DNA of 64,000 bases from Candidatus Bathyarchaeia archaeon. Lineage in GTDB: Archaea; Thermoproteota; Bathyarchaeia; 40CM-2-53-6. The stretch covers positions 64,001 through 128,000 of the forward strand of contig JBEKSC010000001.1 of the NCBI GenBank assembly GCA_049517415.1. Direction: 5' to 3'. Positions 1-64,000 of the stretch are shown here, piece after piece (the first letter of the stretch is position 1; the number at the start of each line of letters is the position of its first letter). The position numbers and the translations under genes were made by a program. The notes beneath the pieces were generated by a model. That model was not told the origin of the DNA, ran no database searches, and saw only the letters and a program-made list of their open reading frames with translations.

Positions 1-3
1 TAG

Positions 4-1680
4 GTGTCAGTGCAATCTCAGCAATGGCGAACGGTAATCACTTACAGCGAAGAGATGCGACGTTCGATAGACAAAGTTGCCGCCACCCGTAAAGAACGAA
101 TGAAACAAACATTTCCAAAACTCAAGCCTGAGGAGAAGAAAGCGCTACTCGAAAAGTTCCACCCCGACTACAAGCCTGGCACGACACGGAAACTTCTCGT
201 CGGAGCGAACAAAGGCGAACCGATCGTCAACGAACTGGGTGAGGTTGTTGAAGCTTACAGCCGCGTGAATCCCGCGAAGATGGACATCTCGAAGGTAGGC
301 ATTCAAACTGACGTACTAGTCATAGGCGGTGGTGGCGCAGGAGCCGCTTCAGCCTTAGCCGTCCACCAGGAGGGCGCCCAGGTGCTATTGTGCACCAAGC
401 TAAGGTTCGGCGATTCTAATACGATGATGGCGCAGGGCGGAATTCAAGCGGCTGACAAGGCGAACGATTCACCGGGCACGCACTACCTTGACGTAATGGG
501 AGGCGGAGGCTACACCAACATACCCAGCCTCGTTCGAACGCTTGTCTCAGACGCCCCCTCGATCATCGAATGGCTTGAAGGCCTAGGCACGATGTTCGAC
601 AAAGAAGCTGACGGTACTTTCGTCACAATGCACGGAGGCGGAACAAGCAGAAGGCGCATGCACGCGGCCCGAGACTACACGGGCGCAGAAATAATGCGCA
701 CCCTGCGAGATGAAGTAACCAACCTCGGCATTCAAGTCATCGAATTCTCCCCCGCAATAGAATTGTTAACCGATGAAGAGGGAAACTGCGTCGGCGCCAT
801 TCTTCTCAACATGGAGACCGATGAGTACACGGTCGTTCGTTCAAAGACGACGATCATAGCAACCGGCGGGTCAGGAAGGCTACACGTCCAAGGCTTCCCA
901 ACAACTAACCACTACGGCGCGACAGGGGATGGACTTGCACTTGCCTACAGGGCCGGTTGCAAGCTAGCATTCGTAGACACAATCCAATACCACCCCACCG
1001 GCGTAGCATTCCCAGAACTAATCTCCGGGCAGCTCATAACAGAGAAAATGCGGAGCCTAGGCTCCCAACTTGTCAACATAGATGGAGGCCGGTTCGTCAA
1101 CGAACTTGAAACAAGGGATGCTGTTTCTTCAGCCATCATAAGGGAATGTAAGGAAAAGAACAAAGGCGTTCTAACCCCGGGCGGCCTCGTAGGTGTGTGG
1201 CTCGACACGCCGCTCATTGACGAATTGAAAGGGCCCGGCCGAACACAACGCCTCGCCCCTGCTATGGTCCGCCAATTCAAAAGGTTCGGGATCGACATAC
1301 TGAAGGACCCAGTCCTCGTCTACCCAACCCAGCACTACCAGAACGGGGGCGTCCTCATTGACGTAGACGGCCGCACGAACGTCCCGAACTTGTACGTTGC
1401 CGGTGAGGCCTCTGGCGGCGTACATGGAAGAAACCGTTTGATGGGAAACTCGCTGCTTGACATATTGGTCTTCGGCCGACGCGCCGGTATAGACGCCGCC
1501 AAGAAATCAAAAACTTCAGCGGGCGGAAAACCAACTCTCAACCATGTTATTCGTTTTCACAAGGAACTAGTAAAGGCGGGCTACAAGCCGGACCGACACA
1601 GTCCCATCATTCTACCCGACTACCGTAGCAAGGAAGCGAAAATTGAGCTAGAGGCTTTCGCGGTAAAAGGCTGGGAATAA
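4..1680 (+). CDS. tfrA: Fumarate reductase/succinate dehydrogenase flavoprotein, thiol:fumarate reductase TfrA-like
   Basis: GGGGAG FAD motif, AQGG, QYHPTG, ETRD, HYQNGG, GVHGRNRLMGNSL catalytic motifs. No covalent-FAD His (DSNT instead of RSHT). Start uncertain at the window edge. Confidence 0.8.
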   Translation: MSVQSQQWRTVITYSEEMRRSIDKVAATRKERMKQTFPKLKPEEKKALLEKFHPDYKPGTTRKLLVGANKGEPIVNELGEVVEAYSRVNPAKMDISKVGIQTDVLVIGGGGAGAASALAVHQEGAQVLLCTKLRFGDSNTMMAQGGIQAADKANDSPGTHYLDVMGGGGYTNIPSLVRTLVSDAPSIIEWLEGLGTMFDKEADGTFVTMHGGGTSRRRMHAARDYTGAEIMRTLRDEVTNLGIQVIEFSPAIELLTDEEGNCVGAILLNMETDEYTVVRSKTTIIATGGSGRLHVQGFPTTNHYGATGDGLALAYRAGCKLAFVDTIQYHPTGVAFPELISGQLITEKMRSLGSQLVNIDGGRFVNELETRDAVSSAIIRECKEKNKGVLTPGGLVGVWLDTPLIDELKGPGRTQRLAPAMVRQFKRFGIDILKDPVLVYPTQHYQNGGVLIDVDGRTNVPNLYVAGEASGGVHGRNRLMGNSLLDILVFGRRAGIDAAKKSKTSAGGKPTLNHVIRFHKELVKAGYKPDRHSPIILPDYRSKEAKIELEAFAVKGWE

Positions 1681-1681
1681 A

Positions 1682-2077
1682 GTGACGAGCATCCTATCGG
1701 CCGAGTCAATCGGAGGCCCACTGCTCCGCAAGGTGGAGACGATAAGCGGCCAAAACATTTCACTCTGTTACCAGTGCGGAAAATGCTCAGCCACATGCCC
1801 GTTATCCTCACGTATGGATTTGCTTCCCCACCAGATCGTTCGGTACCTGCAGCTTGGCTTTCAGCAAGTTCTTGACGCCAACTCACCCTGGCTCTGCGCG
1901 ACCTGTTTCTCCTGTGAAACTCAGTGCCCCCGAGGCCTAGACGTGAGCAAGATCTGCGAAGCACTCCGCACAATCAAGCTGCGACAAGAACCCTACGAGC
2001 TCAAAATTGAACAGACCTACTCTGAGATACCCCAACAAGGCTTGGTAAGCGCCTACAGGAAACTCAGCTCTTATTGA
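1682..2077 (+). CDS. hdrC: Heterodisulfide reductase subunit C
   Basis: CYQCGKCSATCP and WLCATCFSCETQCPRG 4Fe-4S motifs; precedes hdrB. Confidence 0.92.
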   Translation: MTSILSAESIGGPLLRKVETISGQNISLCYQCGKCSATCPLSSRMDLLPHQIVRYLQLGFQQVLDANSPWLCATCFSCETQCPRGLDVSKICEALRTIKLRQEPYELKIEQTYSEIPQQGLVSAYRKLSSY

Positions 2078-2087
2078 GGTAAAAACG

Positions 2088-2975
2088 ATGCAGTCTTACC
2101 TCTACTTCCCAGGATGTTCACTCCGGACTGTGGCAAGGGATTTCGACCGTTCCGCTAAAGCCTGTGCACACGCCCTCGGCTTCGAATTGAAGGAAATGCA
2201 GGGCCAGCTTTGTTGCGGCGCGGTTTTGTCGAACGTGGATGACAACCTCATGACAAAGGCCGGACCGAACCGGATTCTTGCACGAGCGACACAGGAAGAC
2301 AACACCCTCGTGACGCTATGCGCAGGTTGCTACAATGTTCTCAAGAGAACAGACCTACATGCCAAGCTTGCCTCCTCTTCTCAACAAACGATTAACAAAT
2401 TCAACGAAGAAACTTTCAACGGCGGAGTGGACGTCATACATTTTCTGGAAATTCTAAGGGACCGTATTGGTTTCGACGCTGTTGAGAGAGCAGTTAAGGT
2501 TCCTTTCAAAGGACTACAAGTAGGAGCCTACTACGGCTGTCTGCTCCTCCGTCCATCTGGAGAGATGAAGTTTGATGACCCTAACAGGCCTTCAATTCTG
2601 GAGAACCTCCTAACCAGATTGGGTTGCACGCCGATCGACTACCCTGCCAGAACTGATTGTTGCGGTTCGTACCTGAGCGTCAGCTCGCCGGGAAATGTTC
2701 AACCCATCTCGGGGGCCATCATCGGATCCGCCCGTTCGTGCGGAGCTAGGCTGCTAACTGTCAGCTGCCCACTCTGTAAGTACAACCTAGAATCCAGCCA
2801 ACTTCAAGACAGCAGTGGTTCTACTCCCGACGACTTTCTTCCAATCGTCTACTTCACACAACTTCTGGGACTGGCCTTGGGCCTTCAGCCTGAGGAACTG
2901 GAACTTGACCAACGCCAGATGCAGGCAATACGCGAGGCACCAACACCGATGTTGATAGGAGAAGGTAAGAAGTGA
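2088..2975 (+). CDS. hdrB: Heterodisulfide reductase subunit B
   Basis: Two CCG domains (YFPGC..CCGA..CAGC; YYGC..DCCGS..CPLC). Confidence 0.93.
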   Translation: MQSYLYFPGCSLRTVARDFDRSAKACAHALGFELKEMQGQLCCGAVLSNVDDNLMTKAGPNRILARATQEDNTLVTLCAGCYNVLKRTDLHAKLASSSQQTINKFNEETFNGGVDVIHFLEILRDRIGFDAVERAVKVPFKGLQVGAYYGCLLLRPSGEMKFDDPNRPSILENLLTRLGCTPIDYPARTDCCGSYLSVSSPGNVQPISGAIIGSARSCGARLLTVSCPLCKYNLESSQLQDSSGSTPDDFLPIVYFTQLLGLALGLQPEELELDQRQMQAIREAPTPMLIGEGKK

Positions 2976-4927
2976 AACGAGTTGGTGTGTTCGTTTGCCA
3001 CTGCGGCTTGAACATCGCAGGGAATGTCAACATTAAGGAAGTTGTTGACAAAGCCGGCAAGCAGCAAGACGTAGTGTTCGCTATTGACCACAAGTACCTC
3101 TGCTCTGAACCCGGCCAGACATTGATCAAGGACAGCATAAGGCAACACAATCTGGACGCCATTGTCGTCGCCGCCTGTTCGCCAGCGATGCATGAGGCCA
3201 CCTTCAAGACCATAGCGCAGCTGTCAGGCCTGAACCGATACAACTGCGAAATCGCGAACATTCGAGAACAGAGCAGCTGGGTTACCGACGATCTTGGAAA
3301 GGCCACGGCGAAAGCCCACATCACGGTGCACCAGGGCATACAGAAGGTTAGGCTCAACGAACCACTGCAACCTATCACCGTTCCAGTAACTCGGAAAGTT
3401 CTCGTCATCGGAGGAGGGATTGCAGGCATTCGTGCAGCGCTTGACGTGGCGAATGGCGGTTACCAAGTCTACTTGGTCGAAAAGTCAGGAACGATAGGGG
3501 GAAGAATGGCACAACTCTCCGAAACTTTCCCCACACTTGACTGTTCAACATGTATCCTCGGGCCTTTGATGGTGGAGGTGTTCAGGCACCCGAACATCAA
3601 ACTCCTTAGGCTTTCTAAAGTCGAGGAAGTGAAAGGCTACATTGGCAACTTCAAGGTCAGAGTGCGACAGGAACCAGCGTACGTTGATGAAGCCAAGTGT
3701 AACGCCTGCGGTGAATGCGCGAAAGCCTGCCCCGCTCAAGTTCCTAACGAATTCGACTTCGGTTTGACCTGGAGAAAGGCAATTTATACTCCATTCGCTC
3801 AAGCGGTACCGCCGGCCTACGTTCTCGATGCGAAAAACTGCTTAGGCCTGTTGCCCCAAGCCTGTGGCGAATGCAAGAAAGCGTGCGATAAATTCGGCAC
3901 AAGCTGCATGGACCTTGATGCGTGGCCAAGAATCCATGAGCTTGAAGTAGGAGCAATCATCGTTTCCACGGGATACGAGTTATACGATGCCGCAAAACTG
4001 ACCGAGTACGGCTACGGCATTTTCCCCGACGTTATGACCAGCATGGAATTTGAGCGCATGCTCTCAGCGTCAGGACCGACAACAGGCGAAATCAAACGCC
4101 CATCCGATGGACAGACGCCGAAAGAAATTGTCTTCATCCAATGCGCGGGACAACGCGAACCTGAGACGGCGCTTCCCTACTGTTCGAAAATATGTTGCAT
4201 GTATACGGCTCGACATGCGATGATGTTCAGGCATAAAGTGCCCGATGGCCAGGCGTATGTCTTCTACATGGACATCCGAGCTGGCGGGAAGGGATATGAG
4301 GAATTCGTAAAACGTTGCCAAGAGGAGAAAGGCCTCCTTTACCTCCGCGGGCGAGTTGCCAAAGTCTATGAAGAGAATGGAAAGCTCACCGTTAAGGGCG
4401 TTGATACGCTCAGCGGAAAAACCGTCCAAATTAACGCCGATTTAGTAGTACTTGCGGTCGGGATGGTCCCGAGCTCAGAATCCCACGAGTTGGCGAGCAA
4501 GCTCAAGGCTTCGCTGGACGCGAACGGTTTCTTCTCGGAGGCACACCCCAAGCTTCGACCACTGGAAAGCCCGACGGCGGGGATCTTCCTAGCCGGGGCG
4601 GGACAATCACCCAAAGATATTCCGGAAACTGTAGCACAGGCGAGCGGCGCCGCTGGCAAGGCACTGGACCTCCTTTCAAGCCCAACGCTCGAACGCGAAC
4701 CAACAGTTGCCCGTGTTGTCGGCGAATTGTGCAGCGGATGCAGCATCTGCGTACCCCTATGTCCGTATGATGCGCTTAGCCTGAACGCTGAGAAAATTGC
4801 GGAAGTGTCGGAGGCTCTCTGCGAAGGATGTGGGACCTGCATAGCCTCCTGCCCGTCAGGTGCGCTAACGCTCCGAAATCTCACAGACGAACAGATGGTC
4901 GCAATGATTGAGGCCATAGTCGAATAA
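2972..4927 (+). CDS. hdrA: Heterodisulfide reductase subunit A
   Basis: VGVFVCHCG, AACSP, NIRE, GGGIAG, TFPTLDC, YCSKICC, EAHPKLRP and C-terminal ferredoxin motifs. Confidence 0.96.
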   Translation: MKRVGVFVCHCGLNIAGNVNIKEVVDKAGKQQDVVFAIDHKYLCSEPGQTLIKDSIRQHNLDAIVVAACSPAMHEATFKTIAQLSGLNRYNCEIANIREQSSWVTDDLGKATAKAHITVHQGIQKVRLNEPLQPITVPVTRKVLVIGGGIAGIRAALDVANGGYQVYLVEKSGTIGGRMAQLSETFPTLDCSTCILGPLMVEVFRHPNIKLLRLSKVEEVKGYIGNFKVRVRQEPAYVDEAKCNACGECAKACPAQVPNEFDFGLTWRKAIYTPFAQAVPPAYVLDAKNCLGLLPQACGECKKACDKFGTSCMDLDAWPRIHELEVGAIIVSTGYELYDAAKLTEYGYGIFPDVMTSMEFERMLSASGPTTGEIKRPSDGQTPKEIVFIQCAGQREPETALPYCSKICCMYTARHAMMFRHKVPDGQAYVFYMDIRAGGKGYEEFVKRCQEEKGLLYLRGRVAKVYEENGKLTVKGVDTLSGKTVQINADLVVLAVGMVPSSESHELASKLKASLDANGFFSEAHPKLRPLESPTAGIFLAGAGQSPKDIPETVAQASGAAGKALDLLSSPTLEREPTVARVVGELCSGCSICVPLCPYDALSLNAEKIAEVSEALCEGCGTCIASCPSGALTLRNLTDEQMVAMIEAIVE

Positions 4928-4932
4928 TAGAG

Positions 4933-5373
4933 ATGAACGAATTGGAAGAGCGATTTGAACCGAAAATTGTTGGGTTCTTATGTAGATGGTGCTCGTACGC
5001 CGGAGCCGACTTGGCTGGAACGAGCAGAATCAAGTACCCACCAAACATCAACCCAATACGAGTGAACTGTTCAGGTCGCGTCGACCCCACCCTTGTCATA
5101 AAGGCTCTCGCATCAGGAGCAGACGGAGTACTCATCGCTGGCTGCCACCCAGGCGATTGTCACTACACAAACGGGAACATCAAGACTCTTCGAAGGTTCA
5201 AGCTCCTGCAGAGGCTGCTGGACCAGTTCGGAATAGAACGAGAACGTGTCAGGTTAGAGTGGATCTCCGCTTCGGAGGGCGAAAGGTACGCACGGGTCGT
5301 TAGAGGAATGACGGAGGATATACGATCACTGGGGCCTTTGAATTGGAAGAAGAGAGTGGAGGTATTGGCATGA
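4933..5373 (+). CDS. mvhD: Hydrogenase/Hdr [2Fe-2S] delta subunit
   Basis: FLCRWCSYAGADLAG, CSGRVDP, GCHPGDCHY. Confidence 0.96.
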   Translation: MNELEERFEPKIVGFLCRWCSYAGADLAGTSRIKYPPNINPIRVNCSGRVDPTLVIKALASGADGVLIAGCHPGDCHYTNGNIKTLRRFKLLQRLLDQFGIERERVRLEWISASEGERYARVVRGMTEDIRSLGPLNWKKRVEVLA

Positions 5374-6326
5374 CGAACCCTAAGATAGCATTCAACTGGG
5401 CAAGCAGTTGCGGCGGATGCGAGATAGCCATACTTGAACTTGGAACTAAACTAGTTGATCTAGCCAACAAGGTTGACATAGTCTTCTGGCCCGCCGCCAT
5501 GGATTATAAGTACTCAGACCTTGAGGCGATGCCAGACGGCAGCATAGATGTCGCATTCATGAATGGCGCAATACAAAACTCCGAAAACGAACACATAGCT
5601 AAACTACTGAGAGCCAAATCCAAACTCCTTGTAGCCTTCGGAACTTGCGCCTACTTAGGCGGCATACCAAGCCTTGCGAACACAACCGACCGCGACGGGA
5701 TCTTCGCAAGCTCCTACAAGGAAACGCCTACGACAGATAACCCTGAAAAAACCTTCCCGCAAACCAAGTGGCAAGCAAGGGAAGGAGAACTAACCATACC
5801 CGAACTCTACAACACCGTCAAAACACTCGACCAAGTCGTGGACGTTGATTACTACGTACCCGGATGCCCACCAGTCGGGGAACAAGTTTCTAAAGTGATC
5901 AGCCTATTCGTCGATGGCCCACTACCGCCGAAGGGAGCAGTTCTAGGAGCCTCCGACAAGTCACTATGCCATGAATGCAAGCGCACCAGGACGGAAAAGA
6001 AGATCAGTAAGATTGTTAGAACTTACGAAACGATCCCTGACTCACAGAAATGCCTGCTTGAACAAGGCATAATCTGCATGGGACCAGCCACCCGGGGAGG
6101 TTGTGGGAGCATATGCCTAGACGCAAACGCGCCCTGCCGCGGCTGCTACGGGCCACTGCCCAAAGCCATTGACCAGGGCGGAAAGATGCTTTCGGCCTTA
6201 TCATCAATCTTCGATGCGCAGAGCGAAGAAGACATTCAGAAGCTCGCGGACTCTGTGCCCGACCCGCTCGGCACATTCTACAGGTTTAGCCTCGCTCGCT
6301 CTCTGCTAAGGAGGACCAAACCATGA
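5370..6326 (+). CDS. mvhG: F420-non-reducing [NiFe]-hydrogenase small subunit
   Basis: SSCGGC, GTCA, PGCPP, CLLEQGIICMGP, CRGCYGP; ATG at 5370 overlaps the mvhD stop (ATGA). Confidence 0.93.
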   Translation: MTNPKIAFNWASSCGGCEIAILELGTKLVDLANKVDIVFWPAAMDYKYSDLEAMPDGSIDVAFMNGAIQNSENEHIAKLLRAKSKLLVAFGTCAYLGGIPSLANTTDRDGIFASSYKETPTTDNPEKTFPQTKWQAREGELTIPELYNTVKTLDQVVDVDYYVPGCPPVGEQVSKVISLFVDGPLPPKGAVLGASDKSLCHECKRTRTEKKISKIVRTYETIPDSQKCLLEQGIICMGPATRGGCGSICLDANAPCRGCYGPLPKAIDQGGKMLSALSSIFDAQSEEDIQKLADSVPDPLGTFYRFSLARSLLRRTKP

Positions 6327-7783
6327 AAACCGTCACAATCAACCCTGTTACAAGGCTTGAGGGACACGGGAAGATCTCAATCTTCCTTAACGATGAGGGA
6401 AATGTCGAGAACGCCTACTTCCAAGTCCCCGAACTCAGGGGTTTCGAGAAGTTCTGCGAGGGTAGGCCTGTCGAAGAAATGCCCGACATAACCAGCAGAA
6501 TTTGCGGCGTCTGCCCAGAAGCACACCACATAGCCTCCACCAAAGCCCTAGACCAAGTGTTCCATGTAGAACCACCACCAGCCGCGAAGAAACTCAGAGA
6601 ACTCCTATACAGCGCCTTCTTCATAGCCGATCACATAACCCACTTCTACATACTCGCCGGCCCCGACTTCGTGATGGGACCAAGTGCGCCGAAAGCAGAG
6701 CGAAATATTCTCGGCGTAATACGGAAAGTCGGGTTAGAAGTCGGTAGCTCAGTCATCAAACACCGCTCGGACGCACTCGACGTCATTGCGATGATAGGTG
6801 GAAAGAGGATCCACCCAAGCTGCGGCGTCCCCGGTGGGGTCAGCAAACCCATTACGGAAGACGAGAGAGCCAGAATCGAATCGATCGCAAAATCCGAAGT
6901 TGAATTCGCAAAGTTCACAATGAAACTGTTCGACGACATAGTTCTGAAGAACAAAGATTACGTTGACCTCATTACAAGCGACAATTACGCAACAGAAACA
7001 TATTGCATGGGTACGGTCGACGAACAGAACCACGTAAACTTCTACGATGGAAAGATCAGGGTTGTGGATCCGGAAGGCCACGAGTTTGCAAAGTTTCCAG
7101 CAGCCGACTACCAGCAGTACATCTCGGAGCATGTGGAACCGTGGACCTACCTCAAATTCCCCTACCTCAAGAAGATCGGATGGAAAGGGCTGGTAGGAGG
7201 CAAGGATAGTGGCGTTTACAAAGCGACCCCACTCGCCCGCCTCAACGTATCGGAAGGGATGGCTACTCCAACAGCACAAGCAGAATACAAGAGGTTGTAC
7301 GAGACATTAGGCCAGAAGCCAGTTCACTCAACTTTGGCTACGCATTGGGCTCGCCTGGTCGAACTTGTATACGCTTCGGAGCGCCTGGTACAACTTAGCC
7401 AAGACCCCGACATCACAAACCCGAACGTTCGAAACATCCCGACCCAAACACCAGATGAAGGTGTGGGAGCGGTCGAAGCGCCCCGCGGAACACTCTTCCA
7501 CCACTACAAGACGGATGCGAAAGGCATGGTGAAGAACGTGAACCTCATAGTGGCAACGACCAACAACCATGCGGCAATCAGCATGTCGATTAAGCAAGCC
7601 GCTGAGGGATTCATCAAGAAAGGGGAAGTATCCGACGGGATTCTGAACATGGTCGAGATGGCCTTCAGGGCTTACGACCCATGCTACGCCTGCGCAACCC
7701 ACACCCTACCAGGCCAGATGCCCCTCGACATTAACATCTACAACAAAAACAGGGCAATCCTTCACAACATACGAAGGCCGTAG
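6323..7783 (+). CDS. mvhA: Group 3c [NiFe]-hydrogenase large subunit
   Basis: PVTRLEGH, L1 SRICGVC, L2 AYDPCYACATH followed by a cleavable C-terminal tail. Confidence 0.95.
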   Translation: MKTVTINPVTRLEGHGKISIFLNDEGNVENAYFQVPELRGFEKFCEGRPVEEMPDITSRICGVCPEAHHIASTKALDQVFHVEPPPAAKKLRELLYSAFFIADHITHFYILAGPDFVMGPSAPKAERNILGVIRKVGLEVGSSVIKHRSDALDVIAMIGGKRIHPSCGVPGGVSKPITEDERARIESIAKSEVEFAKFTMKLFDDIVLKNKDYVDLITSDNYATETYCMGTVDEQNHVNFYDGKIRVVDPEGHEFAKFPAADYQQYISEHVEPWTYLKFPYLKKIGWKGLVGGKDSGVYKATPLARLNVSEGMATPTAQAEYKRLYETLGQKPVHSTLATHWARLVELVYASERLVQLSQDPDITNPNVRNIPTQTPDEGVGAVEAPRGTLFHHYKTDAKGMVKNVNLIVATTNNHAAISMSIKQAAEGFIKKGEVSDGILNMVEMAFRAYDPCYACATHTLPGQMPLDINIYNKNRAILHNIRRP

Positions 7784-7791
7784 AATCGTTC

Positions 7792-8280
7792 ATGAGACCG
7801 GGGCTGAGCCATACGACCATTTTGCTTGTAGGCCTCGGTAACCCCATAATGGGTGACGATGCAGTAGGAATTCATGTAGTGAGAATACTAAAGGATAGGA
7901 ATCGCGGACGAGAAGATTTGGAGTTCAAGGAATTGAGCCTCGGCGGCCTTGGACTGGTTGAAGAGATATTGGGCTATGAACGCGTTTTCATTATAGACTC
8001 AGTTGCTTCAACCGGGACGGTTGGCAAGATCTGTGAATTCTCGCCAGAGCATTTCAAAGGCACAGAATACGCATCGTCCCCGCATTCCACGAATTTTGCC
8101 ACAGCCCTAGAACTTTTCAAGAGATTCGAAAACAGTGCGGTTCCCCATACGATTAGAATCTTCACAATCGACATCAACCCTGAATTTACTTTCCGCGAGG
8201 CCCTTAGCCCGCCTGTACAGAGAGCAGCCTTTGAATTAGCTGAGTTAGTTGGAAACGAAATAGACCAGATTCGAAATTGA
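7792..8280 (+). CDS. Hydrogenase maturation protease
   Basis: GLGNPIMGDDAVG, IIDS, SPH; directly after mvhA. Confidence 0.92.
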   Translation: MRPGLSHTTILLVGLGNPIMGDDAVGIHVVRILKDRNRGREDLEFKELSLGGLGLVEEILGYERVFIIDSVASTGTVGKICEFSPEHFKGTEYASSPHSTNFATALELFKRFENSAVPHTIRIFTIDINPEFTFREALSPPVQRAAFELAELVGNEIDQIRN

Positions 8281-8376
8281 ATAGGTCCATCTGCCACCTC
8301 AAACACAAATACTAGTTCTTAGGCATGAAGAAAACCGCCCCTTCAACCATGACGCTCGCGGGGCAGGTAATAGTGA

Positions 8377-9297
8377 ATGCGAAGACTTACGAAATATGAA
8401 CAGAATCCCATCATCGCCCCTAGAAGCAACGTGGGATGGGAGACGACTGGAACTTTCAACCCTGGGGCAATTCTCGAAGATGGCTCTATTCACCTTCTCT
8501 ACCGAGCCGTGGATGCTCATGGGGTTTCCCGGTTAGGATATGCGCGGACGCTTGACGGGAGAACAATGGAATCGCGCTCCTCGGAACCGGTACTGACTTC
8601 TTCCGGTGACTGGGAGGAGTTCGGATGCGAGGACCCACGCATAACACGTTTCGACGGGACCTTCTACGTCACCTACACTGCCTTCTCCCAAAAAGGCCCA
8701 CGCATAGCGCTTGCTTCGACGAAAGATTTCTTGCATTTCGAAAGGTACGGTTTGGTTGGGCCCGACCGCAATGACAAGGACTGCGTGATTTTTCCGGAGC
8801 GGATTGACGGAAAAGTTGCTATTCTGCACCGGCTTGAGTCAAAGGTTCAGATTGCCTACTTTGACAGCGTCGAATCACTTGCGAAGTCGCGGAGCTTCTG
8901 GACCAAGTACTTGCCGCACTTTGGAGACTATGAGATTCTGAGAGCGAAGTTTCCATGGGAGAAAAGAAAAGTCGGAGTTGGCACGCCGCCTATCAAAACT
9001 GAGCGAGGATGGTTGGTGATTTACCACGGCGTCAGCCTCGACCGTGTCTACCGTGCCGGGGCCCTGTTGCTTGATTTAGATGACCCGAAGAAAGTGATTG
9101 CCCGTACTAGGTCACCAATCCTTGAACCTGAAACGGATTTTGAGAAGAGCGGTTTTGTTTCGAACGTTGTGTTTCCAGATGGGGCTGTGGTTCTTGATGG
9201 AGAATTGCTGACCTATTATGGCGGAGCCGACAGAGTCTGTTGTGTTGCGAGTTGTCCGCTAGATGAATTCCTTGACGAACTGGAAAAGGAGAAATGA
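8377..9297 (+). CDS. GH130-family glycosidase/mannoside phosphorylase
   Basis: FNPGA, LLYRA, GCEDPRIT, NDKD, YHGV, NVVFP, YYGGAD motifs. Confidence 0.88.
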   Translation: MRRLTKYEQNPIIAPRSNVGWETTGTFNPGAILEDGSIHLLYRAVDAHGVSRLGYARTLDGRTMESRSSEPVLTSSGDWEEFGCEDPRITRFDGTFYVTYTAFSQKGPRIALASTKDFLHFERYGLVGPDRNDKDCVIFPERIDGKVAILHRLESKVQIAYFDSVESLAKSRSFWTKYLPHFGDYEILRAKFPWEKRKVGVGTPPIKTERGWLVIYHGVSLDRVYRAGALLLDLDDPKKVIARTRSPILEPETDFEKSGFVSNVVFPDGAVVLDGELLTYYGGADRVCCVASCPLDEFLDELEKEK

Positions 9298-9312
9298 ACC
9301 TCAGCCGAGAGC

Positions 9313-10398
9313 CTATCCCTTTGTGACGCATTCCAGGAAGGTTGCGGTGGCAAGCAAAAGGGAAATTGTGGACTCGGATCCCTGATTCTCATTCAAACCA
9401 ACCTCCGTTATACCGTCATGACTAGCTCCTGTCGCCTCATCGTAGACGTTGACAGATTTGGTGTTGAGACCAAAGAACCATCCCAGCGCTTCACGCAAAG
9501 CCCTCTCGTAAACTTCGGAGCCAGTGATCTTGTAGCCTATTGCTGCAGCCTCGACCATAGTTCCTGCCTCAAGGGGTTGCTGATCGTAGAGAGCTCTCTC
9601 CTTACCCCTAGCGTACCAGCCCATACTTCCGATGGGCACGAATTTTCCTTCAATTGTGGTTTGTTCTTGCAGGAATCGAAATGTTTCCTGGGCAACTTTG
9701 AGGTATTCATCTGCGCCTAATGAGTGATAGGCCGAGAGCAAAGCCTGGGGCAGTCGCGCGTTATCATAGGATATGATGTTCTCGAACCATTTCCAGTCTG
9801 GCCCATGGTTGGCGTTGTACAAGTCGACTAGGCTGTCGGCCAACGACGCAATGTTGACTCTTAGATTGGGGTCCTTAGCGTCGACTTGGAATCGCTCGCA
9901 AAGGCCTAGGCAAGCATAGGCCATCGTTCGTGGTGAAGACGACTCCCTTGCCCAGGGAAGTGCTCGATCAAATATGACTCGAGCGGGAGCCTTCAATCCA
10001 TTAGGCAGATCCGAATTAATGACTGAACCAGCTGCCCAGATGGCCCGGCCCAGATGGTCTCCGACCGTCGGATTGTCGATGATTCTTAGGGAGTAATCCA
10101 TGAGGTTGTGGAACTTGCCGTCTTCGGCTTGCATGAGAAGTAGAAAGCTGATCAGTTTGCGTTGTAGCTTTGAAAGGGGTTGAGTGGGCCAGTAAGCTTT
10201 TGCCTTAACTGCGAATACTAGGGCGCGGGCGTTGTCATCGACTGTATACCCCTCTTTTCTTGCGGGAACGGAGAACTTTGCGTGTTGCAGAACCGCATTG
10301 TGGTCCGTTATCGCGAAGAGGTGGTCAAGCTTCACTGATTGCCGCAGTTTCATCGATAGTTCTTGGAATTCCGATTGCAGATCTGAGTATGTCACCAT
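9313..10398 (-). CDS. Six-hairpin-like partner domain of GT4 glycosyltransferase (normally the C-terminal half of a GT4 fusion)
   Basis: LDHL..ITD..VLQHA, GYTVDDNARAL, YDNARLPQAL, DQQPLEA, NENQGSESTIS; start may be ATG 10353. Confidence 0.75.
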   Translation of the reverse strand: MVTYSDLQSEFQELSMKLRQSVKLDHLFAITDHNAVLQHAKFSVPARKEGYTVDDNARALVFAVKAKAYWPTQPLSKLQRKLISFLLLMQAEDGKFHNLMDYSLRIIDNPTVGDHLGRAIWAAGSVINSDLPNGLKAPARVIFDRALPWARESSSPRTMAYACLGLCERFQVDAKDPNLRVNIASLADSLVDLYNANHGPDWKWFENIISYDNARLPQALLSAYHSLGADEYLKVAQETFRFLQEQTTIEGKFVPIGSMGWYARGKERALYDQQPLEAGTMVEAAAIGYKITGSEVYERALREALGWFFGLNTKSVNVYDEATGASHDGITEVGLNENQGSESTISLLLATATFLECVTKG

Positions 10399-11512
10399 AT
10401 TGATCAGCTACCTTTGTCCAGCCCATTTCTTGACCGTAGTTGAATGCGTTCGTTTCTAGTTGCCGCCTTAGTTTAACGTCGCTTAATATTCGTTCGACGC
10501 ATTCGGCGATTGAACGTCCGTCGGCGAACTTGCAGAAGAGCCCTCTATTGTTTGATAGCTCCTCTTTTGCGAATAGGGATGGTGTTGCAACAATTGCCCT
10601 GCCATGTCCAAGCGCAAGCGTAATCGTCCCACTGGAAACCTGATCCTTGCCAAGGTATGGTGCCACGAAAATGTCCATTGCTTGAAGGTAAAGGGACAGC
10701 TCGTCGTCGCGTAAGTATTGGTCTACGAAGTGAACATTGTTTTCGAGGTGTAGCCGTTTCGTAAGTGATGTTAGTTTCTCGCGGTAAGCTTCGCCTTCAT
10801 GCCTTCGCACCTCAGGGTGCGTTTCGCCTATCACCATGTACAGCAGCTCAGGCCTTTCCTTAACTAGGTAAGAGAGTGATTTGATTGCATACTCTAGGCC
10901 TTTCCCAGAGCTGATTAAACCGAACGTCGCGAGCACCGTGCGTTTCTCCAGCCCAAGAAATCGTTTTGCGTATTCGTTGTGCCCGCGCTCTGGGAGGGCA
11001 GCCCCGTGACGTACCACGCTAATTCTTTCAGCGTTGACCCCAAACCGCTTCTCGAGAAGCTTCGCAGCCGAGTCAATTGTTACGATAACGGTTTCGCTCA
11101 GTCCTGCGATTTCAGACATGATTCTGCGAGCTTTGTCAGGCGGGTTTCGAAGGACCGTATGAAAGGTCGTTATAATGGGTTTCTGGAGAGTCTTGTAGAG
11201 ATCGAGGACATATTCCCCCCAGTCTCCTCCGTAGATGCCGTATTCGTGCTGGACATTCACCACGTCAACTTCGCTCCGATTCAGGAAATCTGCGGCGGCG
11301 AAGTAGTCTTCGTTCGCATGCTGGTCAATAGTGAACCTAACATTCGGATCCGAATACCGGTTCCCACCCTCCTCATTAATTGCAACAATGAGATAGCGGG
11401 CAATTCGGCCACGCATTAGTAGAGCCCTCGCGAGGTCTCGAGTATATGTTGCTATGCCGCACGCCCGGGGAGGGTATGTGCTAACGTACCCGACTTGCGG
11501 TTGAAGATCCAA
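10325..11512 (-). CDS. GT4-family glycosyltransferase
   Basis: STYPPRACGIATYT, QHEYGIYGG, TFGLISSGKG, SSGT. Confidence 0.9.
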   Translation of the reverse strand: MDLQPQVGYVSTYPPRACGIATYTRDLARALLMRGRIARYLIVAINEEGGNRYSDPNVRFTIDQHANEDYFAAADFLNRSEVDVVNVQHEYGIYGGDWGEYVLDLYKTLQKPIITTFHTVLRNPPDKARRIMSEIAGLSETVIVTIDSAAKLLEKRFGVNAERISVVRHGAALPERGHNEYAKRFLGLEKRTVLATFGLISSGKGLEYAIKSLSYLVKERPELLYMVIGETHPEVRRHEGEAYREKLTSLTKRLHLENNVHFVDQYLRDDELSLYLQAMDIFVAPYLGKDQVSSGTITLALGHGRAIVATPSLFAKEELSNNRGLFCKFADGRSIAECVERILSDVKLRRQLETNAFNYGQEMGWTKVADQYGDILRSAIGIPRTIDETAAISEA

Positions 11513-11901
11513 GAGGCTCCATCCTGTTCCAATTTCAGTCCACGACTTCCACCGAACGCTTAGCCCGTTGACCAGCTAGTCGGGCCGAGTACAACGAAAG
11601 GCGTAACCGTCAAGTAATACTCGCCCTAGCGCTAAAAACGCTACGCTTTCAACGAGCACCTCCTTCGTTTAAGAGCTAGAGCAAATGCCTCTGGTTTACG
11701 CCTGCATAGAAGCAGTAGAAGCAGATGACTATGCTCGCGGGAGCTATTGATAGGTTTGGTATGAAAGCCGACGTGATCTCTTACGATGTTGCTACGTACT
11801 TCGGTATGATATGCGCGAGCTTCCGATGAGTTTAGTGGAACGCTGAATTGTTACCCGAGTCCAGTAAATGATGTGACGAGTGGCACTTCCATTCGCTAGG
11901 C

Positions 11902-13188
11902 TCAAACCTTAGGGCGTAGGTCGATTACGCGGCGGGCCTTGCCGACTTCTGACCGTGGGAGCGTCCCTAACTCAACGAGTTCCACGTCAGCGCGAATCGC
12001 CAGGACCGCGAAGAGATCTTCCTGAATCCTCTTTGGCAAGTTCGGATCCTTCAGCATGTCCGTAGGTGCTTCAACCTTAACGGTCAACCGGTCCAGTTCC
12101 TTATGCGTGACAATTATCTGATATTGATCTCCAAGGCCGGGAATGTTCATTAAAACATGCTCGATTTGGCTTGGAAAAACGTTCACGCCGCCCACGATGA
12201 GCATGTCGTCACTCCGCCCTTTTATTCGCGCGATGCGACTGTGGTATCTGCCGCATGCGCACTCCTCTTCGTACACGGTTGAGAGGTCCCTTGAACGGTA
12301 GCGGAGGAATGGCATCGCCTCCCGGGAAAGCATTGTGAAGACGAGTTCGCCTTCTTTGCCCGGTTCCAAAACCTCACCGGTGTCAGGGTTGATAGTTTCT
12401 ACGAGAAATTCATCGCCCCAGATGTGGAGGCCGTTTCTTTGCTCGCACTCGATTCCAACCCCCGGACCATAAAGCTCGGACATACCGTAGATATCATGCG
12501 CCCGGAGACCGAAGCCATCCTCAATCCGCTTCCGAGTCTCTTCACTCCAAGGTTCAGCCCCGAAGACCCCCACTCTCAGAGCGAAATCGGTTCTCGGCTC
12601 ATAACCCTCAGCCCGACTTGCTTCAACCAAGTATACCATGTAAGAGGGTGTACTCGTGACCACGGTGCTTCGTAGGTCCTTCATGAGCATCAGTTGACGC
12701 TTTGTGTTTCCGACGCTCGTTGGTAGGATTGTGGCCCCTATGGCCCTAGCGCCGTAATGGATACCCAGCCCACCGGTGAAAAGGCCGTATCCGTACATGT
12801 TTTGAACGATGTCGCCCTTCCTAACTCCGGCAGTATCAAGAGTCCTGCCCATTAACGTCCCCCAACGTTCCAAATCATGTCGAGTGTAGGCTACGACTAT
12901 CGGTTTTCCGGTTGTACCAGATGAGGCGTGGAGACAGTAAACGCGATTTTGAGGAACGGCAAGAATACCGAGTGGATAATTATCTCGCAAATCTGTCTTA
13001 ACCGTGAAAGGTACCTTCGGTAGATCGTTGAGGCTTTTGATGGATTCGGGTTTCACTCCGGCTTCGTCGAAGCGTTTGCGGTATAACGGTACATTCCTGT
13101 AGGCGTAGCGAACGATTTTGCGCAGTTGGGTTTCCTGTAAGCGTCTTAGTTGTTTTGACTTGAGCGTTTGGCCGAGCCGATCAAACAG
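11902..13188 (-). CDS. paaK: Phenylacetate-CoA ligase (probable CTG start, about 428 aa)
   Basis: HASSGTTGKP, YGYGLFTGGLG, GAEPWS, YGMSE, GRSDDMLIVGGVNVFPSQIE. PaaK-like N-terminus (LQETQLRKIVRYAYRNVPLYRKRFDEAGV) continues in frame upstream of the listed GTG. Confidence 0.9.
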   Translation of the reverse strand: MFDRLGQTLKSKQLRRLQETQLRKIVRYAYRNVPLYRKRFDEAGVKPESIKSLNDLPKVPFTVKTDLRDNYPLGILAVPQNRVYCLHASSGTTGKPIVVAYTRHDLERWGTLMGRTLDTAGVRKGDIVQNMYGYGLFTGGLGIHYGARAIGATILPTSVGNTKRQLMLMKDLRSTVVTSTPSYMVYLVEASRAEGYEPRTDFALRVGVFGAEPWSEETRKRIEDGFGLRAHDIYGMSELYGPGVGIECEQRNGLHIWGDEFLVETINPDTGEVLEPGKEGELVFTMLSREAMPFLRYRSRDLSTVYEEECACGRYHSRIARIKGRSDDMLIVGGVNVFPSQIEHVLMNIPGLGDQYQIIVTHKELDRLTVKVEAPTDMLKDPNLPKRIQEDLFAVLAIRADVELVELGTLPRSEVGKARRVIDLRPKV

Positions 13189-13317
13189 AAGAATTACGCT
13201 CCCGAGCTTTCAATTTTGTTCAGTGATAATTGGCTTGGGCCCTCTGTATGCCAATCATGATAAACAACCACAAGCCATTTCCTCAATCCCGCGGGTTGGC
13301 CCGCGGCGAAAAACATC

Positions 13318-14373
13318 ATGATGGCGAAACCACAGCTGTTCGGTAACCTAGTAACGCAAGTAGTTCGACCTAATTTATGCTCTTTCTGCGGGGCCTGCAT
13401 GGCCTCATGCCCAGTGGGAGTACTTTGGCCAGTTGGGGAACAACCAACACTCATCGGCCAGTGTGCCCTGTGCGAAGTCTGCTACTACCAGTGCCCTACC
13501 GTCGAGTTTCCGAAGGCTGACGTCGAAGTCTTCCTCCACGGCCGAACAAGACGCGCCGATGAACCCCTCGGAATAAGTCGAGGAACATTCGTTGGCCGCG
13601 CAGTAAGCAAAGATGCTCAAGTGGTTGCGCAGGACGGCGGGGTGGTTACAGCCCTCCTTAGTTACGCGCTGGACAAGAAGTTGATTGATGCAGCCGTGGT
13701 TGCGGGAAGAGATACGAATTGGAGAGCGAAGCCTGTGGTCGCGACGAAGAGCGAGGATATCGTGAAGAACGCTGGGACGAAGTACACGCCCAGCCCGACG
13801 CTTCTTGGCGTCCGATCAGCGGTTGAAGAGTACGCTAAGACTAAGGTTGGCCTGGTCGGAACACCGTGCCAGATGAGAGCGGTGAGGAGGATTCAGACAT
13901 CACCCTTGGGCAACCGACGTTTGGCCCAGGCCATGGAGCTGAGTATAGGCTTGTTCTGTATGGAGGCTTACGGTTACGATAAGCTGGTGGAAACGTACAT
14001 GGCCAGCAAAGGCATCGACCCTTCCACCATCACACGCACGGAGATCAAGAAGGGATCCTTCATCGCCAAATCGGGGGACAAGGAACTCTTGCATGTACCG
14101 CTTCGTGACGTTGATGCGTTCGTGCGGCAGAGTTGCAAGCAATGCGAAGATTTCACCGCCGAATACGCAGACATCTCAGTGGGCGGTATAGGATGCCCAA
14201 CAGGTTATTCCACAGTGATTGCGCGGACAGAGAAGGGTCTCGACATTCTAAGGCAAGCTGAGAAGGCGGGTTACGTGGAGCTGCGTGAACTGAAACCGGA
14301 AGAGAAAGGGTACCAGAAAGTAGTGAACATGGCGCAGGCGAAACACGCCAGAAAAGCCACACAAAACAACTAA
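13318..14373 (+). CDS. F420 hydrogenase/dehydrogenase beta-subunit family (FrhB/FpoF-like) with N-terminal ferredoxin
   Basis: CSFCGACMASCP..CALCEVCYYQCP, AQDGGVVTAL, AGTKY, VGTPCQ, IGLFC, CKQCEDF, ADISVG. Confidence 0.88.
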   Translation: MMAKPQLFGNLVTQVVRPNLCSFCGACMASCPVGVLWPVGEQPTLIGQCALCEVCYYQCPTVEFPKADVEVFLHGRTRRADEPLGISRGTFVGRAVSKDAQVVAQDGGVVTALLSYALDKKLIDAAVVAGRDTNWRAKPVVATKSEDIVKNAGTKYTPSPTLLGVRSAVEEYAKTKVGLVGTPCQMRAVRRIQTSPLGNRRLAQAMELSIGLFCMEAYGYDKLVETYMASKGIDPSTITRTEIKKGSFIAKSGDKELLHVPLRDVDAFVRQSCKQCEDFTAEYADISVGGIGCPTGYSTVIARTEKGLDILRQAEKAGYVELRELKPEEKGYQKVVNMAQAKHARKATQNN

Positions 14374-14444
14374 GCGCCGCTTCCTTCAACACCCAATGTT
14401 AGAGTGCGCCACACCCTAGTTTACTCGCGCGCACGCTTGGAGGG

Positions 14445-14460
14445 ACCCCCCTAGGGGGGT
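14445..14460. repeat. 16-bp perfect palindrome ACCCCCCTAGGGGGGT, overlapped by a GGACCCC...GGGGTCC inverted pair (14443-14479)
   Basis: Read directly; lies between convergent transcription units. Confidence 0.6.
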
Positions 14461-14886
14461 GGGTCATTTTTAGGGGTCCAGACGGGCTGATTTTGGGTTC
14501 TTTTCTGCCTGAAGTGGAGTGCCGGATGGTTACACCCACCCATCGAGTGGATACATCTCCGAATATCTTGGCGTCAGAATCCCCTCCCACGCTCCATGTT
14601 GAAACTCCTAGAACTATTCCTCCAGCAATCGCAGCAAAGATTGTGGAACATCATGACCAAGATAGCGAGCAAAGCGATAGTCTGTCGGTGAAATGAACGT
14701 CGAAACAGGATTGCTGAGATGATGCTTGCCGTGACGAACCGCACTGTAAGGAACAAGGATGATAAACGGCCTATCACAACCCAGGTCAGGATCACGAATC
14801 CCGGACTCAAGTAGATCATTCGCTCCCCGTTCCATCAGAACTATCTCAGGACCAGTTACGGATTATTCTGTTCAAAGTGGTCCTGC

Positions 14887-16125
14887 TCACTCATACTTTA
14901 GAGCGACAACTGCATTCATTCTTGAGGCTCGTCGCGCTGGGTACAATCCTGCTAACACCGAAATCGCGATTGGGAAAAGTAACGAGAATAGGATCAGGTC
15001 GGTTGTGAAGACAGGCTCCGTAGTTGTGCCGCTGCTCATCGGGCCACCCCCCATCGGCATCATGCCTCCCATTAGGAAAGATAGGAGGTAGCCGAGAACC
15101 GTGCCCAGAACTCCACCTATTGCTCCTGTAACGACCGATTCAGACAGAAAGATGCTCAGTATCTGGCCGCTCTGATACCCGAGAGCTTTGAGCACACCGA
15201 TTTCGCGTGTTCGCTCCATCACGGAGACGAACATTGTGTTCGTGATACCAACGGCCGCAACGAATAACGAGACACCTCCGATAGCTCCGAGGAAAACAGT
15301 CATCTGTGATGACACTGATTCAATACTCGATACCATTGAGCCCGCGTTCATCACGCGCACGTTGCTTCCGTACTGACTTTCGATTGCTGCCTGAACAGTA
15401 GAGACTTCACTCGCCGAGGAGGTTATTACGAAAAACCCCGAGTAATATGGAGTCTTCAAGAATAGCTGTGCTGCTTGCATACTGATGAATATGGTATCGT
15501 CAATGTTCGAGAAGAGCACACGGCCATAGGGGATTAGGATTCCCTTAACTAAGAACGCTAGGCTGCTGCTGGTAGTGCTGCCGCCTCCGGATAGCGCCAC
15601 TGAAACCATCTGATTGACCCCTATCTGAATACTAGAACCCGTCGGAGAAGCTATGTCACTACCAATAGCTGCCGCAGTCGGATCATTCTGGCTAGGATAT
15701 GCGCCTTCGGAGAGTGCAATCCCCTTGTACAGGTCGGAGAGTTTGTTTAGATCAATGCCTTCTATTTCTCCCTCAATTGTGGTTCCACCGACCGAAATTG
15801 TCGCCATCTTGTTGTAGTACGGAATGACCTCTGACACGCCAGCGATCGCTGCCAATGTACTGACGTCGGATTGGGATAGCTGGTATTGTGTCCCGCTCCC
15901 GCTGCTCACGAAGCTCATTGCAGAATTCACAACCAACGTGTTAGCTCCGATCTTGCCCATTGACGCAGATACTCCTGCGCTAAGCCCGTTTGAACTTGCG
16001 ATGAGCGCTACGATGATTGCGGTACCGACCATGATTCCTACGATTGTCAATGCGCTTCTGATCTTTCTATCCCAGAGAGCTTTGACAGCGAGCCCAAAAA
16101 CGTCAGAGAGAAACATTCCAATCAC
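14887..16125 (-). CDS. MacB/FtsX-type ABC transporter permease
   Basis: RSALTIVGIMVG, GITNTMFVSVMERTREIGVLKALG, GLYPARRAS. Confidence 0.93.
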   Translation of the reverse strand: MIGMFLSDVFGLAVKALWDRKIRSALTIVGIMVGTAIIVALIASSNGLSAGVSASMGKIGANTLVVNSAMSFVSSGSGTQYQLSQSDVSTLAAIAGVSEVIPYYNKMATISVGGTTIEGEIEGIDLNKLSDLYKGIALSEGAYPSQNDPTAAAIGSDIASPTGSSIQIGVNQMVSVALSGGGSTTSSSLAFLVKGILIPYGRVLFSNIDDTIFISMQAAQLFLKTPYYSGFFVITSSASEVSTVQAAIESQYGSNVRVMNAGSMVSSIESVSSQMTVFLGAIGGVSLFVAAVGITNTMFVSVMERTREIGVLKALGYQSGQILSIFLSESVVTGAIGGVLGTVLGYLLSFLMGGMMPMGGGPMSSGTTTEPVFTTDLILFSLLFPIAISVLAGLYPARRASRMNAVVALKYE

Positions 16126-16868
16126 TTCGCGTATAAATCAATTCTCTGAAGGCGTTGGTCCTTCTCGATCATACCATCTCTGATGGTGATCACGCGGCGA
16201 GTGACGTCTGATACCTGAGAATTGTGGGTAACTATGACGAAGGTGGTATGCATTGTCTCATTGACTTGGATAATGTAGTTGAGCAGCTCCTGCGTAGTCC
16301 TTGAATCGAGGTTCCCCGTCGGCTCGTCCGCTATCACGATTGCGGGATGGGTTACCAGCGCTCTAGCCACCGCCACACGTTGTTGCTCTCCTCCGCTCAG
16401 TTCGGTTGGATGCTTGTTTGCTTCTCGGGCTAACCCAATTGCGCCAAGTAGCCTTATCGCCCTATCCCGTCTAAGTTTCTTTGGCATTTTTCTGGCGATC
16501 AGGGGCATTTCTACATTCTCGACGGCGGTTAGTCGATTTATTAGATTGAAGGATTGGTAAATGAAGCCAATTTTCCTATTGCGAATCTTAGCCAGTTGAT
16601 CGTCGGACAATTTCCGGGTGTCTAAGCCGTCAATCCTGACCCGGCCTGAAGTTGCTCGGTCAAGTGCCCCAATGATGTTGAGCAAGGTTGACTTTCCGCT
16701 TCCGGACGGTCCAACGATCGAGGTCAACTCTCCTCGCTCTATCCTTAGACTCACTCCTCTGAGTGCAGGGTAATCAACCCGGCCAACCCTGTAGATTTTG
16801 GTGACCTGAGACGTTTCAACCGACGGAACTTCCGACTGTGCTACTAGGCCGCTGACTGTCTCAGGCAT
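16122..16868 (-). CDS. ABC transporter ATP-binding protein (LolD/MacB type)
   Basis: GPSGSGKST, LSGGEQQRV, ADEPTGNLD, VTHN. Confidence 0.95.
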   Translation of the reverse strand: MPETVSGLVAQSEVPSVETSQVTKIYRVGRVDYPALRGVSLRIERGELTSIVGPSGSGKSTLLNIIGALDRATSGRVRIDGLDTRKLSDDQLAKIRNRKIGFIYQSFNLINRLTAVENVEMPLIARKMPKKLRRDRAIRLLGAIGLAREANKHPTELSGGEQQRVAVARALVTHPAIVIADEPTGNLDSRTTQELLNYIIQVNETMHTTFVIVTHNSQVSDVTRRVITIRDGMIEKDQRLQRIDLYAK

Positions 16869-17132
16869 TTCATGTGCACCCCGCATCATTGTGCAATGAC
16901 CTATCTGTGGCTGCGATTGCGTCACCGATTCGGGGGCGGCGGCAGATTTGCTGGAAGATTACCCGGCCCGACTCAAATTCCTCGCAAAGCCACTTCGATT
17001 CCTCCAGTAGGTGATGGACGTATTCAGCTTCCCAAATTTCCTGGACTGAGACGAGATCCTGCTCGTGCGACTCCGTCGGAACTCTCGAGAAACCCAATTA
17101 GCCATCGCCGCGTCGCCCATCCGATTGCGGAA

Positions 17133-17165
17133 TATTACTGGGTTTTTCAGAATTGATTACAAGTC
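17133..17165 (-). promoter_or_regulatory. Motif copy 1 upstream of the ABC exporter
   Basis: GACTT-GTAATC-AATTC-TGAAAAA-CCCAG-TAATA on the minus strand. Confidence 0.7.
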
Positions 17166-17300
17166 TTTACCTAATTCAGCAGAGGCAAAGAGTACGAGCG
17201 ATTTGAGCGGCCAACCTCCTAAAATTGCAACTATTGTGATTTGTTGCATGGAGCGTGCACGAAGCGGAAAAAGGAGAAAAAAGCAGTAAGTGGCCTGTTT

Positions 17301-17489
17301 CTAGGTTTTATCCTTCAAGGCATCAAGGAATCTTCCCAGTTTCATTAGGACGTACAAGATTCCCACGCTCACCAGCAGGACGGACACGGCAGTGATAGCT
17401 CCGAATATGAACGATCCTCCCATGCCTGCGGTTTGCTGGGGACCCTGCATTCCTGGAGCAGCTTGCAGCACGTAACTGAGAAAGCCCAA
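17301..17489 (-). CDS. Small single-pass membrane protein (62 aa)
   Basis: One hydrophobic helix; GAGGTGAG Shine-Dalgarno just upstream of the TTG; own promoter motif. Confidence 0.7.
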   Translation of the reverse strand: MGFLSYVLQAAPGMQGPQQTAGMGGSFIFGAITAVSVLLVSVGILYVLMKLGRFLDALKDKT

Positions 17490-17530
17490 TTCTATTTCTC
17501 ACCTCTTAATCGGACGTTTGATTCTGGACG

Positions 17531-17563
17531 TATTAGTGGATTTTTCAGAATTGGATACAAATC
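17531..17563 (-). promoter_or_regulatory. Motif copy 2 upstream of the small membrane protein
   Basis: GATTT-GTATCC-AATTC-TGAAAAA-TCCAC-TAATA; 17531-17576 matches 17133-17178 at 39/46 nt. Confidence 0.72.
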
Positions 17564-17608
17564 TTTGACTAATTCATCCCTATCGATTCTCATTCCATCT
17601 CCGAATCT

Positions 17609-17641
17609 GACTTGTGTTGAATTCTGAAAAACGAGCTAATA
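17609..17641 (+). promoter_or_regulatory. Motif copy 3 (divergent from copy 2)
   Basis: GACTT-GTGTTG-AATTC-TGAAAAA-CGAGC-TAATA. Confidence 0.65.
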
Positions 17642-17931
17642 GTTCACGATTGATGATAGCCTGTCTGTGAAACGCGATTACAGGGTGTGGCCTGAAGGAG
17701 CTGAGATAGCTTGAATTTCCATGGATATCCAGATAATGGCTTTCGGACTACTTGCATTAAGTATTCGTTGAATTGGACGTGCGACCACATCAAATCTGGA
17801 AATAGCTTCAGTAATGGAAGGGCCGCTGCAGGCGTGAGGGAGCATTGCCTCAAGCCGACTGACATACCCCCACCCTAATCTCATCATCCATTTGTGTCAA
17901 GACTCAACTCAGGTGGATTGTAGTAGGCATG

Positions 17932-17963
17932 GATTCTTGATGAATTCTGAAAAAAATCTAATA
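17932..17963 (+). promoter_or_regulatory. Motif copy 4 upstream of the wHTH regulator
   Basis: GATTC-TTGATG-AATTC-TGAAAAA-AATC-TAATA. Confidence 0.68.
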
Positions 17964-18098
17964 GCAACACCGCGCACGTGCCACGGAGGACTGGCAACTT
18001 GTTCAACTGCAAACTCTCGAGTCGCGACATGAAAAGAATCGAACGGTATACTGAAGTAATGGAGTTCGGAGACGCTAGGTCAAACTGGGACGGTATGG

Positions 18099-18419
18099 AT
18101 GTACGCTCGCCCGCAGTCGTTGAAGTACATTCTGGGATGGCTTATCGCAGGGATGAGAGGCGGAACCACCCGTGCCAAAATCATACGTGCTTTGAAAGAG
18201 AGCCCACAAAACGCAAACCAGTTGGCCAACATCGTTGGGAAAGATTATAGAACAATTCGGCATCATCTCGGCGTGCTGGAAAAAAACAGAATTATCATGT
18301 CTGCAGGCGACAAGTATGCGTCAACCTATTTTCTGTCCCCAGAGATGGAAGAAAACTACGCATTGTTTGAGGAGATCTTGAAGAAAGTTCTGGAACGTGA
18401 GGCTAACAAGAATGAATGA
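18099..18419 (+). CDS. ArsR-like winged-HTH transcriptional regulator
   Basis: WLIAGMRGGTTRAKII..P.NANQLA...DYRTIRHHLGVL..N..KYASTYF. Confidence 0.88.
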   Translation: MYARPQSLKYILGWLIAGMRGGTTRAKIIRALKESPQNANQLANIVGKDYRTIRHHLGVLEKNRIIMSAGDKYASTYFLSPEMEENYALFEEILKKVLEREANKNE

Positions 18420-18861
18420 TAGCCCGAACATGAAAGTCAGAATTGGGTTAGCCGTAGCAGCAGCGATTGCAGTGGCGCTGCTTGCCTGGTTCTGGGCATC
18501 AACACACCTGCCTTTTCCTCCACCATCTCCGATGCAGCCGCCCAGGCCACCTCCGGAGGGCATTCCCGGAGACATCGGGTTGTACTACATCCTTGACACT
18601 GTGTTCTCAACGGTGAATGCAACATTATTGGTTTTCTTGCTCGCTCTCTACGCGGAGATTTATCTGAAGCGGAAGGTCGAGTTTACTCTTTGGTTGGTCA
18701 TATTCTGCATTGTGCTGCTCCTCGACGCTCTCACCTCGAACCCCATCCTTCAATGGGCATTCGGATTCAGACCCTCCGGTCTTGGCCCGTTTGCCATGCT
18801 GCCAGACGTATTCACGTCCGTGGCCCTAGCAATCCTGCTGTATCTAACCCTAAAGTACTGA
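18412..18861 (+). CDS. Multi-pass membrane protein coupled to the HTH regulator
   Basis: About 4 TM helices, Pro-rich loop, TSNP and GLGPF.MLPD segments; overlaps the regulator stop. Confidence 0.8.
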   Translation: MNDSPNMKVRIGLAVAAAIAVALLAWFWASTHLPFPPPSPMQPPRPPPEGIPGDIGLYYILDTVFSTVNATLLVFLLALYAEIYLKRKVEFTLWLVIFCIVLLLDALTSNPILQWAFGFRPSGLGPFAMLPDVFTSVALAILLYLTLKY

Positions 18862-19003
18862 GAATCGGCGACAGGTAGCGGGCAGCGGAATTCGAACTCT
18901 CCAATTCTCATGGGATGCTTGTGCAGGCGAACCGGATTGAACTCAATGTTGTATGCGTATCCGCACCGCGTTAGTTTAGTGAAAGACATGCAGAACAACG
19001 ATT

Positions 19004-19311
19004 TCATCCCCCCGCATCCGATTTACACTTAATGCCTAGTACCGCGGCGATTTCAGCCTCGGTCATTCCTGTGATTTCGATGACTTTCACGTTCGAATGG
19101 AAACCAGCGACTAGCTGCACATTCGAGGATGATGTTCGGAGCCTTTTGGACAGCCATCGCACGATCTCTCGATTGGCTTTACCTCTCACCGGGGTGCAAC
19201 GACATGGATTGTAAGTGTGCCATCCGGCTCGCAGAGCAGTTTGGTCTCGTTTCTCAGCGGCTTCACGTGCACCGTTAATCTGACACCATTCGACACTGGG
19301 CGCGTATGCAT
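19004..19311 (-). pseudogene. DUF167/YggU-family gene with a 1-nt frameshift
   Basis: MHTRPVSNGVRLTVHVKP...LTIHVVAP in one frame and PVRGKANREIVRWLSK... in another; one C missing in the run at 19191-19194. Confidence 0.8.
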
Positions 19312-19482
19312 ACCACCGCCTCACTCGTCACCCGTCTATATGTACCGGTAAATTGGGGTCAGAATCTCCTCCCCCGCACCAACTACTCGACAACCAATGT
19401 TCCCAAACACCGACCATGGCCTAAAACCCCTTTTGATTTAATTCCTGGGAAACCCAATCCACCATGCAGAGGATTCATCGAG

Positions 19483-20355
19483 ATGCCCATGCCGGAATTC
19501 AAACTCAATCCGGAAATGACGCTCGGACCTATTTCCTTGAAGGTAAAGAATCTAGGTTCTATGCTGTCCTTCTACGAAAAGGATCTTGGCCTCGTAGCCC
19601 GCCAGCGGGACAAAGAGATTGTTGAGCTTAGTCCCAGCAAATCCGCGGAGCCCATTTTAGTTTTGAGGCATCTTCCAAACGCCGAAAGACCGCCCGATGA
19701 CGCTGCTGGACTCTACCATTATGCGTTATTGCTTCCAAATCGGAGAAGCCTAGCAGCCGCCTACCTTGCTATCGGTAATGCAGGGATAATTTTTGACGGT
19801 TTCGCGGATCACCTCGTCAATGAAGCATTGTACCTGACGGACCCTGAAGGAAATGGAATAGAAATCTACGCTGACAGGACTAGGGATTATTGGAAATTTG
19901 ATGAAGACGGCTACGTGGATATGACAACACAGCCGCTAGACATTGATTCCTTGCTAAAGGAAGTGCCCGACGCACGTCCGGATGGTTTGAAAGCGATAGC
20001 TGACGGAACCAAGATGGGCCACATTCACTTGAAGGTTACCGACCTGCAGAGGTCAATCTCCTTCTACCGTAGCGTGATGGGCTTGGATTTGATGACGTAC
20101 TACGGAAGCGCTGCGTTCCTCTCCGTTGGGCGATACCACCACCACATCGGAATGAACACGTGGGAAAGCCTCGGAGGAAAACCAGTCGAGAAGAACTGGG
20201 CGGGTCTGGAACACGTAATCATTACAGTTCCACGCGAAAATTTCAATGAGCTATCAACCATGTTGGCCGACAGCCCCATCGCACATAATGACGGAAACGG
20301 GCAACTCTTCATCTCGGACCCCGATGAGATTGCGTTGATAGTCAAGTGTTCGTGA
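19483..20355 (+). CDS. VOC-family protein, CatE-like catechol 2,3-dioxygenase/glyoxalase
   Basis: GLYHYALLLP, DHLVNEALYLTDPEGNGIEIYADR, MGHIHLKV, YHHHIGMNTW. Confidence 0.88.
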   Translation: MPMPEFKLNPEMTLGPISLKVKNLGSMLSFYEKDLGLVARQRDKEIVELSPSKSAEPILVLRHLPNAERPPDDAAGLYHYALLLPNRRSLAAAYLAIGNAGIIFDGFADHLVNEALYLTDPEGNGIEIYADRTRDYWKFDEDGYVDMTTQPLDIDSLLKEVPDARPDGLKAIADGTKMGHIHLKVTDLQRSISFYRSVMGLDLMTYYGSAAFLSVGRYHHHIGMNTWESLGGKPVEKNWAGLEHVIITVPRENFNELSTMLADSPIAHNDGNGQLFISDPDEIALIVKCS

Positions 20356-20367
20356 AGCCTTCCGAGA

Positions 20368-20745
20368 TCAGCCAGTTGATTTGACTACGTAGCATGATTC
20401 CCTGCAGCCGAAGATCCTGTAACGCCGCTGAGCCACCCAATCATACAATCGTTGAGCGAAAGGTGTTCCGAACAGACTGCAAAGGAAGCTGAATGGTGTC
20501 AGGAGCTTGCACACTTCCACTAATGCAAAAGGGCCACTTGCAAGTGACCCGTCTCTTCGGATGAGGCACATGCGACCCTGAAGAGCCTCATCCGTCAAAC
20601 CGTATGCCCGCCGCACCTCTGACCTAAGGTTCTGGAACGGCGTATACTGAACAAGCTTTTCACCCCGCAGCGCGTGAAGAAAACGAACAGCGCCCGTACA
20701 TAGGTTGCAGACCCCGTCGTAGACCAAGCGTGGTTTTTGGTTCAC
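20368..20745 (-). CDS. DCC (DUF393) family thiol-disulfide oxidoreductase
   Basis: LVYDGVCNLC, LYDWVAQRRYRIFG..C; start uncertain. Confidence 0.85.
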   Translation of the reverse strand: MNQKPRLVYDGVCNLCTGAVRFLHALRGEKLVQYTPFQNLRSEVRRAYGLTDEALQGRMCLIRRDGSLASGPFALVEVCKLLTPFSFLCSLFGTPFAQRLYDWVAQRRYRIFGCRESCYVVKSTG

Positions 20746-20780
20746 GGAAAGCAACCCGAGTCTCCTCGCAGAAGGCAATG

Positions 20781-20945
20781 CTAGTTTTTCTTGCCCACGC
20801 TTGCGTACAGGAAATCGGCGGTACTCATAGCCGGAGGGGTGTATAGGTGCGTGAATTTGCATTCGTTACAGTACTTCATTCCACATTCTTCACAAAATCC
20901 GGTAGGCCTCTTCCCGCTGCCGCAAGCACAAACCTCCGTGCTCAT
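20781..20945 (-). CDS. 54-aa Cys-rich zinc-finger microprotein (not in ORF track)
   Basis: MSTEVCACGSGKRPTGFCEECGMKYCNECKFTHLY...; B-box-like CxxC-x4-CxxC-x3-H spacing. Confidence 0.7.
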   Translation of the reverse strand: MSTEVCACGSGKRPTGFCEECGMKYCNECKFTHLYTPPAMSTADFLYASVGKKN

Positions 20946-21069
20946 TTGGACCCCACGCTCACAGCCAACAATCCTCCCAAAGGAGCGTCAGCAATTATCC
21001 TTTCCGTTTGAGGTAGTGTTTTGCAAGTCGGGTCGTAACCGAGAAGTTTTCGCTGAAAAGGATCTACCG

Positions 21070-21714
21070 TTACTGGCCGCTCTTCGCGTGCCAGAGATAC
21101 AATGAGGCTATAGAGCAATACGGATGCCAATTGCTCGCAATCTCCTCAATCTTCTTCGCGGTAGGAAGTTTGCGCAAGGAGTACACCTTCTTGACCGCCA
21201 GTTGAATCCCAAGGTCATCGACCGGAAGAACATCCGGCCGTCCCAGCGTGAAGAGCAGATACATGTGCGCCGTCCACGGACCTATGCCCTTGACTTCATC
21301 AAGTACTCGAACTACTTCAGCGTCATCCATCTCCTTGAGACGCTCAAGGTCCAACTTACCATTGGCCACCCGCGAACTCAAGTCTTTGAGGTAGCGAACC
21401 TTCTGCGGAGAAACCCCCGCTTTCCTCAATCTTGATACGTGGATCCTGTTGAGGGTCTTCGCCTCGATTACTTCGGATCCAATCAGAGCCTTCAGTCTAC
21501 CAAAAATTGCCCGAGCGGATCGGCCGCTTAATTGCTGAGAAATAATCGCTTCGACCAGCGATTCAAATGGATCTCCTCCAGCCTCGAAATCGATCTGACC
21601 AAGCTCTTCGACGAGTTGCCGAAGCTTTGGATCAACCTTAGAGACGTGCTTGGCACCCAACTGAAACGTTCGGCGTTCGTTAATGTTAGGGAAAGGCATG
21701 AGCATCTGCCGCAA
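21070..21714 (-). CDS. alkA: DNA-3-methyladenine glycosylase II (HhH-GPD)
   Basis: IISQQLS, VKGIGPWTA, GRPDVLPVDDLG, WHPYCSIASLYLW. Confidence 0.9.
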   Translation of the reverse strand: MRQMLMPFPNINERRTFQLGAKHVSKVDPKLRQLVEELGQIDFEAGGDPFESLVEAIISQQLSGRSARAIFGRLKALIGSEVIEAKTLNRIHVSRLRKAGVSPQKVRYLKDLSSRVANGKLDLERLKEMDDAEVVRVLDEVKGIGPWTAHMYLLFTLGRPDVLPVDDLGIQLAVKKVYSLRKLPTAKKIEEIASNWHPYCSIASLYLWHAKSGQ

Positions 21715-21737
21715 CTTCGATGCCGAAGATAAAAGAG

Positions 21738-22829
21738 TTAGAGGCCTGCGAATTGCGCGACTTCACGAAGAGTTGGAAGTTTAGCATTCTTGTTGGTTAG
21801 GTAGAGATGGGCGCAGGCGTTTGCGAAACGGAGCCTATCCTCGGCTTTGAATCCGAGAAGGTGCCCGATTATGTCTCCCGCATCCCAAACGTCGCCTGCC
21901 CCAGTTACATAGCCGCTGATTTTTCCAAACGAATCTACCCACACGTCTCCCTGGTTGGTTGAAGTGGCGCTCCCGATTGGAGTATGAATGTCTACCCCGA
22001 CGTGAAGGGAGCCGTGAAGCAGCTTTGACACTCTAATTACGTCACGACGATCATATGAACGCCGCAGTCCCCCGACTGAAAGCGTGCGTGCTATAATTCT
22101 AGCCTCGTTCTCGTTTAAGCTCATTACGTCAACTAACCCTTGATCAAGAATGTTTCTCGCGAGAGCTCTGACCCTACTCTCTGCGCCGGTCACATCTGCA
22201 AGGTCAATGAAATTCAACCTGCCTTCCCGGCCGTTTAGACCAAAGACCCTGCGCGCAAGCTCGTTTCCTTTCGTATTAGAGGACCAGTTCACGAGAGCGA
22301 CGCAATCAGCTTTCCTCAGGGTCATGGCGTCGTGTCGAGTGAGTTCTTTACCATCGAAATGCGAAATGTCACCGACATCGCTGAACATGACGTTGACTGG
22401 TTTCCGTTTGAAGCGGAATTCTAAGGCCATCGTATAACCTGGCCGGCCCTCAATGACCCTGACCTTGCAGCCTGCAGGTGGGGTTGAAAGTACGGCTCGT
22501 GTTAGCGAATTTCCCACACAGTAAAGGTTTGTTCTTGCTGACAGCGATGATAAGGCGTACGCAAGGTTTGTCGCGTTTCCCCCTTTGACCTCTGTCTGAA
22601 AGAGGCCTCGCAGGTTGCCGCCCCCTGACGCCGCCTTCAACTCAACCTGCCTAATCAGGTTAGGGAAGGCGGGAACCCGAACTATCCTGTCAAAATAGAA
22701 ATCAGGAAGAACCGACACCGTGAGGTCAGAAATTCTCTTCCGGAGACCCAATGTTTCCGCCTGATCAATTACCTTGTTAACCAAACCCAAACCTTGTACT
22801 AAAGAAGTGGTAGTCGGACTGCCTCCCAA
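21738..22829 (-). CDS. PfkB/ribokinase-family carbohydrate kinase
   Basis: GGNATN, SLNENEA, TGAGDVWDAG. Confidence 0.85.
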   Translation of the reverse strand: MGGSPTTTSLVQGLGLVNKVIDQAETLGLRKRISDLTVSVLPDFYFDRIVRVPAFPNLIRQVELKAASGGGNLRGLFQTEVKGGNATNLAYALSSLSARTNLYCVGNSLTRAVLSTPPAGCKVRVIEGRPGYTMALEFRFKRKPVNVMFSDVGDISHFDGKELTRHDAMTLRKADCVALVNWSSNTKGNELARRVFGLNGREGRLNFIDLADVTGAESRVRALARNILDQGLVDVMSLNENEARIIARTLSVGGLRRSYDRRDVIRVSKLLHGSLHVGVDIHTPIGSATSTNQGDVWVDSFGKISGYVTGAGDVWDAGDIIGHLLGFKAEDRLRFANACAHLYLTNKNAKLPTLREVAQFAGL

Positions 22830-22879
22830 GTCTTTTATTGTCAGTTATCTAACTTGATCCTTCTAGTTGAGCGGGATCT

Positions 22880-23332
22880 ATGAGATTCATCCTGACGGCT
22901 TCGCTTTTTCTTGCGCTGGTCTTGATTGGAAGTAGGTTGGTGTTCGCCCAATCGACGCAGCAGTACTACGGTGGGCCAGGTGGAGAGATAACGGGCAGGG
23001 TAATCGGAGTTAACGGCCAGCCCTTTGACTGGGCGACCATCTATGCCAGCAACAGCCAACAAACGTTCGAAGCATTTTCTGGTATGAGTGGAGTCTACCT
23101 GATGCGAGTTCCCGCCGGAACATACAAGGTTACAGTGAGCGTTCAAGGATACACGGCTAACAGTGCTACTGTCAATGTCACTGACAATACATCAAACACT
23201 GTAAACTTCTATCTTCAGCTAGCCGTCCCTGAATTCCCGCCAGCAATAGCACCCTTGCTCATAGCGTTCACGGTTGCATTGGTCTTTTTGATTTTCAAGA
23301 AAACATATTCGAAGTCTATGCCCACAATTTAA
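22880..23332 (+). CDS. Secreted carboxypeptidase-regulatory-like (beta-sandwich) protein with PEF-CTERM-type sorting tail
   Basis: Signal peptide; GEITGRV..VPAGTYKVTVSVQGY; C-terminal VPEF + TM helix + basic residues. Confidence 0.78.
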   Translation: MRFILTASLFLALVLIGSRLVFAQSTQQYYGGPGGEITGRVIGVNGQPFDWATIYASNSQQTFEAFSGMSGVYLMRVPAGTYKVTVSVQGYTANSATVNVTDNTSNTVNFYLQLAVPEFPPAIAPLLIAFTVALVFLIFKKTYSKSMPTI

Positions 23333-23359
23333 TACTGCGGTTGGGCTGCGTTCTTTTCC

Positions 23360-24841
23360 ATGTCAAGTAATCCGGCTATAATGGAAATTGTTGAGAAAAA
23401 TAAACCCATCTGGGCGCTAGATCATACTTCGGCGCTGCTTGAATGGGACATGGAAACTTACATGCCCCTCGGATCATCGAAGTCTAGGGGCTTCGCGATG
23501 GCTCAGACGTCGCTTATGAAGCAACAACGCACGATTGAATTAGCCGACCTTGTGTTGAAGGCGGAAAAACTTGGGGGCATGAACGATTATGAACGGGGAG
23601 TTCTGAGGGTAGTTAAACGCGAGCTTGACTACTATATGAAAATCCCGCCGAAGCTCTTGGAAGAGCTAAGGAGAACTGCAATAGAGGCCACAGTCGTCTG
23701 GAGGGAGGCGAGACGAAAATCTGACTTCCAGATGTTCAAAGGTTATTTAGAGAAGATTGTTGACCTGAAGAAACAGGAAGCAGAGAAACTCGGTTACAAA
23801 GGACACCCCTACAATGCCCTCATGAACGAATTCGAAGAGGAGCTCACAACAACTGACGTCGACCGAGTCTTCTCACACCTCGTCCCTAACCTCAAGAGGA
23901 TTCTCAGCAAGGTTGTTTCCGAAGGCAAATTTCCGAGCACGCACCCCTTGGAGTCAGTTACCTATGATGAAGCCGCTATGAGGCGTGTGAACGTTGAAGT
24001 CCTGAAGCTGCTTGCAATGCCCGAGAAGACTTTCAGGATGGATGTTTCTACTCACCCCTTCACCACGAGCATGTCAGTTGATGATGTGCGGATTACAACA
24101 AGGTACGAAGGAAAAGACTTCAAGGAATCCCTGTTCTCCACTATCCATGAATCAGGCCACGCGATCTACGATTTGCAAGTAAATCCCTCTCTAGAATACA
24201 CTCCACTCTCTAGAGGCAACTCACTCGGCGTTCATGAATCCCAATCGAGGTTCTGGGAGAACTTCATAGGAAGAAGCAAAGAATTCACAAAACTAGTTTA
24301 CCCAACATTAAAGGCAAACTTACCCTTCGTCTCGGGCTACAACGAAGACGAGATATACAGGTACTTCTGCGCGGTCAAACCAAGCCCAATCCGCGTCGAC
24401 GCAGATGAGCTGACATACAATTTCCACATTGTATTGAGGTACGAATTGGAAAAGAAACTAATCGGCGGAGAAATCACGGTCTCCGAAGCCCCGTCACTCT
24501 GGAACGACCTGATGGAGAAATACGTCGGCGTCAGACCCAAGGACGATGCGCAAGGTGTTCTCCAAGACGTGCACTGGAGCGGGGGAGGTTTTGGATATTT
24601 CCCAACATATTCGCTGGGGAATGTCATAGCCGGAATGTTCTTCCAACGAATTAAGAAAGACATGGATACGAAGGAACTGGTGAGAAAAGGTGAACTGGGA
24701 AGAATCAAGACTTGGCTGAAGGAAAAAATACACAACTACGGCGCGACCTACTCTCCCAAAGAACTCCAGAAGCGGCTGTTCGGCGAAGAATACAACCCCG
24801 AATGGCTGGTCAAATACCTGGAAGAGAAGTATACGGCCTGA
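23360..24841 (+). CDS. Carboxypeptidase M32 (Taq-like)
   Basis: HPF, DVRITT, HESGH, HESQSRFWEN, IRVDADE, QDVHW, GYFPTYSLG. Confidence 0.96.
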   Translation: MSSNPAIMEIVEKNKPIWALDHTSALLEWDMETYMPLGSSKSRGFAMAQTSLMKQQRTIELADLVLKAEKLGGMNDYERGVLRVVKRELDYYMKIPPKLLEELRRTAIEATVVWREARRKSDFQMFKGYLEKIVDLKKQEAEKLGYKGHPYNALMNEFEEELTTTDVDRVFSHLVPNLKRILSKVVSEGKFPSTHPLESVTYDEAAMRRVNVEVLKLLAMPEKTFRMDVSTHPFTTSMSVDDVRITTRYEGKDFKESLFSTIHESGHAIYDLQVNPSLEYTPLSRGNSLGVHESQSRFWENFIGRSKEFTKLVYPTLKANLPFVSGYNEDEIYRYFCAVKPSPIRVDADELTYNFHIVLRYELEKKLIGGEITVSEAPSLWNDLMEKYVGVRPKDDAQGVLQDVHWSGGGFGYFPTYSLGNVIAGMFFQRIKKDMDTKELVRKGELGRIKTWLKEKIHNYGATYSPKELQKRLFGEEYNPEWLVKYLEEKYTA

Positions 24842-24921
24842 GCTAACCTAAATGCTTCCGCGCAAGGCCGTGCACAAGTAATATAGAGTTACGACGAGAG
24901 CTAATGATGCTGTGAGAAGCC

Positions 24922-25194
24922 ATGCCCCGCAAGCCCAAACGTGACCCGCCAGTCGCGGCAGTACTTTCCCTTCTAGTTCCAGGGTTAGGGCAGATGTACG
25001 CTGGCAGATCAGAACGTGGCGCATCAATCCTCGTCGCTGGAATAATAGTCGGGACTTTAGCGCTGATATGGCAGACCCTCTTCATCTCCTTCAGGTCGGC
25101 TGGAGGTTTCTTCCCATACAGATTCGCTCTCACCACTTACGCGCTAGTCTTCTGGGTTTGGCAGGTAATCGACGCATACAACCTGGCAAAGTAA
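24922..25194 (+). CDS. Small TM2-like membrane protein
   Basis: AAVLSLLVPGLGQMYAG...IDAY. Confidence 0.75.
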   Translation: MPRKPKRDPPVAAVLSLLVPGLGQMYAGRSERGASILVAGIIVGTLALIWQTLFISFRSAGGFFPYRFALTTYALVFWVWQVIDAYNLAK

Positions 25195-25473
25195 ACTCCC
25201 CGCCTTCGATGGGAAGGGCCAATCATAGCTCACGTGCACCTTGGCGCCGCTTCAACTAAGAGGAGCAACTTATCAGCAACCGTCAACATAGGATCCAACA
25301 GGGTATCCTCATCAGGCCTCAAACTCAAACCACACAAAAATTTCACACGTCCAATACAACCATAAAACCATGCTGACGAAAAAGAAAATGCAAGGGAAAC
25401 AGAGATTCGTCTAAGGACGAGAAAAGGTCAAAAATTCCAAATGATATATCAGGGATAGGAAGACATCTTCACC

Positions 25474-25914
25474 ATGCACTACGACGGCTCGTTCGAGGTG
25501 TCGTCATCCAAGGATGTGGTCTACGCCTTCGCGGTAGACCCGGCCAGGATTGCAGCGATACTCCCTGACGTTCAGGACGTTAAGGTAATTGATGCCGACA
25601 ATTTTTCTCTGAAGGCAAAGCTTGGAATTTCTTTCGTTAAGGGCTTAATGGATGTGAAATGCACTATTACCGAGAAAACGGCATCCACTTTCCTGAAACT
25701 GAATGCTACGGCAACCGGGCTTAGTAGCGTCGTCGAACTTGAAAGCCGCTTCACTATGGAGGATACGCAGGGCGGGGGTACCCTAGTGAAGTGGGCTGCC
25801 GATGCGAAGATCGTGGGTTTAATGGCGAGGGTTGGCTCTAGGCTGATTGACTCCGCCACGGAGAAGTACGTGACGCAGATGATCAATTCTCTGAAGCAAA
25901 AGCTCTCTGAATAG
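25474..25914 (+). CDS. coxG: CoxG/SRPBCC-family protein
   Basis: DP.RIA.ILP, VGLMARVGSRLID; adjacent to coxMSL-like genes. Confidence 0.85.
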   Translation: MHYDGSFEVSSSKDVVYAFAVDPARIAAILPDVQDVKVIDADNFSLKAKLGISFVKGLMDVKCTITEKTASTFLKLNATATGLSSVVELESRFTMEDTQGGGTLVKWAADAKIVGLMARVGSRLIDSATEKYVTQMINSLKQKLSE

Positions 25915-25937
25915 AACGGAGTCTTCTGCGACGGGAG

Positions 25938-28250
25938 TCAGGCTGATGGTTGCGCTGGGGCGCGGTTGGCTCTCAAGGCGGAGAATATTTCGTCTGGCGT
26001 AGCAGGGGCCATGTTCACTTCTATTCCCGTTCCGATCTGAGCGAGCGCGTCGTTTAGAGCGTTTATGATAGCTGGATAGGAGGCAATCGTGCCGCTCTCT
26101 CCTACGCCTTTCGCGTTGTTGAGAGTTATTGTTGATGGAGTCTCTTGATGGAACATTTCGATGTTCGGGACTTGCTGAGCTGAAGGGATTTTGTAATCCA
26201 TGAAGGTAGAAGATAATGGATTGCCGTCCTTGTCGTAGACAAGGCGCTCCGATAACGCGCCACCTAGGCCGTGCACCACACCTCCGTGCACTTGCCCCTC
26301 AACTATGGTCTTGTTTATCATCCTGCCGCAATCTTCAACCACCAAATACTTTGAGACATTGACTTTACAGGTTTCGGTGTCTAGGGTTAGGGCGCAGAGG
26401 TGCACGGCGCTTGAATAGGTCATTGAGTTCAACTTGAATTTCGAATTAGCTGAAATTTCCCCGCGCGGCATCTTCTTCACGACTTCGTTCAACGCCAAGA
26501 GCGGAGCATCAGGGCATGTGAGATCTACAACCGCGCCGTTCCTCAGATCGAGGGATTTTTCGTCAACTTTGAGAATCTTTGATGCCCTCGCGATAAGCTT
26601 CGATTTCAGTTTTCGTGACGCGTCTACGACTGAACTTCCGCCTGTTACGGCGGACCTGCTCGCGAAGGTTCCAATTCCATCGTGAATCTTGGCAGTGTCT
26701 CCCCATACAACTGTTACTCTGTCACGTGGGACACCTAGTTCCTCTGCCGCGAGCTGGGCGAGGGTTGTCTCAAGCCCCTGTCCATGTGGCATTGAGCCTG
26801 TGTAGACTGTTATTCTACCAGCTGCGTCCAGAACCACTCTCGCAGTCTCGGTCAGCATTGCCCCGGTGCCTTGTAGCTTCAGCGCGATCCCGAGGCCTGC
26901 TAATACGGGGGTGCTTCCTCCGAACTTTGAGTGTGTGTCGCTTTTCCATTGCAGCAATTCTTTGTAGGATGATGATTCGACAAGAGTGCCCAGAAGTAGC
27001 GGATAGTTCGCGCCGTCGTACACGGAGCCGATGCCGTTGTCGTACGGGAACTCCTTTGGCTGGATAATGTTCCTACGCCTGAATTCGATCGGGTCTAATC
27101 CAATCTTTCTGGCCATTATGTCCACTGCACGTTCGATGAAGTAGCATGCTTCTGGTGCCCCTGCTCCTCGGACGGGCCCCAACGGCGCCTTGTTCGTGAC
27201 ATAAGCGCCCACCTTTAGGTCCAAGTTTGGTATCTTGTACGGACCAGGCATCATCCAGATCGTCAGTGATGACATGTGGTTATGCGTACCAGAAACGCCA
27301 GCATCACATTCTACTCTTGCTTTGAGGGCAACGATTTTTCCGTCTTTATCGCATGCAAACGTGATATCGCAGTACTCGTCCCTACCGGATGCGGCCTCCA
27401 GCAGCTCCTCTGTCCTCGTCGCTGTCCATTTCACCGGAAGCCCAGTCTTTCTGGCAAACAAGCAGGCAAGCAGAGGTTCAGGGTAAGACTGCGATCCCTT
27501 GCTCCCGAATCCTCCTCCGACGTCCATGGCTCTGACGTGGAACTTCTCTTTGGGCGCTTGCAGCTCTGAGGCCAAGAGCTCTTGGAGTCCATGTACAGAC
27601 TGCACAGTCGCCCAGACTTCGTAGGCATCGTCTTCCTTGTCATATGCGGCCAAGACTGCACGTGTCTCGATGGGTGCGCTTGCTTGCCTAGCTATCCCTT
27701 CTCGTGCATTGATCACATACGCGGCGGATGAGATTGCTTTCTCTGCGTCGCCCTTCTTCGCTTCGTCGGTTAGCGATATGTTATCTTTCCATTCTTCGTA
27801 GAGTATCGCCTTACTCTGCTTCGACTCCTCAATCGACGTCACGACTGGAAGCGCTTCGTACTCTACTTCGACTTCTTCGATCAGATCTTCCAACGAATTC
27901 TTGTTCCTGCTCAGGATCGCCGCAACGGGTTCTCCTGCGAATCTCACTTTGTCGACGGCTAAGTGGTAGCGCTTTGCGCGTCTCTGCGGGGGCCATTCGT
28001 CCTGCGTAATTGGAAGTACACCTTCCTTGAGTAAGTCCTCTCCCGTAAGTGAAGAGATGAAGTCGGGAGATTTGCGCGCTTTCGAAAAGTCAATGTGTCT
28101 TATTTTGGCGTGAGCGAACGGACTTCGAACAATTCCCAGGTATGCTTGGTTTTCTAGTTTGAGGTCATCGACGTAACGTCCTCTGCCTGTGATGAGCCTC
28201 AGGTCTTCCACTCTGCCCTGTATTTCGTCATCACCAGAATTTGCAGTCAT
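25938..28250 (-). CDS. coxL: Xanthine dehydrogenase-family molybdopterin-binding large subunit (CoxL-like)
   Basis: EDLRLITGRGRYVDD, DVGGGFGSK, VRGAG, HGQGLET, FASRS, KGVGESG. Confidence 0.9.
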   Translation of the reverse strand: MTANSGDDEIQGRVEDLRLITGRGRYVDDLKLENQAYLGIVRSPFAHAKIRHIDFSKARKSPDFISSLTGEDLLKEGVLPITQDEWPPQRRAKRYHLAVDKVRFAGEPVAAILSRNKNSLEDLIEEVEVEYEALPVVTSIEESKQSKAILYEEWKDNISLTDEAKKGDAEKAISSAAYVINAREGIARQASAPIETRAVLAAYDKEDDAYEVWATVQSVHGLQELLASELQAPKEKFHVRAMDVGGGFGSKGSQSYPEPLLACLFARKTGLPVKWTATRTEELLEAASGRDEYCDITFACDKDGKIVALKARVECDAGVSGTHNHMSSLTIWMMPGPYKIPNLDLKVGAYVTNKAPLGPVRGAGAPEACYFIERAVDIMARKIGLDPIEFRRRNIIQPKEFPYDNGIGSVYDGANYPLLLGTLVESSSYKELLQWKSDTHSKFGGSTPVLAGLGIALKLQGTGAMLTETARVVLDAAGRITVYTGSMPHGQGLETTLAQLAAEELGVPRDRVTVVWGDTAKIHDGIGTFASRSAVTGGSSVVDASRKLKSKLIARASKILKVDEKSLDLRNGAVVDLTCPDAPLLALNEVVKKMPRGEISANSKFKLNSMTYSSAVHLCALTLDTETCKVNVSKYLVVEDCGRMINKTIVEGQVHGGVVHGLGGALSERLVYDKDGNPLSSTFMDYKIPSAQQVPNIEMFHQETPSTITLNNAKGVGESGTIASYPAIINALNDALAQIGTGIEVNMAPATPDEIFSALRANRAPAQPSA

Positions 28251-28252
28251 GA

Positions 28253-28771
28253 TCAGGCACCCTTCTCTACGCTTTCCTGCATGCTTTTCGCGGCGGCCTT
28301 GATCGACTTCAGGACGTTGATATACCCCGTGCACCGACAGAGGTTGCCTTCGATTCCCCTGCGAATTTCGTCCTCAGTCGGGTTGGGAATCCTCTGTAGC
28401 AAAAAGAGACTGGACATCAAGAGGCCTGGGGTGCAGTATCCGCACTGCAAACCGTGGTTCTTCCGGAAAGCATTCTGAATCGGATGAAGCTTGTCCCCCT
28501 CCGCTAGACCCTCGATAGTGAGTATGTCTGCTCCCTGAGCTTGAACCGCTAAGACCATGCAGGACTTGACCGTCCTGCCGTTCATCATGATTGTGCAGGC
28601 GCCGCAGTGACCCGTATCACAGCCTATGTGAGTTCCAGTCAGATTTAGGTCGTCTCTGATGAAATTGACAAGGAGAGTTCTTGGTTCAGTCATCCCGCTG
28701 TACTCCCTGCCGTTTATCTTCATAATGACCTTCACGGTCTCGGATTTCGTCGGTTGCAAGATTGCTTTCAC
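28253..28771 (-). CDS. coxS: [2Fe-2S] small subunit (CoxS-like)
   Basis: [28 protein letters not shown]. Confidence 0.94.
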
Positions 28772-28772
28772 C

Positions 28773-29636
28773 TCATTTGACTCTGCTCAAAGCGAGCCTG
28801 AGTGATCTCCTGGTGAGTACTTTGATCATTTCTAACCTGTATTCGCTGCTACCATGCACGTCTGATGGTGGGTCAGCACCCTCAGTTGCCTTCTCAGCTG
28901 CCTCTACAATCATCTTGTCGTCGAAGGTCTTGCCCTTGAGATGTTGCTCTGCAGACGTGGCTCTCAAAGGAGTTGGCCCTGCTGCGCCGAGACCAATCCT
29001 CACGTCTTTGCAGGCATTTCTGTCACCCACGGTCAATACGGTTCCGACGTTCACAATCGCGGAATCGTGCTCTCTTAGACTGTGCTTGATGTAAGCGGAA
29101 CCAGACTTAGGCGGAAGGTAAGGTAGTCGTATCTCCGTCAGAACCTCGTCGTGGCCAACAGCAGTCGCGAAGATATCTACAAAGAAATCCTGAGCAGGAA
29201 CCACTCTTTCACCGTTCCTTCCTTTTATCACAAATTCTGCGTCCAAAACACGCAGCGCTGTAGGTAGGTCGGCAGCCGGGTCAGCGTGACACGCGCTTCC
29301 GCCGACGGTGCCTAGGTTCCTGGTTTGCTGATCTCCAATCTTGCTGGCGGCTTCGTTCAGAATCGTAAACTTTTCTTTGATTGTTAGACTGTGCTCTATG
29401 GTGTCGTGGGTCGTAAGGGCCCCAATCGCCAAGCGATCCCCATCTTCTCGTACATAGGAAAGATCTGAGAGCTTGGAGATGTCAACGAGAGCCGTAGGTG
29501 CGGCTAACCTCAGCTTCATTAGGCCTAGGAGGCTTTGCCCCCCAGCAAGCACCTTAGCCTCCTCGTTTTCACTCAAGAGTCGGATTGCTTCCTTGAGAGA
29601 TGTGGGCGCGTAATAGTCAAACTTTTTGGGAATCAC
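28773..29636 (-). CDS. coxM: FAD-binding medium subunit (CoxM-like)
   Basis: [31 protein letters not shown]. Confidence 0.93.
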
Positions 29637-29645
29637 GCGAAAGCC

Positions 29646-29814
29646 TCATTCGAGCTTGAAGAGCTTCATGGCAGTTTCACCCAAGATCATCTTCTTCTCT
29701 TCCTCAGGGATGCCGAGTCCTTTGATATTCTCGATGATTCTCATTAGGCAAGGATTTGGAAAGCGCCTCTATGTATTCCTTTGGATAGAAATGGTTGAAA
29801 ACATCAATGATCAA
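29646..29814 (-). pseudogene. Internally deleted amidohydrolase-2 (ACMSD-like) gene remnant
   Basis: N-terminus MIIDVFNHFYPKEYIEALSK joined out of frame to C-terminus IIENIKGLGIPEEEKKMILGETAMKLFKLE*. Confidence 0.72.
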
Positions 29815-30003
29815 TGGTCGGTCTCCTGGACTCGCAACAGTGAATGGACCGCCCCCGTCTTGACTAATAAGGAGTTATGAAGGTAATTTCAAGACGGCTT
29901 AGTGTGATGAATCTCTTTTCTGTGGCCTCGCCTAATTACGAGCAAACGTTTTTCTTGCCAAGCTCAGGATTCAGGGCAACTTTCAGAAACTTGTGAGCGA
30001 ATA

Positions 30004-30627
30004 ATGTCACGAACCGAAACAGTTAGTGCAATGGTCGACGCCGAAAAAGAAGCAGCGAAATTCGTTTTCGGACTTGCCATCGCAATTGGTACTCTTTCCC
30101 TGATCACGCGTATCCCTTCCAGGCCGTTCGGAATGATTATCGATGTTGCAGAGTTCGGGTTCAGTTTTCTGATCTTGATTTCTGTATGGCTGGGGTATTG
30201 GAACATAATGTCGGCTCTCCCGCTGGAGGATAATACCATAGTCATCCTCAATGTTGCATTGTTATTTCTAGTAGGGATTGAACCTTACCTTTTCTACCTG
30301 AACATAACCTTCGACCTCTTATCCCATGAACTACTCTTGAACTATGCTTCAATTCTATATGCGCTCGACATGGCTGGGCTTGTGACTATTATCGCATTAT
30401 TCACCGATCAGCTTGCCCGGGAGGAGAAAGGCTTAGTGCCGAAAGAATCACTCGCCAAATACCAGCGCGTTAGAAACACGCTCTTCATATCAGCAGCCCT
30501 CTTCTTAATAACGGTCCTTCCAATCTTCTGGAACTTCAGACTATGGGACCTGCCAGTGCGATTCTATTTTTGGTTCGTTCCATTGATCCTTTCATCGATT
30601 AGGCACGTACCGGCACGCGGATTCTAG
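30004..30627 (+). CDS. TMEM175/DUF1211-like membrane protein, atypical N-terminus
   Basis: FVFGLAIAIG, FSFLILISVW, LNVALLFLV.IEPY; about 6 TM helices. Confidence 0.62.
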   Translation: MSRTETVSAMVDAEKEAAKFVFGLAIAIGTLSLITRIPSRPFGMIIDVAEFGFSFLILISVWLGYWNIMSALPLEDNTIVILNVALLFLVGIEPYLFYLNITFDLLSHELLLNYASILYALDMAGLVTIIALFTDQLAREEKGLVPKESLAKYQRVRNTLFISAALFLITVLPIFWNFRLWDLPVRFYFWFVPLILSSIRHVPARGF

Positions 30628-30773
30628 GCTTAGTAATTACGAATTAGAAAGAGGCTCGGCGACAGGCAAAGTTCCCTGATTTAGCTGCCAATTCATGCAA
30701 GTGCTTCGAGAGGTTGCTTGTATTCCATGAATGTAACCGAAGAATAACGAAAACGATTTCAATAACACGATTT

Positions 30774-30896
30774 TGGCGGGCCCGCGGGGATTCGAACCCC
30801 GGACCCCAGGCGTCCCCCGCTTTTTGCAAAGCGTTTAGAGGGCCTGTGCTTTAGACGCTCAACCTGCAAGCACTATCCAGACTGAGCTACGGGCCC
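30774..30896 (-). tRNA. tRNA-Arg(TCT) with two introns (22/23: 30851-30872; 38/39: 30812-30834); CCA encoded
   Basis: GGGCCCG/CGGGCCC acceptor, GCTC/GAGC D stem, CAGGC/GCCTG anticodon stem, CGGGG-TTCGAAT-CCCCG T arm, BHB-like junctions. Confidence 0.88.
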
Positions 30897-30941
30897 GAAC
30901 TCGGACTACAGGCTCTTCAAGCTTAAAGTTTACAGTGCTAA

Positions 30942-33836
30942 CTACTCGACGAAGATTGCAGGCCTATATGGTTCAGCAAATTTCGCGCGCCCCTTCGGAT
31001 CATACATCCCTTCCTCGCTTTCGCCATGGACTTGAACCTCAACTTTCAATTCCCTAGCGAAGAAGCCCCGCGCTTCATCAAACGCTTTCTTTTCGTCAAT
31101 CTCTCCTATCTTCAATCTTCGTCCGCGCAATTCGACTGGCATTGTTCTCGCCTGCTGGATTATTTTAGAGGCGAATTTCGGTAGGTCTTTCGCTGAAGAG
31201 GCTTTTGCAGCCAGCATGTCTCTGATTAGACCGTTCAGCGTTTCAGGTTGCGAGTTAGCTCTACTCAAGGCTTCGGTGTAGACTCGCCACTTCCACTTGG
31301 CGGCGGTGTAGTAGTACACTTTCTTTGGCGTGATCTTTGTTGTGGCTATAATTTCTTGAGTGTCATCGAGCGTCTGCCTCACGAGCATTTCCAATTCATT
31401 AGATTTCTCATCGACGATCTGTTCCTTGAATTCGGGCCATTCTGAAGTTGACACGAAGCCGCGTTGGCCAACTCTTCGCCAGGTTTCCTCGGCTAGATGT
31501 GGTGAGAAAGGTCCCATCAATCGAATCCAAATTGAGATGAAAAGTTTGACCGTAGCAGAATCAGGTCTAGCGGCGCGTCGCTCGTACCACCGAAGGTCGT
31601 TCCACACGTCATAGAGGGCGGCGGCTAATGCCGTTCGAGTTTTCATTTTCTCGATAGCTTCGGAAACCGCCTTTACCTTAGAGTTGATTCGGCTCATCAG
31701 CCAGTTTTCCAGGTGGCCATTTGAAGTCTGCTGGTCAGGCCTCGCGGCGATGTCTTCAACTAGGCTCAGAAAGGCTTCCAGCCTACCCTTGACATCACGA
31801 ACGTTCTCGGAGCGCCAATCTGGGTCGTCCATTCCTTCAGCTGCCAATAAGGCGGTGCAACGTACTGCATCCGCTCCATATTCGTCGCAGGCCTTCCAAA
31901 TCGGAATGAAGTTACCTTGAGCCTTATGCATAGGGCGACCTTCCGCAAGCATGAAACCGTTGACACCAATCGCGCGAGGCCAAAACCGCGGTTCGAAGAG
32001 GGCAACGTGTTGGAAGACGAAGAAGCTAAGGTGGTTGCCCACCAAGTCCTTGCCTGAGTTACGCAAATCGACTGGGTACCAGTAAAGAAACTCTTCCCGT
32101 ATCTTCTCCAAAACTCTCCGATCGGCACCGGTTTGCTTGCTCAGTTCCTCGGACTTCCCCGTCCCGTAGAATATGAAATCGAAAATCTCAGGGATGAGCT
32201 GCTCGGGCTTGATGTCCCCTGCATTGACAAATTTGCTCACCATGTAGTATGCCATGTAAATGGTTGAGTCGCTAAGCGTCTCTACGATCCAGTCCGGACT
32301 CCATGGAAGAGGTGTGCCTAATCCTGTCTTTCGCGCACAAGGCCAGTCTTGCAGCCAATCGATGATGCTGTTCATCCATGTTCTGGCCTCCTCTGGATAG
32401 AATGACATCTTGGAAATTGCCCCGTGCGTCCGTTCCTTCCATTCTGGGTCAGAGTACTTCAGGAACCATTGGTCCGCCAGGATTTTGGCTACACATTCAG
32501 TGGTGCACCGGCAAACAACACGCTGCGGCAGCTCGTACATTACGTCCGCAATTCCCTTTCTTCTGAATTCAGCCACGAGAGATTGCTTGACGTTCGCAAC
32601 CTTCTGCTTGGAGTAAGGGCCACAACTATCTTTGAGGAAACCACTGTGAAATTCTGCCTTGTAAATTTCCTTCGTCGCTTCCTCAGCTAACGGGTCGTTT
32701 TGGTCACGAATTCTCATGCGGTCAACGATCTCTATTGCGGGAAATTCACCGTAGCCTTCGACCGATATTACTGAGATGGGTTGAATCACTGAAACGTCAT
32801 CAGACTTAACGGCGAAGCCCTCCACGCTCGCCGGATTCTTCTGAATATCTCTTAAAGCAAGCCAGTCGAACGGGGCGTGTGCGGGAACGCTGTACACCAA
32901 GCCAGACGCGTTATTTGTGTTCACGAATGTTCCAGGTAAAATCAATAGCTCCCTGTCCTGAATGAGGTCAAAGCATTTCTTTCCTACAAGTTCAGCGCCC
33001 TTCAGGTTCCTGATGACGGTGACACTTTTCAGTTGGTTGCGTAATTTTTCTGACGCGGGTCTGCTTATGACCCAATGTTCTCCGTTCACATCGGCCTCAA
33101 CGTACTCACCGTGAGGGTTGACCCAGAGATTAGTGACACCATAAATTGTCTCGGGCCTGAAAGTTGCGCAGGGTAAGAAGATCTCTCCCATTTTGAACTT
33201 CATTAGAATGAATTCTTCCGGTCTGACGCCTTCGCCCTCAAGCCTATCGTGATCACCCGTTGGGCTTTCGTCTTTCGGGCACCACACTACCGGGTGCGTA
33301 CCCTTGATGACGTACCCCCTTTCTCGAAGGCGTAGGTATTGCCAAACAACAAACTTGCTGAAAGCCTCGTCCAGAGAACTCGTGTGAAAATCTCTTCGCC
33401 AATCCACCGATATCCCTAAACGCTTTATCGCGTCACGATTGACGTCAGTATAATATTTCGCCATATACGCGGGGTCAACAAACTTCTTCAAATCGTCCTC
33501 TGCGACCTCGTCTACCTCCCTTATCGGTCGAATGAATTCTTCGTCTCCCATTTTGATGCGTTCAGCCGCGCCGGCAAGGGGCTTGCCAGTCCAATGCCAA
33601 GCCCACGGGTAGAGGACGTTGACACCGCACATCCGTTTGTAGCGTGCGTACACGTCTATTCTAGCGGCGGTGAAGCCGCTCCCGACGTGCAAGGGCCCGC
33701 TCATGTATGCGAAGGGAAATGTGACGAAACATTTCGGCCGTTTCGGGTCGGGGTCGGCCTCGAAGAGTTTTGCCTTAGCCCATTCTTCCCGCCATTTCTT
33801 GTCCAAAGCCGGCCAGTCAACAGGCATGATTATCAC
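30942..33836 (-). CDS. leuS: Leucyl-tRNA synthetase, archaeal type
   Basis: FPFAYMSGPLHVG, DHDRLEGEG, ATFRPET, SVPAHAPFD, LSDSTIY, GKDLVGNHL, PYRPAIFVE. Confidence 0.93.
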   Translation of the reverse strand: MIIMPVDWPALDKKWREEWAKAKLFEADPDPKRPKCFVTFPFAYMSGPLHVGSGFTAARIDVYARYKRMCGVNVLYPWAWHWTGKPLAGAAERIKMGDEEFIRPIREVDEVAEDDLKKFVDPAYMAKYYTDVNRDAIKRLGISVDWRRDFHTSSLDEAFSKFVVWQYLRLRERGYVIKGTHPVVWCPKDESPTGDHDRLEGEGVRPEEFILMKFKMGEIFLPCATFRPETIYGVTNLWVNPHGEYVEADVNGEHWVISRPASEKLRNQLKSVTVIRNLKGAELVGKKCFDLIQDRELLILPGTFVNTNNASGLVYSVPAHAPFDWLALRDIQKNPASVEGFAVKSDDVSVIQPISVISVEGYGEFPAIEIVDRMRIRDQNDPLAEEATKEIYKAEFHSGFLKDSCGPYSKQKVANVKQSLVAEFRRKGIADVMYELPQRVVCRCTTECVAKILADQWFLKYSDPEWKERTHGAISKMSFYPEEARTWMNSIIDWLQDWPCARKTGLGTPLPWSPDWIVETLSDSTIYMAYYMVSKFVNAGDIKPEQLIPEIFDFIFYGTGKSEELSKQTGADRRVLEKIREEFLYWYPVDLRNSGKDLVGNHLSFFVFQHVALFEPRFWPRAIGVNGFMLAEGRPMHKAQGNFIPIWKACDEYGADAVRCTALLAAEGMDDPDWRSENVRDVKGRLEAFLSLVEDIAARPDQQTSNGHLENWLMSRINSKVKAVSEAIEKMKTRTALAAALYDVWNDLRWYERRAARPDSATVKLFISIWIRLMGPFSPHLAEETWRRVGQRGFVSTSEWPEFKEQIVDEKSNELEMLVRQTLDDTQEIIATTKITPKKVYYYTAAKWKWRVYTEALSRANSQPETLNGLIRDMLAAKASSAKDLPKFASKIIQQARTMPVELRGRRLKIGEIDEKKAFDEARGFFARELKVEVQVHGESEEGMYDPKGRAKFAEPYRPAIFVE

Positions 33837-36595
33837 TTCAAGACCGCTTTCAGCGCCGATTCCGAGTTCCGCATCACTTCGTCAACCGCATTTAGGTTTG
33901 TTCCGCCGCCTTGGCCGAAGTAGTCTTTGCCCCCGCCACCTCCGCCTAGCATTGCGGCAAGTTTGCTGGCGAGCTTCCCCGCATTCACACCTTGAGCAAT
34001 TGCATCTTTTCCAGCACCGACGAAGATTCGGGCCGAATCCTTGACGAGGATTAGTACAATGACCGCGCTAGGTTCTTTCTCGACGATCTTGTTGTTCAAC
34101 GCGACTAAATCGCTCTCTTCACCACGATCATATTTGGCAGAGCACATCATTACGCGGCCGACGATTTTCGGAGACTGCAGAAGTCTTACAGCCTCTTGCT
34201 CCGCCCATTGTTTAGATAGTTCTTCGAGGCGTTTGGCCAGCTTTGTCCTATCTTCAACAAGTGTCTGAACGTATTGGTCTACTTTTTCGATGGGCGCTTC
34301 GACGACCGTTGAAATGCTTTTGATTTTCTTCTCCTGTTCTTGGAAGGCACGTAAAGCTTGAGTGCCTGCGGCGAAGATTATTCGTTCTACGCCGTCCTGA
34401 ATGCGCTCTGTGTGCAGAATCTTGATGGTCCCAATCTGTCCTGTCCTAGTGCAATGCGTTCCACCACATGCTTCCACATCCCAATCGCCAATCTTGATTA
34501 CCCGTACCTCCCGGCCGGGCACAACCCCTCCTTGGTAGAGCTTGAAACCATAAGCCTGCTCAGCCTTCTCCCTGGGCAGCCACTCGGACTCTACAGGAAT
34601 GTCTTGGAGGGCTACTTCCGTTGCAAGCCTTTCAATTTCTCTTGCCTGTTCCTCCGTAATTCTCTCGTAATGCGATATGTCAATTCGGCTGGAGTCAACG
34701 CCCTTCTTCGCGCCGGCCTGCCAAGCATGTTGACCCAGCACCCTTCTAGCCGCACCCAAAACCAAGTGTGTGCCTGTATGATGACGCATCAAACTGATGC
34801 GCCTGTTCCATTCAATTGAACCTCGCACGATTTCCCCAATGCGAGGTGGTGTACCTTCTATTTGGTGGACTATGATTCGGGTAACTTTCTGTGTGTCTAC
34901 GACTTTGATTGGCCCATTAGAGGTCTGAAGGACTCCGATGTCGCCGGGTTGGCCACCCCCTTCGGGGTAGAAGCAGGTTTGGTCCAAGACGACGAACCTG
35001 TTTTCGAGGATCGCGATTACTTTTCCTTGGAACTCCTTCTGGAAGGGGTCTTTGTAGTATAATGTGGCAGTGTCCTGTAGCCCGCTGACCTTGTCCTTCA
35101 GTGAGTCAATCACTTTCGATTCTGTTTCTTCCTCTGAAACGCGCTTTACAGACAAATGCTTCTGGGCGACCATTCCATAGAAGTTTCCCGGAGGATCCAC
35201 TGATACCCCGAGCGGTTCTGCGATCTCTCGCACTATGTCCGGAACCATTCCGTGAGAGTCATACAAGTCAACGAGAGTCTGCGGAGGAATTTCGTTAAGT
35301 CCCTTAGTTTTCAGGTCGCTTGCAATTTTCTTTACTAGGTCTGAGCCCCGTTCGATTGTTCTTCGATACTTGGATTCTTCTGACTTGATTTCTCCCGCTA
35401 TCTCACTCTTCATTCCTTTTAGTTGAGGGAAGTCGCCACCCCAGTAGTCTACTTGGGCGTCGATTATATCCAACATTTTGTCTTCAATGCCCAATTGGCG
35501 CAGCATTCGGTAGGTCCGTCGAATCAGCAAACGGATCAAGTAGCCTTCTTCAACGTTTGAGGGAACAACGCCCTCTGATAGTAGGAAGGCAATTGCCTTT
35601 GTGTGATCGGCAACCGCCATCGCACTTTCAATCGGCGTAAGAGCCTTCTCGAGTTCCCTCCAATCCATGCCTATACTTTCGGCAACTTTCTTTCGGGCAT
35701 CAATACGGCTCTCGTTGCGTTCGATGTTCATGTAACTCGAAAACGGAACAACTTTTGCAACCAGCTTCTCGTCATACTTGAGGTTGGCTAGTTGGAATAT
35801 GCTGTCTAATACCTGGCCGTAAAGGACCTCGAAAGCGCTGGCTGTTCCCTGGCTTAACCATGCCCAACGCTCTATCCCGTATCCCGTGTCGACGGTTCGG
35901 ATCGGGAGTTTGACGAGTTGATCGCCCTGAACCTTGTACTGCATAAAGACTAGGGTGGAGATTTCTAGTCCGGCGCTAAGACACTCAAGGTCGGGGCCAG
36001 CGTTTCCGCCTCCTGACCAGAAATGCTCTTTGTATGAAATCGATTCCGACTTCAGGCCGAACTCTTCGGTGGCTAGCTGGTGGTGGTAGCGGATTGTTTG
36101 GTCCATCCAGTAGACCTCCTTGTCAGGGTAGTTGAAGGCGTGAGCGCCTCCCATTTCGAACATTAGCTCATGGCGCCCCAATGTTGGGCCGACATTGTCT
36201 ATGTCCGTGAACCTAATGGATGGCTGACTGACGACGAGTGGGTTTGCTGGGGGCGGAATCATACCTTCCGTAACGTAGGGCTGGAAATCGTAGATCGACG
36301 CTCCTACAAGGAAGACATCATCCCGCCACCGTGCCACAACCGGGTACGGGTTGATCCTTTTGTGTCCATTCCGTTCGAAGAATGACAAGAAAAGTTCACG
36401 CATATCATGAATGGAGTACCGCCGCTTAGCTGGAGGTTTCCCAATAAACGAGTATTGAACGCAGGGACTGTCTCCGCAGAATTTCTCGTCAGGCCTCTGA
36501 GTCCAGAAGTAACCTTTGCAGCATTCACACTGCTTGCGCTGAAACCCATTCTCCTTGAAGAACGGGACGGCGAATTCTTTCTCATTAATCTCCAT
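33833..36595 (-). CDS. alaS: Alanyl-tRNA synthetase, archaeal type
   Basis: YPVVARWR, ASIYDFQP, WSGGGNAGP, VDTGYG, editing HHTGTH and CGGTH, C-terminal GGGGGG. Confidence 0.97.
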   Translation of the reverse strand: MEINEKEFAVPFFKENGFQRKQCECCKGYFWTQRPDEKFCGDSPCVQYSFIGKPPAKRRYSIHDMRELFLSFFERNGHKRINPYPVVARWRDDVFLVGASIYDFQPYVTEGMIPPPANPLVVSQPSIRFTDIDNVGPTLGRHELMFEMGGAHAFNYPDKEVYWMDQTIRYHHQLATEEFGLKSESISYKEHFWSGGGNAGPDLECLSAGLEISTLVFMQYKVQGDQLVKLPIRTVDTGYGIERWAWLSQGTASAFEVLYGQVLDSIFQLANLKYDEKLVAKVVPFSSYMNIERNESRIDARKKVAESIGMDWRELEKALTPIESAMAVADHTKAIAFLLSEGVVPSNVEEGYLIRLLIRRTYRMLRQLGIEDKMLDIIDAQVDYWGGDFPQLKGMKSEIAGEIKSEESKYRRTIERGSDLVKKIASDLKTKGLNEIPPQTLVDLYDSHGMVPDIVREIAEPLGVSVDPPGNFYGMVAQKHLSVKRVSEEETESKVIDSLKDKVSGLQDTATLYYKDPFQKEFQGKVIAILENRFVVLDQTCFYPEGGGQPGDIGVLQTSNGPIKVVDTQKVTRIIVHQIEGTPPRIGEIVRGSIEWNRRISLMRHHTGTHLVLGAARRVLGQHAWQAGAKKGVDSSRIDISHYERITEEQAREIERLATEVALQDIPVESEWLPREKAEQAYGFKLYQGGVVPGREVRVIKIGDWDVEACGGTHCTRTGQIGTIKILHTERIQDGVERIIFAAGTQALRAFQEQEKKIKSISTVVEAPIEKVDQYVQTLVEDRTKLAKRLEELSKQWAEQEAVRLLQSPKIVGRVMMCSAKYDRGEESDLVALNNKIVEKEPSAVIVLILVKDSARIFVGAGKDAIAQGVNAGKLASKLAAMLGGGGGGKDYFGQGGGTNLNAVDEVMRNSESALKAVLK

Positions 36596-37080
36596 TAACT
36601 GATACCCCCAGCCGACAGAACGAAGCAGACTAAACTAGTTAGCTATTTGCCCGCTCCCTCTGTCAGCGAGGTGCGAGCACGAGGGCCTGAAGCAAAAGCA
36701 GAAGATTAGCGGACATGAGGCCCAGCTCTAACTCAGATATTCAGCTAAGCATACTCATAATGTTTACTTCAGAAGCGTTGCGGCCGGGAAACAGAGCAGG
36801 ACATGGTCATGAACCTGATGCGGTGTACGCCTCAGCCCACCATGCCGTTAACCTACATTCGCGAACAAGAATGGTACAGCACACAATGCGACAATATTGA
36901 GCAAATAACGAAAGAGGTCACGGAGCCAACCGGTAAGCAGCGCATGTTCAACCGGGTAATACGCAAGTGAAGACTACGAGATCTCTTCACGGACACGGGT
37001 CTAGTACGTGTCATCCTAAGTTGCAACTCGATATTGAATTGCTCGCTCACGAAACTAACAGTTCCCTATAGAGCCGAGGG

Positions 37081-37836
37081 TCATTGGGAGATGGTTTCGG
37101 TTTTGAGTAATGCTGGAAAAACCGAGCGAACCTTGTTCGGTGGGCGCATTGAAGTCAGACGGCTCTGTTTCAGGCCCATCGAAACGAGTACCTCGGCAAG
37201 CTTAAGGCATGCCGCTGCGGCGTTCACCACTGGGACCTCGTAACCGTCCTCCTTGAGTAGACTTTCAACCTTCTTGGCTACGCCCGTCATGCCCGTGCAA
37301 CCGAGTACGAGAACATGCGCGCCATCTTCTTGTATGGCCGCAATCATCTCCTTGTGTAAGGCCTCGACAAGCTTCCCTTTTTCTTCCAAGCCAAGAACCG
37401 GAATATTCGCAAACCTAACGGAAGCAAGCTTCTTCTCAAGACCATACTGAGCCGCGAGGTCTTCTGCTAACGGAAGAAAATTGCGTAACGTCGTGACTAC
37501 AGAGAACCGCTGCCCAAGACAGGATGCGAAGTGCATTGAGGCTTCCGCGGCTCCGACTACGGGAATGTTCAGGATCTCTCTGGCAGCCTTCACTCCCGGA
37601 TCACCGAAACAGTTGCTTATCACAGCGTCGTATCCTTCAGCCTCAGCTTGCTCGGCTTGGCGAAGGAAATCGGGTACGCAAAGAGCTTCATCTAATTCGC
37701 ACTCAATGGATTCCGGTCCGAAGTCTAAATGCGTAAGGGTTATCTGCGTTCCAGGAAAAGCGTAACTGGACATCTCTCGCTCCTCCTCGGCATCAAGTTG
37801 ACCGGACGTGATCGGGTTAATGACTTTAAGTTTCAA
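37081..37836 (-). CDS. Asp/Glu/hydantoin racemase family protein
   Basis: VINP, GPESIE, NCFGDPG, VLGCTGM; start placed at TTG 37836. Confidence 0.88.
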   Translation of the reverse strand: MKLKVINPITSGQLDAEEEREMSSYAFPGTQITLTHLDFGPESIECELDEALCVPDFLRQAEQAEAEGYDAVISNCFGDPGVKAAREILNIPVVGAAEASMHFASCLGQRFSVVTTLRNFLPLAEDLAAQYGLEKKLASVRFANIPVLGLEEKGKLVEALHKEMIAAIQEDGAHVLVLGCTGMTGVAKKVESLLKEDGYEVPVVNAAAACLKLAEVLVSMGLKQSRLTSMRPPNKVRSVFPALLKTETISQ

Positions 37837-37886
37837 GGACTTCGCAAATTGATACTCGTACCCGCCCTTAAATGATTTTGATTCAA

Positions 37887-38099
37887 TCACCAAGATGCGA
37901 AATGGTCGAACGACGGGTGCACTTCACCTACTTCACATACTCTCTCTTCTGCATAGGCTGAAAGACTGAAAATCCCAGAACTGTAGACTCGCGTCGCCAC
38001 CGAAATGTCTTTGACGTTCTCGTCGACCTTTTCGACAATCCCAGCAGCCTCGATGCCGGGAAGAAGAGAAACTAACTTATTGTGGCAGCAGTCATTCAA
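37887..38099 (-). pseudogene. Fragment of an NADPH:quinone reductase (MDR family)
   Basis: PGIEAAGIVEKVDENV....RVY..G....AYAEE..C...VHP matches only an internal GroES-like segment. Confidence 0.6.
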
Positions 38100-38113
38100 A
38101 CTAGGTTAGTTTC

Positions 38114-38497
38114 TTGGAGTCTGATGCAAAACCATATGTGAAAGACGAAATCAAATTCTGTAGACTTTCCGACCTAAAGGAAGAATGGCTAAATCCAAAG
38201 CTTTCGAGGAGGACTATCTCGGGAAATAATGAGATGCTCGGCTATATCGTCCTGTTGAAAGGGTGTGTTGTTCCACCCCACAAGCATGTGAGCGAACAAA
38301 TCACAGTCATTCTAAAGGGTGCGCTGAAATTCACAATAAACGGAAAAGATACCGTCGTGAAAGAGGGAGAGGTTTTGGTAATTCCGTCGAACATTGAGCA
38401 TACTGCAATTGCGATTGAAGATACACTAGACCTTGACTGTTTCAGCCCTCCTCGAGAAGATTGGGTTGCAGGTAAAGATAACTATCTGCGTGGCTAG
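38114..38497 (+). CDS. Cupin-domain protein
   Basis: PPHKHVSEQ..ILKG, IPSNIEH, DCFSPPREDW. Confidence 0.88.
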   Translation: MESDAKPYVKDEIKFCRLSDLKEEWLNPKLSRRTISGNNEMLGYIVLLKGCVVPPHKHVSEQITVILKGALKFTINGKDTVVKEGEVLVIPSNIEHTAIAIEDTLDLDCFSPPREDWVAGKDNYLRG

Positions 38498-38803
38498 GGC
38501 GGTTGTGCATTTAGAGTTCGGGCACGACTCCGGTACTCATCGACGCTTTCTACGGATTCGTTGGGTCTGTAGGGGCCATCATAGTATGTTGCCACTCAGC
38601 TAGGAGCCGACCTCAACAACTTGAACACTGATGCTGAGGTTTTTCGGCCTTGATTGATTTTGTGACTCATACATGCAATTGTAAATCTAACTAGAGTATG
38701 TATCGACCCCTTATATCGGCTCCCGACTTCTAGCCCTAGTTGCTCCCATCCCAAGCTTGCGAGCGTCCCGCCGGACAGAGGGGAGCAGACTTAGGGATTC
38801 GAA

Positions 38804-40411
38804 ATGAAGGACGATCGAATTACGGACCATCCTATTGTGCGATTCGACCGCGGAGAACCCGTCACATTCTTCTTCGAAGGGAGACCCGTTGAGGGATATT
38901 CAAATGAGACCATCGCAGCCGCGCTCTATGCGAGTGGCGTAAGGACCTTCAGTCGAAGTATGAAGTATCATAGACCCCGAGGCTTCTTTTGCGCAATAGG
39001 CCGCTGTTCAGCCTGCATGATGACGGTTAACGGCATACCAAATGTTCGAACTTGCATGACGAACATCCGTGACAGTATGAAAGTGCAACGGCAGAGCGGT
39101 TTTCCTAATGCTGATCATGATCTCTTTTCAATAATGGACAAGCTTGGATTCTACTTCTCGCTGAAGTCAGGTTTCTATCACCGAAAGATGATCTCTCCAA
39201 GCTTCATGAGAGGCACCTACATCAAAGTAATCACGTCGTTTACGGGCTTGGGAAAACTTCCAACGAAAAAGGCCATTCCAACCACCAGAACCGATAAAGT
39301 TCACGAGAATGTTGACTTAGTAATAATCGGAGGCGGACCTGCCGGGCTTACGGCTGCGTTGGAAGCTGGGCGAAGGGGCGCGAAAGTCGTTATACTCGAC
39401 GACAAGAAAATGCTAGGAGGACAACTCGTAAAGCAAACGCACCGGTTCTTCGGCGATGCCCGACACCACGCGGGAGTGAGAGGTATTCGAATCGCCGAGA
39501 AGTTGACGAAGAAAATCTTTGAATTGAGAAATATCAAACCCTACGTAGGCGCAAGCGTCTTCGGAATATTCGATAAACATACAGTCGGAGCGGTACAAGA
39601 GGATAGGTTACTGAAGTTTGAAGCCCGAAAGATAATCATTGCGACAGGCGCCTACGAGAGGACTCTGGTTTTCGAAAACAACGATCTACCAGGCGTGTAC
39701 GGGGCGGGCGGTGTCCAAACTCTGATGAACACCTACGCAATAAAGCCGGGCTCAAGAGCCTTGGTTGTAGGGTCTGGGAACGTTGGCCTCATCCTTACCT
39801 ACCAACTCCTTCAAGCAGGCGTCAAAGTAGTAGCGATCGTTGAAGCACTCCCAAAGATTGGCGGGTATTTGGTTCATGCAGCCAAAGTTCGTCGACGGGG
39901 CATCCCGATACTCACATCGCACACGGTTCTCAAGGCACTAGGACGCAACCGCGTCCAAGGAGCGGTGGTCGCGCAGATCGACAACTCATTCAAGCCGATA
40001 GCTGATACTGAACGGCGCTACGAATGCGATCTCATATGCATCGCAGTCGGACTCACGCCCACTTACGAACTAGCGTCTCATGCAGGAGCGCAGATGCAAT
40101 TTGTTCCGGAACTAGGCGGGTTCGTACCGCGAAGAACCAAGTCATTGGAAATTTCAGAAGGAACCTACATAGCGGGGGATTCTTCCGGAATCGAAGAAGC
40201 AACAACAGCTATGCTAGAAGGCCAGATTGCTGGAGTTGACGCCGCGACAAAGCTAGGTTACGGCCTGCCTGGTGATGAAGAGCAGCTCGCGGGATGGATC
40301 AAGCAACTGGACGACGTTCGGTCTGGGCCATTTGGCGAGAAGATTCGACGAGGACTTGAGAGCGTAATAACAGAAGAGGGCATGATTGGAGCAAAATCAA
40401 TTGTCCATTAA
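38804..40411 (+). CDS. Proline dehydrogenase/sarcosine oxidase-like alpha subunit
   Basis: HRPRGFFCAIGRCSAC, GGGPAG, GGQLVKQTH, ATGAYER, NNDLPGV. Confidence 0.88.
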   Translation: MKDDRITDHPIVRFDRGEPVTFFFEGRPVEGYSNETIAAALYASGVRTFSRSMKYHRPRGFFCAIGRCSACMMTVNGIPNVRTCMTNIRDSMKVQRQSGFPNADHDLFSIMDKLGFYFSLKSGFYHRKMISPSFMRGTYIKVITSFTGLGKLPTKKAIPTTRTDKVHENVDLVIIGGGPAGLTAALEAGRRGAKVVILDDKKMLGGQLVKQTHRFFGDARHHAGVRGIRIAEKLTKKIFELRNIKPYVGASVFGIFDKHTVGAVQEDRLLKFEARKIIIATGAYERTLVFENNDLPGVYGAGGVQTLMNTYAIKPGSRALVVGSGNVGLILTYQLLQAGVKVVAIVEALPKIGGYLVHAAKVRRRGIPILTSHTVLKALGRNRVQGAVVAQIDNSFKPIADTERRYECDLICIAVGLTPTYELASHAGAQMQFVPELGGFVPRRTKSLEISEGTYIAGDSSGIEEATTAMLEGQIAGVDAATKLGYGLPGDEEQLAGWIKQLDDVRSGPFGEKIRRGLESVITEEGMIGAKSIVH

Positions 40412-40892
40412 AGACGGTATAATCCGGCTTGAAGAACTGCACGCTCTGCACCTCGTGCCCCCACTTGCAAGGCTGAGGGAGAAGCGGCCGATCGTTATGA
40501 TTGAATGCGTTCAAGAGATTCCATGCAACTCATGCGCCATGGCATGCAAACTAGGCGCGATAAGGATGGAAAACGTGAACGCCATCCCAACAATAGACTA
40601 CAATAAATGCATTGGCTGCATTTCCTGCCTCATGGTATGCCCGGGGCAGGCGGTCTTCCTTCTGAAAGTAGCCGAGGGCATGGGGCAGATAACAATGCAA
40701 TACGAATTTCGCTCCGTCCCGGAGATTGGAGATCTGGTTCACGCTCTTGACCGCGACGGCAGAGTGCTTGGCGAAGCAAAGGTGATCCGAGTGTTTCCAG
40801 CTGACCGAAATGATGGAACAGCCCTCATAACGATCCAAGTACCAGAAGACTGGCTGTTTAGCGCAAGGGGCATTGCAGTTGGCGATCCATAA
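40386..40892 (+). CDS. 4Fe-4S ferredoxin subunit of the proline dehydrogenase-like complex
   Basis: IECVQEIPCNSCAMAC, CIGCISCLMVCPGQA, LDRDG. Confidence 0.85.
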   Translation: MEQNQLSIKDGIIRLEELHALHLVPPLARLREKRPIVMIECVQEIPCNSCAMACKLGAIRMENVNAIPTIDYNKCIGCISCLMVCPGQAVFLLKVAEGMGQITMQYEFRSVPEIGDLVHALDRDGRVLGEAKVIRVFPADRNDGTALITIQVPEDWLFSARGIAVGDP

Positions 40893-41158
40893 TGGGCAAG
40901 AAGATAGTTTGTTACTGTGAAGATCTCACCGAGGAGGATTTCCTTAAGGTCATCGAAGAGGGATACGATGACATTGAGAGCCTGAAGAGGTACTCCGGTT
41001 TCTCGACTGGGCCATGCCAAGGAAAAACCTGTATGATGCATGTCCTAAGGTTACTTGCGCAACAGCAGAAGCTGAAACCCACCGAACTCCGTCTGACAAC
41101 TCAGAGACCCCCGGTAGATCCCGTGGCACTGAAAATCCTCGCTAGAGATGAGAAGTAA
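40892..41158 (+). CDS. BFD-like [2Fe-2S] subunit
   Basis: VCYCEDLT, LKR, GPCQGKTC, RPPVDP. Confidence 0.88.
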   Translation: MGKKIVCYCEDLTEEDFLKVIEEGYDDIESLKRYSGFSTGPCQGKTCMMHVLRLLAQQQKLKPTELRLTTQRPPVDPVALKILARDEK

Positions 41159-42243
41159 TGCGAGTCGTGGTCATAGGCGCGGGCATAACCGGGCTTAGCA
41201 TAGGATACAACCTCGCAAAGAGGGGCGTGGATGTCGTAGTATTAGAGGACAGGTATCCGGGAAGTGGAATAAGCGTCAGAGCGATCGGAGGAATCCACTG
41301 CCAATGGGACAACGAGAATGATATTACAATGGCAAAGAAGGGTCGAGAGATACTAAGCAGGTTACCTAACGAACTTGATTTCTTCATACCGTTTCGACGA
41401 GATGGTTACTTGATGGCTGCAACTGAGGAAGAGGAATTCAAACTACTGGAAAAGAATGCAATGCTGCAACGGTCGCTAGGAGTCGATACGGTCACGGTTT
41501 CAGCGGAGCAGATGAGCAAGCGATACCCGTTCCTCGAAACCGATTCAATCGTGGGTGGCACATTTTCCAAAGGAGACGGTGTAGTTCACCCGTTCTCCGT
41601 CGTTTTCGGATATTGGCATGGGCTTGAAGCCAATGGAGGGAAATTATGTAAGTCAACTAAAGTTGGCAAATTGGAGACGGATAGGAATCAGGTTATCGCA
41701 GCGTGGACAAATCAGAACAAGTTCGAGGCGGATGTGTTTGTCTTAGCGGCAGGCGCCGGAACAAGAGAAATCCTGCGCCCGTTGAATCATGAAATCGCAT
41801 CAGAACCAATTAGGCACGAGATGCTAGCTACAGAACCGCTGAGATTTTTCATCAAGCCAATGATACAGCTACGCCCGAATGGCTTGTATCTCAATCAGAG
41901 TATGAGAGGCGAGGTGATATGCAGCGTGGCGCGTCCCAAAGACACTGCTCACGAAGAGAGAAGATCAACCTTAGAGTTTCTTGAATACGCTGCAACTGAG
42001 TTAACCCGTCTAATGCCCTCGACCCGCGGGGTGAAGGTACTGCGTCAGTGGGCTGGTGTGATTGAAACCACACCAAACCTCAGGCCATTTTATGGTAAGA
42101 TTGGGTACGATAACCTATGGGTAGCCTACGGAGATTCTGGCAAGGGGATAATATTCGCTCCCGCAATAGGAGAAATGATCTCGAACTCCATTGTAACCAA
42201 TGAAACCGACCCAGATCTGTTGGACTACAAGAATACGTGCTGA
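41158..42243 (+). CDS. FAD-dependent amino acid oxidoreductase (proline dehydrogenase beta-like, DAO family)
   Basis: IGAGITG, DGVVHP, RQWAG, SGKG.IFAP. Confidence 0.88.
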   Translation: MRVVVIGAGITGLSIGYNLAKRGVDVVVLEDRYPGSGISVRAIGGIHCQWDNENDITMAKKGREILSRLPNELDFFIPFRRDGYLMAATEEEEFKLLEKNAMLQRSLGVDTVTVSAEQMSKRYPFLETDSIVGGTFSKGDGVVHPFSVVFGYWHGLEANGGKLCKSTKVGKLETDRNQVIAAWTNQNKFEADVFVLAAGAGTREILRPLNHEIASEPIRHEMLATEPLRFFIKPMIQLRPNGLYLNQSMRGEVICSVARPKDTAHEERRSTLEFLEYAATELTRLMPSTRGVKVLRQWAGVIETTPNLRPFYGKIGYDNLWVAYGDSGKGIIFAPAIGEMISNSIVTNETDPDLLDYKNTC

Positions 42244-42488
42244 CGCCGTGAATCAAGGAGCGTCTGATGAGCGAGCGGCAATACGTGCATTATCTACTTG
42301 CATTGTCCACGTCAAAGCACTAAAGATAAAGTCCTAGTGCTTGAGGCTGGCACGTGATCCTGTTAAGGAGGGTGACTAGTGAGTAGAGCGAAATGCCTTG
42401 TGACCTTAGATTGCGGTCATGTCGCTACTATCGGTGCTGTGAAGTCCTCGTCGGACAGGTTTGGATGTGAAAAACCGTCGGGTGTGTG

Positions 42489-42812
42489 CTAAGTGTCTGT
42501 CAGCCCAAGAAGTCTAGCGATAACCGAAATTTGAGCTTCTTGTCGTTTGTTCTGTCCGGTAATCTGTTTTGCTTCATCATACTCTTTACGAGCCTGTTCC
42601 ACAGAAGCAATGTGCCTATCAACAATCTCATCTAGAACTGGCTTGTCAGTATCATCAAGACCGGCCATAACTATAATCACAGTTTTGTTCGGAGGAGCCG
42701 TCACGCTACCACTAAAATTTGGAAATCTTCGCTTTATGGCCTCACTTAACTTCGATGTGTTGCATGTCTTACCATAAAAGTAGCTTTGCATCGACAATGC
42801 CCATTTCCACAA
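42489..42812 (-). CDS. Hypothetical protein
   Basis: Open frame of about 100 aa in an AT-richer patch; no recognised motif. Confidence 0.45.
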   Translation of the reverse strand: MWKWALSMQSYFYGKTCNTSKLSEAIKRRFPNFSGSVTAPPNKTVIIVMAGLDDTDKPVLDEIVDRHIASVEQARKEYDEAKQITGQNKRQEAQISVIARLLGLTDT

Positions 42813-43192
42813 TACGGAGACTTGCTTAAGAAATCATCCAGTCAAGTTCTCTCAACGGCTATTTCTCATATATTTCTGTCCTTGCTTTCTTGGTTCTGTT
42901 CTCTACGGACGACTTTTTTTGCAGTCTGAATTAAGTCGTCAATTTCGTTCCGTTTGCCGTTACCAAGTAGCTCCCGCTATGGAAAGGAAAGCTAGCAAAG
43001 TATATTCAGAAAAGAATGCAGACATAGACGACCCTCGACCTTAGCCCAGCTGCTGTTCTGTGACGTGAAATTATTCTCGGACTGGATCAACTGATGAGCG
43101 ATTTGATTTCCAGAAAGAGTTTTCCAAGGCTCGGTCCTGTCTCGGTTGAATTGGTCTAGTGGGAACAATCTTTCTGGTCACTAACTATGGAT

Positions 43193-43681
43193 TTAGGATG
43201 GAAGACCGCCCTTTGCCTTTGAATATAATTCCTCAAGCCAGATTTGGTGGTATTTTTCCATGTTGTTAGGTCTAAATAGTTTGTTGAGTTTGGCTAGAAT
43301 GCCTTTCTGGTTTTCTTCTGTCAGAATATAGCAACCAGACTCTCTCTTTTCTATCAGCCATGCATGATAAGCGTCTATCCCGATGCCATGTGCAGTCCAG
43401 GCCAGGCGTTCATTTGGGACAAATTCCTCGACCTTTGATTCAAGGTTCAGGCCAAAGGTCTTCCACTTGAATTTGGTGCCGAGGTGCAGGTCTGGTTTTC
43501 CATCATCCATAATTACATTGGCAGAATTGCCGTACCATGTTGGCCATAGTTTTGCTCTGATTAGCCATGCCCACACTATATCAGCAGATACTGACATCTC
43601 CAATTCGTTACTTACATGCACATCCACATTGTTTTGGCTATATTGTTCCGGCCATTTTATTGACCTAGAATCTTTATCCAA
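43193..43681 (-). CDS. SRPBCC/polyketide cyclase-like protein
   Basis: VWAWLIRAKLWPTWY, FKWKTFG, AYHAWLI, HQIWLEEL. Confidence 0.85.
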   Translation of the reverse strand: MDKDSRSIKWPEQYSQNNVDVHVSNELEMSVSADIVWAWLIRAKLWPTWYGNSANVIMDDGKPDLHLGTKFKWKTFGLNLESKVEEFVPNERLAWTAHGIGIDAYHAWLIEKRESGCYILTEENQKGILAKLNKLFRPNNMEKYHQIWLEELYSKAKGGLPS

Positions 43682-43844
43682 ATTACCACCATAAAATTTG
43701 TATTAGCATTTAATACAGAAGTTAAATCTTATAAAAGTCTCTAGTCCAGTTGGAGAGACCTCGTCGATGTGCATGGCGTCTTCAGGTTCTATTTCATCGT
43801 AAGTAACTACTCTCAAACCAAAACCGCCTCGCTGCCCGGTTCAG

Positions 43845-44015
43845 TCATCGTTGGCTAGATCTGCTGGGACGGGAATATTCCCTCCTGGAACCTGAATCTT
43901 GTGGGACGCTGCCTTGCTTCCCGCACCAGGATTGATGAAGATCGTAGAGGCGCTTTCCTTCCGCATCGTTTGTGAATTTAGCCCCGCACCGGCAGACAGT
44001 GTATTCCTCAGACAA
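43845..44015 (-). CDS. Small putative zinc-finger protein
   Basis: VCRCGAKF...YDLHQSWC (CxC...HxxxC); TTG start proposed. Confidence 0.5.
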   Translation of the reverse strand: MSEEYTVCRCGAKFTNDAEGKRLYDLHQSWCGKQGSVPQDSGSRREYSRPSRSSQR

Positions 44016-44105
44016 AGAACAGCCAGCACCTAGCCGAGGAAACAACGTTAACGTAACTGTAAAAGGTTAAGCCGCATCCTCCAATCTGAATGTTCAGGGC
44101 CAAAG

Positions 44106-44501
44106 ATGCCATCATTTGTTGTTCATGAACACTGGGCGACGGCCCACCATTTCGATTTCCGTTTGGAAATGGACGGCGTTCTGAAATCGTGGGCTGTCCC
44201 CAAAGGGCCTCCACTAGAGGCTGGGATCAAACGTCTCGCGGTAGCGGTGGATGACCATCCGATCGATTACGGCTCATTCGAGGGAACTATTCCGGAAGGT
44301 GGGTACGGCGCTGGAAAAGTAGTGATTTGGGACAAGGGAGAATACACTCTCATCGAACGAGGACCCCGTTTGCTACGCCTCGAACTTCACGGGAACAAGC
44401 TGAAGAGCGAGTATGCACTCGTCTACTTCAAAGAAGAACGTGGCCAAGCACAGTGGCTACTATTGAGAAAAAGTGTGGTAAGCTCCTCGAAGCGGAAATA
44501 A
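44106..44501 (+). CDS. Stand-alone LigD 3'-phosphoesterase (PE) domain
   Basis: FVVHEHWA..HFDFRLE.DGVLKSWAVPKGP, DHPIDY..FEG.IP..YGAGKV.IWDKG. Confidence 0.93.
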   Translation: MPSFVVHEHWATAHHFDFRLEMDGVLKSWAVPKGPPLEAGIKRLAVAVDDHPIDYGSFEGTIPEGGYGAGKVVIWDKGEYTLIERGPRLLRLELHGNKLKSEYALVYFKEERGQAQWLLLRKSVVSSSKRK

Positions 44502-44629
44502 AGATAGGGATTGTTCGCTCCAACCAGCCCAATTATGAGGGTAGCTTTCTCAAGAAGCGTATTTTCGATCTTGAACCGCTGCTCGGAGCACTAAAAACAA
44601 AGTGAAAGGGCGTTAGGTTGCGAGAGAGC

Positions 44630-44935
44630 TCAACCGAACAACGCGCCGAGGCCGGCTAATGCTTCTTCTCCTTTCTTTTTCTCGTCTTCTGCTCCTTCCT
44701 TCTTGTCCTTCTTTCCTTCAGCTGGGGCTGCGGCTGCAGGTGCTGCGGCCACCGGCATTGCTTGCGCGGCCTTTAGGGCGTCGTCTATCTTGATTTCTGA
44801 GAGCGCCGCGACTAGGGCCTTAACTCTTGGCTCATCAGTCTTGACTCCGGCTGCTGTTAGAACTTTCTTTACACCATCTTCAGTTATTTTGCCGCCTGCT
44901 GAATGTAGCAGAAGAGCAGCGTAGACGTATTCCAT
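44630..44935 (-). CDS. rpl12: Ribosomal stalk protein P1/L12
   Basis: [11 protein letters not shown]...GLGALFG. Confidence 0.97.
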
Positions 44936-44987
44936 TTTTCACACCGAATTTTGACAGGATTCCTGTGCTTACCCGAAGTCCCTCTTT

Positions 44988-45935
44988 TCAACCTTTTCCT
45001 TCAGCGGATGCAGGTGCCGGGGGACCTGGTTGCTCTTTCGTCTCGCTCGCAGTTGACGGAGGCGTGATTGCTTCAGGCTTCACAGCAGCAATCGCTGAGG
45101 ACAATGCATTCATGTTCGCGTAGGCCTTCTGGATGATAAAGTCCGCAGTTTGTTTCGTAAAGAAGCCTGACTCGACGCTGACGGCAACCGCCTGCCGATA
45201 CGCTTTCGAGATAATTATAGGCGCAGTCTCCGGTAACATGATGTTTGCCTCAACCGCCACGCCCAACGCCATCCTCGCGGCTGAGGAGAAATCAGACTTC
45301 ATTTGGTCAAGGTCAAAGATGAGATCGTTCGGGCCGAGAACTGATCCGTTATCGTAAGCATATGAGAGCGCTAACCCCGCTTCCATCGGTTTCATTCCAA
45401 GCTTCGACAGAAGTGAGGCGGTCTTAACTGGAATCACTTCTCCTTTCTCAACAACGACAGTGTCCTTTGCAACGAAGATACTGCCGCCCTCGATCCGTGT
45501 TTGAACCTTAGCCTCGTTGAACTCGCTAATCACCGGACCGGGCTGTATTCCCGTGTTGCCGGCTGGAATCATAATATCGCTTGTCGCCACATCTCCGCCC
45601 TTTGCTGGAACCCTGACTTTGTTCTTGTTGAGAAAGATAATGAGTTCAAAGGGGTTCATTTGCGTGAAAATTAGAACCTTGGATCCGGTCAACGAATCTG
45701 CAAAGTTATCAATACCTTTCTTTTCACCGGCGATCTTCTCGCTGGCTTTGCGTAGAATCGTATTCTTCGCGACAATTAGGTCCGCCTTGCCACGCAGCTT
45801 CTTCCGAATCTCTTGTATTTGCGATGAGCGTACTTTCTGCAGGTCGGCGACGGCTATAACTGAGTATTCGTTAAGCAGTTTCGTTAGGTCTTCGTAAATT
45901 TCCTTTTTCCAAACCGCGACCTGCTGAGCTAGCAT
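44988..45935 (-). CDS. rpl10: Ribosomal protein uL10/P0
   Basis: IRKKLRG, KNT, NPF, GNTGIQPGP, LSKLGMKP. Confidence 0.95.
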   Translation of the reverse strand: MLAQQVAVWKKEIYEDLTKLLNEYSVIAVADLQKVRSSQIQEIRKKLRGKADLIVAKNTILRKASEKIAGEKKGIDNFADSLTGSKVLIFTQMNPFELIIFLNKNKVRVPAKGGDVATSDIMIPAGNTGIQPGPVISEFNEAKVQTRIEGGSIFVAKDTVVVEKGEVIPVKTASLLSKLGMKPMEAGLALSYAYDNGSVLGPNDLIFDLDQMKSDFSSAARMALGVAVEANIMLPETAPIIISKAYRQAVAVSVESGFFTKQTADFIIQKAYANMNALSSAIAAVKPEAITPPSTASETKEQPGPPAPASAEGKG

Positions 45936-45941
45936 TAATCA

Positions 45942-46610
45942 TCACTTCGTCAGGGTGATCTTTACCGGTTTGCTCATCGTTGCCTTAATGAGTATTTCAC
46001 CAACATTCTTGAAACCCCGCTCGAGCTTCTGTTCAATTCGGGAAACTACCGCCTGGATATTCTCCACTAGCTTCTCGTCCGGCATAGCTTCCGTCCCAAC
46101 CCTACACTGGAGGACGGGCTGTTCTCGCATTCGAACCCGAACCATCTTGCGGTGGCCGGAGATGATTTGATCAATAGCCGCGTTAGGCGGGACTGGTGTG
46201 GGCATCTTGCCCCTTGGGCCAAGGAATGACCCCAGGGCCTTTCCTACGAGGGGCATTAGGGGGGCTTCGGCGATGAAGAAATCATAATCTTGAGCTAACT
46301 TCCGAGCCGATTTCTTGTCCTTGCTCAAGTTATCCATCTCCTGCCTGGTAACCAGCATGTCTGCGCCAGCCGCTTTTGCCCTGGTTCCCAAATCCCCTGA
46401 CGCTATCACGCAAACCTTCAGTGCCTTATCCGGTGGATTCGGCAACGTAATTGTTTCATTGATCCTGTTTTCGGGCCTCTTTAGGTCAACTTCTCGGAGG
46501 CGAACAACCAAATCGATGGATTGTGAGAACTTTCTCTTAGTTAGATTCTTACGTAGCTCACCGAGTGCCCTAGCAATTTCATCCTTGGCAAGTGGCAATG
46601 AGGGGACCAT
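45942..46610 (-). CDS. rpl1: Ribosomal protein uL1
   Basis: RKFSQSIDL, LGPRGKMPTP, TMSKP. Confidence 0.96.
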   Translation of the reverse strand: MVPSLPLAKDEIARALGELRKNLTKRKFSQSIDLVVRLREVDLKRPENRINETITLPNPPDKALKVCVIASGDLGTRAKAAGADMLVTRQEMDNLSKDKKSARKLAQDYDFFIAEAPLMPLVGKALGSFLGPRGKMPTPVPPNAAIDQIISGHRKMVRVRMREQPVLQCRVGTEAMPDEKLVENIQAVVSRIEQKLERGFKNVGEILIKATMSKPVKITLTK

Positions 46611-46728
46611 CTAGTCAAATTTCTAAGGCGTCAATCCCCCTGCCTAATAAAAACGTTTTCAGCGCGGCCACTTGTTTCGCGACCTTCAGATTAATAGCGG
46701 ACACCGATGCCATAAGGCGAGGTCACGA

Positions 46729-46941
46729 ATGTCAGAAGTGAAGAAGTTCAAGATTACAGGCGAGATCAGGAAGGGACAAAGCAGAATCCCGTTTTCCGTC
46801 GAATTCAACGCGCTGAAAGAGGAAGACGCCGTCCAGCGTCTTTATTCTGAGATGGGCAGCAGACACCGCGCTAGAAGATTTGAAGTTAAGATAGCGAAAA
46901 TCCAATCCGCCCTCCTAGAGGCGGCGCAGGCTAAGGAATAG
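46729..46941 (+). CDS. rpl18a: Ribosomal protein eL20 (L18Ae/LX)
   Basis: VKKFKITG, YSEMGSRHR. Confidence 0.9.
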   Translation: MSEVKKFKITGEIRKGQSRIPFSVEFNALKEEDAVQRLYSEMGSRHRARRFEVKIAKIQSALLEAAQAKE

Positions 46942-46943
46942 GA

Positions 46944-47396
46944 ATGTCATCCCCCCAACCAAGGGCAGAAGACATAGTCAGGCAACTGGCCACCGAGATT
47001 CGTATCTTAGAAGGATCCATCGGGGCTCTTCAATCCAGACTTAATTTCGTCCGAGCAGCGATCAGCGAAGTTACCTTAGCATTCAACACCCTCGATGGCC
47101 TGAAGAATCTACAGGACGGCGATTCCACGCTCGTCCCGGTCGGAGCCGGCTCATACGTGAGAATGAAAATTGCGGATTCCAAGAAGTTGATTATGGGTAT
47201 AGGAGCAGGAGCCGCGATGGAGAAAGACGTGGGAACCTCCGTTGGCGAGCTGAAAGGTAGACTTGAGGAATTAGATAAAGCAAGAACATCTATTCAACAA
47301 CAATTAGACCAAACCATTGGCCGATACCAACAAGACCGCGATGCCCTCGAGGAACTCCTAAGACGCCAGGGGACAACAGAACAGGCTCCGAGCTGA
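46944..47396 (+). CDS. pfdA: Prefoldin alpha subunit
   Basis: LVPVGAGSY, IGAG, coiled-coil flanks. Confidence 0.93.
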   Translation: MSSPQPRAEDIVRQLATEIRILEGSIGALQSRLNFVRAAISEVTLAFNTLDGLKNLQDGDSTLVPVGAGSYVRMKIADSKKLIMGIGAGAAMEKDVGTSVGELKGRLEELDKARTSIQQQLDQTIGRYQQDRDALEELLRRQGTTEQAPS

Positions 47397-47476
47397 GTTT
47401 AGATGCGAAGTCCTGAAATCTCCGCTTAACCCTGCGGGAGACAAAACTTAGTCACGGTTCTCATCAGTGACATAAG

Positions 47477-48382
47477 GTGTTCGAGAAACTCAAATCAGGC
47501 GTCAATAGCCTAGTTCAGAAGATTTCGCAGAAAGAACTGTCTGATCAAGACATCTCAAAGGTTCTCGATGAGTTTCTGTTGTCCTTAGTCGAGAATAATG
47601 TTGCCTACTCGGTGGCCAAGCAGATATGCGACAACTTACATGAGAAACTCAAAGCAACACAATTTCGACGGTTCACAGACTCAACGCAACCAGCTAAGGA
47701 GGTGCTGCGGGAGGTCTTGCTTGACTTATTGAAGGGAAGCGGCGAGGAATCCTTCTACAAGGTTCTCAATGAAAGCAAAAGTGTCCACAAACCGGCCATC
47801 ATACTTTTCGTGGGAGTTAACGGGACCGGTAAGACGAGTTCCATCGCGAAGGTAGGTCATCTATTGCTTCGGAAGGGTTTCTCAGTCGTCGTGGCTGCCG
47901 CAGACACTTACCGGACTGGTTCTATAGAGCAGATTGAGGAGCACGCTCGGCGAATCGGAATCAAGACTATCAAGCATGATTATGGCGCTGACGCTGCTGC
48001 GGTAGCATTCGACGCTGTGAATTATGCGATCGCACACGGCATTAACGTTGTCTTGATTGATACGGCTGGTAGAATGCAAACAAACAAGAACCTCTTGGAA
48101 GAAATGAAGAAAATTGCTCGAGTGGCCAAGCCGAACCTGACAATCCTTGTTGTCGACTCACTCACCGGTAACGATGCGGTTGAGCAAGGAAAATCCTTCT
48201 CGAACGCCGTGAACATCGACGGTGTCGTGCTGACCAAGTTGGACGCTGACGCAAAGGGTGGTAGCGCCATTTCTATTGCCGCCATCATGGGCAAGCCGAT
48301 CTTCTTTGCAACCGTCGGGCAGAATTATGAGGACTTGGTCTCCTTCGAACCTGAACAAATGGTTGAGAAAATCATAAGTTGA
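47477..48382 (+). CDS. ftsY: SRP receptor GTPase
   Basis: GVNGTGKTS, DTAGR, TKLDADAKGG, GQNYEDL. Confidence 0.96.
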   Translation: MFEKLKSGVNSLVQKISQKELSDQDISKVLDEFLLSLVENNVAYSVAKQICDNLHEKLKATQFRRFTDSTQPAKEVLREVLLDLLKGSGEESFYKVLNESKSVHKPAIILFVGVNGTGKTSSIAKVGHLLLRKGFSVVVAAADTYRTGSIEQIEEHARRIGIKTIKHDYGADAAAVAFDAVNYAIAHGINVVLIDTAGRMQTNKNLLEEMKKIARVAKPNLTILVVDSLTGNDAVEQGKSFSNAVNIDGVVLTKLDADAKGGSAISIAAIMGKPIFFATVGQNYEDLVSFEPEQMVEKIIS

Positions 48383-48394
48383 AGCTGGCATGAG

Positions 48395-49198
48395 TTGACG
48401 GTTCTCATTGCCGCCTCCAAGCGTGACGTAGCAGCTCAAAACATCGCACGAGAGCTAATTCGGCTGAAAGGTTTTCAACCGGCCTCAGGTGTTCCTGACC
48501 TATTTCAAAACGGCAATGTCTACTTGAAACTCGTGGAATCCGATGGCATATACACCGATAGCCTAGGCGTCGATTCAAGACCAGAAGTTGTTATCTTCGC
48601 TTCGAGGCATAGAAGCGAGAGCGGCGAACCAGCGCTAACGGTCCATTGGACTGGGAATAGTACAAGTCGTGCTGATTTCGGCGGCAAGCCCAAGAGCCTG
48701 TCCTTTGCAGACCCTCCTCGATTACGCGCAGCGTTGTTGGGGTTGGATAAAGCGCGTGAAGCTTTGAAGTTGAATTACGCAGTAACCCTTGAGGCTACTC
48801 ACCATGGACCAACCGAGCTGGGAGTTCCAACGCTTTTCGTGGAATTAGGTAGCACGGAGAAAGAATGGAATGATCCGCTGGCCGCTGTAGCGGCTAGTGA
48901 AGCCATATGGGAGGCTGCAGTGGCCCCGGTAAGAGGAACGGCGGCTGTTGGTTTTGGAGGGGGACACTACTGCAACAAGCAATGCATCGCGGTTAGGAAT
49001 GATAACTACGCTTTCAGCCATATCTTCTCCAAGTATTTCTTTGAAGATTACGATGAACGAATGGTTCAGTTGGCGTTTGAGCGCACAATTGGAGAATGCC
49101 GCAGCGCCGTTGTCGATTGGAAAGGTATCCGCGGCGCGGAGCGATCGAAGCTCGTAGAAACCCTGAAACGGCTGCACATCGACGTTGTTCGTGTTTAA
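48395..49198 (+). CDS. dtdA: Archaeal D-aminoacyl-tRNA deacylase (DTD2)
   Basis: SRHRS, LTVH.TGN, EATHHGP, FVELGS, GFGGGHY. Confidence 0.92.
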   Translation: MTVLIAASKRDVAAQNIARELIRLKGFQPASGVPDLFQNGNVYLKLVESDGIYTDSLGVDSRPEVVIFASRHRSESGEPALTVHWTGNSTSRADFGGKPKSLSFADPPRLRAALLGLDKAREALKLNYAVTLEATHHGPTELGVPTLFVELGSTEKEWNDPLAAVAASEAIWEAAVAPVRGTAAVGFGGGHYCNKQCIAVRNDNYAFSHIFSKYFFEDYDERMVQLAFERTIGECRSAVVDWKGIRGAERSKLVETLKRLHIDVVRV

Positions 49199-49305
49199 CT
49201 CAAAGAATTGAATCCAACACGCTCTTATTTTCAAAGGTTAAAATAGCTGGCTTTTCACTTCAATCAACTTGATTCAAGAGCCAACTATCTAGAAGGATAT
49301 ACGAT

Positions 49306-49512
49306 ATGAACGCACGCGAATTCCTGGATTCATCGAAAAGGCTTGTGCACGTCACCACGAAACCTTCACGGGATGAAATTTCGTTGATGGTAAAGATTAG
49401 TTTCCTAGGAGTTGCTATCGTGGGTTCACTTGGATTCGTAATTCGAGTACTCTTTCTGTTCTTCAACCTATTGCCGCAAACACAGACTGGCGCCACCGGA
49501 GCCACTCCTTGA
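49306..49512 (+). CDS. secE: Preprotein translocase SecE/Sec61-gamma
   Basis: KPSRDE + TM helix; precedes spt5. Confidence 0.9.
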   Translation: MNAREFLDSSKRLVHVTTKPSRDEISLMVKISFLGVAIVGSLGFVIRVLFLFFNLLPQTQTGATGATP

Positions 49513-50006
49513 TGAGCACCGAACACAAGATGCTCATCTACGCTGTCCGAACAACAAGTGGCCAGGAAAGGACGGTTGTAGACCTCGTCTCGTCAAGAAT
49601 TGGCCTGAAGAAACTGCCCATCGCCAGCGTCTTGGCCCCAGATATGGTCAAGGGGTACATCTTCGTCGAATCAGCAGGACCTCACTATGTGGACGACTTG
49701 ATTGCCGGCGTTCGGCATGCCCGAGCACGTACGAAAGGCGTCATATCGGCCGAAGCCCTTGACAGGTTCATCGTCAGCAAGCCCGTCATTGAAGACCTAC
49801 GGAATAATGATTCAGTAGAAGTGATCAGTGGACCTTTCCGTGGGCTGAAAGCGCGAATCACGAATGTTGACAAACTCAAGGAAGAGGTAACCATAGAGCT
49901 CTTGGAAGAGGGATTCGCAACCCTTCCGATCACCGTGCACGCGGATTACGTGAAACTAGTTAGCAGAGGCAGTGTGGCTGAAGTTGGGCGACAAGAAGCA
50001 AGTTGA
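49509..50006 (+). CDS. spt5: Transcription elongation factor Spt5/NusG
   Basis: TTSGQE, KGYIFVE, KOW GPFRG. Confidence 0.95.
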   Translation: MMSTEHKMLIYAVRTTSGQERTVVDLVSSRIGLKKLPIASVLAPDMVKGYIFVESAGPHYVDDLIAGVRHARARTKGVISAEALDRFIVSKPVIEDLRNNDSVEVISGPFRGLKARITNVDKLKEEVTIELLEEGFATLPITVHADYVKLVSRGSVAEVGRQEAS

Positions 50007-50475
50007 AGCATTACTGAACGGTGGAGAAGCCAACGCCGGTCCACCACTAGGACCAGCATTGGGACCACTCGGAGTAAACGTGCTTCAGATCGTTAACAAG
50101 ATCAATGAGATGACTAAGGCATATTCTGGTATGAAGGTCCCCGTCCGCGTCGTCGTGGACGTTGAAACGAAGGAATTTGAAGTCGAGATTGGGACGCCTA
50201 CCACGTCAGCCCTAGTAGTGAAGGAACTTGGGATCGCGAAGGGGTCAGGCAATCCCAAAGCTGAGAAGGTGGGTAACCTCACGATGGACCAAGTGGCCAA
50301 AATTGCTGCGATGAAAATGCCAAGCAGCTACGCAAAATCTGTTAGGACGGCCGCTAAAGAGGTAATGGGAACTTGCGTCAGCCTCGGAATCACAATTGAA
50401 GGAAAAGACCCACGCGATGTCCAGAAGGAATTGGACCAAGGAAAGTGGGATCAAGTCTTCAAGACGGCAAGCTAA
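49984..50475 (+). CDS. rpl11: Ribosomal protein uL11
   Basis: GPPLGPALGPLG, GMKVPV, GTCVSLG. Confidence 0.96.
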   Translation: MGDKKQVEALLNGGEANAGPPLGPALGPLGVNVLQIVNKINEMTKAYSGMKVPVRVVVDVETKEFEVEIGTPTTSALVVKELGIAKGSGNPKAEKVGNLTMDQVAKIAAMKMPSSYAKSVRTAAKEVMGTCVSLGITIEGKDPRDVQKELDQGKWDQVFKTAS

Positions 50476-50490
50476 CCGCATTAGATACTT

Positions 50491-51150
50491 CTAGACGCCT
50501 AGTGCACGGCTGATTTGCATCAGTTCAGCGCCGCGCGTCAATGGGCCTACGACAGCGCCCTTAGTATTCGCAAGTATCCCTGACTTGACGAATGGTACGC
50601 CACCGTTGGTGGAACTCTGTTCTACGGTCACATGCAATGCAGATGCAATCATTGACTGTTCTTCATTGAGCGCATTCGGGCTAACCAAAGCGCCTTTGTT
50701 AGTAGCTATAGCTAGGGAGCCAACAAAAGGCAATGCCCCAATTTCGCCCAAAGCAGAGGTCACTTCCAAGTGTTGATTCACGGCTGTAATTATCTCCGGA
50801 GGGGCGTCTTTGTGTATGACCGCACCGAGGTCGTTTGTCAAAACCACATTCCCCAGCGCAGTCCAGTTGGACTCGACTACTACCACTTTCGTGAATTCTT
50901 CAATCCTTTCTAATTCGTATTGTCGAATCGTGTGGGGAACCAGCACTCCGTTAGAGTTTCCGGTAACCAGCGCTCCTACTAAAGTGGAGCCGCCTATCGT
51001 GGTCTTGCAAACGCTTACGCCAAGCGTTTCTGTGAGTTGGTTGATCTTGCGGTTTGTTAGGCCTGGCGGCACTATGGCTACTTTTTCATTGCAGAAGCAA
51101 TATACGCCAATATTCGGGCTGCCGAAAACATCGGCTAGGATGACGGTCAT
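50491..51150 (-). CDS. eif6: Translation initiation factor aIF6
   Basis: NIGVY, GNSNG, LGNVVLTND, NGG.PFV, ANTKGAVVG. Confidence 0.94.
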   Translation of the reverse strand: MTVILADVFGSPNIGVYCFCNEKVAIVPPGLTNRKINQLTETLGVSVCKTTIGGSTLVGALVTGNSNGVLVPHTIRQYELERIEEFTKVVVVESNWTALGNVVLTNDLGAVIHKDAPPEIITAVNQHLEVTSALGEIGALPFVGSLAIATNKGALVSPNALNEEQSMIASALHVTVEQSSTNGGVPFVKSGILANTKGAVVGPLTRGAELMQISRALGV

Positions 51151-51192
51151 TCCTAGAGTCCCATAATGCCAGGTCGGCGAGCCAATACTGGT

Positions 51193-51618
51193 TTACGCCG
51201 CTTTTGCTGGGTAGACTATTACTTTACCTTCCTTATCCTTGACGGCACGAACTGTAATCTTCCTAGGCGGCTTGTTGATGCTTCGAGACCAGAGTGCCGC
51301 ATTAACTTCGTTGCTCATCGCTACCTCCTCTGCTTTCATGTGACGAGCAACGAAATCCCTTACGTCTCTTACCGCCCTCGGTGCCCTTTTGCCTCGAGCC
51401 GTTACGACCCAAACATGTCGGAGTGAAATCGTGTAGATTTTTTCCTCGACTACTTCTATTTCTTCTTCTCCTTCGGCCTCTTCTTCTTCGGCTGCAGGAG
51501 CTGTTTCGACGGGCGCCTTCTCTTCTTCTACCGGCTCAATAGCTTCGCTAACGGGCTCTTCCAGTTTTTCTTCTTCTGCCTCCACAACTTCTTCCTCTTT
51601 CGGCTCTGGTTCACTCAT
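51193..51618 (-). CDS. rpl31e: Ribosomal protein eL31 with long acidic N-terminal extension
   Basis: EKIYTISL, KRAPRAV, RHMK, W.RSINKPPRKI. Confidence 0.93.
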   Translation of the reverse strand: MSEPEPKEEEVVEAEEEKLEEPVSEAIEPVEEEKAPVETAPAAEEEEAEGEEEIEVVEEKIYTISLRHVWVVTARGKRAPRAVRDVRDFVARHMKAEEVAMSNEVNAALWSRSINKPPRKITVRAVKDKEGKVIVYPAKAA

Positions 51619-51635
51619 TTAGGCTGTTTCTCCCT

Positions 51636-51791
51636 TTACGCTTTCAGCTTGGTCCTTCGCCAGTGCCGTTTCTTCGGGTGAGTCCTAGTGTGGCCAGATG
51701 TCCTCGCCATCACCCATGTTGGGACAGGTTTTCTAGTTTTGCCCGCACTAGCGAGCCTACGTTTTCGCGCTGTTGGTTTATTTCGTGCCAT
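51636..51791 (-). CDS. rpl39e: Ribosomal protein eL39 (not in ORF track)
   Basis: [14 protein letters not shown]...VPTWVMART...[14 protein letters not shown]. Confidence 0.96.
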
Positions 51792-51794
51792 AAG

Positions 51795-52145
51795 TTAAGC
51801 TCTCCTAATTCTAATTTCCTTTCGTGAAGATTGTAGGCGGGCGAGCGCTTCCTTCAATTGCTCATCACTAATTGGAACTTTGATTCTTCCCGACTGTGCT
51901 AGTTGAATGAGCTGTAATTCGATTTGATCTGCGAATTCGGGTTTTACCATTCTGATGTTGGTCAACCTTTGCCTTGCCTCAGGGGTCAGTATCTGTTTAA
52001 GTGCACTTTGTTTTTGGGCTTCGATTTGTCTGCGGGTTTCTGCTTGCCTCTGTTCATCTATTGCTGAGCGTTGTAGGTCTGAGTATCTCCTTCGCCTAAT
52101 CTCTTCAAGTTCCTCGTCGGAGTAATCTTCATCCTCACTCATCAT
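51795..52145 (-). CDS. PDCD5-family DNA-binding protein
   Basis: ELEEIRRRR, ILTPEARQRL.NIRMVKPE, LIQLAQSG. Confidence 0.94.
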   Translation of the reverse strand: MMSEDEDYSDEELEEIRRRRYSDLQRSAIDEQRQAETRRQIEAQKQSALKQILTPEARQRLTNIRMVKPEFADQIELQLIQLAQSGRIKVPISDEQLKEALARLQSSRKEIRIRRA

Positions 52146-52588
52146 GACTGGCCTTCCGCCTTCTGGGCACCCTTCAAAACATCGGCAGCAACTCGGTTGA
52201 GAAGGCTGATTCCTTCAGGCGTAAGCTTCCTACCCTTTTTGGCCTCAACGGCAATGAAACCTGCTTTCTGAAGTTGCTGAAGCGGTTCTCTAATAGCTGA
52301 GCCGCCGGCTACTCTGGAATGCTCAATATGCGTCCCATGACGTAAACGGCCTCCATACTCGACCCGAAGGCGGGCTATCCCCACTGGTCCGTGCAGGTAC
52401 AGTTTTCTTAGGAGGGAAGCGCAACGATTGTACCACCAATCCGGACTTGCCGGGGGGCGTTCCCGATGAGATCCTGTTTTTGCGGTCAATGCCCAACTTG
52501 GTGGTGCAACTTCACCTACGTTCTCCTTCAGGAATTTCGAGAGATTGTTGATTAGGGTATCTGAAGGAACATCTAGCGGTGTTGGCAT
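52142..52588 (-). CDS. rps19e: Ribosomal protein eS19
   Basis: KTGSHRERPP, DWWY.R.ASLLRKLY, YGG. Confidence 0.96.
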   Translation of the reverse strand: MPTPLDVPSDTLINNLSKFLKENVGEVAPPSWALTAKTGSHRERPPASPDWWYNRCASLLRKLYLHGPVGIARLRVEYGGRLRHGTHIEHSRVAGGSAIREPLQQLQKAGFIAVEAKKGRKLTPEGISLLNRVAADVLKGAQKAEGQS

Positions 52589-52677
52589 TGAGATTCATCC
52601 CGGTAATGGAATCTTGACGGTACAACCGGTGAGCGCCATATAAGTTTAGTTTGGAGAGTACGATCGGTAATTGTATT

Positions 52678-52956
52678 TTACCGCTTTCTTTCAAGTTTGG
52701 TTGTTTCGTGGCGTTTGTAAAGCGTGAAGGTGTGGCCCATAACTTCTACGAGGGTCGAGCCTGTCGAAGATGCTACTCTACCCGCCAAAATTGCGGTTTC
52801 AGTCTCCGCTAAGGCAGATTTCTGAACTTTAACTTTGACCAGTTCACGGCTTTTGAGCTGGTTTGCGACATGTTTCAACAGTTCCTTCGAGACACCTTCT
52901 TTACCAACCCAGATTGTTGGATCGGTTTCCCTGGATCTCGATTGTAACCGTCTCAT
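52678..52956 (-). CDS. YhbY/CRM RNA-binding protein
   Basis: PTIWVGKEG, ELVKVK, GHTFTLYK. Confidence 0.9.
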   Translation of the reverse strand: MRRLQSRSRETDPTIWVGKEGVSKELLKHVANQLKSRELVKVKVQKSALAETETAILAGRVASSTGSTLVEVMGHTFTLYKRHETTKLERKR

Positions 52957-53291
52957 CCGTCTTTTTTCGAAAGTCGTTCCCTCACAGTGGGGTACCGTTT
53001 CTTTGTTCCACAATCCAGGCAGGTAATTAATACCGTTGTCCCAAGGTCGGACCGTGTTCTGACTCGGGAATTAACGCCTGGGACGAGTAAGCTTCCACAT
53101 CCCTTGCAGATGAAAAGCTTCTCTTCCTTAGGTAATCGAACTCCGGCCTTCATTCCGATTCTGCGGGCGAGTTCCACGTACCGTTTCGCCAGGTCCCGAT
53201 CCTTCGGGAAAGTGTTCTTTGCAAGCCCGAGGAGGATACGAATCCGTTCAAGCGCAATCTCTTTGATGTTTCCGCCCTTTCTCCAAACCAA
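52953..53291 (-). CDS. rnp4: RNase P protein component 4 (Rpp21)
   Basis: IALERI, RYVELA, CKGC..LVPG, CLDCG..RYP. Confidence 0.93.
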   Translation of the reverse strand: MVWRKGGNIKEIALERIRILLGLAKNTFPKDRDLAKRYVELARRIGMKAGVRLPKEEKLFICKGCGSLLVPGVNSRVRTRSDLGTTVLITCLDCGTKKRYPTVRERLSKKDG

Positions 53292-53372
53292 TGGGCCGAC
53301 CGCATCAAGGAGTAAGGGGATGATCTTGTAACCTTTTTGTGGCGCCACCGCGACAACGGATTCGACCCCTCC

Positions 53373-54095
53373 ATGGTATTGACCCTCGCTCTTGTAGAAT
53401 CGGCCTTACAGCTTGTCCCACGACAAATACAATCGCATCCACAGATCAAACGATACGCCGAACGAAGGTCAAAGAGCCCAGCTGAGGTTCTACTAGATAG
53501 GGCCTTTCATAATACAGCCATGCGTAAACTCGCTAAGATAGGATATTCGATTCCAGTTGAGAAGATGGGAAGGCCTGACATTATCCACAACACCCTCCTC
53601 CAAGTTCTTGAAACCCCCTTGAATTGGGAGGGACAACTTCGCGTCCTAGTCCATACTCAAGAGGACCAAGTCATCATCATAAATCCGAAAGTGCGTCTAC
53701 CGAAGAATTACGTTCGTTTCGTTGGATTAATTGAGCAACTCTTCGCACAGGGAAAGGTGCCGGAAAAAGGTGAGCCGCTTCTCAGTCTTGAGAAAGGAAA
53801 TGTCCGAAAGCTCGTGCGAATGGTTTCGCCGAACAAAGTCTTCGGGTTCAGTACGTTGGGCAAGCCATCTCTGTTACGGGTTATTTCGAATCAAATAAGT
53901 AGAACAAAAGCTCCTTTAGCTTTTATTGGCGGCTTTCCGAGGGGGCACTTTGCCGAAGAAACTAGGGGCGCGGTGAATGAGATTTTCTGCGTAGACCGAG
54001 AGCCGCTGGATGCATGGGTTGTGGCTGGGCGTTTCGTTTATGACTTTGAATGGGCATTAGGGCTCGCCAAAGACCGCGTAGATCTCATGAGATGA
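53373..54095 (+). CDS. nep1: rRNA pseudouridine N1-methyltransferase Nep1/Emg1
   Basis: ESAL, LLD..FH, GRPDIIH, RLPKNY.RF.GL.EQL, IGGFPRGHF. Confidence 0.93.
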   Translation: MVLTLALVESALQLVPRQIQSHPQIKRYAERRSKSPAEVLLDRAFHNTAMRKLAKIGYSIPVEKMGRPDIIHNTLLQVLETPLNWEGQLRVLVHTQEDQVIIINPKVRLPKNYVRFVGLIEQLFAQGKVPEKGEPLLSLEKGNVRKLVRMVSPNKVFGFSTLGKPSLLRVISNQISRTKAPLAFIGGFPRGHFAEETRGAVNEIFCVDREPLDAWVVAGRFVYDFEWALGLAKDRVDLMR

Positions 54096-54108
54096 AAAGG
54101 CGACTAAC

Positions 54109-54486
54109 ATGAGCGATGATTCGGAACTTGAGAGATTGAAACGCCAACGGTTAGCGGCGATGCAGAAGAGACTGAACGCGAAGCAAGAGCAAACCGCAGT
54201 CACATCTGGAAAACTCGATCCTGTAAAGATTTTAGAGAAAGTTTTCGTGGGACGCGCCTGGGAAGTTTACCATGCGACAAGGCAACAGTATCCTACAATA
54301 GCGGACCAGCTATTTCAAGAACTGGCCGAACTCGTCCGCCTTGGCCGAGTGAAAGGCCAGATTACGGGAGAACAACTATACGGGCTACTCCGCCAGATTG
54401 GTTTGGACGTTAGGCTAGAAACCAAAATCCAAGTCTTGGACCACGGCGAATTAAAGCCAATAGCGGACAAATTCCGGGGCGACTAG
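54109..54486 (+). CDS. Second, divergent PDCD5-like protein
   Basis: DSELERLK, RAWEV...QYP, ITGEQLY.LLR.IG.DVRLETKI. Confidence 0.72.
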   Translation: MSDDSELERLKRQRLAAMQKRLNAKQEQTAVTSGKLDPVKILEKVFVGRAWEVYHATRQQYPTIADQLFQELAELVRLGRVKGQITGEQLYGLLRQIGLDVRLETKIQVLDHGELKPIADKFRGD

Positions 54487-54680
54487 GGTAAGGCATCCTT
54501 AGGCAAATGTTCAGTTTCGTGCGGTTTCCCGTCGCCAGCGTCCACGAAGAGCTTTCCGCATTTTTCGCATCGCCAGGCCTCGAAATCCTTCAGGTGTGAA
54601 GGGGCTGCGCTTTCCAATCGTACGTCGAGGATGTATCTGCCAACAAAATCCATAGGCAGACTGCAATTTGGGCAGCGGAT
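54483..54680 (-). CDS. Zinc-ribbon microprotein lacking a canonical start codon
   Basis: IRCPNCSLPM...AWRCEKCGKLFV; in-frame TGA three codons upstream of the ATC; GAGGGTGA SD-like element 6 nt before it. Confidence 0.6.
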   Translation of the reverse strand: MRCPNCSLPMDFVGRYILDVRLESAAPSHLKDFEAWRCEKCGKLFVDAGDGKPHETEHLPKDALP

Positions 54681-54783
54681 CGTCTTTCACCCTCTACCGA
54701 GTGAGTACGATGCTTTCGCTGCTTCCTAAGTTATACTATTCAGCAACTTCGCCGGAAAAAAAGAGAGGGAAAAGATTCGCTGC

Positions 54784-55671
54784 CTACGTGGTAGTCAGAG
54801 TAGTTGCTGTGTTCGCTACGGTCGTCGTTGCGGTCACAGTTATGGTTGTCGCGCTTGCGGACGTATTTGTCTGTGTGACTGTTTGGTTGCTAGTTATAGT
54901 GAGGGTTATTGTTGCGGCTGATTGCGTTACTGTTTGCGTCGCCGTGACAGTTTGAGTTGCAGCGGAGCTTCCGACGGTCTCTGTGACCGTAGCCGGGTTG
55001 TTAGAAGTCTGAGTTACTGTTTGCGTTACGGTTACGCCTTGATTAGTAGTGATCGTCTGGGTGTTGTTCTGAGTTGAGGTTACAGTGCTTGTTTCGGTTA
55101 CTGTGACGGTTTGGGTCAGCTGACTTGTGCTGCTATTAGTGCTGTTAGTCGTGCTAGTTGTGGTCAGGTTGATAGAGATCGGGCCATTCAGAGATAGGAA
55201 GAAGTCTGAGGCAAGTTTGCTTTGAGGCGAAGTGAAAACCACATTGCTGCCCTGCATGTTGCCGTGCAGAATTAGCTCAGATCCACCTTGTGCATTGGTA
55301 TTGATTTGCAATGAACTCTTGTTGGTTCCTTCACCTTGCCCTCCCGAAAGAGGATAACTTTTGTTGTCGATTTGTAGCGAGCCTGAAAGGCTGCTGAATT
55401 GCATTATGCCGCCATTGGATGCGACGTTACCTGTCAAAGTTAGTGATGCGCTGCTCGAAGCGTTGCTGTTCTTACCTTTTCCGTTACCGTTGCCGTTCCC
55501 ATTTCCGTTACCGTTTCCGATCGGAGTTGCTTGACCTGTTGCGTTGATAGAGAATGTGCCCTGCTGTTGTAGGTGCTGGTCTGCAAAGATTGTTCCGGGC
55601 TGAACTGCGAGTAGTGTGACGACGAGGAGAAATGCTGCTAATGCGAGTTGTCGATTACTTGTTTTTTGCAT
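54784..55671 (-). CDS. Secreted low-complexity protein with (GN)n repeat and Thr-rich tail
   Basis: Signal peptide; GNGNGNGNGNGKGK; TVTQT repeats over the C-terminal ~125 aa. Confidence 0.8.
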   Translation of the reverse strand: MQKTSNRQLALAAFLLVVTLLAVQPGTIFADQHLQQQGTFSINATGQATPIGNGNGNGNGNGNGKGKNSNASSSASLTLTGNVASNGGIMQFSSLSGSLQIDNKSYPLSGGQGEGTNKSSLQINTNAQGGSELILHGNMQGSNVVFTSPQSKLASDFFLSLNGPISINLTTTSTTNSTNSSTSQLTQTVTVTETSTVTSTQNNTQTITTNQGVTVTQTVTQTSNNPATVTETVGSSAATQTVTATQTVTQSAATITLTITSNQTVTQTNTSASATTITVTATTTVANTATTLTTT

Positions 55672-55938
55672 TTATTCCCACCATTTTCCTAGTTCCCTTC
55701 TGGCATGGAGGTAGGTATATCAGTGTTTCGTAATCAGTACAACAATGTTCCATATGGTCGTTCGTGAGCTACGCGTAGGATGGGCAACTACGAAGCGTAG
55801 TCAAGGCTCGAAATCAAGAACCAACAGCGGAGAACCACACCAAGTTTACAGATCTTTCATAGGTGCGCGGTCCACTGACCCACACGCACGAAAATTGCCG
55901 CCTGAACGTTCACGAATGAATTTGCTTGAACTAGGAGA

Positions 55939-56325
55939 CTAGCCCACGATCTTGGTTATCTCCTTGATTATCTCGCCTTCTACATGCCTAGTCCACAGCA
56001 TCTCGGGCACATCTATTGCGAGAAATAATACTGAGAGAAGCAACGCTTCCGCGGCAGCCACCGCTATGTTCTGAATCCACTTTCCAATACCAACACGTAT
56101 TGTGAAGTCATTAGGCTGCCCCGCTATCATTATCGTGAATGCTCGATCTGCTGTAATAATATCCCGCAAGATCCCCGCCTTCTGAGCCTGGATAACTATT
56201 CCTATTGGCGGCGACGTGGATTGAACCTTGTAACCCTCCGATTGGAGTTGTTGCACTAACTGATCAGCTAACTGTTTCAAATCCTTATTCTTGCCTTGGA
56301 AGTGCAGAACCTTCTCAGAGACCAT
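55939..56325 (-). CDS. Hypothetical protein with one hydrophobic segment
   Basis: Compact 128-aa ORF with natural composition; no named family recognised. Confidence 0.7.
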   Translation of the reverse strand: MVSEKVLHFQGKNKDLKQLADQLVQQLQSEGYKVQSTSPPIGIVIQAQKAGILRDIITADRAFTIMIAGQPNDFTIRVGIGKWIQNIAVAAAEALLLSVLFLAIDVPEMLWTRHVEGEIIKEITKIVG

Positions 56326-56539
56326 ATGCATCCGAATGCTCTGCATGTCATGCTCGCTTTAAATCTCTTCTGTGTCCGATCTCACCCCTGCAGGATACCG
56401 GATTTGAACTTGTCATCCGAATTGAAGGCCAGCACACAATTATCACGCGCGGAAGTCTTGCAGTAGAGGGCTCGTTATGATATACTTCCTCTAACGACAG
56501 AAACGGACAGGTCGTTTTAATCTCTCTATGTGAGGGTTA

Positions 56540-56671
56540 TGGTGCGGCCGCCGGGATTTGAACCCGGGCATCTTCTCGCCCCGTGTTAAGAGGCGATCAG
56601 AAGCGTGGCAGGCCTCCGTCAGCAAACTTCCGTTGCTGTTCCCGTCCTAGACCAGGCTAGACTACGGCCGC
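56540..56671 (-). tRNA. tRNA-Gly(GCC) with two introns (29/30: 56614-56639; 45/46: 56570-56597); CCA encoded
   Basis: GCGGCCG/CGGCCGC acceptor, CTGCCAC loop, CCGGG-TTCAAAT-CCCGG; perfect BHB at 45/46 (CTTC/GAAG). Confidence 0.92.
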
Positions 56672-56844
56672 AACGATAACCGTGATGCACAACGTTGCCG
56701 TATAAAACGTTACTTCGATACATGTGTTGATACCCACACTACTCTTGCTGGGGCGTGATAGGTGGAACATCAGAATATCGAATGGCTCAGGGCCTACATC
56801 GACTCGATAGCGGATGCATGTCCCTCAGATTATGTTCCTATCGT

Positions 56845-57624
56845 TCATTTGCCTTTGAAGCGGGGTGGTCGTTTCTCTTGAAAAGCCCGGATTCCCTCTG
56901 CGTAGTCTTCGCTGTCGTAAACAATGCGCCGGTAGCTTTGGATTCTTTCCGCGGTTTCCGCATCGATAGTGGCCCCTTTCGAGAGGAGCGTGAACTGTTT
57001 CTTGAAAGCCTTTACTGCTAAGGGGGCGTTCTCAAGGATTTTGTCCGCCAACTCTCGTGTGAAACGTTCAAGGTCTGCTATGGGGACCAGGTGGTTCAAG
57101 ATTCCGACGGTCAGCGCGTCATTTGCGGTTATCGGGGTAGCAGTGAAGAACATCTCTTTCGCCTTGTTCAAACCGAGTGCGTTGATGAAGTGCATCATTC
57201 CGGAAGCGGTGTATGGAACTCCAATTTTTGCGGGTGTGATAGCGAAGGACGCGGTCTCAGAACCGACCAGTATGTCGCAAGTAAGCGCGAGGTCGCAGGC
57301 ACCGCCCCAGACACCGCCCTCAATCATGGCTAAGACCGGGCCAGAAAAGCTTTGGACGCGCCGTAGGAGGCGCCCGAACGGGGCTGCGTAGGCGAGCGGG
57401 TCCCTCCCGGGATGGGGGAGCTCATTAACATCATAGCCAGCGCTCCACACCTTCACGCCTGGCTGGGCACGCAGTATGACCACTCGAACTCCTGAAGCTT
57501 CGAACTCGTCTAGTGCGTTGCAGAACTCAAGGATCAACGCCGCGCTGAGAGAATTGCGCTTCTCAGGATTGTTAAGTGTGATTACGCCGAGCGCTCCGTC
57601 AACCTTCTTGAGAATTAGCGGCAT
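56845..57624 (-). CDS. scpB: Crotonase-fold methylmalonyl-CoA decarboxylase
   Basis: KVWSAGYDV.ELP..GRDPLAY, GGVWGGAC, ITPAKIGVPY, VYDSEDY.EG. Confidence 0.8.
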   Translation of the reverse strand: MPLILKKVDGALGVITLNNPEKRNSLSAALILEFCNALDEFEASGVRVVILRAQPGVKVWSAGYDVNELPHPGRDPLAYAAPFGRLLRRVQSFSGPVLAMIEGGVWGGACDLALTCDILVGSETASFAITPAKIGVPYTASGMMHFINALGLNKAKEMFFTATPITANDALTVGILNHLVPIADLERFTRELADKILENAPLAVKAFKKQFTLLSKGATIDAETAERIQSYRRIVYDSEDYAEGIRAFQEKRPPRFKGK

Positions 57625-57764
57625 TCGAGAGTCACCCCATTGTCCTATGGCTTACGAAGTTTCTTGGAATGCACGTTGAAGAACTTACCTGCACCTTCGG
57701 GGGCTCACCCTGCTTTCGTACTAGCGTAACATAATCGGGTTCGGAATTCGCATTTGCGTATTAC

Positions 57765-57778
57765 TTCAACATGTTGAA
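57765..57778. promoter_or_regulatory. 14-bp perfect palindrome TTCAACATGTTGAA between divergent scpB and ppsA
   Basis: Read directly; about 70 nt upstream of the ppsA start. Confidence 0.55.
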
Positions 57779-57848
57779 ATATAGTACGAACGTTATGCGG
57801 AAGCTCGTTCACTTTCACTCACAAAAATCGCGGATTTGAGGATTCGTA

Positions 57849-60272
57849 ATGGCTAAGCCACTGAAGAAGAAAACCCCCTTGGAAACGAACGCCGAGTCCT
57901 ACGTTATTCCATTCGACCGGATAGCAATTCACGACGTACCATTGGTCGGTGGCAAGAACGCTTCGTTGGGTGAATTAACTCGAATCGGGATTCCTGTCCC
58001 ACCAGGGTTTGCCTTGAGCCTACTCTTTTACAGGGAATTCCTTAGCAAGAGCGGATCAACGGACTATATTCGTAAGCAATTGGCAGGCTTGGACGTTAGC
58101 AACGTCGAAGAGCTTCAGAAAGTTGGCGGCAGCATAAGGTCGAGAATTCTGAGTTCATCGTTTCCTTCCAATTTGGAGAAAACCATCAGAGAAGGATATT
58201 TGGCGCTGAGCGGAGGAGCGGCGCTTCCGGTTGCGGTGCGAAGCAGCGCAACTACTGAAGACATGGCGGACGCTTCTTTTGCGGGTCAACAGGACACTTA
58301 CCTGAACGTAGTTGGCGAAGAGAAAGTCCTCAATTGCACGAAGAAATGCATTGCATCATTGTTCACGGACAGAGCGATCAGCTACAGGGCGAAAATGGGG
58401 TTCGATCACATCGATGTCGGCCTCAGCGTTGGAATACAAAAGATGGTCAACAGCGAAGCCGCGGGCGTCATGTTCACAATAGATCCTGACTCTGGAAACG
58501 AAAATTTCATTGTGATCGATTCAAGTTGGGGGTTAGGAGAATCAGTTGTTAGTGGAAAGATCATACCTGACAAGTTCTTCATTTACAAGGAAACGGGAGA
58601 GGTAGTTGGAAGAAGGTTAGGGCAGAAGGAAGTATTCGCAAAATACCATAGCACTGGAACGGCGTTCGTTAGCACTCCGCTGAAGCGGAGAGCCCAGTTT
58701 TCACTGACCAGGGAACAGGTCAAAGTTCTAGTTGAATATGCACGAAAAATCGAGAATCATTATGCGAAGAGAATGGACATTGAGTGGGCAGTAGAAGGTG
58801 GCAAGGTATACATCCTTCAAGCTAGGCCTGAGACCGTTCAATCATCAAAAGGAACCCTTGAGGAAACTTACCATCTAAAAGGCGAAGGCAAACTGCTCGT
58901 CGCCGGAATTGCTGTCGGGGGAAAAATAGGGCAAGGTAAACCCAACGTAATGGCTGATGTTAGCGAGATGAAGAGCTTCGAACCCGGTGAAATTCTAGTT
59001 ACAAGGGAGACAACACCAGCTTGGGAACCAATTATGGAGAAATCCGCGGCGATTGTCACGGAGCAAGGCGGAACCACTTCACACGCCGCAATCGTATCAA
59101 GGGAGCTTGGAAAACCCTGCGTAGTCGGGGCGAGAAGAGTTACACAGCTACTCCATAATCATAGCAACCCGATAACCGTGGATTGTAGCACGGGAGTTGG
59201 AAACATCTATGATGGATTGGTGCCTTTCGAAACTGAAACCTTCGACCTCAACACCATTCCGCAGACCCACACCAAGATTATGATGAACATGGCCGTACCG
59301 GAGGGCGCGTTGGCCCATGCAAAGAAGACGGATGGAGTGGGTTTGCTCAGGATTGAGTTCGTCTACGGAAATAGCGTCGGCATTCACCCCGCCGCTCTAC
59401 TCAATTTTGAAAACCTGAAACGAGACCCACAGAACTTCCTCCGTGCACCGCCAAAGACCAAGGACGTACAATACCTCAAAAGAACTATCGCAGAAATCGA
59501 AACTCGAACTCAAGGCTACGATGATAAGCCTCAATTCTTGGTGGAGAAGTTGAGGGAGGGAATTGCTATGGTTGCGGCCGCGATGCATCCGAAACCTGTC
59601 ATAGTCAGGTTTTCCGATTTCAAATCTAACGAATATGCGGCGCTGGTCGGTGGCGAGATTTTCGAGAAAGGTGAGAACAATCCGATGCTCGGTTGGAGAG
59701 GTGCTTCACGATATCCGCACACGGAATTTGCGGAAGCGTTTAGACTGGAATGCCGGGCGCTGAGAGAAGCCAGGAAACTAGGGCTGGATAATATTATCCC
59801 TATGATTCCATTCGTGCGGACGGTCGAAGAGGCGAAGGCTGTCCTCGAACTTATGAAAGCAGAGGGATTAGAGAGGGGAAAGGACGGGTTACAGGTTTAC
59901 ATGATGGCAGAGATTCCATCAAACGTCTTCCTGGCACAAGAATTCTCTAAGCTTTTCGACGGTTTCAGCATTGGCTCAAACGACCTAGCCTCGCTTGTCT
60001 TGGGCGTGGATAGGGATAATGCGAAACTTGCGAAGAGTACTTTTGACGAGAGGAATCCCGCCGTGAAGATGGCCATAGAACATCTAATAAAAATTGCTCA
60101 TAAGAACGGGCTCAAAATCGGAATCTGCGGCCAGGCTCCCAGCGACTATCCAGAGATTGTTGAATTCCTAGTCGAGAACGGAATAGATAGCATATCTTTG
60201 AACGCAGACGTCATTGGCAAAATGAAGCAAGTTGTCGCAAAGGTCGAGAAAAAGTACTCACAAGGACGCTAA
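57849..60272 (+). CDS. ppsA: Phosphoenolpyruvate synthase
   Basis: VGGKNASLGE, AVRSSAT.ED, SFAGQQDT, GGTTSHAAI, NPMLGWRG, FSIGSNDL, ICGQAPSD. Confidence 0.96.
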   Translation: MAKPLKKKTPLETNAESYVIPFDRIAIHDVPLVGGKNASLGELTRIGIPVPPGFALSLLFYREFLSKSGSTDYIRKQLAGLDVSNVEELQKVGGSIRSRILSSSFPSNLEKTIREGYLALSGGAALPVAVRSSATTEDMADASFAGQQDTYLNVVGEEKVLNCTKKCIASLFTDRAISYRAKMGFDHIDVGLSVGIQKMVNSEAAGVMFTIDPDSGNENFIVIDSSWGLGESVVSGKIIPDKFFIYKETGEVVGRRLGQKEVFAKYHSTGTAFVSTPLKRRAQFSLTREQVKVLVEYARKIENHYAKRMDIEWAVEGGKVYILQARPETVQSSKGTLEETYHLKGEGKLLVAGIAVGGKIGQGKPNVMADVSEMKSFEPGEILVTRETTPAWEPIMEKSAAIVTEQGGTTSHAAIVSRELGKPCVVGARRVTQLLHNHSNPITVDCSTGVGNIYDGLVPFETETFDLNTIPQTHTKIMMNMAVPEGALAHAKKTDGVGLLRIEFVYGNSVGIHPAALLNFENLKRDPQNFLRAPPKTKDVQYLKRTIAEIETRTQGYDDKPQFLVEKLREGIAMVAAAMHPKPVIVRFSDFKSNEYAALVGGEIFEKGENNPMLGWRGASRYPHTEFAEAFRLECRALREARKLGLDNIIPMIPFVRTVEEAKAVLELMKAEGLERGKDGLQVYMMAEIPSNVFLAQEFSKLFDGFSIGSNDLASLVLGVDRDNAKLAKSTFDERNPAVKMAIEHLIKIAHKNGLKIGICGQAPSDYPEIVEFLVENGIDSISLNADVIGKMKQVVAKVEKKYSQGR

Positions 60273-60289
60273 GACAAGTTCAGAGAAAA

Positions 60290-60700
60290 CTACGCCATGC
60301 CCATCTTAGCCAGTTTTTGAAAGTCCGTCATGTTCTGGACTAAATCTGTCTGGCTGATTATTCCAATTATTTTATCGTGTTCAGTCACGACCAAACGCTT
60401 CACCTGTTTCTCAACCATTTTCCTAGCAGCATCGATAAGCGAGCCTGATGCATCAATGGTAGCTAACGGTGCGGTCATTATGTCAGCGACCGTAACCTTC
60501 GACGGATCAGTAACATGGGCGACGATCTTTTCAACTAAATCGCGCTCCGTAACAATGCCGAAGGGCAACCCGTCCCTATTGGCAATCAAGGAGCCTATCC
60601 GCTTCTCAACCATCAACCGTGCGGCGTCTTTCGCTTTCGCCTTCGAGTCTATGGAAACAATTGTTCGCATTATCTGGCGTATTGTGATTTCCGCGGGCAA
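60290..60700 (-). CDS. Tandem CBS-domain protein
   Basis: IGSL, GIVTERDL, DIMT.PL, GIISQTDL. Confidence 0.92.
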   Translation of the reverse strand: MPAEITIRQIMRTIVSIDSKAKAKDAARLMVEKRIGSLIANRDGLPFGIVTERDLVEKIVAHVTDPSKVTVADIMTAPLATIDASGSLIDAARKMVEKQVKRLVVTEHDKIIGIISQTDLVQNMTDFQKLAKMGMA

Positions 60701-60753
60701 GTTTGCTTCACACCGGTAACTAGCTTAATCAAATTAAAGGCTTATCGGGGCAA

Positions 60754-61515
60754 TCATCGCGAATACGCTTGTGGCATCCTATCTCTTAGAAGATTGTTTC
60801 TCGACGTCACAGCCTTGTTGCGAGCCATTCCCAGGTCTATTTCCCGCACGGCACATTCTTCTTCGTTTTCCGAAGCTCGGTAAATTACTTGGCCCCGTGG
60901 ATTCACGATTTCTGATTGCCCTATGAAGCGGAGACCTCGCTCCGCGCCTACACGGTCAGCGGTCACAGTGAATACCCTGTTTTCTAGTGCCCTTGTCTTC
61001 ATAGCCTCGGGACAATTTGGCAAAACAAGGTTCGACGGATGAGCAATTACCTCGGCACCTTTCAGCATCAATGAGCGGGCAGACTCAGGAAAGTACCAGT
61101 CAAAACATACCATGACGCCAACGTTGCCGAAAACTTTGAACGCATGCCCCGGTTTGAAGAACTTCTTCTCATTACTGAAAAGGTGAACCTTTCTGTAGGT
61201 TCCCAAGTACTTGCCATCTCTCACCACAACTGCAGAATTGTACATGGTCGTTCCCCTGCGTTCCGCGATACCAGCGACAACCAGCGTTCCATCGCGCTTC
61301 GAGAAGTCCTTCAGTGCCTGCGTCGTTTCACCTTCTGGAATCTGTTCGGCCACACTCGCGGCTTGCCGTCGGTTCCCAAAATTGTAGCCTGTGTTGAAAA
61401 GTTCTGGTAGAACGAAGAGATCAGCCCGTTTCCGCTCCATAAGTCGAAAGGCCGCGTTAACATTGCCCTCCACGTCAAGAAGTCTAGAATTGACTTGCGC
61501 GAACCCAACTCTCAT
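60754..61515 (-). CDS. Nitrilase/carbon-nitrogen hydrolase family protein
   Basis: VLPELFNTGY, YRKVHL, VCFDW.FPE (E-K-C triad). Confidence 0.92.
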   Translation of the reverse strand: MRVGFAQVNSRLLDVEGNVNAAFRLMERKRADLFVLPELFNTGYNFGNRRQAASVAEQIPEGETTQALKDFSKRDGTLVVAGIAERRGTTMYNSAVVVRDGKYLGTYRKVHLFSNEKKFFKPGHAFKVFGNVGVMVCFDWYFPESARSLMLKGAEVIAHPSNLVLPNCPEAMKTRALENRVFTVTADRVGAERGLRFIGQSEIVNPRGQVIYRASENEEECAVREIDLGMARNKAVTSRNNLLRDRMPQAYSR

Positions 61516-61645
61516 CGCAACTGGACCTCACGAATACAGCCGTACGTCTGTGATAGATAATTGATTCGACTAAACAGATTACCCAACGAGTATCTCAAAG
61601 AAAGGAGGCGGCGACGCCTAAAGCCCCGAACAAGTTTGGGTTGAG

Positions 61646-61783
61646 TGGTGCCGAGGGCGGGATTTGAATCCGCGATTTGGCCTACGCTTGGTATAGCGTA
61701 GTCAACCCGGTCTTCAGCTTCACCACGATTTGTTCGGGTGCTCTCCCAGGCTGAGCTTTCGAGGGAATCCGTCCTACCTCGGC
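61646..61783 (-). tRNA. tRNA-Phe(GAA) with three introns (8/9: 61758-61775; 30/31: 61719-61734; 46/47: 61676-61702); CCA encoded
   Basis: Spliced product GCCGAGGTAGCTCAGCCTGGGAGAGCACCCGGCTGAAGACCGGGTTGTCGCGGATTCAAATCCCGCCCTCGGCACCA; BHB motifs at all three junctions. Confidence 0.9.
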
Positions 61784-62139
61784 GTTCCCCGGCACCGAGC
61801 AAGGCAGTTTTCCGCTCAACAACTTAAGCCTTCTTCTAGCTGCACCCACCTCATCCAGCGCTGGACTGATCTCGAGCATTCTATCCCAAAAACCTTGTAA
61901 CTCTAGTACACAAACCAGCCGCGGTCGGACAGCTCTAATCAACGTGCGCCCTCGGCATACGTTCGCGTCACAAGACCGTTCACAATTAGTTTCCGTAACA
62001 GGACAATGATTGATATCACACGGGTTCGCCAAGATTAAGCTTGAACGGTAAACCTCTGATGTGGCCTTGGACAAGGCGGAGAACTGAACGAAAGTAGTAC
62101 GAAGGTTTTTAGGCGGAGGTGGAAAGCAGTCGAGCCGTT

Positions 62140-62247
62140 GGGCCGGTAGATCAGCCTGGTATGAGCATCGATGATTGAACACGATGCGATCACATCGTCC
62201 GCTTGGCATGCGGGAGGTCGCGGGTTCAAATCCCGCCCGGTCCACCA
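62140..62247 (+). tRNA. tRNA-Ala(GGC) with one D-arm intron (22/23: 62164-62193); CCA encoded
   Basis: G3.U70 pair, GATC/GATC D stem after splicing, TTGGCAT loop, GCGGG-TTCAAAT-CCCGC. Confidence 0.93.
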
Positions 62248-62266
62248 AAAGCAACCCACGTGAGTC

Positions 62267-63082
62267 TTGAGAGATTTGTTCGATGATAATGGTAAAGCGA
62301 TGGAGCTGATGAAGGCTCTGGGCTTGTCCGCTGGCGAATCCAAGGTATACCTAAAATTACTTTCCCAACCTGAAGGCGAAATGTTAGACAAAGTGGTCAC
62401 GGCATTCGGAATCCCTGCAGCCATAGCTGAGGATTCGCTGAAATCGCTGGCTGACAAAGGCCTTGTAAGAATCTCAAGCAACAGGGTTGAGGTCATCCAG
62501 CCCCGCACGGTTCTCCAGAAAATACTTGAACAGAGAAAACGTTCGCTCGAAAGCCAGGTGAGCAAGGAAACCTCTGTAGCCTTGGAGTTGGAGAAGCTCC
62601 TTGAACCTACGTATTGGGAAAGTAGGCTCGGGATCAGGCCCGAAGAAATCATCGAACCCTTACGCGACCTTCCAGAAATGGAGTTACGAACGGCTCGAAT
62701 TCTCGGAAACGCACTGAAGGAAGTATCAATTTTCGCGGAGACTTTCGGATGGTACGGTAAAGTTCGTGAATCATTATTCCAAGCCCACGATCGGGGAGTT
62801 GGCATGAGGGTTTTGATGATGGTGAAGGATGACTCAACAAAGGAACGAGCCAAAGAACTCCGTGGTGTGGGAGTTCAAGTGCGCCACTGCGCCGAGGAAT
62901 GGTACCCTGTCAGGGGAACCCTGGTAGACGACCAGGAACTTGTTTTCGTGGTCTGGGCGACGAAGAAGAGCGCGATGCCTCGCCCCATTTACTATCGCCC
63001 AAACTATACGAGAAACCAAGGGTTGATCAGGATTTTCCGTGACGCATACTCGAAAAGATGGGAAGAAGGCCAGCCGATATAG
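62267..63082 (+). CDS. TrmB-family transcriptional regulator
   Basis: LGLS..ESKVYL.LL HTH, L.SL.DKGLV, C-terminal effector-like domain (LVDD.E). Confidence 0.85.
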   Translation: MRDLFDDNGKAMELMKALGLSAGESKVYLKLLSQPEGEMLDKVVTAFGIPAAIAEDSLKSLADKGLVRISSNRVEVIQPRTVLQKILEQRKRSLESQVSKETSVALELEKLLEPTYWESRLGIRPEEIIEPLRDLPEMELRTARILGNALKEVSIFAETFGWYGKVRESLFQAHDRGVGMRVLMMVKDDSTKERAKELRGVGVQVRHCAEEWYPVRGTLVDDQELVFVVWATKKSAMPRPIYYRPNYTRNQGLIRIFRDAYSKRWEEGQPI

Positions 63083-63579
63083 AAATCCTCGCCCGAATAA
63101 AGGCGCGGCACTCCAAATCTCGAGTAGGTTCGTTTAAGTCGATTTAACAATTTGATTTTGCTCAAAGATTCGGTAACCCTCACTAAGTGCGCTTCACACT
63201 TGCAATCGCTCGCGCCTAGCTGCTGAAGAATTGCCTGCGTATTCATGTTCTTCCTTATTGCTCGGTTGATTTTGCACTCGAAACGTTGGTTGGAGATCAA
63301 GTAAACGGCTCCGTTGAGCTTACAGCCTCGGCGTGCTGTAAGGTAGTCGATATGCCATCTCTTCTTTTTGAACGAACGATTGTGCCGCGTAAGCCTTCCC
63401 TCTAGCGATACGGCTCCGAGTCCTCGGGCTGAACCGGTGTACAGATAGTAGCCAACCTTTACCTTCACGCGCCCAAGCCTTCCGAACCTGACTTGCACAG
63501 GTCTTTCACAGACCAAAACGATAGTGTAGGTTCCTCTCACACGACCCGTCTCCGAAGCACAAATAGCGCCAAGGTTCAT
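63004..63579 (-). CDS. DUF123/GIY-YIG (Uri) family protein
   Basis: GTY, YLYTGSA, RL.RH, WHIDYL, EC, GASDCKCEAHL. Confidence 0.87.
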   Translation of the reverse strand: MNLGAICASETGRVRGTYTIVLVCERPVQVRFGRLGRVKVKVGYYLYTGSARGLGAVSLEGRLTRHNRSFKKKRWHIDYLTARRGCKLNGAVYLISNQRFECKINRAIRKNMNTQAILQQLGASDCKCEAHLVRVTESLSKIKLLNRLKRTYSRFGVPRLYSGEDFYIGWPSSHLFEYASRKILINPWFLV

Positions 63580-63605
63580 CCTATGAACTGCTTGTGTGTA
63601 AGGGT

Positions 63606-64000
63606 ATGAAGGCGGTCATTCTTGCAGGTGGGTATGCGACTCGCCTTCGGCCTATCAGCTATGCCTTGCCTAAACTCCTTTTTCCAGTGCTTGGAAAACC
63701 GATGATTTACTGGACGCTCGACCTTTTGAAAGGTATCGGCGTCGGCGAAGTCGTATTAGCAGTAAATTATCTTGCCGATTCGTTGCGCATGGAGGTGGGC
63801 TCCGATTACAATGGAATCAACATCAAGTACTCTCTTGAGAAAGCGCCACTGGGAACCGGCGGTCCAATAAAGTTGGCATCAGAGGACACACGTTTTGACG
63901 AGACATTTATTGTAACGAACGGTGATGTAATCGCTGAAATCGACCTAGCAAAAATGTTGAACCATCACGAGCAAACTGGGGCGATGATTACAGACGCTCT
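63606..64000 (+). CDS. NDP-sugar pyrophosphorylase (partial, runs off window)
   Basis: MKAVILAGGYATRLRP...PK, E..PLGTGG, NGD. Confidence 0.92.
   Translation, partial: MKAVILAGGYATRLRPISYALPKLLFPVLGKPMIYWTLDLLKGIGVGEVVLAVNYLADSLRMEVGSDYNGINIKYSLEKAPLGTGGPIKLASEDTRFDETFIVTNGDVIAEIDLAKMLNHHEQTGAMITDA

Follow-up and report, generated by a model that had tools for sequence, protein, structure and literature searches.

The closest described relatives of the introns reported here are the noncanonical bulge-helix-bulge (BHB) introns of Thermoproteales and other TACK archaea. As described in the covered text of PMC4090602 and PMC3218864, they are likewise short, occur several to a gene, combine a 4-bp helix with two 3-nt bulges, and go with an (αβ)2-type EndA. 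A list in PMC4090602 that ends in "etc." gives the archaeal sites 3/4, 20/21, 22/23, 25/26, 29/30, 30/31, 45/46, 53/54, 56/57, and 59/60. Acceptor-stem introns are known at position 3/4 (PMC4090602) and are mentioned in general terms in the covered text of PMC12397907. The published maximum, in the covered part of PMC8450103, is up to three introns per gene. In M. kandleri, trimming precedes splicing, according to the covered part of PMC3695527.

Other systems share single features with our locus. In split and permuted archaeal tRNAs, as the covered text of PMC4033280 and PMC3218864 presents them, flanking non-tRNA sequence also pairs to set the fold for EndA; there, the BHB itself contains the flanks, which bring together halves that are separate or permuted. 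The interrupted tRNAs of Asgard archaea (bioRxiv 10.64898/2026.10.13.758758; PMC11291895; 10.1101/2023.11.21.568159) are alike in the covered text in that most genes are interrupted, many D-arm introns were missed by annotators, and the same sites were repeatedly gained and lost. However, they belong to a different lineage, and "Bathyarchae" is absent from the main text of 10.64898/2026.10.13.758758. In the leader-RCCA antideterminant of RNase P, the leader also pairs with nucleotides (nt) 73 to 75 and lengthens an acceptor-type stem, although the covered part of PMC9433436 concerns bacterial RNase P and positions N(-1)/N(-2) of the true acceptor stem, whereas our case concerns a stand-in stem 10 nt upstream.

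The tRNA-Phe gene described here differs from all of these. Its first intron lies at 8/9, which is not among the examples in the open-ended list of PMC4090602, and the central helix of that intron is built from the 5' acceptor strand. It is accompanied by a putative helper in the leader, of which the covered text of PMC4090602 and PMC3218864 makes no mention. Unlike split and permuted tRNAs, the gene is collinear, its BHB is made of tRNA and intron alone, and its leader would do no more than hold the partner strand that the BHB displaces. In relatives, tRNA-Phe has as many as five introns, compared with the "up to three" in the covered part of PMC8450103. Position 8/9 was not found in the covered parts of PMC4090602, PMC3239211, PMC4033280, PMC3293823, PMC3218864, and PMC8450103, and a term search of the PMC8450103 supplement for intron positions gave no match. 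Neither an 8/9 intron in an archaeal tRNA nor a leader helper for tRNA introns surfaced in the literature searched, which was covered in part and, for the intron site, had a scope that stopped short of SPLITSdb, GtRNAdb, Sugahara 2008, Marck and Grosjean 2003, and the Asgard tables. Position 8/9 is an unusual and possibly unpublished intron site; the supplement of bioRxiv 10.64898/2026.10.13.758758, which treats introns in the acceptor stem and at junctions, may list it.

The tRNA-Phe gene and its insert at position 8/9

In the window (the whole 64,000-nucleotide stretch of DNA that was analyzed), we found a tRNA-Phe(GAA) gene on the minus strand, with G1 at 61783, A76 at 61646, and an encoded CCA. 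It is the sole GAA gene that we found in the genome. A carbon-nitrogen hydrolase gene lies on one side, and a divergent tRNA-Ala(GGC) gene followed by a TrmB-family gene lies on the other. A purpose-written intron-tolerant parser resolved the gene into four exons and three inserts, at 8/9, 30/31, and 46/47. The first of these had been described in an earlier note made from the sequence, and that description holds; the other two were absent from it. The features are as follows.

61821 to 61837, minus strand: predicted archaeal promoter, inferred from sequence, with a BRE-like purine-rich stretch (61837 to 61829) and a TATA-like box (61828 to 61821)
61787 to 61796, minus strand: putative spare acceptor strand, 5' leader nt -13 to -4, complementary to nt 66 to 75 (9 Watson-Crick pairs and 1 G-U); predicted 5' end of the transcript
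61784 to 61786, minus strand: 3-nt linker between the spare strand and G1
61776 to 61783, minus strand: exon 1, tRNA nt 1 to 8 (BHB central helix, nt 3 to 6; outer helix, nt 1 and 2)
61758 to 61775, minus strand: intron 1, 18 nt, position 8/9, strict hBHBh', with empty-site orthologs known
61735 to 61757, minus strand: exon 2, nt 9 to 30 (D arm)
61719 to 61734, minus strand: intron 2, 16 nt, position 30/31, strict hBHBh' (perfect BHB)
61703 to 61718, minus strand: exon 3, nt 31 to 46, with anticodon GAA at 61715 to 61713
61676 to 61702, minus strand: intron 3, 27 nt, position 46/47, relaxed motif (3/4 central pairs, 7-bp inner stem, no outer helix)
61646 to 61675, minus strand: exon 4, nt 47 to 76, with the 3' acceptor strand (nt 66 to 72) at 61656 to 61650 and the encoded CCA

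The TATA-like box begins 45 nt upstream of G1. The expectation that standard tRNA finders could miss this gene was borne out: with default settings ARAGORN reported no gene at all in the window, with the intron option it still missed this one, and so did an Rfam scan. The divergent tRNA-Ala(GGC) gene (62140 to 62247, plus strand) has a 30-nt insert at 22/23 (62164 to 62193); ARAGORN labeled it Ser, and Rfam gave it a weak tmRNA score.

We confirmed that 18 nt (61775 to 61758, minus strand) separate U8 from A9 and that they can form the BHB that had been proposed. Nucleotides 3 to 6 pair with the intron at 4/4 Watson-Crick positions, the two bulges read GU|A and AA|A, and the inner and outer helices have 3 and 2 bp. 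Sliding the insert to 9/10 or 10/11 gives an identical spliced product, and the BHB forms only at 8/9; both shifted boundaries were rejected because neither yields a BHB. Among 200,000 shuffled 18-mers, four Watson-Crick pairs with an inner helix of at least 3 bp occurred in 0.012%, and any 4/4 helix occurred in 0.9%. The gene is not a split or permuted tRNA: nt 1 to 76 run in order in one collinear gene, and all three helices consist of tRNA nt 1 to 11 and intron, with no part for the leader.

The enzymes that such an intron calls for are encoded in the genome. The catalytic EndA subunit aligned to its best solved match, 3p1z_B (E 7.5e-39), over the Tyr/His/Lys triad region and a K-P-K loop; the covered text of PMC12397907 describes the loop motif as K-P-(K/R). 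A second EndA subunit is encoded, and the His region is missing from its sequence. By its sequence, this pair of a catalytic and a noncatalytic subunit marks the genome as a predicted host of the broad-specificity (αβ)2 EndA. RtcB, an RNA ligase, and RNase P RNA are encoded as well.

The 8/9 insert in orthologs and in other tRNA genes

The suggestion that relatives be searched for the same intron proved informative, as tRNA-Phe orthologs occur both with and without it. A DNA search for tRNA-Phe gave matches in 54/61 related genomes. We discarded duplicates as well as loci that lacked either the 3' strand or a Phe anticodon loop nearby, which left 25 orthologs with the 8/9 insert and 66 in which the same exons are joined directly. 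Removing the insert yields a standard tRNA, with exons identical to those at the empty sites. There are 24 distinct introns of 17 to 27 nt, short, free of open reading frames, and below the size of a self-splicing core. The intron bases that pair with nt 3, 5, and 6 never vary, and the base opposite nt 4 is C (19 introns) or U (5 introns). At inner pairs 3 to 5, 61 of 72 cells are paired, compared with a mean of 39.7 and a maximum of 51 in shuffles, in a set whose members are kin and not independent. Judged from these sequences, the inner stem covaries. The 8/9 insert is very likely a real BHB intron with ordinary splice chemistry, and it is likely to be removed by splicing as an intron.

Three orthologous tRNA-Phe genes (L025, L032, and L041) have five introns, at 8/9, in the D loop, at 30/31 or 37/38, at 46/47, and at 59/60. 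In L074 and L075 (family f17), 25-nt inserts lie just past nt 8 or 9 of another tRNA; they form no BHB in the 8/9 register and are possibly 9/10 introns.

Inserts at 8/9 also occur in the Leu(GAG), Leu(CAG), Asn, and Cys genes of the same genome, and inserts at 10/11 occur in Glu(CTC) and Trp. The Asn and Cys 8/9 central helices have 3/4 pairs. Asn 8/9 inserts were found in other orders of Bathyarchaeia and in three genomes outside the class, and two tRNA-Met genes of Micrarchaeota have unrelated 8/9 inserts of 33 and 37 nt. A scan of GTDB genomes for the 8/9 pattern gave 27 matches: 18 in Bathyarchaeia/Bathyarchaeota, 2 in other archaea, 1 in Micrarchaeota, and 6 in bacteria. No tRNA parse was obtained for the six bacterial matches, which we set aside. 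By this comparison, 8/9 is a recurrent intron site.

Nearly all of the tRNA genes that we found in the genome carry introns, including introns at 10/11, 14/15, 15/16, and 17/17a; Arg(CCG) is the only parsed gene with none. About 10 genes were misparsed, and their 5' ends were set by hand from the raw sequence. No Tyr or Gly(CCC) tRNA gene was found in this genome. Three isolated tRNA 3' fragments (G000:C11:15966, C2:122837, and C16:42055) resemble the att duplicates of integrated elements. A Micrarchaeota genome whose tRNA-Met(CAT) has an 8/9 intron (L045 / G312) encodes EndA as a single 399-aa frame with more than one catalytic-domain match.

On a genus tree built from two proteins and 22 genomes, 17 of them with known intron state, relatives lacking the intron surround the window genome and its sister at 99 to 100% support. 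Deep nodes are weak (12 to 65%), so intron loss cannot be separated from regain, nor a helper left as a relic from one that was a preadaptation.

A putative spare acceptor strand in the leader

Nucleotides 1 to 6 cannot serve the BHB and the acceptor stem at once, as the earlier note had argued. Since the BHB takes these nucleotides and the acceptor stem also requires them, the splice signal competes directly with the acceptor stem. The note had gone further, with the BHB itself sequestering the acceptor strand; this did not hold in a 2D folding model, which lacks tertiary contacts and RNase P. In the full precursor with a 3-nt leader, and thus without the spare strand, the acceptor stem won (0.91, versus 0.00 for the BHB helix). 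With the native 13-nt leader, the acceptor stem fell to 0.00 and the BHB helix rose to 0.98. In the model, then, the spare strand would tip the balance toward the BHB.

The model gave a mixed picture across genes. The native leader abolished the acceptor stem in 20/26 orthologs and brought the BHB helix above 0.5 in 10/26, versus 0/26 with a 3-nt leader; the helix stayed below 0.5 despite the native leader in the other 16/26 and in the Asn and Cys genes of the window genome. Six Phe genes of genus g5 kept the true acceptor stem whatever the leader. Shuffled leaders often matched native ones, in 11/30 cases for Leu(CAG) and 6/30 for Glu. When the window gene was folded as nascent fragments, its leader paired with the intron or the D arm, and the BHB helix reached at most 0.22. 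Once all introns were removed, the spare-strand stem was still preferred (0.99), even with the leader cut to the 7-nt copy. Intron-less genes with a spare strand presumably mature normally.

The link between spare strand and intron is seen in comparisons of genes. For 43 tRNA genes of the window genome, with Asp and one 3' fragment left out, the upstream 40 nt were scored against the gene's own nt 66 to 75. With a run score of at least 7 as the cutoff, chosen after seeing the data, a spare strand was present in 6/7 genes with 8/9 or 10/11 introns versus 0/36 others (Mann-Whitney P = 0.0002). Most of those 36 genes do carry introns, only further downstream. The spare strand in each gene tracks the acceptor sequence of its own isotype. 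Among orthologs, which are kin and not independent, it was present in 29/29 Asn genes, in 18/18 Cys genes with the insert versus 0/3 without (9/30 loci were unparsed), and in 2/2 Met genes of Micrarchaeota with the insert versus 0/18 without (10/30 unparsed). We then applied a rule set in advance to 40 fresh genes picked from 150 of 237 phylum-wide matches. The spare strand was found in 13/13 genes with an insert versus 0/26 without, several of which have downstream introns; one of the 14 insert matches was rejected, as it is not a tRNA.

The copy does not simply repeat nt 1 to 8. It often extends to face nt 73 to 75, and the base facing nt 73 is U in 19/26 Phe-type genes (A73) and C or U in 34/41 Asn genes (G73), whereas Cys spare strands pair with U73 in only 2/19. 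Position 8 of the copy is rarely U (1/26 Phe-type, 4/41 Asn). Because the copy tracks the discriminator in Phe and Asn, though not in Cys, and rarely keeps U8, selection for pairing fits better than plain duplication.

The copy also appears to mark the 5' end of the transcript. It begins 30 to 37 nt past the start of the TATA box in 52/53 Phe-type genes; in 31 genes without a copy, G1 lies at a median of 36, and the TATA start is mostly 29 to 37 nt before G1 in genes without a spare strand. These are predicted boxes, called by regular expression, and 9/93 genes had no call. The copy thus sits where G1 sits in copy-free genes, so it is likely to be the start of the transcript. A pairing of leader nt -18 to -14 with nt 22 to 26, seen in a short fold, was rejected as lying upstream of this predicted start. 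We likewise rejected the copy as the first exon of a tiny intron, since in most Phe genes the period is 8 to 12 nt, there is no room for a BHB, and U8 is lost.

Exceptions to the acceptor copy showed another putative form of helper. Among the seven genes of the window genome the sole exception is Leu(GAG), where part of the leader is instead complementary to the D loop.

G000:C1:1121-983, minus strand: Leu(GAG) gene with an 8/9 insert, a long leader, and a TATA-like box ~64 nt upstream (orthologs L271 to L285)

Such a D-loop clamp was present in 14/14 intron-bearing Leu(GAG) genes versus 0/5 intron-less Leu genes, with a cutoff set afterwards. The six Phe intron carriers without a spare strand, all from genus g5, have a matching D-loop segment, so that all 25 intron-bearing Phe genes have one helper form or the other. 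A D-loop match occurs in 7 more intron-less tRNA-Phe genes. A trailer may play the corresponding part at the other end of the molecule.

G000:C2:32586-32480, minus strand: tRNA-Asp(GTC) gene with a 68/69 insert (orthologs L146 and L207 to L229)

This insert interrupts the 3' acceptor strand with a perfect BHB and is 24 to 32 nt long at 23/23 loci of the genus. Nucleotides 63 to 66 enter its central helix, and the trailer is complementary to the freed 5' strand of the T stem at 23/23 loci (scores 6 to 8). In the raw trailers of two Asp genes without the insert (L230 and L231), the complementary trailer is absent. These two genes have an insert near 53/54 and a leader copy of T-arm nt 48 to 56, which is possibly another stand-in strand. 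A 10-bp pairing between leader and trailer in the Asp gene of the window genome was rejected, as it is not conserved in the genus.

Taken together, the spare strand is tightly linked to acceptor-side introns, and the comparison is strong evidence for what would be a cis-acting stand-in. It is, however, kept in 25/66 intron-less tRNA-Phe genes (24/46 in the same order, 1/20 outside it), often exactly, by a cutoff likewise set once the data had been seen, so the helper is not confined to intron carriers. Two other accounts of the copy were weighed.

In the first, the intron is real and is cut cotranscriptionally, before nt 66 to 72 exist, and the copy plays no part in folding but is a by-product at the level of DNA, arising by duplication when the intron arrived or as an integration scar. 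That copies occur without the intron in these 25 orthologs, that carriers are scattered on the genus tree beside well-supported intron-less sisters, and that the six g5 genes have no copy would all fit such an origin. Yet duplicating nt 1 to 7 cannot yield a copy that faces nt 73 to 75, position 8 is rarely U, the copy is exact although anywhere from about 2 to 25 nt separate it from G1, and the same link is found with the unrelated introns of Micrarchaeota. An att duplication, in particular, is at odds with copies that are 10 nt apart, lack U8, and extend to face nt 73 to 75; no integrase was found among the five flanking ORFs scanned, which are all of housekeeping types. We consider a by-product unlikely.

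In the second, the intron is real and the copy functional, with timing as its main job: the true ends would be shielded from RNase P and 3' processing as long as any intron remains, and permission for an intron at 8/9 would be a side effect. In favor are the exact copies seen in many multi-intron Phe genes without the 8/9 intron, whose flanks differ, and the inhibition of bacterial RNase P by leader pairing with the 3' RCCA (covered part of PMC9433436). Against it, the copy is found in 0/36 genes of the window genome that have only downstream introns or none, most of them intron bearing, and in 0/26 genes of the fresh set, several with downstream introns. We give timing as the main job marginally less weight than an origin as a by-product. 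Finally, it is very improbable that the insert goes unspliced, in a pseudogene or a tRNA that keeps it: the A53.C61 mismatch that closes the T loop (61669, minus strand) could hint at decay, but A53 is shared by 16 parsed tRNA-Phe genes of the genus (G53 in other relatives), the exons are identical to those of intron-less relatives, covariation appears to maintain the BHB, and no second GAA gene turned up in the genome. A tRNA that kept 18 extra nt between U8 and A9 would, moreover, have the core of its L shape disrupted.

A proposed order of splicing and trimming

We think it probable that the 8/9 insert is cut by the two-subunit EndA and sealed with RtcB while the spare strand in the leader holds nt 66 to 75, freeing nt 1 to 6 for the BHB. 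All steps of this scheme are inferred from sequence, comparison, and 2D folding. Transcription would start at about -13, and the leader would capture nt 66 to 75, leaving nt 1 to 6 free for the BHB. EndA would cleave both bulges and RtcB would ligate the exons. After splicing, the true acceptor strand would displace the spare strand, with tertiary folding assisting, and the RNase P cut at G1 would make the exchange final. Where the spare strand is absent, the leader segment complementary to the D loop would likely do the same job by lengthening the outer helix.

The leader would then be retained until intron 1 is out, and the earlier proposal that splicing precedes RNase P is better read in this way. 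Because M. kandleri trims and then splices, the window tRNA-Phe would be an exception for its first intron. RNase P may act more slowly on the stand-in stem because the spare strand pairs with A73-C74-C75; by analogy, the RCCA-pairing effect, if it transfers to this RNase P, could protect that stem.

With somewhat less confidence, we lean toward the view that stand-in strands in the flanks are a general class of element in archaeal pre-tRNAs, which would include the acceptor copies for 8/9 and 10/11, the D-loop clamps of Leu(GAG), and the trailer copy of Asp 68/69. A stand-in would be supplied whenever a BHB borrows a strand of a tRNA stem. Such strands would reverse the order of trimming and splicing, would have arisen more than once (in Thermoproteota and in Micrarchaeota), and would license intron gain at sites otherwise closed, hence the orphan helpers beside introns gained or lost.

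For annotation, the finding means that the only tRNA-Phe gene of a genome was overlooked by both ARAGORN and Rfam. If the leader does resolve the conflict between splice signal and acceptor stem, then the leaders and trailers of tRNAs would not be waste but built-in aids to folding, through which the order of splicing and end trimming is fixed. This would bear on why tRNA introns persist at some positions and on how new positions open.
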